64,000 nt of DNA from Raillietiella orientalis (taxonomy: Eukaryota), in contig JAYWIR010000005.1 of NCBI GenBank assembly GCA_036172245.1, positions 4,340,001 to 4,404,000 of the forward strand, given 5' to 3'. A program made the position numbers and the translations under genes. The notes beneath the pieces are model-generated. The model was given only the letters and a program-made list of their open reading frames with translations, had not been told where the DNA came from and made no database searches. Shown here piece by piece: positions 1 through 64,000 of the stretch; position 1 is the first letter of the stretch; each line of letters starts with the position of its first letter.

Positions 1-1400
1 AAAACCATACCCAGCTCGAGATCCTGTGGATGCCGAATTTTTTATCTCCCTTTGCCTTCTCCCTCTCCTCCTTCCCCGCGGAAAGGAAACTCCAGAACTG
101 TGAACCAATCCACTCGTATCAGTCTTCCAAAGTAGTGCTGCATGAATGCCTCCTGTACGGTCCTCGGGAACCCGGGAGACCCAAGGAGGGAGGAGGTGCT
201 GAAAGAGTTGAACATTCCTCAGAGCCAAGCGGAGGACCACGGAAAAGAGATGGTGCGTTCCAGGAACCAGTACTTTCGCAGCAAACGCCGGAAGCATTGG
301 TTGGGCCCATGTATGTGCTAAGAGGCCCTTAGAAAGCCACAGCCTTGTCCAGAAGGATGAAATAGAGAGGATGGCAATACCGACAATATGATTGAGAGCA
401 TACTCAACATCCGCCTGTTTGCACTCCCATCAACAGCCATTGTGTGCAGATAGACGCGAACATCTTTTCCTTCCCAATTGGTTAAGCACACCTGAAGAGT
501 TCAGATCCTTCCCTGAGAAGGGTGACCTCAGACAGGCAACAACGAGACGTCGACTTTCCGCTGACGTGGTTCATACAAGCTCACCTCAACCAACAAGAGT
601 ACACAGGCGGAGCCATCCACTCGTGAGCTTCCTGAACACTCATGAGAACTGAAGATGAGGATCCTCAGTGGGTGGCAGGGAAGGCAGCTAGAGCTGCCGG
701 AAGCCCTCTGGCGAACTTCATGAAGAGAGCTTCTCTCTTCTCGCTCTAGGGGCAGCGGGCGACTAGAAGTGAAGCCTGGCAACGAAGGACTTCATCAGCC
801 ACCAAGTGTGTGGACGAAGTGACGAGGTGGACATACTAGTGTATGGGAAGACCAACCCCTGAGCCCAACGTTCCATTCAGGCCGGAGAAAATCTACAAGT
901 GTCTCCATGTCGTACGTATGTCCAGGACCACGTGCGTCCCGAATCCATCGCGTGTTCTCTTCCTCTTCAAAAGACTCTCAGTGCTGCCAAGTCAGGTGAA
1001 CGAAACTGAAGATGAAACTGCAAGAATCGAGTCATCTCCACCATTTTGCGCTGAAGGATCACAGATGCCAGCCACAGCGGCAACGGTCCGACTTGCAAAG
1101 TCGGGAAACCAGAAGATCCTCTACGCAACGTTTTATTCCAAAGGAGATTTTCGAGATCCTGAGAAGGTGGCAAGCGCAGATTCCGGCGACCACCAGATGG
1201 TCCCCAACAGACTGCACTCAGGTCTTCCGAGATCAGCAGAGAAACTGCAGACTGCAGAAAGTTCCGGCAATAACGAAGAGTAAAATACCTGGCGAACCGC
1301 TTGGGCAGGGCTTTTTTTTCATCGAAGCCTACCAAACAGGTGTTCTCCCAGTGGCCACTACGGTGAATTGTAGGGTGCTCTGGTGGCAAAAACCGGTTGC
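1..1400 (+). mobile_element. Highly degenerate L1-like ORF2 C-terminal remnant (tentative)
   Basis: Frameshifted fragments loosely resemble the L1 post-RT region (SLVQKDEIERMAIPTI*LRAY) and a decayed zinc knuckle (HQVCGRSDEVDILVY). They are followed by a T-tract and small hairpins near 1310-1390. There are many stops and the motif matches are weak. Confidence 0.35.
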
Positions 1401-2049
1401 TGTGAATGTTTTTTCTTTTCCAGTCTTTTGAATCCCCAGAGACCGGGTGCGTTTGGAAAAGCGAGGCTGGGTTAGATGAGGCAACTCATCAACAAGCGCA
1501 CCCTCTTACCAAGCAAGGCGACGAATGTGCTGATCCTGCGAAGGGTGTCCCGGCCCATCCAATGAGCAGGAGGGAGCCGACAACTTAGCCATCTGCAGCT
1601 GCTTCAGCTCCGATCCACGCCGAATGGAGCTGTGCAAGAGTCACCTCTCAGACCGCCTTTACATTCTGGGGAAAGGGCACCATCGGCTGAAGAGAATTTA
1701 GAGAATTCAGGTCCACAGAGATGAAGCGAAAGTTTAGAGAAGCGAAAGCAGCGAAGGCAGGAACATGTGGACGCTGGACAGGGAAGACACTGTCCGAACA
1801 AAGATCCATCCGAATACCATTTTCCACCAATGCATGGGAAAGAAAATCGCCTCTAGCATGCGCATCCTCCTACGCAAGGCACCATACCTCCCCTTATCAT
1901 AACAAAACACCCTCACCAAAAGGAGACTACGTCTTGAGTGGGGGGCAGCACCATGAGTTGGGACGTTTTCTTTTTAATGGGGAATGCCTGAGGATTGGAG
2001 GTTGCAGATCCCTCCACGCGGCGCGGTTCCGTATCCTGCCTGTGTGAGC

Positions 2050-2533
2050 TCCACCAACGAGGAGCGGCGTGGTCAGCAAGTGCAGGTGGTTGCGTCGTGC
2101 GGGAAGAGTCCCTCAAACACGTACACCGTCATCGCAGCAGCAGTTCGACGTCTGATTGAAGATGAACTGGTGGCCCGGATCAGGAGCACCAACCACACGC
2201 ATTGAGAGCCGTCCTATCCCTGTTGCCGACTCCAAGCCGATGCTCCGGGACGAAGGAAGGGTCCCGCACGCCGATCAAACGAAGCTCAGTGGTCGCTCCT
2301 GAAGAGTGAAGACAGCAGAAGGAGGACGAATGTGGCGGGTGGGATTCCCCTTTCCTCCATAAGAGTGTGGGTGGTCGCCCAAGATCCTGGATTCGTGCAA
2401 TCAGCAAACGTCGACGTAATGAAAGAGCTGAAGACCCCTAGGTGGCGGGCGGGGCACATCACAAGAAAAATGTGATGCTCTCGAACACCCAAGACCCCCA
2501 GAGCAAACTCTGGAAGCATCGAGTGGGCCATCG
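2050..2533 (+). repeat. Dispersed repeat, copy 1 of an inverted pair (copy 2 at 35566-36050)
   Basis: Matches the reverse complement of 35566-36050 directly. Both copies translate to VVASCGKSPSNTYTVIAAAVRRLIEDELVARIRSTNHTH*. About 18 differences over the ~447-bp core by hand count. Confidence 0.95.
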
Positions 2534-3699
2534 CCCGTGGTGAATGAGAGAGACAAAAAAGATCAAGTGAAATACGACGTGGACGAAGAGGAGGAGACTC
2601 CGTTGGTCAAATATGTGAAGATGAAGAGCACCGATTGGTGGTTGAGATGGTTGAGATCTTCATCATCACTTGTTGTGCTCCCCGTACGCATGCTTTTCAT
2701 GCAGTGGATGAACAAACTGTCGTCGGAGATCAGCAGGGAAATTGCGAGCTGCAGAAAGGCCCGACGCTTTTCCACGAAAATCGCTCATATTTTCGCTCAT
2801 CCGATGGATCCCTATCGGAGTTGTTTTCCCGGAAAAAGTCGGCCTGGTTTTTCTTCATCCTGTTCCGCTTCGTTGTCTCCGATTCCTTTTCCTAGTCTGT
2901 CACTGTGTTGAGGGTCGTCCCAATTTGTAGAGGGAGGGGAGGGGGAGGGAGGGGGGAACAGGAAAAAAGGAATCCTCATTTCCAGCCTGATGATCCTCAT
3001 ACCCACCGACGATGGCCGCTGTTGCTGAATCCCGAAAATAAGGAAACGGGAAGCACGGCAGACGGCTCACGTTCGGAGATCGCTTTTACGGGACAAATCT
3101 TCCCCCGGGAACGGCTCTTTTCACTTTCGGAAAGGCAAACAAATGCCTTACAATGCCTTACAATGCGAGAACAGCCATTCCCGTCACGTTTCGCTCGCTC
3201 ATAACGGGGGGATCATTAGAACGTGCTCAACGGCCGCCTCCTCACGACGGAACGTTCAGAGGAATCGTTAAGAATTCCGCCGGCGATTCCACCTGAATGT
3301 TTCTGAAGGTCCCGAGCCCCGTTCCTCGTCGCGCACGAGCGTGCATTTACGAAGGGCGCTTTGCACACGGCGCGCAGCCTCGACGCCGGGCGCGCAGCGG
3401 GCCTGCCGCGAACCTCTCCGAGTGGATCCAGCTCGCTCGCGCGGGAGACCCGTGTCAGCCCCCCCTCTGGGACTGCGTCCTGCTCCCTCCCTCCCTGCGC
3501 TGCGGAGACGTCCACGGAGGAGCGGGCAGCAGCACTCTCGAGCGCCCCGTTCCTCCTTCCTGCCGGCTCAAGGTGAGGAGTAGACGCGGAACGGGAAGAA
3601 AATGCGCCGGGACGCTCACTTTGGGCTTTCCCCCAAGGTGAATCCACAGGGGAGCACCAAACCCAAGATGGTCACCGGGAAGGGAAGCTTCCCCGGAAC

Positions 3700-3970
3700 C
3701 GATCAAAATCCAGAAAGATTATAAGGAATAAACACACGTGCTTATTCCACATAAATTAATGTACAAATGTATTTTAATGGACATAGTTATTCATATTTAT
3801 TACCAGTGATATTACTGGAATAGATATATTCAGTGACATCCATTTTATTAATAAAATTAATAAGCTGTTGATTAGATTGTTGATATGTATATATATATTA
3901 AAGAATGTAAAAAATAAATACATATTCATATATACATTTATATAAAGATTAACATATATCATTTACGATC
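3700..3970. other. AT-rich island (~20% GC) with palindromes, bounded by CGATC direct repeats
   Basis: Hand count gives 53 G+C in 261 bp (3705-3965), against GC-rich flanks. CGATC occurs at 3700-3704 and 3966-3970. Internal inverted repeats lie at 3725-3748, 3776-3844 and 3842-3857. Confidence 0.9.
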
Positions 3971-4529
3971 TTTCGGGACTCCGGCGTTCGGGATTTTAAA
4001 CCGCACGTGCTTTTCCACAGGAGGAGGAGAGCCGACATGGAAGGAGAGGAAAGTAACCCTCCAGATAACCCCTGGCTAGCCGTTAGAACTCGTTCCGTTC
4101 TTGAACTTGTGCTCATCTTCCTCCCCCGTTCTGGCATCACAGAGGATGCACGCCCTTGAGCGTCGAGGAAGGAAGCGGCTCGTTTCGCCCCTGGTGTTGC
4201 ACGAATTGCCATCCGGCAGTGGGAAAGCACGGGAGAGAAAGCCCAGGGGGATCGAACCACGGAATGGAAGAACCCGGCTGCCTCGTTCCCACTCCCGGAG
4301 GCGCAAGTAAGGAAGCGGATTTTCCGCAGCCTGCGCTTTTTCCTCGACCTGTCCAGCCTTTTCCGTTGCTGAGGCGACCGAGGGTTCACCTCTGCGGTTC
4401 GAACCCACCTTTCTTCCGCTCGGCACTGGGGACCTGTTCCCATTGGGTCAAGCCCCCTTGCTCGGTGCTCAACGTTGTCCAGATCTAAGGGTTGTCTTCC
4501 AGAACAACCCGACTGTCCGCAGGTCTGCA

Positions 4530-5595
4530 CACGATCGTTAGGCGGGAGGACCCGGGCATGCCTTAGATGTTGGGCAGCAATGCCATCTTGCTGAGTTCTG
4601 GAATCCCCGGCTCTTGCGAAACGCTGTCATTCTTGGATCCCCATGATACCAGCGGCGTTTGTCCCTCAATCCTCTTGCCGCACCGCTGCCCTCCCTAAGC
4701 GAGGCGAGCAGCAGCAGCCAACTGACGAGGTGAGAAGTTTCCTGCTAGATTGCAGGCAGAAAGAAGGAAATGAGTGGTTGGACCATGTCGCAGCTGACCA
4801 ACGCTGAGATCCCGAGTGGCCTTCCACGTCGACTTGTCCGCTGGAGCGAGGTACTCTGTATTCTTTTTCGAAGAGCTGAAGTGATCCCCAATGCTCGCAG
4901 ACAACAGCACCCTCCCCAGGAAGTAGAGTCGGCACTTCTGCTGCCACACTGGGGTCTTCTCTGAAACGTCCGCCGACACCACTGGACACTGGGAGCGGCT
5001 GAGCGGATGCGGGGAACGGGAAACCCTCCCGCACCTGCTTGAGGGATTATGTTACCCTCCGACCCCTATGACAACGTTTTAGTACGACCTTACATATCCC
5101 GGTTGGCAACCCCAAAGGCGTTTTTAAATTCCTCGTCATGCGTAAGGCCCTGCCGCAGCCGCAGCCTTAGCAGCACTTCGCTGTATCTGCGGCATTGTGG
5201 CGGTCCTGGAGAGACATTGAAGGAGGACCGAAAAAAAAGGAACGCCATCGAGGTATAGCAGACATTCTGCGTATAGCAGACAGGTGGTCCCACCTGGGTG
5301 CTGTCCAGGCGGACCTCACCGGCATTCTGGAAAGGATACAGAGGACTCCCTCCTCCAGAGGACATTGATCTCTTTCCGGCCCTCCATAGTGCCTCTATTT
5401 TTATTTATTTTTTCATTTTATTTTACTTTTTGTTTTCTTCCCTCCCCACCGTTGCCGGGGCGAACCTCGCTGGTCTGCGCACTGGCAACCGGGCAGGTCC
5501 TTAGTTAAGTGGAGCTGGTGGGATCACGCGTGTCCTACCACAACCGTTGCGAGTTTCTTGCGAATTTCAATAAATGCCCCGGCGCGACCGGGGGG
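4530..5595 (+). mobile_element. L1-clade LINE 3' fragment, family A (ORF2 C-terminus plus 3' UTR)
   Basis: Similar to 9410-10302 and 50340-51277 (RLVRWSEVL vs RLCWGELL vs LALWGELL; WSHLGAVQADLTGILERIQRTPSS). Followed by a T-rich tract, the three family-A hairpins and AATAAA at 5569-5574. Confidence 0.8.
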
Positions 5596-6499
5596 CGGAG
5601 CCACTCATCCCTCGAACGAACTCCTGGGTTCCTCCTGGGAGTGCGAGCGCGTCTCCCTACGCTTCCCCCCATTCCTCTTGCGCGCCTCCTGGGAAGCTGC
5701 AGGAGTGCTTGCAAGTGTGCAGCACGCGTCGGGTGCGACAACGCGGTTCCGCGTTTCTCAGGACGCGGTCAGGTCGCAGCGACCACTTCCGGAGACCCAC
5801 TTTCCCATGCCGGGATCGATCGACACCGCTGGTGTGGTCTGTCCCGGCTCGGAACGGGCAAGAGGAGGTGGTCGAGACGTGAGGCACGGATGAATCTGTG
5901 AACCGACCGCCACCTGCCTCGTTACCTCAGAAGAGTCGTCCCTCTGCAGAGACGATGCAGACCCCAAGGAAGTGAATTCCTGTCTTGCCCCCTCTATGCT
6001 TTTATGCAGAAAACTGGACGGGATGAGATAACACATGATGGTAGTGCTCTGGAGCTGCTCTGCTGCTATCTTTCCATCTTGAGGCATTCGTGCTGACGGA
6101 GCATCCGTGATGAGAGGTCAATGACGTCGCAAGCGGGGTCATGCGGCGCGCCCCGAATTCACTTCCTCGGAGCTGGCAGAAGCCTCGTGCCTTCCTCGAT
6201 CCTCAACCTGCAGGACTGAAAAGGACACGCAGCTTCCCACTGACCGCGCTATATCCCGGGAAGTCCCATCGGCCAAACGAGTTCACTGGAAGAAACGATG
6301 CTTCAGGTGACGGAGCAGATGGATGAAGCAACCGTTCCCTTCGAGAATCCGGATTTGGGATTCGAAGGGGGGAGAGGCTGAAACGGATCCTCGAGACTGC
6401 AGAGCTGAGACAGGGGAGCTGCGAGGCTCCGGAGGTCCATTCCGATGATGCCACCGGCTGGGCACGTCGCCTCTTCTTGTCCCCTCCCAAGGAAAGCTG

Positions 6500-7050
6500 G
6501 ACCACGCGAGCTCGGACCGTCTTCCGAGCAGCAGGGCGAGGGCGTCACCTTCCCACAAAAAGAAAAAGAAAATAAAGAGTAAATAAAATTAAACATCTTT
6601 GGGTGGGTTGGTAAGGGAACACTGTCCACCGGAGGAAGTCTGCATCCTTTCTAGGATGCCGGCTAGGTCCGTCCGAATGGGTCCCAAGTGAGGCCATCTG
6701 GCCGCTATTTCCGGAAAGCGAACTGATAACTGGACGTTGCCCCTCTCGTTTCTTCCTCTGTCGGCTTCGCTCCAGATCGCCACGATCCCTCGGGTGTAGC
6801 AAAGAGCTGCTGGGGTTGCGACTGGCTGCAGGGCGTCCTGGACAGAGAGGAATCGTAAAACGTCCCTGGGGGGCTGCCAACCGAGTTCCAATGGGTCGTC
6901 ACGAAGCGTTCCCATATGGGCCGGAGGGCAACACGGTTCACAAGCAGGTGAAGGAAGGATTTGCGCTTTCCGCACCTGCGATAGTCCCTGGTCTGATCTT
7001 TCGTCCCTGGGCCCCGTGGGCGTCACCTTCCCACCAGGAGCCCATCCGGT
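6500..7050 (-). mobile_element. L1-clade LINE 3' fragment, family A, reverse orientation
   Basis: The minus-strand ORF ends ALCYTRGIVAIW...WPHLGPIRTDLAGILERMQTSSGGQ, homologous to WPYLRHTQMELADILERMQRTPSSGQ at 9783-10079. A T-rich tract follows. Confidence 0.8.
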
Positions 7051-9409
7051 CCCCGCGGAGCGTTGGACCCGAGACCTACACGGTCTTTTCACGCACACTC
7101 TGCTTGGAGAGCGGGGCTTTTCTCTCGGCTCGGAGACGAAGTAGCGTTCATCTTCTTCTGAGGCATCACGGATGCTCGTAAGATCCACTCCTCGAATCCT
7201 AGCAACCTCGTCGCGAGCCTCGTAAACAGATGGACACAAGAAACTTTGGATGGCTATTCCGGTTGTGATTGCTCCCGAAACATCGCCCGATATGCTTCAG
7301 ATGACTTTGTCCACGGAGGCTCTGGGTTGCAGTCTCTAACCCTTTGGAGGCGAAGAGCCTCCCGCTCGACTTCCCTTCCACACGACGCGGCGGAGAGCTG
7401 CGTCCACAGCATCTTGGGGAATCTTAGGAATGCGTCACCCGGGTTTCGCTTCTCTGTTACGCAACTCGCCATCCTCCGGAAAGCTGGAGCCACCTCGCGG
7501 AGGCGATTTCATCCGTGGTTTCCACGATGTCTTCTGGTGCTCGCGCGCTCCTTATGTCTTGAAACACTCCCGGAATCGATCTGGATTGGATGCGACGATG
7601 GTGACCTCGCTTACCAGCCGCCCATATCCCAAGAACTCTTGAAGGATATGCTTTGTGGCGTTGCAGCCCAAGTGGTGCGGGTTAGCAATCCGAGATGGTA
7701 GCTTGGTAGGACTCCTTCCCGTGTAGTCTGCCGACGTCTTCCAGTCAGTTTGCTCGCTACTGGATCCAGGTGGTGTCCCGCTCCGCGCGTCAGAAGGGTC
7801 CGCACCATCCCAAAACAGCATCCTCTTGCATCTTCTCCCGATCGGATGGTGACGAAACTCGACTCGCCTTGATGGCACGTGCCCACCGCACCAGCAGTGC
7901 AGTAGAGGTGGGTTTCGGGCTGGGACTGGCCATAAGGAGTGTTGATTTGTCGAGAGTTGCACGATCCCTCGGGCATAGTAGCCTCGCGCCGATCAGAGCC
8001 TCTCCCCTTTCGGCAGTCCTGGTTTCTTCACGGGGGCAAAGAGACCTCTGAAAGACAGGCTCCTGTAGGTGAGAGGTTACACGAAACGGCTCTTGAATGG
8101 TACATGGAGGAGAGTAGGAAGCAGGGAGTTCCCAGTTCCTGACTGGGTGGTTTCCCCTGATCCTCATTGCTGACCACGTTCTCAACGGTTCGGCTCCCGC
8201 CTCCGGCATGGGTGGCTCTCCTAGTGCGTATTCCTTCTCGTAAGTTACGCGGCACCCCTTGGAGCCATTTTTCTCATCAGTGTCAGATCAGCACCCTCCT
8301 CACCGTCAGAGTAAGGCTTTTGCTCTTCCCATCTGTTTGGAACCTCAAAGATTGTTGATGATCAGCGTTCCCTCCATCTCCTGCTCCGTAATCTTTTCTT
8401 GGGACCACTCCCTTTGATTTCCACAGGGCTCTCAAGCACTCGATGTGAGAGATGGGCGTTTGCAGGGCACCGACTGCCCTGCGAACGCCCATGTCTCCAA
8501 GCCAACATCATTGAAAGACATCAGCTGCGAAAGTCTTCAACAGTAATGGGAAAGAATGAAGTAGCAGGAGAGAGATTGCAGTCCACCTCTCGACATCCCA
8601 TAGGAGCAGATCCGAAGGTCGGGTCCGTGGTTCCGGCAGATGGTTCGTGTCTCAGATTCACGGGATGGACTCTGGAGACGGACTCTGTTGGCCTCGTTGC
8701 TGCCGACTGACCATCCAGGAAAAGACAGCGCAGAGCTTTCCGAAGAGAAGAGGCGATCGTGGGTCGGATGAGAGCTCGTTCTTCTGTCCGGGTCGTCCTC
8801 GTCGATGGCATTGGCCACACACTTCGGTCAGGAAGCTGCCGTCATCCAGACGCTCTGAGTTTACAAGGAAAATCTACACAGGTCGGCGAACAAGGCTTGA
8901 CATTGGTGAGCGATCCAGAGGTGGAGGGACGAAGTGGGATGAGCCTCCCAAGGCAAAGCTGTCTGTCTTCGGGCACCCGGCTCTCGCAGACCCAGCATCC
9001 ATTCCATTTCTGATGGTCCCTCTAGCTTCTCCCATTGAAGATGCGGCGGTCAACAGCAACAAGGAAAAAGCACACCCTCTCCCTCCCTCCTTCTCTCTTT
9101 CCCGCGGCGCCTTTTCCGCGATGCCTTCGGGTGATTCACCTCATCGAGGAGGTTCGAGATGGATCCTGGAGCCTCAGCGAGAGAACCTCATTTCATCTGG
9201 CTCGAATCCAGAAGAGCAAGTAGCCGGAGAGAGAAGAAAGTGGAGGAAGGTGGAGAGAAGGCCAGGAGAAGAGAAAGAGAAACATTGTTCGACTGAGATT
9301 GTTATCCTGGTCGGTCCTGAAAAACACTGGAGGGAGCATGACCCGAGATGTACATGTACAGAAAACGGGAGGCACCCTGGTGATTAGCCTCAGTCTTCCA
9401 AGAGAAGAC

Positions 9410-10302
9410 GAAGCGTGCAGCAGCAGGATGGCGGGACACTTGGCGGAGTCCGTCCGTCCCGAGAAAATGCCAAAGAACTTCCAGCTTACGGATTCTGAGA
9501 TCCCAAGTGCCCCACCGAAAGGACGACTGTGCTGGGGTGAGCTGCTGGGAGTCCCGCAGGGCTCGAGTGGCTCCCAGCGCTAGAGAACAACTGGGTCTTC
9601 CCCTGAAGTGACAGGAGTCGGCACTTCTGCTGTTGCACTGGGGTCTTCCGTGCAACCTCCGCCGGTCTCACTGGACCCGGGGGGGGGGGAAGGCGGTGGA
9701 CCCAAACTGCTGCAGGTACGAGGAACGGGAATCCCAGTTTCCGCATCTGTTGGTAAAGTGTGTTACCCTCCGGACTTTGTGATTGCGCTACGCCACGGCC
9801 CTTGGTGCATCGACGGAAAATCGCCGGGACGTGATGAAGCGCCTCTTCGTGCGCGACGCTCTTTCGCCTGCCGCATCCCTGACAGCTCTTTGCTGCTGCC
9901 TTCGAGGGATTGCGGCAGCCCGAAGCTACGGGAGGGGAGAACGGCGCGATAGGGACGCCATCTGCTTTGCCCTACGCTTCCTGCGGACGGCAGCAATATG
10001 GCCCTACCTGAGGCACACTCAGATGGAACTTGCCGACATCCTGGAAAGGATGCAGAGGACGCCTTCCAGCGGACAGTGACCCCTATCCGTGCCCACAGAA
10101 TTTTTTTTACTATTTATTTTTTATTTATTTTTATTTTTGTTTGCCCCTTCCCCTCCGCTGCCGAGGTGAACCTCGACAGTCTGCGTGACGGTTACCGGTC
10201 AACAGGTTCCGAACGCTTTCGGACGATGTAGAACAGATAGCTCTACACATGTATGTTTATTATTTTTATAAGTAACGCCCTGGTGCTACCAAGTGTTAAA
10301 CC
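9410..10302 (+). mobile_element. L1-clade LINE 3' fragment, family A
   Basis: Encodes SEIPSAPPKGRLCWGELLGVP (cf. SATPSAPPKGLALWGELL in the RT-bearing copy) and RLFVRDALSP...ILERMQRTPSSGQ*. A T-tract and the conserved 3'-UTR hairpins follow (10155-10295). Confidence 0.85.
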
Positions 10303-12380
10303 AAAGAACTTTCCCGGGCTATCGCGAGGCGCCCCGCAACCTCCTGCTATACTTCATCTCTTTCCTGGTATTATTGATGACATTCGGAGACGACGCCTTC
10401 GGATGCTGTCGGCTGGAGAGATGGCCAAGAACCACCTTGTTACCCTCTCCGCTCCACCGTTCCCTCTGCCGGAGGGGTAGCTCACGAGAACACGTTCCCA
10501 GGGTTTCCGGAAGCGCACCCGAGAGCACACCCCGAGGCAGCCCCGTTGGGAGACGCGGAGAACGACAGCCCCGCCTCCCTCCTCGGGGTGCGCGCGCTCC
10601 CGGACGACGGGGTTTTCCCGGTAGACGAGAGAGGGAGGACCCAGCTGCCGTGTTGCGCGAACCACCACTCCCCAGCAGCCCCGCGAGGGTCGCGTCCCAA
10701 CCTCGAGCGTCCTTTCAGACAGCCACGCGCGCTCTGGGAGTAGCCTGCGAGCGGCTTCTTTCCGTTTCCTCCCCATCTTCCCCTCAGCGGTTCTCCTCCC
10801 ACCTGGGAGCAAGAAGAACTTGGGACCGGGTCACGAACCCGGCTACGCTACACCTCGGTCATTTGTTCCCCATCCCACCACGCCTTTCTCCCGAGACAGG
10901 AGGAGCCCGAACTTCCCAGAAGGGCCACTGGAGCTTCCGATTCCGGAACCTTCTGCCTCCCACCCAGGTCTCGGGAGCCACATCTTCCCAAGACCTCTGT
11001 CGTTGAAGGGTGGTGCATGGCAGCTCCCTCAGGAGGGCTCAAGATCTACCAGAGGGCGCATCCTTCCCCCTTTCGCTTCCCCTGAGACCTCGAAAGCCTC
11101 CCGGCCGAGAGGGCGCCAGCGGCGCCTCCCGCTGCGATGGCGAGCGGTGGGGACACAGCCGCGTTGAAGGATGAAGGGGCGGATAACCGGGCAGTTCACG
11201 CGGGTGCCGACCCTCCTCCCCTCCCGCTGCGGAAGCTGCGATCTTTGAGGGGGAGGAGGGGAAGTTGAGGAGAGCGCAGAGAGAGGGTGGCGGCGGTAGG
11301 GGAAAGGCGGACAGTCCCACCACCAGGGGGCGCGCGCCCGCTTGGGTTCGAGGGGAATCCGCCAGATGGTGGGGCGAAACGTCCGCTCCCTCGGATCCCC
11401 GGCGCGCCGCCGTCTCCGCACGAGATAGCGCGGGTCTGTGGAAACTCCGAGGAGGCAGGAGGGCCTCCCTCCTGCCCCTGGTACGTTTTGCCCTGCGTTG
11501 CCCTGCTCTCTCGAGCTCGCGGTGGGCGGAGGCGGGGTAGCGGAGAGCCGTAGCAGCAGGGATTTTCGTTGGAGAGAGCGAGGGAGGGCGGGGAGGAGAA
11601 GGGAAGGAGGGGGAAAGACGAGCTTCTTCACCCCTTTTTCATCTCTACCTTTCGGCTCCGGCGTTCAGGAGAACATCCCCGGAAGAAATAGCGGCCCATC
11701 GAACCGAGGAAAGGGGGACGGAGCAAAGGGGGGAAAGGCAGCTCCTTCCCAGTTGCCCAGAGCGACGACGATGACCTCAAGCTGCTTTCCCGGCCCTCTC
11801 GCGTGGGTTGCCGGGGAAGGAAGGAAAGGGTGGTTACTTTTCCGACCCGCTCCTGGCGTCCCTGGGCCGGGTCACGGCAGCGCCTCCTGGGTCGCTTAGC
11901 CGCGGAACCCCAAGAGGCTCGGACTGTGCCTAGGAACAAGGCTATCGGAACGTTCAGGAAGGCAGCCCTTTCGAGATCGGTGAGGAAACGGGCCGGCTGG
12001 GTCGCGTCTCGCCGGCTGACAGCACGTCCCCTCCTTCTCCCTCCCCCTTCGTCCAGCAGTTTCCTCTGGATTTTGGGCGAGTCCCGGGAGGCGGGGCGGT
12101 CCCGGTACTCCAAGGGAGCAGAATTCTCTTCCGGAAAGGCGAAAGTAAGGAGAAATGAGAAGTGGACCCAAGGGATGGAGTTGCTGCTGCTCCGGGACCG
12201 GGAAAAGTGCTCGCTCTTGTCTCCTGGAAGGAAAGCGGCCTTCTGGGAGGGAACCGGGAACCTGGTTTTCCCGCCGCGGAGGCACGAGGGCGGCGAGCAT
12301 AACCTCGGGAACGGGGCGCCTCGGGGCAGCGAGCTGCTCATCCTACCCCCGTCCTCGTCGCCCCTCTGGACCCTCCCGGA

Positions 12381-12485
12381 CCCTACGCTTCCTGCGGACT
12401 GCAGCAATATGGCCTTACCTGAGGCACACTCGGATGGAACTTGCCAACATCCTGGAAAGGATGCAGAGGACGCCCTTCAGCGGAC
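12381..12485 (+). repeat. 105-bp internal copy of family-A LINE sequence (matches 9970-10074)
   Basis: About 6 differences from 9970-10074. Flanked by the near-identical 14-mers GGACCCTCCCGGAC (12368-12381) and GGACCTTCCCGGAC (12482-12495). Confidence 0.9.
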
Positions 12486-15400
12486 CTTCCCGGACGACTA
12501 CCCTTCCCCCCAGCGCGGGGGTCCTCCTACGCACTAGCTCTCCCCCCCCCGAAGTGAGGATGGGAGCTCCCCCGCGGGAGAGGGGTGGCCGTTCCCTCTC
12601 CGCCACCTGCCCGGGAGGTGGCGCTGGAGGGAGGCTTGCGGGAAATCCACCGGCTGCGCGCCCCGGGGCGACCGCGGAATCCCGCGGAGGAAATCCGGCC
12701 GCGCCTGAACCGGGAAGGGGCCGGACCCCCAGGACGCGAGCCTCCGCCGACCTGAAGAAGGGGCCGGACCTTCGCGCTGCGTGGAGGGAATTTTGGTTTC
12801 TCTGCCTGCTCCTCCTTCTCCCACCCACCCCCAGCACCCCTCCTACGTCCCTCCTGAACCGTTTCCCTCGGCATCCGGTTCAGGGTATGCAGGGTCAGGG
12901 AGTAATGGCTCTCTAGGCAGACTTCGGAAATGCATCCATCCCTCGGCCTTTCGAGAGCACCCTTCTTCGGAGGCCATTGCCTGGGGGTGCGTTTGGCATC
13001 GGCCCCTTCCGGAGAGCCTCCTGCGGCGTCCTACCTCTAGACGGTCTGCGACCTCGTCTTTCGGGCACATCCTCGAGAGAAAAAAAGCCTCCTCGGTCTC
13101 CTGGTCCCTGTGGGGCGCCCCCGCACCCACCAAGGAATGGGGGGGGAGGAAGGGGTTAGGAATGCACGTCCTGCACGCGACCTGCACACCGCCCCCAGAG
13201 ATCCCGGTGGAACGAACCTGTAGTCGTCAGCTCGCTTCCTGTCGCTTCGCGCAGCATCCATCCACGTGCTTCGGCCTCCGGATGTACACAGTGTACCATC
13301 AGGTGCGTACCGTGGCCGTTCGCGCGAGGCTCGGAATGACCTCGCCAGCCTCACGCGCGCACACTCTGATGCCCTAAACGACCTTCGGAAAGCCTGAGCG
13401 CTCCGGCTCTCTGAGCAGGTGCGTGTGACCACCTCCTCTTGGAACACGGCGCCTCACCGCGCACCTGCTCTTTCCGTTCCCTGCGCTTCTCCTCCCCCCT
13501 CCCCATCCTTCTCAGGAGAGCTCGCGTCCGGGAACTCGCCGGACCGGGATGCCGCCCGTCTTCCGCAGGTGACTGCTCCATCCAGCATGAGATGCAGAGG
13601 CGCCGTTCACTCCGAATGCGCTATTCGTTTCAATTTGGTTCCAACATGACGATCGGACCACGAGAGTCATCCGTTTCTCTCCGGGGGACTCAGGATCGAC
13701 CGAACCACGCCCAAAGGCTGTCGGCATGGAACGGTCCTTCGAAACAAGCCTTCGGGATCCCACTGAAGTGTTTGCTGCCACGAAGACCGAGACCGACGGC
13801 AGCAGTTCCAGGAGAGCCTCCCCTAAACCCTTCCGCTCTCCAAACCGGATCGGCCTGCCTTTCCCCTCCGACGAACGTCAGAAGGCAGGAACGGTTCTGC
13901 CCCGACGGCTGGGCGTCGATTTGACGCTTGGGCGCCATCCATTTCCGGGGCTGGTTGCTTCGGTGGGTTGTCACCGCCCACTCCTCAGTGGACTTCGACT
14001 TCCAGGGCTGCCACCGTCTTGCTTACCATAGCAACCAACACCTCCCATGGGAAATGGCGAACGCGGCGACCCAAGCGTGGTTTCGTTCCGGCTCTGCTTG
14101 CAAGAGTCGGCTGGCCGGGCGCTACGAGGGCTGCAAGATTTCCAAGGCCAGCAAACACTTGGACATGTTATTGTTACATTCCACTCTTGAGCATCATCTG
14201 GAGACTCAGGGAGCCATCACCCTTGTTCTGAATCGAAAAAGAAAAGAAGTAGGAGGATGCAATTCGAGGAGTTGGGACGTACGCACTTCCTGAGACACGA
14301 GGCACCCCAAAGACCCCCTGTGAGGATCATCGCAGAACCTGGATGCTCTTCGATGCGTGCGACCACGAAACCACCGAGCCGGAGGTGGTGGAAGAGTCCT
14401 GCTGCGTTCCACAACGGACGTCAGTTGCGATTCGTTCCGTTTTGAGGCGGCTGTGTAGCTTTCGGCCATCCCCTCCTCATCCTCAAACAGCCGGCGAGTA
14501 CGCGCGCCCGCGGAAGGCAAAAGAGGAGCTCCTGGCTGGTCGGCAAAGTCCCCGCTGCCTCTGGAGCATGGCGCGCAACGTCGGAGAGGTGCGACCGGAA
14601 CGTCCGTCCTTTCAGAGACTTCCGAACTGAATGCCGAGGCCAAACCAAGAAGAACCGTTGGACGGGTCAAGGCGGCGTGCGAGCGGAATCCTCTCTCCCG
14701 CACAGGCATCTTCCGAGAGGATCATGCAAAATGGAGTTCTGCATTGATTGGAACGAACTTCCCGGTGGCAAGCTGCATGACGGGGCTAATCTCCGGGACG
14801 CCTCTGAGCTGGCGGCAGTCACTCCCTGCTGACAAAAGGGGACGCGAAGTGGCAAACGAGGGAGCAAGAAAACACGGGAGTCCCTCTCCGTCCACAGAAT
14901 CGGAAACTGGGTGAATGCAGATGAAGCTTTGCTAACGCTTTCCTGGAGGAAAGATGAAAGCGTCCGTTTCAAAAGTGGAGAACTCTTTTATTTTCAGTCT
15001 TATCGCTAGAACGGATGTAAAGGGAGGAGGAAGGAGTGACCGCTATTCACAGTTTGCACCATCTTCTTATCCTGGAGAAGGCTCGCTGGCAGCTGTTCAT
15101 CTTGACCGGAGACCAAGGGTGCACCCAGCAAATGCCTTCCGGCTGCACTCAGTGTTGACCTGCACCATTCCCAGCTTCTCTTTCTGCTTGTCTGAATCTG
15201 GGAAGATCTCGAGGTCTCTGGATGCCGCTCATTCTTGATCCAGAACTCCCAGGGATCCTGCCATCAGGGCTCTTATCTAAACCGGTGCTCTTCCGGAAGT
15301 CGGAGAACAAAAGAGATCGCTTTCTGTCTTCAGTCCTCTTTCTTTGTCGAGCTTCTTCCAGAGATGTCCACGTGGGCAGGTGACATCATTTCCTCCTGGA

Positions 15401-18400
15401 GCAGCATGTGCGGTAGGAGTTTTGAGCTGCTGCTCTGAATTTGATTGAAGCTGACATGGTTCGCTGCGACCTTAGTAAAAGAATCGTCTAAGGTAAGCTG
15501 GACAGAATGAGTGACTTCTGGTTTTAGCACCTGGATGTGAAGTGTTCCTTCGACAGTGGTCCTTCAAGATGATGGCAACCACATCTTTTAAACTCTAGAG
15601 AGAATATCCCATAATCTTTCCTGCCCTCAAAAAGCAAGGGCTTCGATCGAGCTGGTAAAGAGCCAAAATCAACACGGTTCCTCCGGAAGTACCCTAAGAT
15701 CGCAGCCAATGCATCATGGTCGCCAGAACATCGCCAAAGCGGCTGCAAGCCACAAGGACAGCGCATCGGCGATAAGATGAGGTCTCAAGCCGGAGAGGAA
15801 TCAGGATGACGTCCTTCGACCCCATCCTTCCGCGTACCCTGTTTTCCCGTCCTTTCGCGCACCAGGTCGCGCCTTCAGGATATCTTCGTCCAAGTGGAGC
15901 ATCGAGGAACAGCAGTGGGACGAAGAGGAAAGTTTCTGAGGAGCTGAGGCAGGGAGACTGACATGGAAGCGTCACTTGCCACCACCACCCATCATCCGCA
16001 CTTCCTTTCCTTCGGATCTTGAGCTAAAGAGGGGAGCATGTTGGTAAGCAAAAGCCAAAGAGAAAGTCGAACCCCTCCTGGGCAAAAAAGTTTTTGGCAC
16101 GAGCTCGGGCACTGCCACGTTGCCACTGTGCACGTCATCAACTAGAGCTTTGCCGTGATCTCAGCACCACGTGGCCCCACAACTTTACTTAAGCTTCGGG
16201 GAGGGGAGGAAGGGAGGCGAAAGAAAAGTCTCGAAGAGTCACTCCGCGAGCCGCGAAGTGTGCCTTTGTGGGACGACATGACACACCGACTGACACTAAT
16301 TGATGCGTGTGCCGAATTTGCCTAGTAATCGCATTTCAGCAGATGCACGCACGGAGGACGGATGCGATGGGATCGCGGACTTCTGTGTCGAAAACAAAGG
16401 GGAAGAGGCGCATTCCTAACTGATTCCTTCGTCTCCACCGCTCACGACCTGTCGAAAATTTTCCGCCGGTTGTGTCAAGGTCGGGCTGTAAATTTGTTTG
16501 TTTCCTCTTCTGTCTCCTCGGCAACGCAGGGAAGTTCTGCCCGGTGAAGCGGACGAACACCTCGGCAACCAGCACCAGCCTGCTCGGGGACAGAAACCCA
16601 TCACGAGGGATGCCTTCAGGGAACGTGCGAGCAGCGAGGCGTCCTATTGAAAGCGTCATGGTTGTTACTCTTGGAGGGAGGTCTAGAGATTGACTCATCA
16701 CCATGACATTCACTTTTTGTCGAAAGCAGCGTGCTTATCTGAAGCCATGATTCCTCCGTGCAGATAGCCGTGTCCCGGCTGTGCGTTCACACCTTTCTGA
16801 ACCATTCTTCCACCCAGTCACCGTGATGACTGCCGGGCGCAAGACGCACTGGGAGAGAAAATCATCTTCGCGTGCCTGTTTTTTTTTTTCCTTTTTCCCC
16901 TCCCCCCCTTTCGCGAAGGGAATTCCCTACGCGAGCGATCCTCCTTTCGGAGCGGGGACGAAAATTTTCCAGCGACTGAGGTTGCAAACCCCGACAGGAT
17001 GCTGCTGCGGGGGAGCGCCCATGCGGGAGTTTGCCGCGGGCACTCTGGAGCTTTTAGCCCTGTTCTTCCCGGTGCCTCTCCAGGGTCGAATGTACACGTC
17101 CACGTTTGCGTGCAGGGTCATTTCCGAAGAGGATCCACGGATCCTCAGGGAGAGAACACACGACAGTTTTTTTTTTTTTTTTTTTTTTATCCCAGCAGAG
17201 ACCAAGACGTAAATTGAGGGTTTCGTCGTGATTACCCTTAATTTAGCAGAACCTTGAACCCTAGATTCGCGCGGCAGGAGATTGGTTCCCACCCACGCCG
17301 TGAAAAAACACCACTGCCATCCGAACTCATTTCAATTATCTCCGGAGGTAAAGGTACTCCATCTGACCAGTCAGGAGAGGGGGAAAGAGAGGCCCCAGCG
17401 ATGCAGCCTGATTGCACATCTTCGAAAAGCTTTCCTCCTCCCGGTCACTCGGATAAATAGGTTTTTCCCCTGGGGTGGTTTTGGGCGCGCCCGTGGCACC
17501 TGCGGCAAATCTGCAAAAATGGCTTCCCGTCTGTTCTCCCCTCTCGCTGAACCTCGCCGCGGTTCTTTCCGCGTCCACTTCTGCGCACGCCGCAGCCGTC
17601 CGCGTGCAACCGCTTTTTTCCGGTCGCGCCGGAGGATTTTCCCTGCCGCCCCGGTCTCCCGATCCAGCACGGGGATTTCTTCTACTCTGGGTCAGCGTCT
17701 TACTCCCACCTCCCTCCCTCTCTCTTTCTTTCTTCCAGTGTCGCTTTTCGTGTCGGAAGAGCCAGCGAGAGCGCTTTCAGAGTCCGCGCGGCGCAGGCGC
17801 AGAGCTCGTGAAGGAGGAGGAGCTCCAAGGCCAAGACACGACCGTCGGGATTTGTCGTCGATGCTTTTGAGTGGGAGCGTGGGGCTGAGCTGTCGCGCCT
17901 TGTCCTGAGCCGTGGCGGATGGCCGTCAGAAGGGGGATCGAACCTTCCTACCCTCTCGAGTCCCCTGGGGTTCCTCTCCCTCCCCCTCCGCTCGGACAAA
18001 AGAATCGCCTCGAGAGCTCTTCGCCCAGGCGTCGTTGCGCCCCTCGCATGAGGCTCCAGAACCTTCCCGGCAGGCTCGATCGCTGCAAGGGACGGCCGAT
18101 TTAACGCAGCTGTGCGCGCAAAGAAAGGAAGGAAATCTGCGTTCTTCCACGTACGAAAAGGCGGGCTGCTGCTAAGCAAGAGCGCCTTTCTTGTTTCGTC
18201 TCCTCGGGCGACGGAGGCTGCGGGTCGCTGGAAACGGAGTGGCACGGGAGCGTCCGAGGCCGGCGCGGGCGAAGTCCTTAAGGGTTCTCAAGCTCCTGCT
18301 CCGCGGGCGTTCCTCCGTGATCAGCACTGAGGACGGCGCGGGCAGTTCCCGGGGAAGGAGGAGGAGGAGGAATCCCGGGACTTGTGCGCTCGAGGCCGGC

Positions 18401-20174
18401 TCCAGGATGTAGAGGAGGGTGCGCCTCGTGTGCGGAACCGCAGCGAAAGAGGAAGCTGCTGGTTTGTTCCGTGCAGCATCCCCTGGCACGAAAGCACCGA
18501 GACGCATCGTTCGATGGCTCCTTGACGACGACGACGACCGGCCCAGCAGTCCTAGCGCGGCCGCCGGGATCCTACGACAGTGCATTCCTGAACTGGAAAG
18601 GCGCGCCAGCCTCCCCTCTCCTTCGGGAACGTTTCGGCCGAAATTCGCCGCATTCTGCTGGAGCTCGTTCTGCATCGGGGGCGTCTTGAGCGCCGAGTTT
18701 CTTCGCTCGTGGTTCTTGATCGAATGCTGTTAGGGTCCAGATCGGGAAAGGTGGTGAGCGTTGAGCGGCCAAGACGGAAAGAACTCAGAGGAAGGGAAGC
18801 AAGAGGACAGCATAGAAAAGCGAAGAGAATCATGCTCTCGATAGGAAGGACACTTCGGAGTCCCAGGATTGCCACTATCGACCGAGACGCGCCGCTGCGG
18901 TGCAGGGTGGATGATCCTCAGAGGGTGGGACTTCATAAAGAAGGGAACAAAGGTGGCAAACTTTCTTGTAGCGGTTCGGAGAGGTAGATCTCAGGAAGTC
19001 TTCCGTTGTTGAAGGAGCACACGGCAACCAAAATCCACGTACGTCACGTGCTGATGCGGAGTGGCCAGCTGAAGCAGCTGGCCTTTCCACGAGAGGTGTC
19101 CTCTCTCCTTCCTGTGGGATGGCACGTGGGAAACTTGTACTCCCCTGTTGCTTGGTTCGGATTCCCCCGGTCTTCTAGCCTCGCTCCCCTGTAGCAAACC
19201 AGTGAGTGAAAGGTGAGAGAAATGCCCGGGGTCTTCGTTCGCGGTGCCGTGGGTGCCCCTCGGCTCCTTGAGAGAACCCGAAATCAGGTCGCTCTAGCGA
19301 ATGCAGAACGATGGCGTTTCCCTCGAATCGGCCGAAAGCGGTCTACTCCCGGGTGTAGCTTGTGTCTCCCGGCTCCTATGGGGTCACGGTGCATGGTGAA
19401 CAGAGGAGGTCGAGATAAAAAAAAAAAAAAAAAAACTGCTCAAGAGTGAAAACTGCGCAAGAGATTTGATTTTTCCTTTTTCTTCTTCTTCTTTCCCTCC
19501 CTCCAGAACGAGAGGAGAGGAGCTCGGAAAGCTGATCTTGACGGGATGCAGGATTTGTTTTTCTTTTCATCTGAGCGTGTCCAACATAGGTCGAAGAGGG
19601 AAGCAAAAACATCCGATGGGGGTAGACATGCCCCATTTAACGCTTACGCTAAGTGAATGGAAGGGAGATGTTTTAATTACAAATCCCCCCATTCTCTTCG
19701 AGTCGATCCTGCTCCCACCCTCGGAAAATCCGCGGTTCCACAGATTCGTGGCCCGGCGAAGCGTCCGAAGCCGCAGCGAGCTTTCGGGAAAGACGACCAC
19801 CGTTTCTCTGGAAAACACCGGGCGAGGCCTCCGGAAAGCAGTTCCCCTGGAAACCGTGGATGTGTCTCGGCGCGCTCGGAGACCCTCCGGACGCAGATGT
19901 CCCGTGCGGAAAAAACGCTCTCTGGTAGCTTGACCCCTCGAGTGATCTCGCGGACTCGATTTTAGGTGGCAGAAAGCTTGGGCAAGGACGGTGGAACTTT
20001 TCGGGTTCAAAATTGCTGGAGGATCTCAGCGACTACTTTGTCCCGGAAACGGAATTTCACCGGGAGCAACTTCCGTGTCTGGAAAAAAGTTTCGCTCTTC
20101 CGGCGCAACTATTCTTAAATTAGTTTCTTCGTCTCTTTCTTGCTTTCCTCTGAAAACGAGTCCTAGGAAATTCT

Positions 20175-20212
<38 letters not shown>

Positions 20213-20216
20213 TGTG
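20175..20216 (+). repeat. Compound microsatellite (TC)10(TG)11
   Basis: Read directly from the sequence. Confidence 0.95.
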
Positions 20217-21221
20217 TTTCGTTCGCCTTTTTTTGCCGGTGGCGATTTCGGGCATGCATAATGTCAATTTATATAAGCACTACCTTCAGGGGAGATGAAT
20301 CCGGAAATGGGTCGCATAGCAACAAAGCAATGGCTTCGCGCTCTTGATTTACCGTTAAATAATTACAAAATTAACCGGAAACATTTAGATCGGAATGATT
20401 ATATTTAAAGCGGAATTGCGTCCTTCCCTGCTTTGTGCTGAGGGAAGTTCGCCTCTGGATTAATGAACAGGCCATGTAATTAACGTCATCTGTCGGGAGA
20501 CCACGCTATTGATTCCTTGGAGATCTGAGTGTTTTAAGATAATAGCTGAAGCTTTCTGATGTAGACATCATCTGTCAGAGATACAGAAACTTAGTGCTCC
20601 GAATCCTGCCGCCTTAATTGGGAAAGACCGTGGAGAGACGAGTCTCTAAGCCTCCTTCATGGCCTTTTGCTTTTCAAGCTCCGTCGTTTCGGAAGCATCA
20701 CTTCATCTTCGTCTTCACCGTGGAAACAAAAGCACAGCTCGGAAGCACACACAATTGGTTACCCAGAATTGCTTCACAAACAAATCGCAGAATATTACTG
20801 TCCTTTGGAAAGATGGATCCATCCAGAAACTCACAACAGATCGGAGATGCGTTCCTCATCTAACCGTCTTCGCGGTGGGCTCAACCAATTGGCGGATCCT
20901 TGAGAAGCGATTTTTTTTTTTTTTTGTCTGAAGAGTGATGCGCCTCGCCGATGTGATCGTGTTGAGTGCTCCCAGCCATCATCCATCAAATTCTGCGATA
21001 CACCGTTGCAGATTCTCTTATTAATCATTTGTATGCCCACGTTATCGCTCCTTGAGATCGAGCACAGCAAAGGACGGGAGGCAAGGTTCGTCCCAATTTT
21101 TTTTTTTTTTTTGAGGACTTCCGGTTCTCAGCATTTGGATCTTCGTCAGGTAAGTCGGTTCACCGAAGCCGAACTGAGGAGGATTGGAGCAAGGGAAACG
21201 CTGTGGTTCTGCCGTAAGTCG

Positions 21222-21257
21222 CTTCTTCTTCTTCTTCTTCTTCTTCTTCTTCTTCTT
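21222..21257 (+). repeat. Microsatellite (CTT)12
   Basis: Read directly from the sequence. Confidence 0.95.
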
Positions 21258-24200
21258 TCCTCAAGGAGGCTGACCACCTATCAGGATTCAAAGAGGCGCA
21301 TGGTAACGAGGAGGCCAGCAACCGACCTCGCTCTCTGTCGCCGGCAGAAGGGAAGGAGCAGAACGCGTGGAGCGATCGAGTCAGCTCACCGAAGACATCC
21401 GCTGATTTCATCCCTTGAAACCATGGAGCAGATTATGCACTGTTTCCTGTTGCTACGCATTCCAGTGTGATTCCCGCGGGAGAGGTCGGTTGATTGCTGC
21501 ACTGCGAGCAGTTCCCGAAGAGGAGAGAGATCGTCACACTCGTTCAGGAGAGGTGCATTCACTCGTGCTAAGAGATCATCGCCAACAGTAACGAAAAGAA
21601 AAAAAAGAAAAAATCAGCCTCTTAGATTGGACGTTCAGCAGCGGATGAAGCAACACCGACGACTCACCTCGGAAACGGGGAGTTTGATTTTTATTGAGTT
21701 CGTTCAGGAATGCGCGTACGTGCCCAGCACGAATGAAGGAATGCAATAATAAAAGGTAAAACAAGCGCAATAAACTGCTCACGATTGCCAAAGAATGCCC
21801 GGGATCCCAGAAGCCATTTAGCAATCGAGGTTTGGAATTAGATAGGAAGAATGACGTAAGAGCAGCGTTGCTTTCCCCGAGTGTGTGTGTGTGGGGGAGA
21901 GAGAGGGAGAGAGAGAGAAACCCATTACATTTGGTAACAGAAGAACTCGGGACATTCTTCCAATTACCCAAATTAACCTTTGCGAATTATTCTAAAAAGA
22001 GGAAGTGAACCGCGTCGATAGAAGAGGAATCTCATGGGCTCCTTCGATCGCGGACGGCCATCCCCGCTGCTAAGTTGCCGCTCGTTGGAATTTCTCATAC
22101 TCACGAAAGCATGAAAGAATTCCACTGAAAGGACTTGAATCCTTTGACATTTTTCCGGGGTTTTGCGGGCTTTCTTCCTTCCTTCTTTCTTCCTTGCTTT
22201 CATTCTTTTTTTTTGCAAACTTGCGTCATCGGAATTAATAAACGTCCAATTAGGAAGGAAGCGCTCCTTGGCGTTATGCGTATGCGTCACGATTTACGAT
22301 TGGAGCATTACTCTTGCTCGCCTTCTGCGTTCAAAGATGTGTGGGCGTAGGTTCTGCGGCATTCATCTCGTTTCATCTAATACATTGCTTCTCCGCATTA
22401 TTGATTCCTTGTTCATTCAATCACTGACTTGTGCACGGATCGGCGATAGGGATCAGTCGGTGCTTGGCAGGGATGTTCGGTACAGCTGTGAAGGCCCAAC
22501 TTCCGGTCAGGTGCTGAAGGCACCCTGTCCCTGTACAGCAGGATAGGCTGGTTGTTTCGCATCGGCGTCTGGAGAAAGTACGCGTCGCATTCGTTGTCAA
22601 CATGAAAATTGAAAAGGAGGAATCCCCTGCGAAACGGCGTTGCACTCTCCGGGAGAATTGTATCCCTCTGTCCCGAGCACGTAAGCTGCCCGAGGAGCCC
22701 AGCAGACGGGTCGCGCATTTGCACGCTCGAACGATCCCCAGGACTGTGAAGATTCCGGTGGGGTTCAGGTTTCGCCCCCAAACACCGGCCAACGTGCGGA
22801 GCGAACGCCCCACCCTTCGGCCTTGTGAAATGCCCTCCTCCGGAATGTTGCACCACTGGGATTCTGCGACCCCAGCACTGGAACGTGCTTTCCTTCCAGC
22901 ACTTTGCAGTTTCCTTTGCACCTGTGCCGTTCCTTCCCATCCTTGCCGTTCCCCCGTGCGGCTTCGAACGGGGGCCCGGTCTGCATTCTTCGAGAGTCGG
23001 CAGTCGATGATCGATCTGAGCTACCATGGAAACGTCAGCTTCACCGTACCATCTGGCACTGTTTATCGTGCCTGTTCCTGGCCCAGCAACAGCCACACGC
23101 AGCTCTCATTTCTCAGGCAGTCTCGACGCACCTACGTAGTGATGTAGCGAGAGTTTCGGTCCAAGTGACGTTCCCTCCTCGGGGAAGCCAAGCATTCGTA
23201 TCTTCCGCTCTCACCCCTCATCTCATCCTCGCGCTCCACGATCCATCTTCTTATTCCAGTTGACCGGCCAATCAGTACATATGAATTTCGTAGTGAGTTG
23301 TTGTTCTCCTGCTCCAGTATGCGTTGCTTCCTTCAGTGACGACCCCATTCCCGACCGCCGCAGAGGAACAGACCAAAATTTTCCCTCATTGCAATAAAAA
23401 CAACAGCTGTCGCCTTTTTGTTCTTGCACGCATTCTAGAATTTTGACGTCGTATCCGCCTAAAAAGAACGCCGCAAAATCTATGCAACCTTTAATGAGCC
23501 CGACAAAGACTTCGTCCACCCAGCCCTGACTGTTGTGCCGTGGAAGAATCATCAGCAGTGCTAAAGGTTGGTGCTGCCTCGTTAGTGCGACTTACTGATT
23601 TAGAAAGAACTTTGTAGTTCCATCGTAGGTAGCTCTGGGTTCCCCATCCGCTTTCACGTTCAGCTTGTTCTTGTGCTTGTTTGCCATGTCGGTTGCAACA
23701 GGGGGGACACGGTTCACGGTGAGTCACTCATCAGATGTCCAACGCTCGGTGAGAGGTCCAGAGGTTCGGTCAGTTGAAATAGTAAGCGAGGAAACAGCAC
23801 TGACTGAATGCAGAATGCCCGTAAATGTTGACGGCAGCCTCTTCCCAGGTAAGCGAACCTCGCAGCGGAGGTTGAACGGAATTCATCTTCATGCGATTTT
23901 TACGTTGTGATGTCTTCTGAAACATTGGTCATGGCAAGAAGGAGCTGCGGGGAGCATGGAAGATCATCTCCATGGTGATAACTGCTGCTCCTAAGAAACG
24001 TTCGGTACTCTGAAATATACCTAACGAAGGAACAGCAGCCTCTCGAGATTGCTGGATCTTGACGACTCCAGCTGCCAAACTGAGAAAGGAATCAATCACA
24101 GTTGCTGAAGGTTCGGTGATGGTTAAGCGAGAATCCCGGCTGGAAAAAAAAATTAAGATAATCATGCAGATGGTGGAAACAAATCTGTCTGAACATCATC

Positions 24201-25940
24201 TTGAGGGAACACTCCCAGCGATTTCTCTTTCCCATGCTGGGTGGAATCTCGAAAAGGAAGATGAGGAAATACGCAAATGGCTTTTTTAAGTTGCTGGTCC
24301 GGACCTTCATCTATCAGAGGTTAGTTCCCCATCATTTCTCTGGAAAACTTTGCGGTTTCGCGGCGCGTACACCTAAAGGAGCACTCTGCATCGAGTCCAT
24401 TACGAAGGGACGAACAGATCCCCAAGAGTTTCTTAGAGTCGGCGGCGGTTGGACCTCGGGGATTAACTCACGTCAGCAATCCAGATCGGTTTCAAGAGCA
24501 CCACGGACATGCTTCCGCCATTGTCTTTTGAGTTCCATCTGTCCACCAGTCTTTTAGGTGACGGTCTGTTGCTTTCCGACCTCATCGAGAATTTCGTCAA
24601 CCTCGTGTGACCAGCTCCATTTTCATCATGCTCACAGGCTTCTCTTGTATCCTCACACGGGAAAACAGCAACTCATCCCCGGCGACTTAGGGGAGGAAAT
24701 TTCCGTCCATCATGGCTGAAGAAACAATGCTCTCTGTGGCGAAGAGTTGGTACTGTTAGTCATGCTGCCTGGCGACGTACTACATCTCCTTTTACACAAG
24801 CCGTGACTTTTTGTCACAGATGACGTTTTCGCGAGTCACGCTTTTTGATTTTCGGCGATGGCCAAAGGAGGCGTAAGGACACGTAAGAATGCATGAAAAA
24901 AAGGAGCCCCCCCCCCCCCCCAAAAGAAAAAGTGATACCGCGCGAGATAATGGAATGTGGAAATCGTAGATGGCACTTCGATTCAAAGGGCCAACATACG
25001 AAGTGGCTACTTGTTGCAAGCTGCGGAACGGCTGCCAATTTCGGGGACCTCGGAAAATCGCTGCTGCGCTTCGAGGGAATCGGATGGGTGGAATTTCCCG
25101 AAGCAAACGTACGAGAGCGCAGCCTCAAGGACCGCAGAGCTCCTGGAAGATTCGTCCGCGCAGTGTTCCTCACGTAACGACCATGTCCTAATGATCTGCA
25201 TGCTTTCCTCGGCTGGAGCTACTAATAACACATCATTCGGTCTTGAAAAAAAAAAAAAAAAAAAGTCCGCTCGCATCCCTCGCAGCGATTAGGAAAGGTA
25301 CGGTCCATCCGTAGTTCGGCACGTTACTTTCCGAAATCAATAATCAGTTTTTAATTACGGAAAACTTATACTCCACGATTTGTGACCATTGATGTCACGA
25401 CAGGAATTGCTACTCTGAGCTGACTCGAGGTATGCTCTGCCGAATGCCAATTACATGCTCGTTACAGACACGAATTTTGGCATTAATCATCTTTCATTTG
25501 CCTCTCTTCTGAACGTTCATGCTGAGAGCTAGTTATGATCGTCTCCTCTATATCATGTCTCCCATCTGTCATCAAAGCGTACCGATTTGCATAAGAGAAT
25601 AAATAATCCCTTTGTTTCCTTTTTCTTCCGAGGAACGAAAGGATGGGATGGCTTCAACAGGAACCTCGGAGCGCAGCATCTTAATGATCTCGCTGTTTAT
25701 GGTGAAATCAAATGGGTGTCTTAAAGATTATTCATTAGCTAAACCTTACTTTGTAAGGACATCGTCTCCTCAAATAACACGCTGCAGCGATTATGGCATT
25801 ATGTAGCTGATTCTGAATGGCGATGAAGTATTGTAGTTAAATGGTAGATCTGGCTTAATGAGTATGATAAGTGGAAGAGGTAATTGGAATAATTAAGAGG
25901 CAACGCAAAAGGAATAAAACTTCCTTGAAGGAGAGACAAA

Positions 25941-26436
25941 ATGGTGAAACCGCTAGTCAAAGATTGGGAGTCCTTGAAGTTATCTCCTCAAGTAAGTGAA
26001 TCCTTAACGGATTGCTATGGACTCGGCTTGATTTTCAGCATTTTTGTTTGCAAAACCCAAATTTTCATTTTAACGCACATTCTGACGTCTTTTCAGGTTA
26101 CAGATCGAACGGCGAAGCACGGAAAACGCTTCTTCTCCTGGAAATGGTGCGGTTTCATTAAAGACCTCTTCTTCAAAGGAAGAGGAAGACGGAACGGAAT
26201 AATTTCGCGTTCGGAATGTCTCACGTGACTCTAAAGAGTGGCTGCCGTTTTTAGAAACAAAAGAATCGATCTGTATTCTCTATTGCATAATTGGGCAGTG
26301 GTCAAATCATGAAGGAACTCTGAGTAATGAATTCTTCGAAATGATCGAGGATAATTGCCATCGCGATGGGGAATTCATCACACTTATCGTGATTGACGAA
26401 TACCATTTGAAGATATGTAGTAGCGAATCAAAATAA
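25941..26436 (+). pseudogene. Degenerate intron-containing P-loop NTPase fragment
   Basis: Candidate intron GTAAGT (25992)...CTGAC (26082)...TTTTCAG (26096). After splicing it reads VTDRTAKHGK and then, with a -1 shift in the A-run, TLLLLEMVRF (Walker A-like). A downstream frame gives ITLIVIDEYH (Walker B-like; DE at 26395-26400). Frameshifts and stops are present. Confidence 0.55.
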
Positions 26437-29400
26437 ATAATCGCCGTTGGAGTCGAACTGAGATTTCCTCTTTCGCCTCCTCATCTGAGTTTTGCAGAGG
26501 TAAGGAGAGAAAAGGGAAGAGGAGCGAATGCATCCGCTACCTCCTCCTCCTCCCCCTACTCTTCTGCTCTCTCACCCTGGGGTCCAAATCACGTTCAGGG
26601 TTCCCACAGTCTCGATTAAGTCACTGATTCATTTCCCTATCAAGAATTTTCATTTACATCGTCCTTATCATTGTTCCACGGTCCTCGCTGTTGCGCCACG
26701 GCGTTCTTTTGTGCTTCGAGTTCATCCACGCCGAAGGATAACGTCCACACACACGCGCACGCACGCACACACACACACAGAGAGAAAGAAAAGAAACAGA
26801 AAGAAAGACAAAGCCAAGAGAAAAAAACCCATGTTTCATTGATCGGCCGGCTCCCGCAGTCAAGTTCTCCCTGATGCTTCATCTGAATAGCTTGTTAGCT
26901 CGTTCCGAGATTTGGTTCACCTCGGATGGGAGACGTTACGATCCTCGAGGAATCCTGCCCGTTCGAAATGGAAGTCTGGGAATAGCGACCTGACGCACGA
27001 AGAGTGCCTCTGTGGATCGGTAAAGGCGACCTCAGGCTTTTCCGTGCCGGCGAAATCCCGCACGGCACCGTAAATCAGTGGCGATTCGAGCCGCTCTCTG
27101 CTACAAGAGTTTCCTCAAGTTCGCCCAATATCCCCTTCGCCCACCATAAACAGAAGAGGAAATCGGAAGTAATCCGAAAGGATGCCTTTCGCTAAGTTTC
27201 TCGGGTTCCCGATCCTCCTTTCTAATCTTTATGGTTTTAGAATTCCTCTGCTTACTGTCTCCCGAGTGTACGTATTTTGTTCCTCCTCCTTTCCTCCTCC
27301 CCTACCCACCCCCACTCCCTAATATGGCGAATATCAGCGTCTCAGTCAGTGTCTTCACCAGAATCCATGGCGTGCTAACAGAACGAAGCGAAGGAACAGC
27401 CACTGGCTCCCGCGTAAAAAGATCCACGGACAACTCGGTCAGGCAAAGGCCGCCGCCCCACACGCGGACATGGACCACAGCGTTCGGATTTGGGCATCGT
27501 GTGTTTCCACCCGGGGGAAAGAGGTGACTTGCGAACTAGGCAGAGGATGATGATAAGCAGCAAAGGGTAGAACTGCAGTCACCTCTCATCGCAGGGGGGG
27601 TTTCTCCTCGGAGCCGTTAACCCTCCGAGTGGCCGCAAGAGAAGACCGCAGCAGAGGCCTTTCGGGAATCTTTTCTCAAGAAAGGACTTTCCGATGAAGG
27701 CGCGTTGGCAAAGCGACCTCCGCGAATCCGTCCGTCCGCAGCCACGGATGTCGTAGCTAAGAGTGAAGCGGAACAAACGAAGAAGGGAAGAAAGGGTGAG
27801 AAGGTAGCAAGGGTCGAGTTAAGTCGAGGATGCTCTACGTGGAAGACGCTTTCCGTTCGTAAAGCAGAACCTGAGAGGATGAGGGTTGCCACGAAAGTTA
27901 CACGATCTGTGCATCACACTTCTTTCCAGCTGCTTTCCGAAACTTCCTGATTAACAGTCAAAACAGAACAAAGGCGCCTCTGTTCTTGTAAGCCAATCGG
28001 GGCGGCTCGGAGTTCGCAGTTGTCGGAGAGTCCAGGCATCCACCTTTAGAGGGATGAAGACTGCTTGAAATCCAAGGATAAGATATTTTTAGAAGCAGCA
28101 GGAAGGATCTCGGATGAACGGTCAATGGACGAGCCCTTAGCTGGTCGAAAGCGCAGAAAAGAAGGAACGGAGCAGCAGTGATCTTTCGGGAGTGGCAGGA
28201 GTTTCGAAACCAGGATGCAGCAGAGCTGAGGATGCACCAGACATATCCTAGGCGGAGATGATCCAGCGGAAACAAAAGATGTTTGTGCTTCCCCGCTCCG
28301 TGGGATATTCGCTATGGGACACAGCTGACCAATCCGCCAAGTAACAAGAAAGGAAAATATGAAAGGATGGAACGCAGCCGATTCGAAAAGGTTTGAGGTT
28401 TCCAAAGAGGTAGTCAGGGGAAACAGCCATGGGCAAACTGGAAGAACATCATCGGATTATTAGCGGTTCAGCGGTTCTGAAATCCCTTGTCCTCAGAGCT
28501 GCAAGAGATGATTTTGATCTCCGGATTTCATTCGTCAAGACGCAAATTAACAATCCCCTCACTTGGGGCGGCGGTTGTCTCTCCCGCTTCCCCCAGTCTT
28601 CCTCACTCAGGGCAGTTCATTCACAAAGGTCTTGGGCCGGGTTCCCTCCTATTCAACTTTTTTTCGATCTCCTCCTGACGTCACCCAGCGTGTCCCTCTG
28701 GAACTCCCTGTCTCGGTGCCGTTTTACTTTCCAGATGAGGTGGCACGATCACTTGCCGCACCCTGCCAACAAAGGGAGAGAATGGAAGAAATTCGTTGCC
28801 CGGGGAGCTCCCGCAATCTCCGGAGTTTCCACCAAAATGACCGAGCGCAGTCGCCGATCCGGAAAAGCGTCCCTCCGCTCTTTCCTTGCTGGTGCGGCGC
28901 AGAGATTGCATCTTCGGCCTCTAGGAGAGATGCGCCGGTCCGGCACCCTCGTTCTAGAACTCCCTCCTTCCAGAAGACTTCCCCCATCGAAGAAGCTCTT
29001 CCTTCACCCGCCACTGGCATCCAGCTTTCGTCACGGTGCGGACGCTTGGGAGAGGCGACGCTCCTGCGTTTCTTTTCCTTCTGCCTGTCGAAAGTGGTAT
29101 CCTCCGAGGCACGCCGGATGAAAAGTTGGCCGCTCGATGGCCTTAAACAGGGTTGACGGTTCCCAGAATCCTGTCAGCCACCTCCTCCCCACGAAGTAAG
29201 GGTAATCCATGGAAGCCTTGCTAAGAAATGAGTCACGCCGCATTTACCTCATGATTAATAATTGACATCTTATCTTAATTCCAGCCAATGAGAACCGCCG
29301 CTAACAGCTACACGGATCCCAATGCCAAACGGCACGCTGGCGGGACTCCCTGCCGTGGCCGGCGCGCACGCGCAGAGAAACCGGCAACACGCGAGCAAAA

Positions 29401-30519
29401 AGGGATGATTCGAAAGCCCGAACCCGTACGGGATCAGGATGGGGGCAGCAGCGCCTAAACTCGCGGGCTCGGGAGAGAGACCCTTTCTCCAGGAGACGAG
29501 CGAGCGCAAGACGCTTCGCCTCCGTGGGAACGAAGTCGAGGGCGATACGGGCGCTCCGCGCGGCAAGACTGGAACTACGGCCGCGAATGGAAAACACCGG
29601 GCGAATAAAAGAACTGTTTTTTTAAAGGTACTTAAAAAGGGTTTCGCCCGTAAAACGAGAGTAAGCAGGAGGCCGCGGTGCGCAGGCGCTTCTCCCTCTG
29701 TTCCACGAAGGATGAGTTGGGGAGGACAGCGGACGAAGCTTCCAGCGTGCCGAGGATCCGCCAAGAAGCGCAAAGATCGGCTCGCCCGCCGACGGACAGA
29801 TCCGGCGGTGCGGCACTCCTTTCGGGAGGAAATGACCTCCCCGCGTCCGTCCGAAACAAATCGAGTGGACAAGAAGAAAACGAGGTGGTGCGGGGAGCAG
29901 GCGGGGGCAAACCACGAACGAGAGCGATCCGCGTCGACGTGCCGGCCGTTCGCGGGAATCTCCCGAACGCGTCCATCGTGGGGATGCGGAAATCGATGAG
30001 AGCAGCTGCTCCTAGAGGATGGATCACGCGCCGGTGCCGAATCTGTGCTGGCCTCCGCCTCGTTCGGGGAAAGCGGTGCATCCGTCTCTCCTCTTCGGCT
30101 CATTATGAGGGAGCCGTTGCTCGCTCCCTCCCCCAACCCCCATAACGCTCATGCTGTGCGTGACACAAGAATGAAACGAAATTCGGGCGCAGCTGCGGTA
30201 TAAATAAGGTGGGCCCGGGAGGCTGGGGAGGGAATCAGGGTCGCGCGAAACGGAATCGATGAATTGGGCTCGGGACGGGAGGAAGGAAAACCTCGGGTTG
30301 CATCGTAAAGGAACGAGGCTGAAGAGAGCGGAACAGAGAAATGAGGGTGTGTTTTCTTTTTGTTTGTTTTTTTTTTTTGTGTGTGTATGTGTTTTTTTTG
30401 CTTTTTGTTTTTCTTTTTGGCGCAAGAACACGCCATGCCAACCTCAAAAAGCAGCAGCGTGGCACCCTTCAAAGCAGCCTCCTGTCACGGGAACTTCGCA
30501 CTGCAGACACCGGTAAAAG

Positions 30520-31250
30520 GATTTTTTTCAAAGGACCAGGAGATAATTGAGACGCGCGCAACTGCAGTTCGGATTATCCTGAAACTAAAAATGGGAAATC
30601 CAACGTGAGGATGACAGGGGGAGAAAAGGGCTGCTCCAGGGAAGGTTGTCCGGAACATAAATGTCCCGATGCTGGTGCTCTGTGGGCAGAAAGCCGAAAC
30701 CAACGTGGGTTTCCCAGGAACATTACGCAGCAGCCACTTTCCGTCTAGAAGCCTCTTGATCGAACCCGCGCGTAAAGCAGCGGGTTGAGTGGCGGGTAAG
30801 CAGCGCGCACAAGAAGAGGAGCACGGCCTCCGGCGGGAAGACTCCAGGGAGTCTCAGAGGGATGTCCAGATGCCACCGGCTCATCTCAGAAGGAGCGATA
30901 GGCGTGCGTGCGCGCGTTTGGGATGAAGTGTTCCAGAGACGCTGCTGGCTGGAGAGGCGAAACAGGATCCAAAATCCGAGGCGGAATTCTTGCAGATAAA
31001 GCGGTCTCAGGATGGGGTCCTTCCAAAATGAGAATCCATTGTCTAATGGAGAGGAAGGAGGGTGCAGAAAGCCTTCGCGTTTCCAGGGAGTCCAGACTCT
31101 ATGGGGGCAGCAGCGGCACGGCAAAGTGATGGATTCCATCCCTCGGAGCATCACGAGATTGATTTTTGCTGGAGCAGTCTCTGCGAAACGAGATGAAGCC
31201 ACTCTAACAAGGGGAACCCGCCTTCATTAGTACGAATCTTCCCGGTGCCG
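30520..31250 (-). mobile_element. Degenerate L1-like 3' remnant (tentative)
   Basis: The minus ORF contains PILRPLYLQEFRLGFWILFRLSSQQRLW, resembling the segment before the L1 zinc knuckle. It is followed by pyrimidine-rich sequence ending in an A-run near 30522. Confidence 0.35.
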
Positions 31251-33949
31251 CCTACCGTAACAGCACTCCTGGAAGAGGGAATTGCGACCTCAGACCAGAG
31301 GAAACAGTTATTATTATTATTATTATTGGTGTTTTTTTTTTATAAAGAGAACTTCCTTGAGAGACCTTCGAGGGCGGAATAAAAGCTTTCGAAAGAACGA
31401 AGAGGTTCATTACTATGGTGACCACCAAGCACAGACTGCTGCTGCCGCTTTTCACTTCAAGATCAGATTCAATGAGAGGCAAAACTCGAGTGTACGCATC
31501 AAGGTACAGGATGCAGATCCTGTGCGACTGGAAGCGAACTCGCACATTCGTTCCTCAGGGTGGAAATTCTTCTGTCTTGGATTCACCATCCTGATTTCAA
31601 AGGGAAAAAAAAAAAGTCGACAAAGAAGGACCACTCACTTTCTCGCGCATGATGGCCGTGGCTGACTTTCCCGCTGACCCCGTTGGTTGCCCGGCACCAA
31701 AGAGCTTTGGGAAGATGGTTTCCAGGTGTTGGCGGTGCGGCGCTATCCTCCTCGACGACTCGGGGTTGTATTCGTTGTCAAAGGATGCGGAAGCGACGCA
31801 AAGGCTCTCGAAGTGCTCCCGTCCAGCAGGCTGCCATATGCATTTCTCGTGACTCCCAGATGCAGCGGGGGAAGGCCGTGTCCTTCATCCAAGCGGAAGC
31901 CACGCGAAAAGCCTCCTGTATCTTTCACGACCTCTAGCTGACTTTTCCGCCTCTGAATGTGGAGATGAGACCGCCGTCTCGTCCCAGACCGGTTCCTTCT
32001 TCGCCGTGTCGCAAGGGTATTGTCACACGCTGACCGCATAACGCCCTGGGAGACCCGGCTCCAGCCAACCGTCCGAAAGAAACCCCCGATCGACTGCGGG
32101 TCTCGCAGAGCCGCTTAGCTGCTTTATCAGTCCGTGCCGGAGCCCCTCCAGTGGCATCTTCTTTGAGTCATCGAGATGGGTCGGGCAGCAGGAGGAAACA
32201 TGAGAAAGAGGCGACGGGAGCTCGGTGCAGCCCTATTCCAGAGTTTCAGCAGGATGAGGACCACCCGTCAAGCAGTCCGTTCTGGGCGCTAGAAGCAGAA
32301 CTCCTCCCTTGTGTCCTCAGCGAGGTCTCGAATGCTTCCGACTGAGCGGCCTTTGTTCGCGGCCTACAAGGACAGCATGGCGTGGAATTTCAAGTCTGGG
32401 GTAGTCCATGGACGCGTTGTGTGCTCTGAGGAGGGGAGGGGGAGGGGGAAGGAAGAGTCTGCGTCTTCCAGAAAACAGACCGTTGAACCCGTTCATTGGT
32501 GTAAGACGAGACGCGCGCTGAGCCACTGCTTAGCGGCGTCACGGCGACTCGGTGAGACAATGAAGCATGTCCGCGGAAGATCCTGGCTCCTTCCTTTCTT
32601 CACGGAAGGTTCTCGTGGAAACAGCCTCTGCAGCCGAACGCGCACCAAGAGTCCCTCCCTCGATGACCCACCGCAACCAGCCGTTCGTGCCCTCCCCCCC
32701 CCCTCTCCTTTCTCCCCTTGCTTTAGCTCCTAGGAAGAAGAACAAAAGGTTCTCTGAGTGGATCTGGTGGGCCTCCCGGATCGCACAAAGGGCTAGAATG
32801 CATTTGCACGGGGTCGGAGCCGCTCGGCAGCAGCTCCCAAATCCGAGGACGCCTGCTCAGTTTTCCTGGAGACCACGCCGGGCGCTAATCCTTCCGAGAA
32901 TGAACCGCGCAGGGGGCAGCGAAGGATGCTTCCCTCGCGTCGAGGGGGTCGCGCTCGCGGCCGAACCTTCCGAGCGGCGCCCGTTTTGCATCAGACTAGG
33001 GACAAAAGAGCTACAGATGGGATGCGACCGGCGCGCAGCTGAGATGGGTAAACAAACAATCCGACCTGCATGCGAGGCGAAATTTGGAGGGATCGAAGAA
33101 GGGGCGACAATGCAGAGGGGAAACGTTGTGCGAAGAGGGATGGGACCATTGAGGAAGAGCATCTTTTCAAAAGGTTTTTTTTTTTTTTTTTCCTCTGCCT
33201 TCCCAAAAGAAATCACAAGTGACACAGAAACGTCCCAACGAGTTAATAACGGAAACAAAAGCTCCCCCGATGTGCCCTGCCGGCCCAAACCCGCTGCTCC
33301 GGTGAAGGAATGTCGACGGGGACTGACAGCAAGCAAAATAACTCCATGTCTCTGCGGCCCGTGGATCGTGGACCGACAAAAGTCACCTTCTGCCGAGGGC
33401 AAGAATCGCGTGCCGCCGAAATTATCGGAAGCAGGGGAGGGAGGGGGAGAACAAGCGCGTTCTCCCGCGAAGATGCATGCGTGCAGGATGATTGCAAGGG
33501 GTGCCACCCCGGCCACCTTCCCTTTGAACTCATCCGTTCGGACACGACCCCTGCGGTCAGCGTTCAAAAGCGCTGGCCGTTCGTGCGTTCGCAAGCGGAA
33601 GGGTCACAACCGGTCGAGTTCTATCAGGGTCGCCAACCTCCTCCCCCTCCTCCCCTGATCTTGACCGCACCAAGATCCCCTCGTACCGAAGGGCGCCACA
33701 GGCGTGCTCAATTTTACAGATACGAGGCCGATGATGGGACTAACGGCCAGTGCTCCTGGAGGAAGGAGCGAAATCGTCTCAGATGAAGAGAGGTGCAACA
33801 TCCCGGTTACTTTCTGGAAGGGTTCCGAACAACGGGGAACACCGAGAAGGGGGAAGATGGCATGCCGAACGAAGGTTCCTTTTAAACACGGAAGACAGCG
33901 CGCTTGTTGCTGTGCAAAATGCTGAAGATCAAGAAGAGTCGGGATGAGA

Positions 33950-34700
33950 GGAACCTCGGAGCTCCCACGCTGAGCTCCAGAAAAGGAAAGTAGGCCTAGA
34001 GTGGCAGGAGCCCTCCGAGGTCGGCAGCCTGCGATTCCCGCGGAAGTGAAGACCCGATCGATAATTTTCATTCGTCTTCACGTACCGGAAGTGCTTCTTT
34101 CTAAGTGCGCGTGCATGTGTTCGCGTCTTCCTGAGTGCTCTGCGCCATCCGCAAGCCAGCATCTGCTGCATTTGCGTTATGGCTGCACGGCGGCACGACG
34201 AAGGACAATGGCGCGAGGTCGCCTTCCGCAGCAGGCGTCCTCCTCTTGTCAGAGGAAGGCTCTTCTTTCCTTCACTATACCCAGTGTACATGCGCCTTTA
34301 CTCTCCCTTCTTTCCTCTCCTACCTTCTTTCAGTCCCTTCCAAAGTGCCTGTCGAGTTCTGGATGAGCGGGTCCGCGGAATGGTCGCCGTGGATCTGTGG
34401 CTCATCGATCGGTCACTCCTTCTCGAGGAAGAAGATGTTTTCTCTCCACCGAGGCTCCGGAAGGGAATGGTAAGTATTCCCGCGGTAGTTCTTGAAACGG
34501 GGAACGCCTCCTTCCGGGAAGCCATCGTCCGTGAAATGCCAAGGAGGATTCCTCCGTTTCCATCGGAAGCACTTCTTTCCGGATCTCGTGGTACCCAAAA
34601 CGTCCGCGCGCTCCGATCCTTCCTCCCAGCACCCGCAAGTTCAATCCTAGAACTGTTCCTTCTGTGATTCCTTCCTTTCCACTTTCCCCTCGTTGCTCAT
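33950..34700 (+). mobile_element. Degenerate L1-like ORF2 C-terminus
   Basis: CSRLPECSAPSASQHLLHLRYGCTAAR resembles the zf-RVT C..C...HL...C..AR motif. Downstream LWLIDRSLLLE resembles the IW..RN..VF block. Confidence 0.45.
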
Positions 34701-35565
34701 CCTTGGCGGTAGTCTTCTCAAAAGTCTTCCTCACTTCTGGAATCGGATGGAAATGTTACGAGTGCCGGTGGTGTATTTTTTTCGTGGCAGGGCACAGCTT
34801 TTTTCAGCTTCCCTTCTGCAGTGGGGGCAGGGAGACCCACGGAGGATGGCGGGTCCGGAACTCAACAGTTGGACGACGCCGGAACCGGAACGAAAGCCTT
34901 TCGAAACGAGACGAAAGTTTTCTTGAGTGATTTCGAGGATGCGGACTGCTGATTTCTGTGAAGGAGGAAGGGGGAAGGAGGGAACAGCAGGGGACCTCCG
35001 CCTCGGCAGCGCCGCTTCTTCAGGAAGTCGCTGTTCATCCCATTGCAGGAAGGCTGTGACCACTGCTTCTCGCGTTCCTTTTGCAGCGAGAAGTACCAAG
35101 AAAGCTTGAGGTTGCAGAATCCCTTCACGGAACCCTCAAGTCGAACGCCACACGTCCACTCATAGGCGGTCTTCTTCCCGTTGGCATGAGATGGACTGAG
35201 AAGGCCTCCTGACGAAACCCTTTGCCTCTGAAGTCACTTCTATCGTCTGATGCTAGCGATTCCTTTCACCCAAGCTGCTGGATCCAGCAGCTCGAGGAAT
35301 CTTTCCTCTTCTCCGTATCTCCTCTCCAGGGATGCGCTACTCATGACAACAGGGAGGGGTACAAATGATGGAGGTGAAGATGAATGCTATTTCGTCACAT
35401 AGATGTCTGCTGGGTCACCCGTTCCCAAGGATCTACGACGAGCTCTTCTGCTCCTTTGGAGGCGGAGTGGGGAATCAATCCTTAGCGTTCCGTTGTTCTG
35501 ACTTTTCTTGAGCTACCACCGAGTTGCGAAAGAAACGGGAGATGTCCAATACAATCGTTACAAGA

Positions 35566-36050
35566 GATGGTCCATCCGATGCTTCCAGAGTTTGCGCTGG
35601 GAGTCCTGGATGTTCGAGAGCATCACACTTTTCTTGTGACGTGCCCCGCCCGCCACCTAGGGGTCTTCAGCTCTTTCATTACGTCGACGTTTGCTGGTTC
35701 CACGAATCCAGGATCTTGGGCGACCACCCACACTCTTATGGAGGGAAGGGGAATCCCACCCTCCACATCCGTCCTCCTTCTGCTGTATTCACCCTTCAGG
35801 AGCGACCACTGAGCTTCGTTTGATCGGCGTGCGGGACCCTTCCTTCGTCCTGGAGCATCGGCTTGGAGTCGGCAACAGGGATAGGACGGCTCTCAATGCG
35901 TGTGGTTGGTGCTCCTGATCCGGGCCACCAGTTCATCTTCAATCAGACGTCGAACTGCTGCTGCGATGACGGTGTACGTGTTTGAGGGACTCTTCCCACA
36001 CGACGCAACCACTGGCACTTGCGTACCACTCGGCTCCGCATTGGCGCAAG
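35566..36050 (-). repeat. Dispersed repeat, copy 2 (inverted relative to 2050-2533)
   Basis: Reverse-complement match to 2050-2533. Confidence 0.95.
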
Positions 36051-37999
36051 CAGCATTAACGAGAGGCACTGCGTTGAGCCGTGCTGTTTGAACATGGCAA
36101 CAGCGAACCCGTGACCTGCCATCTCGATGCCCTCGAGCTGGACTGTTACCTACCGTGTCCATCCCGCAAGCTTCATCTTTCTTTGCCAATGGGAACCGCT
36201 GCAAACACCTGGATCGAGATGCATAGGAGTTCTCCTGGAACTGCTGCTCTTTGACGCTTTCATTCTCTGCCGCATGAACTCCTCGATGCTTCCGTGCGAG
36301 GATTGCTCTGGGGAGATGCTCCAACGTTGCTGTTCCCTCCCCCTTGCTGCATCCTCTGAGTCTGTGTTTTGAGAGTACAGCAGCCGTTTTCGGATCACTT
36401 CTTCCTCCTCCCACCTTGGCAAGACCCGTTTTCAACGGCTCGAGTTTTTGTTTGGCGCCGAAACGCGAATTTGTTTTCCCTCTTCCCGTTGAAGGCAGGA
36501 CGAAGGGAAGAGGGGATCGACTTTTCGAATGAGCGGCGAAGGGTCGATGAACGTGGGTGCGCCCGACCGCCACGCCACCCCGTTCCGCAAAGCATCGAGG
36601 AAACTTCGTGAAGCTGGCAGCAACGAACGGAACGGAAATCTTCATCGATTTTCTCTGGTCCGTTCCTTCGGTTTTCGTTTTTTGTCTTTCCATGTGCTCA
36701 TCCCGGATCTGGAATGTCTGGAAGCCCCGAGACGCCGGTCAGGGAATTGAGAGTTCGGTGCAATCCGTCTGAGCAGACGCTTAGTGATATCCTTCTGGTG
36801 AGGCTGCATGAGCCCCTGGCGGCAGCAATAGGAATAGCGGAACATCCCCTCCACAAGGAATGCTCCCGTTGCTTCTCACGAAAAGGCTGCACCCCACAGT
36901 CTCTCCCAGCTTCCCTCCCGGACTTGATTTACCTCCGGATGCCTTGAGCCGCTTGGAGAGGAGGAGAGGGGGAAGGGAGGACCTCCTTCGATCGGAGATC
37001 GCAGTCTCCACTCGTTCCGGCTGCGACATCCGAGATCGGCGTACCAGACGATATGTCCTTCAGCACGACTGGATGTCTAGGAGGCACGAAGGGAATCCTG
37101 CGAGCGACTTCGGAAGAGAGAGAGGATGGGCAGGAAGCACCGTGCGGGGGCTTGTCTCTAAGTTCTTCAAGGCCGCATGGAGGGTGAAGCAGAAGCTGAC
37201 GGAGGAGGAACGGCACTGAGGGAAACCGCAAGCGGTTCGGCGCACACGAATGAGGAGATGAGTGCTGCAGGGCGCTGTGGTGTTTCCATTCTCTTGGATG
37301 CGCCGATACGGCTCATGCCTGCATTGCAAGGACCTCAATGGCACGCGGTCATCCTGCCTGCTGCTCGCGCAAGGAGAATCCTCCTCTCGGTTTCCTTCCT
37401 GCCTGGATACCCTTCCTGCAGGAACCACTTGAGGTCCTAAGAGAAGCATGAGCCAAGAAGAAGAAGGAAGGGAAGCGGAAATCTACCCTCCGCGTTCCTC
37501 AGAGGGGGCGAGCAAATCCTCCGAGTGCCAGTTTTAGGCGGTCCTCCTCCTGAAGCAGACAGAAGATGTGGGAAGATGGCCGTCGAACAAAGGTTCACGA
37601 GACGCGGGTTCATTTCAAGGCGGAGACTCCCCTTTCCGTGGGCAGCCTCCATCCAGCCGGCGAACCTGCGGTCGCGGCTTCGGACGGACCACCAGAGGAT
37701 AATGGATGGCGAAATTAGGGAAAACCCCGGAAAGTGTGTCTCCCGAAGGAGGAAGGGAGGTTGTGTTCGTGATCAGCTGCTGGCAGAAATAGCAACGGCA
37801 GTGACGGCCGTACGGCTGGTGATGCAGCTGCTTTGGTTCCCGAATCCGAAGAACCGAGACGCTTTCAAAGCAAGGAGGAAGACGTGGATAAGCGGCGGCG
37901 GCATCCCCAGCACCAGCCTCACGGACTCCATCGCCACCTCCATTCTTGAGCCTTCGCATTTGCTGAAAAAAAGAGGTTGACAAAGTGTTTTCTCGATAG

Positions 38000-38592
38000 A
38001 TTGTGGCCCGCGTGGCCCGGTCTCCGTGTGTGGCACCGAGCGTTGCTAGTTCGAATCCCCAAGTGATGCCGAGGATGTGGGGTACGTCGTGCGTTTTGAA
38101 TTCCCACCCCCATCCTCAAGATAACGCTGGCTGGGGGACGATAGGCTTCGGGTGCGGCTACTGGTGGAATTCGGAAACCGGATGCGCCCCTGTTGACTCA
38201 CCGGGACTGCTCCGGGGTTCTTCCAGGAATCGAGGAGTTCGGTTCTCTTCGGGCTTCCTCTCGGGCTGGGAAAATGGACCCTCCATCACGTACCGTGGAT
38301 CTGGCTGGTATCCCCACTCGGAGGGGAGGTCACCTCTCCAGAGCGTAAGAAGGCAGCGTCCTGCAGAGAAATTGGGAAATGTCCATTCGGGGTTCTTTTC
38401 AGAGAAGAAAACAAGGAGCAGATGCTTTCCGGAGAATAAATCGTGAGTGACTCAGTCCTGGGAGTCCCTCCGGAGACAACCAGGGTAAAGGGTCCCCTTG
38501 AAGAGTGAGAGAGGAACGAACTCTTTCCTCCGGAGCCCTTCCTGGATTCACAGGGTGGTCTCTCCGGGGTTACCCCCCAACTTGAAGAGTCT
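38000..38592 (+). mobile_element. tRNA-headed SINE-like element, copy 1
   Basis: A-box-like TGGCCCGCGTGG (38004-38015) and B box GTTCGAATCC (38049-38058). The body is homologous to 46157-46660 and 61435-62161 (for example TTCCAGGAATC(G/A)AGGAG), and all copies share the 3' end TTGAAGA. Confidence 0.8.
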
Positions 38593-40699
38593 CCACCTCC
38601 ATCCTTGAACCTTTTCGTTCCCTGAAAAAGGTGCCTGACAAAGTGTCTTCTCAATAGGTCATGGCTGTGTCAAGAATCCTCATCGTTGCCGAGCAGGCGC
38701 GGTTGCCTTACAGGAGGTCCGTCGTTACCAGGAGAACCCTGAGCTGCTGCTCCTCGCGTTGGGTCGCCTCCCCAACGCCGAGTGCGCGAAGCAGCTCAAG
38801 ATTGGGAAACGGATTTGCGTTTCCGGAGCCTGGTAGTGCCGTCCCTGAAAGAAGCTGGTAGTGTTCACTCTGTCGGACCTCTTTGAGGACGCGAACCCGC
38901 GCGCTATCCGTTCCAAACGCTTGACCATCGTGTCGAAAGATGCTCGGCTGGCTGGTCGCATCCGCGGCGAGCGTGCTCACGATGGAACAGAAGCAAACGC
39001 CAACAGGAAAAACAGAGCCTCCACGCATCCCCTTCATCTTCGACACGGGTTACCCCTGCGACGTGGTCGCCGATGTCATCGTCGACCAGCAACATCATTG
39101 CTGCCGGCGTTCTCACCGTCACTGCTTCCTGGAAGGTGGATAGAACAGCAGCAGCAGCATAGACGCACTCCGTCCACTGGTGGCTCCTCACTTTAGGGAC
39201 GTCCACAAAAAAGCACACGCAAAATGCATTTCTCCTCGGAGGATTGGAGAGACTCTCTTCCTCTCCCTACGGAGAAATGGGCACCGATGGCACAATCAAT
39301 GAGCGTGATGACTTCGAAGAAGTACAGACCGTGCTTGCACGTACGCGCGTTTTTTTCGACAGTAGTAGTGGGGAGAAGGGGTGGGCAGGAGGAGCATCGG
39401 ATGGAATCGTTCGGACCCCCTTCCGAGAGAAAAGGGGTTCAGACAATCAGGACCTGCGGCGCTGCAGGTGAGCACTGAAGAGGTGATGCTTCTTGCCTTC
39501 CCACTTTGTTTATGAGTTTTCCGATAGAGGATGCATCATCAGATGCCTCGAGCGCGGAGGTTTGGGACGCATTTGTCATTCGGGAAGCGCAAGGGGCGAG
39601 GCGCCGTTCATTGAAAGCGAAACGGAGCGACCCCAACTTTTAATCAAATCGCCTGGGCACCCTCGCAGGCTGATGTCCCGCCGTTTATATCGATGGGGCC
39701 TTTAACTTCTCGCCCGGTGCGTAAGCCGTGGGTTGCCGAGGTAACTGCTCTGGGGGGAGATTGCGCATCGCTTAATGTACTTCTCTGTGGAAATTGTCTT
39801 CCTGGGAATTCGGGTCTGGGGCGAAGGATTTTGTACTCCCCGGATCTCGAGACTTCCAGCGACTTCTGCGTCCCAGACCGAAAGTGCTCGGGTAAGGGGG
39901 AGAGGGGGGAGGCAAGCAACTGCCTCTTCGGTGATCTCACTGGCGGCGGGAGATGCACCCGGAATCGAACTCCCGCGTTTTGCTCGGAGGCGCTTGCAAG
40001 GCGTGGCCCCCACCGTCCATCGCAGCACCTCTCTCTTCGGCTCCCCCCGAGACATCCACAGCTGGGGATGCTGTGCCGAGCGCCAGCGACACTCCGCGAC
40101 TTTATCGATCCGACGTTTTCTCTCCTCTTCGTTGCCTTCTGCATCGGGAGCGTGCTTCAGAAGGAAGGTAGGAAGAATCGTGGAAGGATGGATAGGCCGG
40201 AAGCGGGTCCTGCCGTCGCTGCTGCCCTCTGGATCGTGAGACCAATGCCTCGTTCGAAGGGACCCATTCATGGACTCTAGTTTTCTGGAGCTCCAGAGCT
40301 TCCGAGCAGTTTTTCGGTTTTCATCCCGGAAGCAGCAGCTCTGATCGGGGCGCGGTCTTCGACCAGCTCTTCCCCGGTGTTGAGAGCGGAGGAATAAGAG
40401 AGACAGATAAGGGGCAGAGGAGGAAATCTTGGCCATCGACTGCTTCCGCCTACTGCTCAGGGACCTTTTCCAGAAAGCGGCAAACCTTTCCGGGAAAGGT
40501 CCCTGAGCAGACGATGGAAGTCCCGAACTCGCTTTCCTCGGATGGGCGAACGGCGAGGATCAAAAGGGACTCTCGGCAAAGGGAAGAGGTCCAATTCTGA
40601 AGAGGCCGAATTCCACCCTTTCTGCTGGGAGCGGTAGGATGCACACTGGAATATCCGTCTCTATAGAACAGCGCATGAGCACGAGCTCAAGATTCCCGA

Positions 40700-41950
40700 A
40701 GGAGAAGAGGGGCGGTGCTTTCAGCGTGGTGTGGCCGTGCCGCGGGCAGAGAGGCGTGGAAACAAAACAGTGTGTTTAATGTTTAAAAAGAGCCACGTGC
40801 GCCGCGAGGCACGCGACCGGCTCTTGAGGTTACTTAGCGAAACAAAAAGAAGAAAACTCTTAAAAAAAAAAAAAAAAAAAGCTGAAAGAAAAAAGAAGAA
40901 CCCAAGGATTTCCATCGTCCTAGGCCAATAGTAACGATCTCCTCGCTACTGGCCTTTAAAAAAAAGGAGAGGGGAGGGAGAGAGAGGTGACAAGGGGAGC
41001 TAGCGAAAGGTAGGGAGTGAGCGCTACCGGAAGGAAGCAGCGACTTTATGGTGCGAAGGAGGCAGCGATGGGTAGGGAAGCTCACCTGGGAAGGGGCAGC
41101 CAAGCAGGGCGAATTTCGGAGACTCTGGCAGTCTCGACCGCCTCTCCCCGCGCCACCGGTGGGGGACCTTCCGAAAGAGATGAGAGTGGGAACAACTCCT
41201 GGCTCCCGGAAGAGTATTCGGCCTCCGAGGAAGGACGTCGGAGAGCGCGAGTCCCCCTTCAAGAGGGGAGGAAGAGAATCCTGATGGGTACAAAGGCGGC
41301 CATTTTGAGGCGGACCAATTCCGGAAAAAATGAGGGGTATATTTCAAGGGATAACTTGGATGGAACGCAGCTGTCCTAACATTTCGGACCGTTGCATGCA
41401 GGCTGCTCAACTCCGAACCAAGGAGCACGGTGGCCCCCATCGAGTGGGCCGCGCGCAGACGATGGAATGCCCTGGCCTGCGGGGAGTCGTCGCTACACCC
41501 TGACGCACGCCCAGGGAAAAGAAATGAATATCTGCGTCGGCACACTCGAAGCTCGCCTGAAACCACACAGGCAGCGTTCCAGTGGGCGTCCGGCAGAGAG
41601 GACGGGGAGTCACGCGCTGGCCCTTCCACTTCCAGGCACCCGAGAGTCCGTCCGCGCAACCGTCGCAAAGTCATTGGGACCCTGGAAAAAAAACTAGCTA
41701 AAATGGAGTTTATCCGCAAGGTTATTTGAGAGTGCCTAGACCGTAAGCGAACCAGGTCAGCGAGCCTGTGTCTATTGTCCACCATGTAAAGCAGCCGGGG
41801 CATCCACATCTGACTCGCCAGGAACATGTGACTTCTGCCTGATGGCACGACCCTCTCCACAGAATGTGCAGCTCTATCTGGGAGCAGCTGCAGTCCGGCG
41901 GGGCCGTCCTTTGCACCGGCGCCCACGAGGTCCCGGAAGCAGGGCGCCAC
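40700..41950 (-). mobile_element. L1-clade LINE fragment, family B (post-RT region plus 3' UTR)
   Basis: The minus ORF has SGRSHMFLASQMWMPRLLY...INSILASFF, resembling the L1 thumb region. It ends GACGATGGAAATCCTTGGG, then a T-tract, then a hairpin (40788-40825) almost identical to 62197-62234. Confidence 0.65.
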
Positions 41951-43779
41951 GGCAACGGCACCTCACGCAACGGCTTCCACCAGCATGGCGACCCACCGAG
42001 CTCGAACTCCCGTCTCGGGACAGAGGGGGAAGCGGAACTCCCGCCTCCCATCAGGCACACGTCGTCGGTGGCAGTCGCGCGAAGCGGCGACGGACTCCGT
42101 GCGCCCGAGGGCGGAGCCGACCCGCGGATCTGCAGCTCCTCTCGCGGAGCCGTCGAAGGCTCTCTCGTCTTGCGTTTCTCGCGCCCTGGCCTCCTGGCTC
42201 TGCGGGAACGGGCGACCTCGGCCTGGAGGCACGGAGTGGGCGGCACCCGGATCGCCCGCATCTCCCCTCGAGCGCCCCTTCGCCTCTGCCCCCTCCTCTC
42301 CTGCTGAGCATTCCTGGCGGCGTTGGGCCTCTCGGACGACGGCGCCGTCGTGCCGGGGATGCGAGCGCTGCCCGCTCCAGCTCACAGCGGCAGCGCGAGC
42401 GCGGGAGGGGAAAGCGAGAAGAAGTGGCGACCACGTGCTGCTGACCTCCTCCACCGAGGAGCAGCAGTCCGCGTGCGCTTCCGCGCGGTCGCCGTCGACG
42501 AGTCGTCGGGATGCTCGCCGCGCCCGCAGCAGCGGCGGATCCCGGCCGGCCGCTCCTCTCGACTCTTCACCCGTTCCCGGTCCGCCAGACTTCCCTGGCG
42601 TGACCCGCCCGCTTCCAGGAAACCGAAGGTGCCCTCGACGCTTCATCCCAAGGCTCCAGGGATGCTTTCGCAAGCGCTGCCCTTGACAAGCGCTGTGTCA
42701 AGGACAGCGGACTCTCGGTGTTCGAGGCGGAGAGAGACAATCCTCAGGGCGTAGGTGGTCCCCCACCCACCGCAGCCGGCGCACCCGCCGGCCGGGACGT
42801 CCTGCTGGTGGGAGGGCATTCCAGCCGGCAGAGTCGCCGCCAGCCAGTGACGTCTCGCCTACCGGCGGCCCCGCGAGCCCCGCACCGCGCCGGCGGTCAA
42901 GCGAGTGGGGGCAAAGTGGCTCCCTCTCGACCAGGGACCGGCCCCGGACCCGCGCTCTCGAGAACCCGCGGCGGGCAAACCCTCCGCCAGCGGAGACGAC
43001 GAAGGGACGAAAGCTGCCGAGAAAAAAGGAATCCTCCCGATTCTTTCGCTGGCCGGGGACACTTCGGTAAGCGGAGGACCGCAAGTGCCGGGCTGACGGA
43101 GGGAAGAGGAGGGGCTCTTGCGCGCCAGCTCAGCAGTCCTGAAAGCTGGGCAGCGAGAAGAAGGATGCCCGGTGCCCCCCTCTTTCCCGAGCGAGGGTGC
43201 TGTCTTCACCCCGCAGAGAGCGCGCGTCCTGGTGCGCGCGCGCGAGGGCAGTGCATCCGCGGGTCGCCTCTCCTCAACGCGCGCGCGCTGCTACCGCGGA
43301 AGGTCACGTGGCCGCGAGGTCCAGCTCGCTCCTCTGCGTCCTCATCGCCATCATTCGTCGCGAACGTGTGAGATGTCGCAGTGACTCTTGGTGTGCTCGG
43401 GGGGGGGGGGGGCACTCGTCCATTCGTTTCTGACAAGTTCCCGGAGTCCCAATAGGCTGCCCCTCCCTTGCGAAACGGGACTGGGGAGAAAGGGTCCGTC
43501 CCTCTGTTCATTAGGCATTCTCTTTTTTTATGTTGCCAGTCGCACGTCGGGGAGACGTAATTTTTCCTCTTCGTCTCTCCGAAGGCTGGTCTTTTCCTCC
43601 AGGAAAATCATTTCCCTCCCCCTCCCCCCTCTTCCCGGGGACGTCAAGATCCCTTCCATCTTCCGCGAAAATGTTCCTGTTTGCTTCCACGAACGCACGC
43701 CCACCGACCGCTCGTAGCTCCCTCCCAATGCAAACACTTCCACCCGTTTCTATGACGACACCCTTACTTCCGGAGCGGC

Positions 43780-45900
43780 AACTGCATTGCATAATTTCTC
43801 TCAGAGCACGGCAACTTCCTTTCCATTTCAGTGTTGCCAGCGTGAGAATTCGAGCGCGTTCTGCGACTTCTTTCCTTCTAGAGTGCCTCCTCCACCGGGC
43901 TAAAAAACAAAAAAAAAAGTGGAAATAAACAAATGAAAAAACAATAAAAGTAAAATAAAAAGACGAAAAAAGTAAAAGTGGGAAAGGTCTCCGAAGAATT
44001 TCCAGAGTTATTACAGCTCTGCTGAGTCGGTTCCCTTGCACCTTCGCGGCCCAACCAACCGTCCCTCCGAGTTGCAGCGATGGTCACTGATACCCAAACA
44101 GCGCGAAGCCACGAGCAGTAGGGCTGCCCATACAGAGAGCGTACGCAGCGAGTTCCGGAGGTCACCGGGCTCTCCCCGAGCAAGCAGAGCGACCCAGGCA
44201 ACGTGAGCAAAAAGTAGACAAGGGGAGAAGAGCGCTTTCAGGTGCGACGGTAGTTGCCAACGGCGACAGAGCAGGCTGTTCGCGACGCGGAAGTGACCGT
44301 GCTGGACCGATGGAAGTGCGGAAGGCGAGCTGCTGACCGAACAGCGCCTCGCTTTCACCGGAGGCCTCCTGGCCGCGCGCGGAGGCTGAGAGGAGCCACC
44401 CCCTCTAGCAAAAGAGATCGTTAAGAGCGAAACCCGGACGTTGCTATTACAGCAACTTCTTGGGGAACCTTCAGAGGTGAGGAACGCTGAATCGAAGATG
44501 GAGTCAGCGATGAAAGGACTAGTGCAGGAAGAACTGAGTCCACGACGAGAAGACCGACAGATCGTCGTCATGACAAAGGAAGCTGATTCAGAAGAAAACC
44601 GTTCGTTCTCGCGTGAGTCTTCTCGGAACGCAGGGTGCCTTTACCATTTTCCCTTCCGATGCAGACGCCGCTTCCTTGCATCGGCGTTTGCATCCTCTTG
44701 TCTTTTCAAGCTCTCTCATCTAACCGAAAAATTTGCCCTTCGGCCGCCTCTTCATCTTTTTCTTTTTCTTCTCAAGACCAAAAAGCATGGAAGGATCTTC
44801 ATAGAAGAATGAAGAATTCATAGACGCAAAGATCGATTCCTCTGCAAGATCAATTGCAGAGGAATTCATCGGTCTAGTGGATTCCTCTGCTAGAGGTGAC
44901 CTTGCCCTCTGGCTTGAGGACACAGCAGTGGAAGATGCCGAATCCCGATCTGAACCCGAAGGCAATCCGAATATGGGGTGAGGACGGTCAGCGGAGGGAG
45001 TGCTCGGTGACTTTCGCGAAGAGTGCTGTGACCTTTCGACCGTGGGTTACACGCAAGAGGACCTAAAAGGACCAGGAAAGGGGGGGAGGAGCAAAACGAC
45101 ATGCCTGCGTGACGGTGCTCCCGCCTTCCGAAGAAGCATCACGCTCGTCCCATCCGTCATTCTCATTTTCCGCAACCGTCCCCGTTCAAGGAACCACTCC
45201 TTCGCGATCAGGAAGCCTCTCCTGCGAGGAAAAATGAGATGCAGGGTCAGCGAGCTGCGAGCGCTTCGCTCGGAGATGCCCGTGTTCTCCAGGAACGACT
45301 CCCCAGACGGCGATTCCCCGGGTGGTGTCGATGACTCAGGTTTTTCTTGCAGGCCATCTTGAAACCGAAAGCCCAACCGGAAGTCTTTCGTCCGAAGAGC
45401 GCAGTGCTCTTTAATGGCCTCCCGAGGAATCTCCTGCCAGGGGATCATTCCCGAGGCAGTGACATTCCGGGAGTGGATCAATTGCTCGGCTGCAGGAAAA
45501 GATCTTCATCCGTTTCGTGAACTTTTAATGGAGGGACCAGTCCTCTTGCCTACTGCGGATGGGACTGTGAGTTCAGGCATGACCATCCCAGGGTGCTCTG
45601 AAGACAAGCTGACCAACAGTTGAACGTGGACACTTCAGGCTGTTCTCCTCCAGCGGAGTTTTGGGTCCCAACCAAGACTGGATCCTCTCTCCGCCCTTTG
45701 GGAGGCAAGATCGTAGCTGCTCCCGCCTTTCCTGCGGGAAGATCGGCTGACGCGAGGGAAGCTTCAGAATGGTGCTTCCTTGGCGTTCCGTTCCTAAGAG
45801 TCCACCGCCACCGAGTCTCTGCCTGACATCGGCTCCGGGACATCAGTCAAGGCGGGATCCCCGAGCCAAACTGCTTTTCAGTCTCTCTGTTCCAGGTTTT
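43780..45900 (-). mobile_element. Possible internally deleted L1-like element (ORF1-like part joined to a T-rich 3' end)
   Basis: Minus-strand LTLHLIFPRRRGFLIAKEWFLERGRLR (RRM-like, as in L1 ORF1) is followed by an S/K-rich segment. A long T-rich tract at 43901-43975 resembles other LINE 3' UTRs in this window. Confidence 0.3.
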
Positions 45901-46156
45901 TTTCCCATCGCGAAACAAGAAGCTGGGAGTCCTGATCCCACTAAGGCTGACCCCCCGCATCACCAGGCCAGCTACCGCGAGCTCCGGCCCCTCTCCGTCT
46001 CTTTTTCGTTTGTCCTGTCTTCATAGGCCACTTCATTGACCGCAATCTTCGGGGCTCGTCAGAATCCTGCTGCCCTATCAAGGAGCGGTGGGATTGGATG
46101 CTGACGTGCAATGTCCACGGGACGGAGACACGAAGCGCGGCGATGGCATGAGGAAG

Positions 46157-46660
46157 TCCCTACCCCCTTCTCTGAGGGTGACGCTAGTTGGTGGCGGATA
46201 GGCCTCGAGTGCGGCCACTGGTGGAATCCGGAAACCCGATGCCCCCGGAACTGCTCCGGGGTTCTTCCAGGAATCAAGGAGCCAGTTCCTTTCGGAGTTC
46301 CCCTACGTCTGTGAAAATGGGCCCTTCATCGCGCGTACCGTGGTGCTGCTTGATACCCCCTCCGGAGGGGTGGGAGGGACCTCCAGAGTGTAAGAAGCAG
46401 AGCCCTGAAGAGAAATTGGGAAGCGTCTCTTCGAGGTTCTCTTCAGAGGAGGAGGAAACAGGGAGCGGTTCTCTTGCGGGTTCCCTCCGTGAAAGAAACT
46501 CAGGAGCTCGTTCTTTCCGGGTTCCCTTTGGAAACAACCAGGGTGAGAGTTTCCCCCCATGTTATCCTCTCAAGAGTGAGAGGAACGAAATCCTTTTTCC
46601 GGAACCTTCCTGTATTCATAGGTTGGCTTCCTCCTAGGTACCCCCTAACTTGAAGAGTTA
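46157..46660 (+). mobile_element. SINE-like element, copy 2 (5'-truncated, no tRNA head seen)
   Basis: Aligns with about 38100-38590 (CTGGTGGAAT(C/T)CGGAAACC, CTGCTCCGGGGTTCTTCCAGGAATC). Ends AACTTGAAGAGT like copy 1. No B box is seen upstream. Confidence 0.8.
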
Positions 46661-46662
46661 AA

Positions 46663-46856
46663 ATGCACCCTCTGGTGGCGTGGACGATGTCAAAGAGCTT
46701 CGTGAGTGCCTCTAAGGAGGCAAACGGTTCTTCAGTACTTTGCTACCTCCCTCCCCCTCCCCCGCTTCCCCAAAAGAAAATCCGAAAAAGAGGAAAAGTT
46801 GGAAGAAAAGCAACGAAAACAGAAGAACCCAAAAGGATTTGCATCATCTCGGAGTG
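46663..46856 (-). mobile_element. Family-B LINE 3' end (about 190 bp)
   Basis: The minus strand reads GATGATGCAAATCCTTTTGGG, a T-tract, a hairpin and CCACGCCACC...AGAGGGTGC, in the same order as 62162-62340. Confidence 0.7.
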
Positions 46857-46859
46857 AAC

Positions 46860-47550
46860 TTGCTGGTGGTGCATGGGAAGAATTTCGTGCAGAGAGCGCT
46901 TTCACCACTGGACACGGGGGGGGGGAGTGTGGGCGCTGAGTGTGACAGGTGCGGGAAGAAGGAGATACTCACTCACCTGCTGTTGGACTGTGGTGGCGTG
47001 ATGATCCCTTTGGGATCGCCTCGCGGCGACCCTAGGTATCTCGGTCCAGGCGTCCCCCCCCTGGACATTTTCAGACGCCTCTTCGTGCGTGATGCTGCAC
47101 TGCCGCCAGTCGCGTCCCTCGCCGTCCTCTGCTGTCTTCGTGGGATCACGACGGCCTGGAACGCCAGAAGAAGAGGCCGAGACGGCGGGGACTCAATCCA
47201 CTGAGCGCGGATCTTCCCGAAGAACCCCTCGAGATTGCCCGACCAGGGCGATATACGAACGGGACTTGCCAGTATCCAGAACAGGATGCAGAGGACGCCT
47301 GGCGGAGTACTGTGATCCCTTCCTCGGTTTCCTTCTTTCCTCCCCGTGTACAATTTCCCCTCCCCTGTTCCGGTGTGTTTTGTTATTTTTTGTTTTTGTT
47401 TCCCCTTCCCCCACGCTGACGAAGCGGACCTCGCCGGTCTGCGAACCGGCCCTCGGCGGGTTCATTGCGATTGGTAGAACCAATGGTTCTACCACTCCAA
47501 TGTATTGTTATCACCTTACATAATCAGTGCCCGGCATAACCGGGTGAAAA
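46860..47550 (+). mobile_element. L1-clade LINE 3' fragment, family A, with intact zinc knuckle
   Basis: CDRCGKKEILTHLLLDC (zf-RVT-type CCHC) and RLFVRDAAL...LCCLRGI. All 3'-UTR hairpins are present (47433-47450, 47472-47494, 47528-47546), followed by AAAA. Confidence 0.9.
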
Positions 47551-47840
47551 TCATCTCGAAATGCAGCCGCTTCAGTGTGGTGGGAGAGGAATAGCTGCTT
47601 CTTCGGCCAGTGGACGTCGTGAAGTTCTTCGCTCGGCACGATGAAGCTCCGGTCCTGCTACCAAGAAGATGGACTCTGAGAGGATTGCAGCAAGGCGGAA
47701 ACCAAGCTGCACCTCTTTGCCTGTCCAGCACCGGACAGGGATGGAGACTTCTTAAGGCACACGACAGGCGTCTCGGGTGAGACGACGGACGGAAACCCGA
47801 GAGGACTGCGCGAAGTAGGGGCTGGCGCCGCTGCAAAGTA

Positions 47841-48655
47841 CAATTTACGCTCGAAGTAGTCATCTTTGATAAAAGAAACTCTTGACATAAGAAACCCTCG
47901 ATATGGTCAACATTTTAAGTTTTCTGTCATCCGATGAAAGAAACTTTTTTTTCATTACACTAAAAAACATGTAGTTTATGTGGCAGTAGAGTCGTGGAAT
48001 GAAGTTCCAAAGAGCGTTATTGTAAATGCTTTTAAGCATTTGGATTCATCAGCTGAAGAAGAAATTGAATTGAATTTACCGATCGGCTATTTTACCGATG
48101 GAGATGACCTACCCATCGCAACTGCTCAATTCCACAGCAAGGAAAGAGAAAGTGTTGCGGGTGACCCTGAGATTATGGATTGGGCGGAAGGAGAAAACGG
48201 ATGGAGCCATGCTCATGATCTGCATACCATGATGAACGCTGCTATGGACCGTGCAGAAGAAAACTTGAATGAGAGTAAGAATGTTCAAAAATTCGATATT
48301 GACAAAGCCATTGACCACTCGTTCCGTTTCTCTATGGAGTGGTCAGAAAGATGACTGCCTTCCTGTTCGTGACGTCCTTCTCCTGAGAAGAACACGGGAA
48401 AAAGCAATTCGTGAAGGAGTTTGAATAAAATTCCATATCGTATCGTCATCATCAGAACTGCACCATCATCAATTTTCTTTTGCAATGCTACTAAATTTGT
48501 TCGTTTGATTATAAAAATTCACAACAATTTAATTTAATTATCCAGAATTATTTTTTTTTTATTTCGACTACCCGTCTCGATACGACAACATTCTATAAAG
48601 GCAACATCTTTAGAATTTTGACTCCAGAAAAGGTGACTATATCGAATGGGCACTG
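47841..48655 (+). mobile_element. Internally deleted pogo/Tigger-like (Tc1/mariner superfamily) DNA transposon
   Basis: TA flanks at 47839-47840 and 48656-48657. The left end CAATTTACGCTCGAAGTAGTCATC matches the reverse complement of the right end, CAGTGCCCATTCGATATAGTCACC. Subterminal TCGA/TTGA-type repeats and an AT-rich interior with a transposase C-terminal remnant are present. Confidence 0.85.
47965..48354 (+). pseudogene. pogo/Tigger-type transposase C-terminal remnant
   Basis: VYVAVESWNEVPKSVIVNAFKHL matches the pogo/Tigger 'W..V....I.N.F.K' block after the catalytic domain, followed by an acidic tail. The DNA-binding and catalytic regions are absent. Confidence 0.8.
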
Positions 48656-49139
48656 TATAACCCCATGGTCAGCACGTACCACGCATTTGTCATCTCCTGC
48701 AATGCTGCTAAGAAAGCTCTCATCTGAAGGAGGCAGAGGACGGCAAAGCACATCGCCGAAAACTTGACGAGGAAATCTGAGAATGTCCCCTCAGAGATTT
48801 TCTGCTGCCTTCCCTCAGGATTATGAACCCACACCCTAAAATAATCTGCGAGGCCTTCCGAGGACAGGGCGTACTAATGGGGAAGATACCTTATCTTGCG
48901 TCCTAGAGGACGAGTCACACGTAAGGCCAACCTCATCTCGATGCTTCGATACGCGCCTCCGTATCCGCGGCGAGAAGCACAGTGATCGGCTTCATCAGAG
49001 ACTCGCTCACGTCGTCGACAGTGACGGTCGAATTGCGAGGAACCATCGCAAGTCGCTGTCGCTGCCGACGAAGGCGCCGCCCCATGACGCAAGAGGGGGA
49101 AAGCACGGGAAGCGCGGAACACTCCTCATTGTGAGCCAG

Positions 49140-51277
49140 AAACAGGATAATGGACCACGTCTTCAGCGATCAACCAGCATCTTGCACCATCATGCATGGG
49201 ATTCCCGACTGTGTTCCTGGCCTATCTGAGCTCCAGCTGGCGCTATGCACTAATCAGAGTTCTTTTCAGCTGCCGGCACGTGTACGGCGTACCGGTTCGC
49301 CGCGGCATAAGGCAGGGTGACAGCCTCAGCCTCCTACTCTTCAGCATCTACTTCGAGTTGGTGCTGAGAGCACACCGGGACCTGGCAACCCTGCCGAGCT
49401 CATGTCCGGGCACGCCTGCCGTACGCGGACGATCTGCTGCTGCTGCTCCCCATTTCCATCCCGGCTCCTGCACTCGAGGGCTTCTTCGAGCTGCTCAGGC
49501 GAACTTGGGACTGGACTTGAGGTGATCTGGGCGAAGTCGTCCATAGTGCCGGTCAGTGCGACGTGGGCCGCACGGCCAGACTAGATCCGTTTGGGGATCC
49601 CCACGGGAGGGTACTCCAAGTACCTTGGCGTTCCGTTGGGGGACTTCTGCCTAGCAGAAGTCTGATCCGGCCGTCTTCAAAGAGTGGAGATGGCACCCGA
49701 CCCGTTCCAGAACGGCAAGGTCTACTTGCAGGAACGGGCCGCAATGTGGGATGAGTTCGCGGCTCCCCTCCTCCGCTCCCAGCTCTTTGTTTGCCCTGTC
49801 CCACCCAATATCAGGAAACGAACCGAGGACCTCCTGAGGAAAGCCTTGTGGAGCATAGGGAGGTCCCGAGTTCGCTTGAAAGACCTGTGTGCTCCTCGTA
49901 AGGATGGCAGACTGGACCTCCTTGCTCTAAAGCGGATGGAGCGACAGCTCCAATTCAGAAGACTCGCACTTGCAGCGAAGTTTTGGAAAACGCCCTAGTG
50001 CGCACCGCATGCTCCTCACCAGAAGAGCCATCAGCTACGAAGGATTGACCTTGATCCTCGTGGCCAACGGCATCAGCATGAGGCAATGTGACCATCAGCT
50101 GTACCTTGGTGCAGAACAACACTTGGATCTCCTGCCTCCTCGCGAACTGCACTTCCTGGCTCCAGGAGTCATTTTCAGCATGGGGAAAGATCCACGTCTC
50201 GAGCGAGGGCGGAGTATGCCTGCCTCCGGAAAGGGAGGTACACTCGACAGCCCCTGCGGGAGTCGTATGCAACCCACGCAAACTGCTGTGGACCTCGTTA
50301 ACTCCCCTTTCCCCAGTGCTGCCTTCCCTGGAAAACGCAAGGGACAGCAATGAACCGGCAAGATGGGAGGTGTCCTGCTGCATCAAAAGCAGGAAAAAAC
50401 TTTTAAGCGCGTGGACAACTCGGCAGCTAGAGGACTCTGCTACCCCGAGTGCCCCGCCGAAAGGACTTGCACTCTGGGGCGAGCTGCTCACGATACCTCC
50501 AGAGGAGTTGAAGTGACCCCCAGCGTGTTGGAACAGAGGCAACCTCCCCCTCAAGTGGCAAGAGATGGCGTTGCAGCTGCTGCATTGGAGAATCCCATGC
50601 AGAGCACGCCTCTCTCATTGGACACGGGAGAGCGTCGATGCCCATTGTACAAAGTGAGGCGAGAAAGAAACCTTTCCGCGCTCCTTGGTAGACTGTTCTG
50701 CCCTTCGACCCCTTTGAAATCGTCTCTTGACGACCCTAGAAAAACCGGAGGGAGAACCAAGAGACATTTTCCCACTCCTCTTCCGGCGTACCTATCTGCC
50801 ACCAGCCGCATCCTTAGGTTCCTAAGGATGCCTGCAACCCTGCTGCTGTGTCCGTGGAAAATCGCGGCATGCTGGAACGCGACAAGGAGAGGGCAAAATG
50901 GCAGGGAAGCCATCCACTGGACGACCATCTTCTTGAGGAACGAGTCGAGATGGCTCCATCTGGGCAATGCCAAAACTCCTGAACTGGGCAATCCTGAACA
51001 GGATGCAGAGGGCGTCTCCAAGAGAACTGTGATCCCTTCCCTCGTCCCTCCTCCCTAAAAAACTCACTCCCCCCCTCTTTTTTTCTTTTTTTGTTTGTTT
51101 GTTTTTGTGGTTTTCCCTCCCCCTTCACCGATGGAGAGGTCCTCACCGGTCTGAGTACCGGTTTTTTGGCAAGGGATTCGCTCATGGTAGAACCAAATGT
51201 TCTACCAAGAATCTGTAAAATCGACGACTTTATTATAATTTCTTATAATGAATGCCCCGGCAAATCCAGGTGAAAAA
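49140..51277 (+). mobile_element. L1-clade LINE, family A: degenerate reverse transcriptase through 3' UTR
   Basis: Ordered motifs: MGFP; RRGIRQGDSLSLLLF (QGD 49313-49321); LPYADDLLL (YADD 49422-49433); TGLEVIWAKS; KYLGVPL (KYLG 49618-49629); LCAPRKDGRLDL. The family-A C-terminus and hairpins follow. Multiple frameshifts and stops. Confidence 0.95.
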
Positions 51278-51699
51278 CCAGCATCTTTCGAAGGTCGAAT
51301 CCGTTGCCCCGCCTGTCTCGGACGGTGCAATCTGCTGGGTCGGCGTTCCGGAAAAGCCGACGAGGTACACGCATGGGAGGCACTTCAGCGCTGCTTTCCC
51401 AGGAGGCTTCTTCCAGGCTGCATCCCGCCCAGATAAGGCACCGCAGCAAGCACTTCAGATCCGAGCTGGGCAGCTTCCAGCAGCCCAAATGTCCCTGACA
51501 GAGTCGGGCCGGGCGTCGCCTGTTCCGCCGATTTCCCGCAAGGAACACTCAGGAAGACCAGGTTCTCTTTTTTTTCCTGTCGCCTTCGGTATCTGCGCAC
51601 CCAATGTGATTCTTTATCAATTAATTTATTCTTCTTCTCCACCCCCCTCCCTTCCCTCCTTCTTCCCCTTGAATTCTTGATTTTCCAAGTCATTACTCA

Positions 51700-53650
51700 G
51701 GCATGCCCAAGGAGCACTGGGGATGAGAGGGATCACTGGACATGACCCGGATCGTCTTGCTTTAAGCCAGCCAGAAACCCGTGAAACACAGCCAAAGGAC
51801 AGACAGGTACTGACTGATGTTTGTCGTCGTTGTTTCGATGAGAGGATGACTCTCGGCACGCCTGGCTCCTTCCGAGGATTCCTTGGAAGTGTGCAGAAAA
51901 CCGGTTCTTCGCCATGGAAAACGTCTTCAACTAAATTTCTGCTAATTGCATCATCCGGAAGAATCTGCTCGCGAGAGGCGTCCCGTCTCCCGACGCCGGT
52001 GTGCCTAGGAAATTTTTTTTTCTTCGTTTTCCTCCTTTTCGATCTCTCGGGTTGGTGAAGATGCTGGGGTTGCCGAGACAGGGTCCTCCGTTTCGATTCG
52101 GGATAGACGAGTCGCGAACCTCCCCCTTTCGAAGGGACTAACGGTAATCGCAGGGCACTCCGAAAGGTTCTATCCTCTCCGGGAACAGGGGCTGGGCGGA
52201 TCTTCGGCTCCAGGGCGGCGTCCTGGCGCCTGCACCCAGGGTTGGAACTCTGGATTTCCCACCAGCGTCTTCGCGGGAAACGCATCCACCGCCGTCGCCT
52301 GCGGTGCTCTTTCGGCGATCACCAGCACCGCTGCGCGCGCTTTCAGTCGGAGGGACGCCGCGGGCGATCGAAATCTCATCCCGATAATGGAAATTTCTTT
52401 CGTGATTTATCCTTGCGACCGTTCGGATGCGAATCGATCCCAGGGCAAGGTGCCCTCGCGCTCCACGAGCGTTGCCTTGGAGCCAAGCGCAGCTTCCGCT
52501 CTGAGCTCTCGCCGTCAGCCACGAAGCAGGTTCGGGGAGTCCCCTTACGCCTTTGCGTGCCCAAACTGCTCTCCTGGGCGTAATCGCAGGGGTGCACCCA
52601 GGCTCTCACTGTTTCAGTCAGGCATTCAAAGAAGGGGGAACCCGAGTCTGGCTCCTGAGCGGATGCTGAAATCCCCGCGAGATAACCAGCCAATCGTTCC
52701 TTCGAGGAACGGTTGATTTGCCCAAAGGCCTTTCCGCCTCCTCTGTAGGTGTGATACGGGAGATGCAGGCTGTTGGCAGGATCCAAGGAATGTCAGAGGC
52801 AGAGTTTTCGTGAGCCTTCCAGATTCTTTCCTTCCTTGGGATGCAACCCTTGGAGACGATTTCTTGTTGACTTTCCCAGGGGAGGCGGTGAAAACGAAAG
52901 ACTTAGGAAAGATAGTAGACGGATGTCTTGGCATCACAGAAGGGACTGCTAAAGGCGATGCAGACTCTGAGTAGCCATTGAGTACTCTGAGTAGAAGGAA
53001 ACTGCAGCAGGTTTCGAGCACCATAAGAGCCATCGAGGGTCCCAGCGGTTTGTTTGGTAACATCTTTACAGGACTAGAGAGCTCTTTCCTAATTCTAGGC
53101 TGGGAGTTTGGCGAGATGTTCGTCCAGCTCGGGCACGCAAGCTGCGCATCCTCATTGGCATAGTGACCATGCGGATCAGCATGGGTAGAGCACAGTTTCT
53201 TGTCCTCAAAGGGGTCAACCAGACAGGCTCCGCTAGCTTCTTGCAGGGCCAGCGAGAGCCGATCTTTGGAAAACGTAGGTCTACCTAGAAATCCTGGACC
53301 GTTTCACGCATTAGACGCTGAAATAGGGCAAATTGGAGATGTGAACAGCCGTGCGTTCCTCTGGTAACGGCGAATATCCTGCAGAGCTCTCTGGGCGATA
53401 ACGACGGAGCTTCTTCCCGGATCCTATGGCAGGAGCAAGTCTGGAGATCCGCCTCCGTTGCTAGCTGCGGGCTTCCTCGGGGCCCGTTGGATGCACCCTG
53501 CTTCGTGGTGAGCTCCCACCCTCCTCGAGAGCCCTGCCGAAACCACGCCCGAGGCTATCGCGTCATGCAGAACCTCGGGCGCCCCCGCGACGCCATCCAA
53601 ACTGGGCGCCGACCCTTCGTGGGCACGCGCCAGCGTCGTGCGCGGCACCT
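51700..53650 (-). mobile_element. Degenerate L1 ORF1-like remnant (tentative)
   Basis: Minus-strand TAVHISNLPYF (RRM-like) is followed by KKLCSTHADPHGHYAN (decayed C..C...GH knuckle) and a long S/P/K-rich region. Confidence 0.4.
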
Positions 53651-54649
53651 GGGGCCGGGGTCCAATGCTGGATGAGCATCAAGGTGACCACGAAATCGTC
53701 CTTTGAACATCCCTCAGGAGGGACGCTCAGCGGACGAACGGATCGTTCCTGCTTTCCGAGGAACACCCCGAAGCGGAAAAATGGGTGCACGAGAGAGCTG
53801 AAGTGGACACCGGATCAATACGTAAAAAGTGGAAATTTCCACGGGCTCCTTTCCCAGATCGCAAGGGACCACCGTAACGTCCCTGGTCATGGATGCAGCG
53901 GGATGGAGATGTGTACGCCCAGCAGGGACCACGTCGCTAAGGACGAGTCTCCCCCGCTCCTCCGCATCGCCTGAACTTCGAGCTCTACCCTAGACGAGAG
54001 CACCACCACCACGCCCGAGTTGTGGAAAACTTGCGAAGACGCTCGAGGGAAACGCTCCGGTCGTATCCACTCCCTCACCTGCTTCCAGGTGCACAGAAAT
54101 GCTCTCAGCGATCAGACGCCGACGCCCCCTACATCCCGCAAAAAAGATCATCAATCGATCCGTAGATTTCTCAGTTTCCTCTTTTTACCAGAAAGCAGCC
54201 ACCCGCCTACACGAAAAAGTTGGAGAAAAAAACGGAGGGGGGGAGGAGGAAAAAACACACACACACATGCAACACACACGCACGCACATGCCTCCATCTT
54301 CCCCCTCCTCCTATGAAAAGGAGTGGCTTATCGTCGTCTTTCCCTTCTTGATGCGATTTGCTGAAATCGATTCCATTACCCAGCAGATGTCTATCTCTTT
54401 CGCAAACAGATTTTGTCAGCTTCCTTTGTGCGTTTCGTGAGCATCGATCACAGCTCCATTCTTCCCGCCGCACCAGCCTCCCTCCCTCCGCGGACGAGGC
54501 TGGTCCCACAAAAAGGTGGCGAGTGGTGGGAAAGCGCCAGGTAGGGCGAAGCCAAGGGCCCGCTCGGAAATGGATCGCCCTCGCCTCGCGCGCGCGCTCA
54601 AGAGGGGGAGGGGAAACTGCGGTCACGGGCGAAAGCCTCCCTTAAGGGC

Positions 54650-55380
54650 CAGGCGGATGCCGTGCACTTCTTCCGGGACGGAAAACTTCTGGATGGCTGC
54701 AAGACGAGCTGAGTTGGACAACGCTTCCACTCCTCGTTTCCGGCAAAAGGGACTCCTTCGGTGGAGTGACCTGCTTGGTGCACCCCCCGAAAAACTCGTG
54801 GTCCCTTCCCTTTGCATGGACACCTCCGTGCTCCCGCTACGCTGGAAACAGGATGCTCTGCTATTTCTGCACTGGAGATTCCAGTGCAGTCAGAGCAGAC
54901 CCCTGGTTTCCGGGAGAGTTGCCACCCCGAACTGCTCCAGGTGGACTGCGGTGCCCTCGAGGACACGTGGCGGAGACTGCTTCGGCGCTCCGTCGACCTC
55001 AGGACACTGCTTTGGACTTGCTGCGACGCTTCTTCTCAGGAGACGTACTGAAGAAATGCGCTGTCTCATCGCAATGATCTGTTGCATCCGCGCCTTGGTG
55101 ACAGTCCTCTATGTGTTAGAAGCAAGTTTGAGGCGAAGAGAGACCGCCATCATGGCAGCAGCTCTCATGGCTCGGCAGCAAGGTGGCCTCGTCTGCCAGA
55201 AGACGCCGCCAGGGAGATCGCCACCATCTACAGCCGCTTCTAGAAATTAAGGAACGTGCCATACCAAAGACCCTCCCCACCCCCTTCCTATCTTTTTCAT
55301 TTATTGTTCCCTCCCTCCGTTCCCTAGCTTTTGGAAGCCGACCCGCGTGCCGGTGGCTGTCCCGGATGAACTTGTTTTTG
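54650..55380 (+). mobile_element. L1-clade LINE 3' fragment, distant relative of family A
   Basis: KGLLRWSDLLGAPPEKL...LPLRWKQDALLFLHW aligns with KGLALWGELLTIPPEEL...PLKWQE. MICCIRAL parallels LCCLRGI. A pyrimidine tract follows. Confidence 0.65.
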
Positions 55381-58300
55381 GAGGGGAGGAGTTTTTCTTG
55401 TTTTTTTTGAGGGGATACTTTTCCCCTCTATCTTGTAGTTTATTTTTTCCCGGAGTAACCGGGTTCCAACCTCCGGGACGGATAATTCTGGCGGGGTGCA
55501 GTCCCGACGATCTTTGCAGAAACCCTCTGTTCCCTCTGATCGTTATTCCCCGAGCGGGAGGGTCTGCCAGCAGGTTTCCTCGCCCCTTCCCTCGTCCCCG
55601 CTCGAGCACGCGTCCTCTCCCTGTCTCCTGCCATCGGACCACGAAGTTGGGGCCGCCTGATCTCCTTCTCAAGAAGTGGTTCGTTCCACGTGGACAGTCT
55701 TCCTCGGACGAGGGGGAGGGGTCGGAAGGAAGGAAGGTTCGCTGGAAACGAAATCCTGGACTATTGCCACTGCAACTTCTGCTCTTCGGTTTGGGCAGGC
55801 AGGACCTTTTTTCGGGACCACCGGGGTGCATCGCCCTTGCACGTATTCTGGAAGAGCTGCGCAGAGGCGTTCTGCTTCTGTCCCTCCCTCAAGTCGTTCG
55901 AATTTCCGGAACTGCGGAAGAACATCCCTGTGTTTCAGCTCCGGAAACCAGCGTGGAGGTTCCTCTTCCCTCCTTTTCCTGCTGCTTCCTTTTATCGGAA
56001 GGAGGAACCGCTTCTTGAAGTTCTTCAAGAAGGAAGGGACTCAGAGTTCAGCTGGTTCCTCTTCAGAGTCAGTCGGAGGTTCCTCCCACAAAACACAGCA
56101 GGCCAGACCAATGAGCAGGTCAAAAAATCTCCGAAGATGGTCTTTTCTGCAGAATTGCCCTGATGTCTCAGCGTTTCCCTAGAAACCAATGATTCCTCAC
56201 CGAGGATCCCTTTCTCCAACGAGCAGGAGGGACTGCATTCAGAATGAATCTCCGCGCTCGGCACTGAACCGTCCCTTCTCCCTCATTGCCAGGCAACGCT
56301 GACGAGATCCCTGGGCGGAATCTTTGCTACCCACGGGTTGTTTTGAAGTGCTGGAAATCATCGCGCTAGAAAGGCGGAATGGCTGTACGGGGTCTTGGAG
56401 AGGAGGAGTGGAGAAACGTCGCCGGACTTGCCGGAAAGACTTTCTGAGCGCCGGCACGCTCGAGACGAGCCGCATCTCCTGAGAAACGCCGCCCAAACGC
56501 TTCATCCCCTCCCCCTTCTTTGGCGCGGAGTGCGCCGCCCCCGCGTTTGCATTCCTCTTTCGCGAGATCCTTCTGATCCAAGAAGCAATTCGAAATCCGT
56601 GGCTCAGGGGTTCCAGGAGCAACCTTCTCTCCGGGCGCTCCGGGGCCCGTTTTCGCACGCTTCCTTGTGCCTCTCCCCTTTCCTGCCTCTTCCCCCGTTC
56701 TCAGAGCCAAGTGCCTGCAGCGAGCGCTCTCGTGCAGACAATGAGGAACGCCGACGCTCCTTGGCATGCTGAGGAGCCCGTGCGAGATCGCAGCGCGCGA
56801 GAGAGGGGGAGGGGCGGATGGGGGATTGCTTTCGGGAGCATCTGCGCTTGATTTTAATTAAAATGAACTAGGATGTCCTCTTATTCCGGCTTATTCATTG
56901 CCGTGCTGCTGCGGATCTTCGATCGGCTGCATGTAAATCTTTCGTTTCCAGCTGAGGCGGACCTCTGCCTTCCTCGGATGGAGATGCGGGATACTGGAAC
57001 AGGAGTTAACGATGCTTTTTGATCCGGACCTAGAGACAATCGGAGTAAAGGACGATGGGTACTTGGGACGGAAACGCACAGGGAAAGAGGAGTAGGAAGA
57101 GGAAGGTCCAAAAATGAGACACCCTCGAGGTGAACGACACTTGTAACATGGACAACAACATGCACATTATAATAAGTGTGCTTGCTCCTCAAAAGATGAC
57201 TGCTGTTTGGATAATGCGGCGAATGTTTTTTGTTTTGTTTTTTCCAAGGAAGGTTGACGCAGCAACTGTGAGGAGACGAAATTCCTGCGGTTCTTCACGA
57301 TTTCTTCTCTCACACTGCTCATTTGATTTGCAGATGAATTTCTCAAGTCAGGACGTACTCGAAGACAGCATATTGGTGGCTGCACAGGCGTCTTCGAGCA
57401 CAAGAATGATGACATCAGGGTTTCACACAAATGTTCTCCACGTCCTTATTTGAGATCTTCATGAGGGAGGCTGGGAATACGGGAAACTCTCCGTGCAAGC
57501 CGGAAGGAGGTCCCAAGTATGAGTGGAAATGCTCTGGTAAGAAATGCTCTGGTATGCTCACAGCTGCCACCAAGGAAGCGCAGATGCTTCCGTCGAAACT
57601 CCTGCCTCGAAAATGCAACTCTCTTCCAGTTTACGGAAATGGAACTCGGGAAAGGGCATTGGATTCCAGGAATTCAGTATTCCTCAGGTTTCAGGACTGG
57701 TAATTCATTGTCCAGTTTCGGCTTAGATTACATCGGCCAATGGGCAAAAAACCTTCATCCTCTTCTTCTGACTGATAATTTAATGGGAAAAGATATCACT
57801 CCCTGATCCACGGAAGCATCAGCAGAGGCATTTAACAAAGCGAACTGGAAGAACGTGCTGAAGATCCTCCCAGAAGAGGGAAGAGAAGCAAATGGTGAGA
57901 TCACCGATCAGTGACGGACCACGAAACAACGAGACTACTCATCCATTGGGTCGCAGCTAAAGAAGATGAGGTTTTCCGAGATGAAAAATCCAAGTCTTCG
58001 CGTTTGTGCGGCAACAGATCCAGTTTTCCAGTCTCTGGAAAACTGGATCGATTGCATGACAAGAGAAAACGTGCACGCAATCGTGGGATTACTGTACCAC
58101 AGTTTGTGCTCGAATCACGTCCACAAAAAATGTCCCTTGTAGGAATTTCCGATGCCCTCTGATTACTGGACCTAGTGACCTGGCGCAGTGGGTTCTGGTT
58201 AACCAGCGTTCCCATTGCTTTAAACTTTAAACTTGGACAGCATCTCAATGGCCGTCATCGTCGAAACATCCGGGAGGATTCTATGTCTTTTGAGTGGCAA

Positions 58301-61300
58301 GAATGCGTGAAACTTTTTGTAGATGGCGAACAAGGAAGGAGAAAACGCACCGTGGATACATGGGGCGGGAAAAATGCAAGATGACTTCTTTTACAACGTC
58401 GAAAGGTCCGATGCTGCCTTTCTGGGAACGCCAGTCATCCCAAATCTGCGCCAGGCTGTGATGCTCCATCCACCATGAAGTTCGGATTTGGCTTATCAGG
58501 TTTCCATCTTCTTGATCCCATGGGGGACGCCATTCACCGACGAAAGTCAAAGGTGGCGACGAGGTCATCGAGGAGGGAACGCTTGGCCTTGGCCGCAGCC
58601 TCCAGAGTTTCACCAGAAAGGAATGCGGACGTGGTTCACAGGCGAAGGGAAACCATAGAAGATGGAAGGATGGCGATTACACAGGGGATGAGAACGCGGT
58701 GCGCGCCCACTTTTGTACGAGGTTTCGCCTCTGCGCGAAGATTTTCGCCAAGGAGGAAAGCGCGATGGCTTGCCGAGTAGCCCCAGCACTCCGATTCCTG
58801 GAGTGACTGGGTAAGTAGAAAAAAAAAAAAAAAGGGATCGACGGGCATAGCAGGCAGCGTTTCTGCTGTTCTTTGCTTCCTTTGTTTCCACAGATTACTT
58901 CCTTCGTTTGAACATCCCAGGCGACAAAGCAGGATTCGCGGCCACTCCCCGGAATTCACCAGGGAGACCCCTCGGATGTAGAGAGCCGAGAGTTTTCTTC
59001 GGAGCTCATGCTGTTCGCGTAAGATAGAGACAACGAGTGCTGAGTGCTGTTGTCATTTTTCGGAAAAAAAGAAAAAAACTGACCGTGAAGCCTTAGACCT
59101 TAGACCCTCGTAATGCAGGCAGATTTTTTAATTTTAGGTGGAAGAAATGACGGTGTGGGTGATTCTGTAGCCACTCACGAATGCCACGGAGCTTCCTGGA
59201 AGCTACGTCAGGTTCCTTTAAGCTACGGCAAGTTTCTGTTTTTTTTTTTTTTTTTGTTGGAAGGGATTCCTCAAGATTTCGTAGCATGTGGAAACCCGGG
59301 CTGCATCTATTTTAGAAAACGCAAGATGTGGGATCCCAGATGGTCTTATCCGTGCTCACTGGAGAGGTTTCCTGACACTGAAACACCTAGAGAGAATGGG
59401 AAGACTGCTTAGTTCTGAGTGATGCTTTGCAGTATCTTCGAAGATTGGATCCCAGGGGTCCACACAACATGAATGGGATCGCGGTGGCTCTCTGCTGGAG
59501 GCACCGGAGGCGCAGTCTCCAGGAAGAGCCCTCTCAAACCTCGCATTTCGGTGAGAGTATCCTTCCCTGTCTTGCAAAAATGCTGAACCTCTGGTCCACC
59601 GATCACCATGACAATTTTTTGCTTTGGACAAGGGCAGTATATCATAGTCGAGGACGGACGGAAACGGAGACGTGATTTTTTTGTTAGTTGAAAAACCATG
59701 ACAACCGGACAGATAGTGGCCGCTGGAGTCCTTGGGCAGAGTCGTGCTGAGTTCGGGCAGCAAAGTCAAGTCCTGAGGCCGGGGAAGTGAACGAGGAGTC
59801 CCTTGGAAGCGTGATTTCACATTCTTTCCAAGGATGATTCTCTTGATGACAACAGTGAAGTGAATGTGGATTACTCGAAAACGGTGAACATGGTGGCACA
59901 CAACTCTTTCCTCTATGTACCTTCCTCCTTTCTCTCCAATAATTCGAGAGATCAGAAGGATTTGTATTGATGCTGGAATTTGGATGGGAAGTTTCCATTT
60001 CCTGGATTGAGATTGGGGAGCCTATAGTTCATCTCTTGCCTTTGCTGTGATTTAGGAAGCGTGGTGGAGCGTGGGTCCACTTGAGAGATGGTGAAAAGGA
60101 TTGCTTGTCGGTGTAATAGCCGAGAGGTGGTCTGTCCTGACGTGAATTCGAGCATTGACGGTTGGATCCGTCTGAGCAAGTCAATTCTCTCTAAGGTCCC
60201 TAAGGCAACGTTTCCCCTGTCACATGTCCGGGTGACTCTGTCTAGCAGCCAAAGGGCACTCGAAGCAGAGTGTGTTGCGATCTGACCTCGTCCTGACTTC
60301 CCAGTCTCAGACTAGGTGCACACTGCCCGTTTGAAGGCACAAAGATAGCGTTCAAGAAGCTCTGCTAAAGGAAAGAAGGAAAACGATGAAACTTGAAGAC
60401 TCCTTTCCACTCTGAGGAGCCCAGGAGTCACTTCGCGCGATCATTGTCTCTGACTGGGATCTCGAGATCTGCGGAATGACGACGCTCTGGAAGAACGGGA
60501 GCTTTCCGGCCGTTTATCAAGTGGACGGAGAGATTGCATATTCACATTCTTCGCATCTTCAAATCCTGCCCATATTCTTGCCCTGTCCATACGAGGTGAT
60601 GATATCGTTTGCACGAATCCTCCGTCCATTTCCTCATCAGCTGATACCAGCTCTTCTTGGTCGTCGATGTTCTGGTAATGATTCCTTCAAGGGGGGACAC
60701 CCCAGTCTGTGGATTCAAGGTATATCAAGGCTGTAAAGAATAAAAGAGGCAACAATAAGGTGCTCCATTCTTTCGATGCACATCTGCGGGGATCTCCAAC
60801 TATTCCATTGCCTCTTCATTTCTGGAATCCTGGAATCCTAGAAAGTCAAGTAGTACGTTCCCCTACGGCCAACTAAACAATCTTCATCGACAGGGGAGGC
60901 AACGAGGCCTTTGCGTTTGGTCTCATTTCATCTGGGGCACTTCTGTGCACGCCAAGAATGCTCTTGAAAAACAGGAAACGTCTAGGACGACCATTCTTTT
61001 CCCCTTGCACAGCACCAGATCAATCTGACGGTCTCATGCCACATCCCGCACATACGAGACATGCACTGTATGCATCCCCTCCGAGCCAACAAGCACCATG
61101 TGATCCAAGCACACCTGCCTTGTACAACGCCAAGATGCAACCCAGCAGGCTTGGCGTGGTAGCAAAGAAACTCCCGACTTGAAGACGAGGCCGCGGGTTC
61201 CGACTCCGGCTGCGAAACTGACCCACTGGACTCTCTCCGAACCGTGGATCGGGCCCACGCTGAAGATGATGGAGGTGCTTCAGACTTGCTTTCTGAGTCC

Positions 61301-61434
61301 CTGCGCCGTGGACGGCCGATACCACTGCGCAATTTTGAGTCCGACTATTCGAACAGATCAATGAGCACGATAGGCAACTAAGAGGCGGGTTCTCTCCTGC
61401 CTTAGGAAGTCACGCTTCTTCCCAGTCCAGGTCC

Positions 61435-62161
61435 GCGCTGTCGGCCGTGTGACTAAGGTTTCCGCTCGTGGCACCAAGCGTTGCGGGTTCGAGTCCCTCT
61501 AGGGGAAGGATCGACGCCGAGAAATAGGTGCGTCGCGGTTTTCGAGTCTCCCCCGCAGGATGACGTTGGTTGGCCTACATTCAGGCGTGGCACTGATGGA
61601 AGCCGGAAACCTCCGCTGAGTGATCGGGATTGGAAGTCGACCATCCGGGTCCTTCCAGGAATCAAGGAGCCCTTCAGGATTCCCCTCCGGTCGTGAAAAT
61701 GGAGCCACCCTCCTATCGGAGTGACCTTCCATCGTTTACAATGGAGCTGACTGATGACCCTCCCTCAGGGGCTTGCCTCTTCAGAGTGTCATAAGCGTGT
61801 TGCTCCCTTCGGGGCTCTCTTCAGAGGAGGAAACAGGGAACGGTGCCCTCCGAAGAAATTTCAGGAGTGGATCCTTTCCAGGGGTTCCCACCGGAGACCA
61901 AATTCCTACTAGCGGATCCTTTCTGGGTTCCCTTCGGAGAAGATGAAATGGAGAGGACCCCCCCTCCCTAGGGGTGTCCCTCCGGAGAGAATGAGGAAGG
62001 AGGTTCCCTTCTGGGTTCCCCTTCGGAACAACCAGGGTGGGAGGTGCGATCCCCCCGTCCGGGGGGATCCCTCCCCAAGCGTGAGAGGAACGGACTTCGA
62101 GCCTTTCCTGGATTCATAGGGTGGACTCCCACTTCCGGGGTGCCCCTATTTTGAAGAATTA
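61435..62161 (+). mobile_element. tRNA-headed SINE-like element, copy 3 (longest)
   Basis: tRNA-like head, body homologous to copies 1 and 2, expanded internal GGGTTCCCTTCGGA-type modules, and 3' end ATTTTGAAGAATT. Confidence 0.8.
61442..61499 (+). promoter_or_regulatory. Pol III type-2 internal promoter-like tRNA head (A and B boxes)
   Basis: CGGCCGTGTGACTAAGG (D-arm/A-box-like) and GCGGGTTCGAGTCCC (T-arm/B box) lie at tRNA spacing. The acceptor and anticodon stems do not pair, so this is not a functional tRNA. Confidence 0.7.
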
Positions 62162-62700
62162 CACGCACCCTCTGCGGGTGGCGTGGAGCAGTGTTGAAGA
62201 GTCACGTGCGCCGCGAGGCACGCGACCGGCTCTTGAGGTACTCGGCGAACCAAAAAAAAGAAAATCCGAAAAAAAGCTGGGAGGAAAAAACAGCGAAGAT
62301 AGAAGAAAGAAAAACCCAAAGGATTTCCATCATCACCGGAAAGAGTAAGAAAGAGGTTTCCTTCAGGGTTCCCTCTCAATTGCAGGAGGAACAAACTCCT
62401 TCCTCCGAAGTCCTTCCTGAATTCACAGGGTAATCTCAACGGCATTGCCCCAACTTGGCTTTCCAGCTGTAACAGGATCTCAAACATCTTTCTGTCCATT
62501 CTGTGGACATGCTCACTGACCAATGCCTTTTCTTGTTCCCAGATTGCCACTCCTCTAGGCAGTGGGTGCTGAACTCCTCCGGGGGGTGGGGCTGAACCCT
62601 TGTCTTTCTTGACAGCAAGGCCGTTTTCGATTTTTCCGACCAAGTGCTTTGGGACACAAAGGAGAAGCAGCTGCGACGACCAAAGTTTTCTTGCTTGCAT
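62162..62700 (-). mobile_element. Family-B LINE 3' fragment
   Basis: Open minus frame ...VAIWEQEKALVS...LPCEFRKDFGGRSLFL...GDDGNPLGF, then a T-tract, a hairpin (62197-62234) and the terminal hairpin CACCC-GCAGA-GGGTG. Confidence 0.75.
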
Positions 62701-63299
62701 CTCGAATTCGCGGCGGAATTCCGATCGATCCTATCCGGTCCTCCCGCTACCTATAGGAATTAACAACAACAAAAAAAAAAAAAAAAAACGAGGAATTCTG
62801 AAAAAATTACTCAGGAAGGGGAAAACCGGAAGGAACGAGGGTGCTGAGTCGGAAATGTTCGGATGCGGTCGGATGAGGGAGAATCATTATAGTTTCGTAA
62901 AACGCACCCCAGAGCCGTTCGGCTGCTGTGAGTCATTGCGGCATGTGAAAGAGGTTTCGCACATGTTCATCATCAGGGGAAGATGGGCAGCGAGAATTCC
63001 CGCTTAACTGTCTTCACGGAAGTTCTCTCTCCAGAAAGTTCCTCCAAAGACGCGCGCTCCGCACTGCCTACAACTGGGCTGTCCGCTGAGACAGCCTGAA
63101 GCGTCTGAGGGTCTTCGAAAACCCGAGCCCTCTTTCCCGGGACCCACAGAAGGCAAGTAGGTCATCATCGCCATCAGCCAAGCAAGTGACCATCTGCTGT
63201 TCGGCTGCAGTCTGCTTCTTCGATGAATTCCAAGAGAAGGATTATGAAGCTCGCTCCTTCCTCGACTCTTACTGCGGCTTCGATGAGAGCCGTGGCACG

Positions 63300-63800
63300 T
63301 GACCCCCCCCCCTCCACTGTAAATAGAAATCCAAGAGGAATGGAGGACTCCAGTGAATCAGGACTCTTTCACTAAGGTAGCACGTTAGAAACTTCGGAGA
63401 TGGAACTCCCTAGGCTTGGCATCCGATTCTGCTCCCGATGAATCAGGGGGACGACCGACCTAAAGCAGGTTTTCGATTCCCATCAATATGGTACACCAAT
63501 GCACACAAGGGAGGACGGTGGTCTCAGCAATCCTTACGGTTTCTGTAGGCCAGTCAATCCTATCCAATCATCGACCAATCCGACCTCGTCCGACCAATCA
63601 TCAGTTCCTGGTGGTAGCAGCAGCATCTCGTGCAGGGAGAGCTCAAGAGGCAGTACCAGCGCTTCGCCAGGAAGGTGGTCCATCTGGTGCACCCAAAAGA
63701 TGTTCCTACTGGACTGCATCACAGAGCTGACGACAAGCTTCCTCATCTGGTCCACTCCACCACGCAGGTCCAAGTGATCTCGAGTTCCTGCAGAGCTTCA
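63300..63800 (-). mobile_element. Degenerate L1 post-RT (thumb) remnant (tentative)
   Basis: RKLVVSSVMQSSRNIFWVHQMDHLP resembles the L1 'R..L..SVL.S...YW....LP' block. Nothing else is clearly retained. Confidence 0.35.
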
Positions 63801-64000
63801 TCGTTTCGGGACCGAGCCGGTAAACCAGGGATTGATGGGAGTCCCGGATTCCGGAAGAGGAGAGACATTTCCCTGCTTACCTACTCTCGCGAACCCTGCT
63901 GTCGTAACTTCGAAAGGACAGCCGACCGACCTCGACAATGGAAATCCGATTATTCTTTCGCAGGACGAGGTCCGGATACGTAGCGACGGATCCAGGCCCG

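Follow-up and report, generated by a model that had tools for sequence, protein, structure and literature searches.

At two loci of the window (the whole stretch of 64,000 nucleotides from Raillietiella orientalis that was analyzed), a SINE-like repeat is followed by a 6-7 nt A/T filler, by a second repeat termed unit B and by a 5′-truncated retroelement, with the SINE-like repeat and the third part both on the + strand. The ends of B are fixed in this three-part arrangement and the third part varies, being the 3′ part of a LINE (LINE-A) in pair 1 and the 3′ part of the SINE-like repeat in pair 2. The SINE–B junction is recurrent and non-random and results neither from chance nor from segmental duplication. 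The SINE–B–retroelement units are best explained by a known kind of event, namely as chimeric or composite retrocopies. The reading favored here, held tentatively and at somewhat less than even probability, is that both pairs are chimeric retrocopies, in which template switching of a LINE RT joined a SINE–B RNA to a truncated LINE or SINE copy. The original prediction had described the junction as a tail-to-tail contact between a SINE and the 3′ end of a reverse-oriented LINE; the data do not support such a contact, and no targeting mechanism is needed to account for the junction.

Analyzed Sequence and Comparison Data

The window is GC-rich, with 46-64% GC in 2-kb steps, and most of the sequence is non-coding eukaryotic DNA. 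A Pfam scan of the 69 ORFs of at least 150 aa in the window revealed no credible domain, with weak unrelated matches below the cut-offs, and the 150 ORFs of 70-149 aa scanned between 40.7 and 61.7 kb likewise gave only weak, unrelated matches below the cut-offs. By self-BLAST of the window, 10 HSP pairs were obtained in total. For comparison, contigs of the run X1 were used, which derives from the same organism and has a low coverage and a word share of 0.06. Three of 80 X1 contigs were placed on the window with at least 99% identity; 52 of the 80 are less than 90% identical and were therefore taken as paralogues. Searches with the exact 27-nt hairpin of B and with an exact 23-nt core of the SINE-like repeat found 0 loci in viral, metagenome and prokaryote-genome contigs. 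For a dinoflagellate spliced-leader motif, 0 matches were obtained.

Three further features of the window were recorded. A near-perfect palindrome of 61 nt (40451-40512), one arm of which contains TCCCTGAG, matches the Rfam family mir-8186 (RF04252) with 45 bits on both strands (E 2.5e-08, gathering score 80); the family name was not found in the searchable literature. An isolated 203-nt fragment of a eukaryotic LSU rRNA is located at 13876-14078 on the minus strand in non-ribosomal surroundings (model 1172-1379, 56.7 bits, above gathering). An inverted repeat of 479 bp with 94.6% identity (2054-2532 and 36044-35566) has arms 33 kb apart and is much younger than the SINE and LINE copies.

The coordinates of the repeat units, the fillers and the third parts are given in Table 1.

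Table 1. Features of the two three-part units, the solo copies and the reference LINE in the window.
Feature	Position	Strand	Evidence
TSD of solo SINE-like copy, 77 bp	left 37931..38007, right 38590-38665	.	local alignment
Solo SINE-like copy	38008..38590	+	nhmmer match 38003-38592, E 6e-180; defines both unit ends
b40, long form of B	40738..40957	.	nhmmer match 40733-40924, E 1.5e-41; short-form equivalent end 40919
Pair-1 SINE-like repeat	46097..46657	+	nhmmer match 46097-46661, model 24-613, E 1.5e-175
Pair-1 filler TTAAAAT, 7 nt	46658..46664	.	outside both units, as bounded by the solo SINE and by b40 and its paralogue
b46, B of pair 1	46665..46848	.	nhmmer match 46661-46853, E 7e-43
A46, 3′ part of LINE-A, 5′-truncated	46851..47551	+	alignment to A50 (50570-51277)
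A50, longer LINE-A remnant, reference for A46	49151..51277	+	RT motifs, CCHC motif, 3′ UTR
Pair-2 SINE-like repeat	61436..62158	+	nhmmer match 61440-62162, model 1-613, E 5.8e-157
Pair-2 filler TTACAC, 6 nt	62159..62164	.	between SINE end and B start
b62, B of pair 2	62165..62334	.	nhmmer match 62161-62339, E 2.5e-49
frag62, 3′ part of SINE-like repeat, 5′-truncated	62335..62457	+	nhmmer match 62351-62457, profile 496-604, E 5e-15

The SINE-Like Repeat

The SINE-like repeat has a length of ~580 nt and is present in the window in three near-full copies and one 3′ fragment; the nhmmer profile gave no further match below E 0.2 in the window, and many paralogues are found in X1. The pair-1 copy is 70.9% identical to the solo copy over 530 nt by BLAST; its first ~55 nt are weakly aligned, the BLAST similarity beginning at 46153. 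The pair-2 copy is of full length and contains internal insertions.

The repeat has the general properties of a SINE, as it is short, non-coding and dispersed, has a fixed 3′ end, occurs in one 5′-truncated copy and, as the solo copy, is bracketed by a TSD. ARAGORN predicted 0 tRNA genes in the window and Rfam gave no tRNA match at E up to 1 for two copies; a B-box-like motif, GTTCGAATCC or GTTCGAGTCC, could be read by eye, with GTTCGAATCC in the solo copy. Since a tRNA-related head was not found, "SINE-like" is the safer name.

The 77-bp direct repeat around the solo copy scored 62, compared to a mean of 15 and a maximum of 24 in 200 shuffles. It is diverged, with an identity of ~80%, and it is much longer than the TSDs of LINE-mediated insertions, which usually comprise 10-20 bp. 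As the solo copy is bracketed by this repeat, the 3′ end of the SINE is fixed independently of the pairs. The X1 consensus of four SINE tails (loose end at 38560) terminates in AAAAAA, and the filler at the junctions may therefore be a remnant of an A-rich tail.

By eye, the 3′ end of the SINE-like repeat (38560-38590), a short GGGG..CCCC hairpin followed by TGAAGAG, resembles that of LINE-A (47520-47551), a CCCGG..CCGGG hairpin followed by TGAAAA. This likeness would fit a mobilization of the SINE by LINE-A-type elements.

Unit B

Unit B is ~180 nt long and occurs in exactly three copies, with nothing else below E 0.6 for its nhmmer profile in the window. The copy b46 is the most diverged and carries a C-rich insertion. 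Between b62 and b40, the BLAST identity is 81% and the hairpins are identical. No match to the SINE, to LINE UTRs or to LINE peptides was found alongside b40 by profile searches and tblastn.

Both ends of B could be defined. The X1 record 1 is ~98% identical to b40 over 40738-40957 (four substitutions) and both of its ends are unlike the window; because the match begins only at 40738, the start of B is fixed independently of the pairs. In the pairs, the equivalent position is occupied by the G of GCACCC. The far end of B (…GGATTTSCATCATC) is the same base in b46 and b62. The motif AAGGATTTSCATCRTC, expected 0.01 times, occurs exactly three times in the window, in each case at the far end of a B copy (40904-40919 in b40, 46833-46848 in b46 and 62319-62334 in b62), and beyond it all three loci differ. 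The form of B shared by b40 and its X1 paralogue is 38 nt longer than the paired B and has a common end, the homology between the two terminating in TTT on the + strand at 40957.

On inspection by eye, the 23 nt at the start of b40 (40738-40760) resemble, as an inverted complement, the interior of the hairpin in b62 and b46 (62165-62187), which could reflect a small inversion of the hairpin between B subtypes.

The + strand may be the sense strand of B. This is favored above all by the neighbors of B, and also by the TTT at the end of the long form. Runs of at least four T are absent from the + strand of all three copies, compared to 5-7 per copy on the other strand, and a Pol III transcript begun in the SINE could therefore read through B. 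The minus strand contains a T-rich tract followed by hairpins, an arrangement similar, by eye, to that of the 3′ UTRs of the local LINEs, and the X1 depth over B is 11.7-17.6 in the left part and 4-5.5 in the right part. Such a left-heavy depth is the expectation for a minus-strand 3′ end, and a poor alignment of the A-rich half could explain it equally well.

Rfam gave nothing credible for B at E up to 1, U6 included. The two copies b40 and its X1 paralogue are ~98% alike, compared to 62-85% among the transposon copies of the genome. It is conceivable, if quite doubtful, that the long form of B (40738-40957) represents an undescribed family of small ncRNA genes, the transcript of which, alone or as read-through from the SINE, is the preferred acceptor for template switching by the LINE RT of this organism.

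The SINE–B Junctions

The joint reads TTGAAGAG|TTAAAAT|GCACCCTCTG in pair 1 (46650-46674) and TTGAAGAA|TTACAC|GCACCCTCTG in pair 2 (62151-62174), and thus the same base of the SINE 3′ end and the same base of B recur at both loci, as had been predicted; both of the strings quoted in the prediction are present, slightly left of the rounded positions given there. B begins 6-7 nt past a SINE end in two of its three copies and follows two of the four SINE 3′ ends. The 24-nt junction pattern yielded 0 matches in 100 shuffles, which places the junction beyond chance within the window. With up to three mismatches the pattern recovers the pair-2 site only, since the filler of pair 1 has one extra base.

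The strong divergence noted between the two pairs could be verified (62% identity for the SINEs, 64% for b46 and b62). Self-BLAST of the window and alignment revealed no similarity between the outer flanks of the two pairs, so that they are not one old segmental duplication. It also holds that each unit occurs alone, the SINE at 38008-38590 and B at 40738-40957. The prediction had assigned 40700-41950 to the latter element as a "family-B" copy, of which only 40738-40957 is repeated.

Among the X1 matches listed (8 of 91 pieces and 6 of 112 loose ends), record 4 covers the pair-1 joint with 20 mismatches (46566-46685), and another contig links the SINE at 38555 to B at 40745. Both contigs reach only 25 and 21 nt into B, which is below the 31-nt bridging rule, and they give a hint of one or two more copies of the SINE–B junction.

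The Third Part and LINE-A

In both pairs, the far end of B is directly adjoined (0-3 nt) by a 5′-truncated retroelement on the + strand. A SINE on the left and a truncated element on the right are found together at both short B copies and not at the single long one.

In pair 1, A46 starts at most 3 nt from the far end of B, contains a C..C…H….C motif in a + frame, matches the UTR profile with E 7.6e-66 and reaches the 3′ terminal hairpin of its family. In pair 2, frag62 comprises the last ~120 nt of the SINE-like repeat, up to and including its 3′ end. With the tail of the solo copy it shares 84% identity, whereas its match to the pair-2 SINE is confined to the first 49 nt. Since it is closer to the solo tail than to its neighbor, it was classified as a separate 5′-truncated copy and not as a duplicated neighboring tail. 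As a candidate for a long TSD of the pair-2 SINE tail, frag62 was rejected.

The reference copy A50 contains the RT motifs GIRQGD, YADD (49422) and KYLGV. In the PDB, its RT piece had a best E of 0.0046 and all seven matches listed are non-LTR RTs; the match to Pfam RVT_1 was weak (E 0.13, the frameshifted LINE-A pieces being searched singly), and the thumb-region piece had 0 PDB matches. Judged by its sequence, LINE-A is a real non-LTR element that should be able to supply RT. Related C-terminal remnants were detected with the LINE peptides by tblastn at 4662-4988, 9482-9716 and 54711-54887. A LINE piece looked up in the protein atlas matched eukaryotic clusters only.

Decayed copies and fragments of the LINE-A superfamily were observed at 4662-5576, 9482-10300, 6661-6555 (minus strand), 12447-12508 and 54711-55600. 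The copies at 4662 and 9482 follow the plan of the LINE-A 3′ UTR, in which the blocks GGATRCAGAGG and ACCTCG..GGTCTGCG are separated by a T-rich tract and followed by a CCCGG…CCGGG hairpin at the terminus. Only parts of the UTR are present at 6661-6555 and 12447-12508, and for the copy at 54711 the likeness to the plan was judged by eye only. The segment 12381-12485 is a 94% copy of 9970-10074.

Chimeric Retrocopies as the Favored Explanation

Chimeric retrocopies made by template switching of a LINE RT have been characterized by five features: (i) a full-length 5′ part, (ii) a 5′-truncated 3′ part, (iii) variable truncation sites, (iv) a direct joint in the same orientation, and (v) flanking direct repeats (PMC2104539). 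Regarding (i), the SINE covers the profile positions 1-613 in pair 2 and 24-613 in pair 1, and B starts like b40 and its paralogue. Regarding (ii) and (iii), A46 and frag62 are 5′-truncated at different points and complete to their 3′ ends. The joints (iv) are direct, with 0-3 nt at the third part and the 6-7 nt filler between SINE and B; for the orientation of B, the asymmetry of the T runs favors the + strand and the layout and the X1 depth favor the minus strand. Flanking direct repeats (v) could not be detected, the flank alignments of both units being at shuffle level.

In the favored reading, a LINE RT would initiate in the usual way at a nicked target, with the RNA of LINE-A or of the SINE as template, and leave this first template part-way, which would result in the variable 5′ truncation. 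Synthesis would then resume at the 3′ end of another RNA, one that bears B at this end. This acceptor would be a SINE–B read-through transcript from a master locus, produced by Pol III from the SINE into the adjacent B. As the SINE–filler–B joint is common to both pairs, one SINE–B transcript would be likelier than two jumps each time. The + strand for B, the SINE–B RNA and the template switching itself are what we infer from this anatomy. The reading rests on two units, and for the 38 nt by which b40 and its paralogue are longer it has to invoke processing or a variant source.

Flanking Repeats and Relative Ages

It had been proposed to map whether TSDs bracket the pair or each half. None was found for the pairs, neither after the SINE end nor after B nor after the third part, and none for b40. 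For the complete three-part units, the best scores were 18 and 17, compared to shuffle means of 17.7 and 17.8; in contrast, the 77-bp TSD of the solo SINE is clearly preserved. A purine-rich TSD candidate around b40, seen by eye, was rejected with a score below chance level. Short TSDs could have decayed at ~15% divergence per copy; as their lack may reflect decay, the assignment of the units to the chimeras is weakened and still possible.

In the three-taxon comparison of the SINE copies, 51 sites are shared by pair 1 and pair 2 against the solo copy, and the other two patterns comprise 76 and 78 sites. Since the paired SINEs have no excess of shared derived sites, a long-lived SINE–B lineage is not supported. 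In pair 2, private changes were found at 11 of 159 sites in b62 and at 76 of 501 in the SINE; in pair 1 at 42 of 159 in b46 and at 78 of 501 in the SINE. In 63 comparable tail columns, frag62 has five singletons and the pair-2 SINE six. These age comparisons contradict each other, and neither the site patterns from three copies nor the tail singletons are numerous enough to establish which insertion came first.

Alternative Explanations

Three explanations had been offered with the original prediction, of which an old chimera that spreads as a unit is closest to the favored reading. The other two, a LINE-B that targets SINE 3′ ends or SINE 3′ ends that prime reverse transcription on the LINE RNA, would both make B the 3′ end of a minus-strand LINE in a true tail-to-tail arrangement, which we consider quite unlikely. 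The recurrence of the joint at the same base, the UTR-like succession of T-rich tract and hairpins on the minus strand (by eye), the higher X1 depth at the hairpin end and the existence of SINE copies without B, as expected of an unoccupied target, are in agreement with it. However, no B copy is accompanied by a coding body or a repeat: the 69 window ORFs of at least 150 aa and the 150 ORFs of 70-149 aa (40.7-61.7 kb) contain no domain of an RT or endonuclease, tblastn with the peptides of the real LINEs of the window gave nothing at 40.9-42 kb, and the X1 depth is 0 over 41240-43577, compared to 4-14 in the bins of the SINE, B and LINE-A. B is also unlike the 3′ UTRs of real LINEs. A profile built from four of these found other LINE fragments, whereas for B no match was obtained up to E 100 with either strand, local alignments of B with LINE 3′ UTRs were at shuffle level in both orientations, and BLAST of B against LINE-A gave T-rich matches only. 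Furthermore, variable 5′ truncation is not seen for B: b46 and b62 end at the same base, which is unlike randomly 5′-truncated LINE copies, and the end of b40 is common to its X1 paralogue. As targeting and priming both need variable far ends of B, the constant end, which they leave unexplained, counts against them, and they are also silent on the truncated + strand retroelement that adjoins this end in both pairs. That a single SINE–B locus was duplicated or gene-converted at the DNA level is very improbable; such an event would account for the same internal joint at both loci, but not for the lack of flank similarity on either side, the different element right after B at each locus, or the X1 hints at more copies.

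Alternatively, SINE–B may be a composite non-autonomous element, i.e., a long SINE subfamily that is mobile as a unit, with the truncated pieces as later insertions drawn to its 3′ end. The joint, the similar filler (TTAAAAT and TTACAC) and the far end of B, which are the same in both pairs, would follow from this, as would the unrelated outer flanks, and the + strand of B has no Pol III stop signals. Nevertheless, two independent later insertions exactly at the last base of B, with no tail or flank between, would be required, a TSD after B is lacking and the paired SINEs have no excess of shared derived sites, which makes this origin unlikely. It could also be assumed that an older resident SINE twice received, in its A-rich tail, a two-part chimera made up of B and a truncated LINE or SINE, such tails being hot spots for an A/T-cutting endonuclease. 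The A/T-rich filler, the AAAAAA at the end of the X1 consensus of four SINE tails and the few private changes of b62 relative to the pair-2 SINE speak for such insertions. Yet frag62 is, by its singletons, not younger than the pair-2 SINE, the age contrast is reversed in pair 1, and the fillers are of near-equal length with the same start, which independent hits in a tail need not give; the probability of tail insertion is accordingly rated as low.

Comparison With Known Systems

Target-specific non-LTR elements such as Tx1, the Dictyostelium TRE elements and R1/R2 are autonomous, encode an endonuclease in an ORF and show variable 5′ truncation. As in these systems, the insertion point is constant relative to another repeat; unlike them, B has no coding body and no variable truncation was seen. 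SVA is an example of a composite or chimeric SINE. As in composite SINEs, which are built by template switching or 3′ read-through, a SINE body passes at a fixed point into an unrelated module, and the whole was copied more than once; the known ones end in their own tail and a TSD, whereas here a different truncated retroelement follows each time. In the account of chimeric retrocopies, such SINEs are named "chimeric SINE elements" (PMC2104539).

In MINE and related elements of Magnaporthe grisea, the ncRNA WEIRD is joined to truncated MGL LINEs; in one case its partner is a truncated Mg-SINE, and one tripartite form, WEIRD–MgSINE–MGL, is described (PMC2104539). As in MINE, a non-coding unit is joined directly to a 5′-truncated LINE or SINE, the 5′ unit has a constant end, the truncation is variable and three-part forms occur. 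The Magnaporthe chimeras have TSDs of 10-20 bp and the order ncRNA–SINE–LINE with a truncated SINE (PMC2104539). Around the present units no TSDs were found, and in each of them B is preceded on the 5′ side by a full SINE. In mammals, chimeric pseudogenes of U6 snRNA and L1 are known (PMC4476161) and have been explained by template switching of the RT (PMC2104539). They resemble the present units in the junction of a small RNA with a fixed 3′ end to a 5′-truncated LINE (PMC2104539). They differ in that B is preceded by a SINE and, up to E 1, has no counterpart among the Rfam families, U6 included. Among the literature matches listed, no title or abstract opening indicated a paper on a recurrent SINE–LINE joint.

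Implications

Only two units are available, and they consist of old, decayed elements; the present value of the finding is that of a lead for a genome-wide repeat census and not of a new mechanism. It corrects an over-reading, since the data show no homing of a LINE to SINE tails. If B is an ncRNA and the preferred acceptor, it would be the counterpart in another lineage of the mammalian U6 and the Magnaporthe WEIRD, and the SINE–B joint would be the mark of a still traceable master locus. If the reading of the units as chimeric retrocopies holds, they would add another lineage in which LINE RTs build multi-part chimeric retrocopies, and they would point to an abundant RNA of ~180-220 nt.
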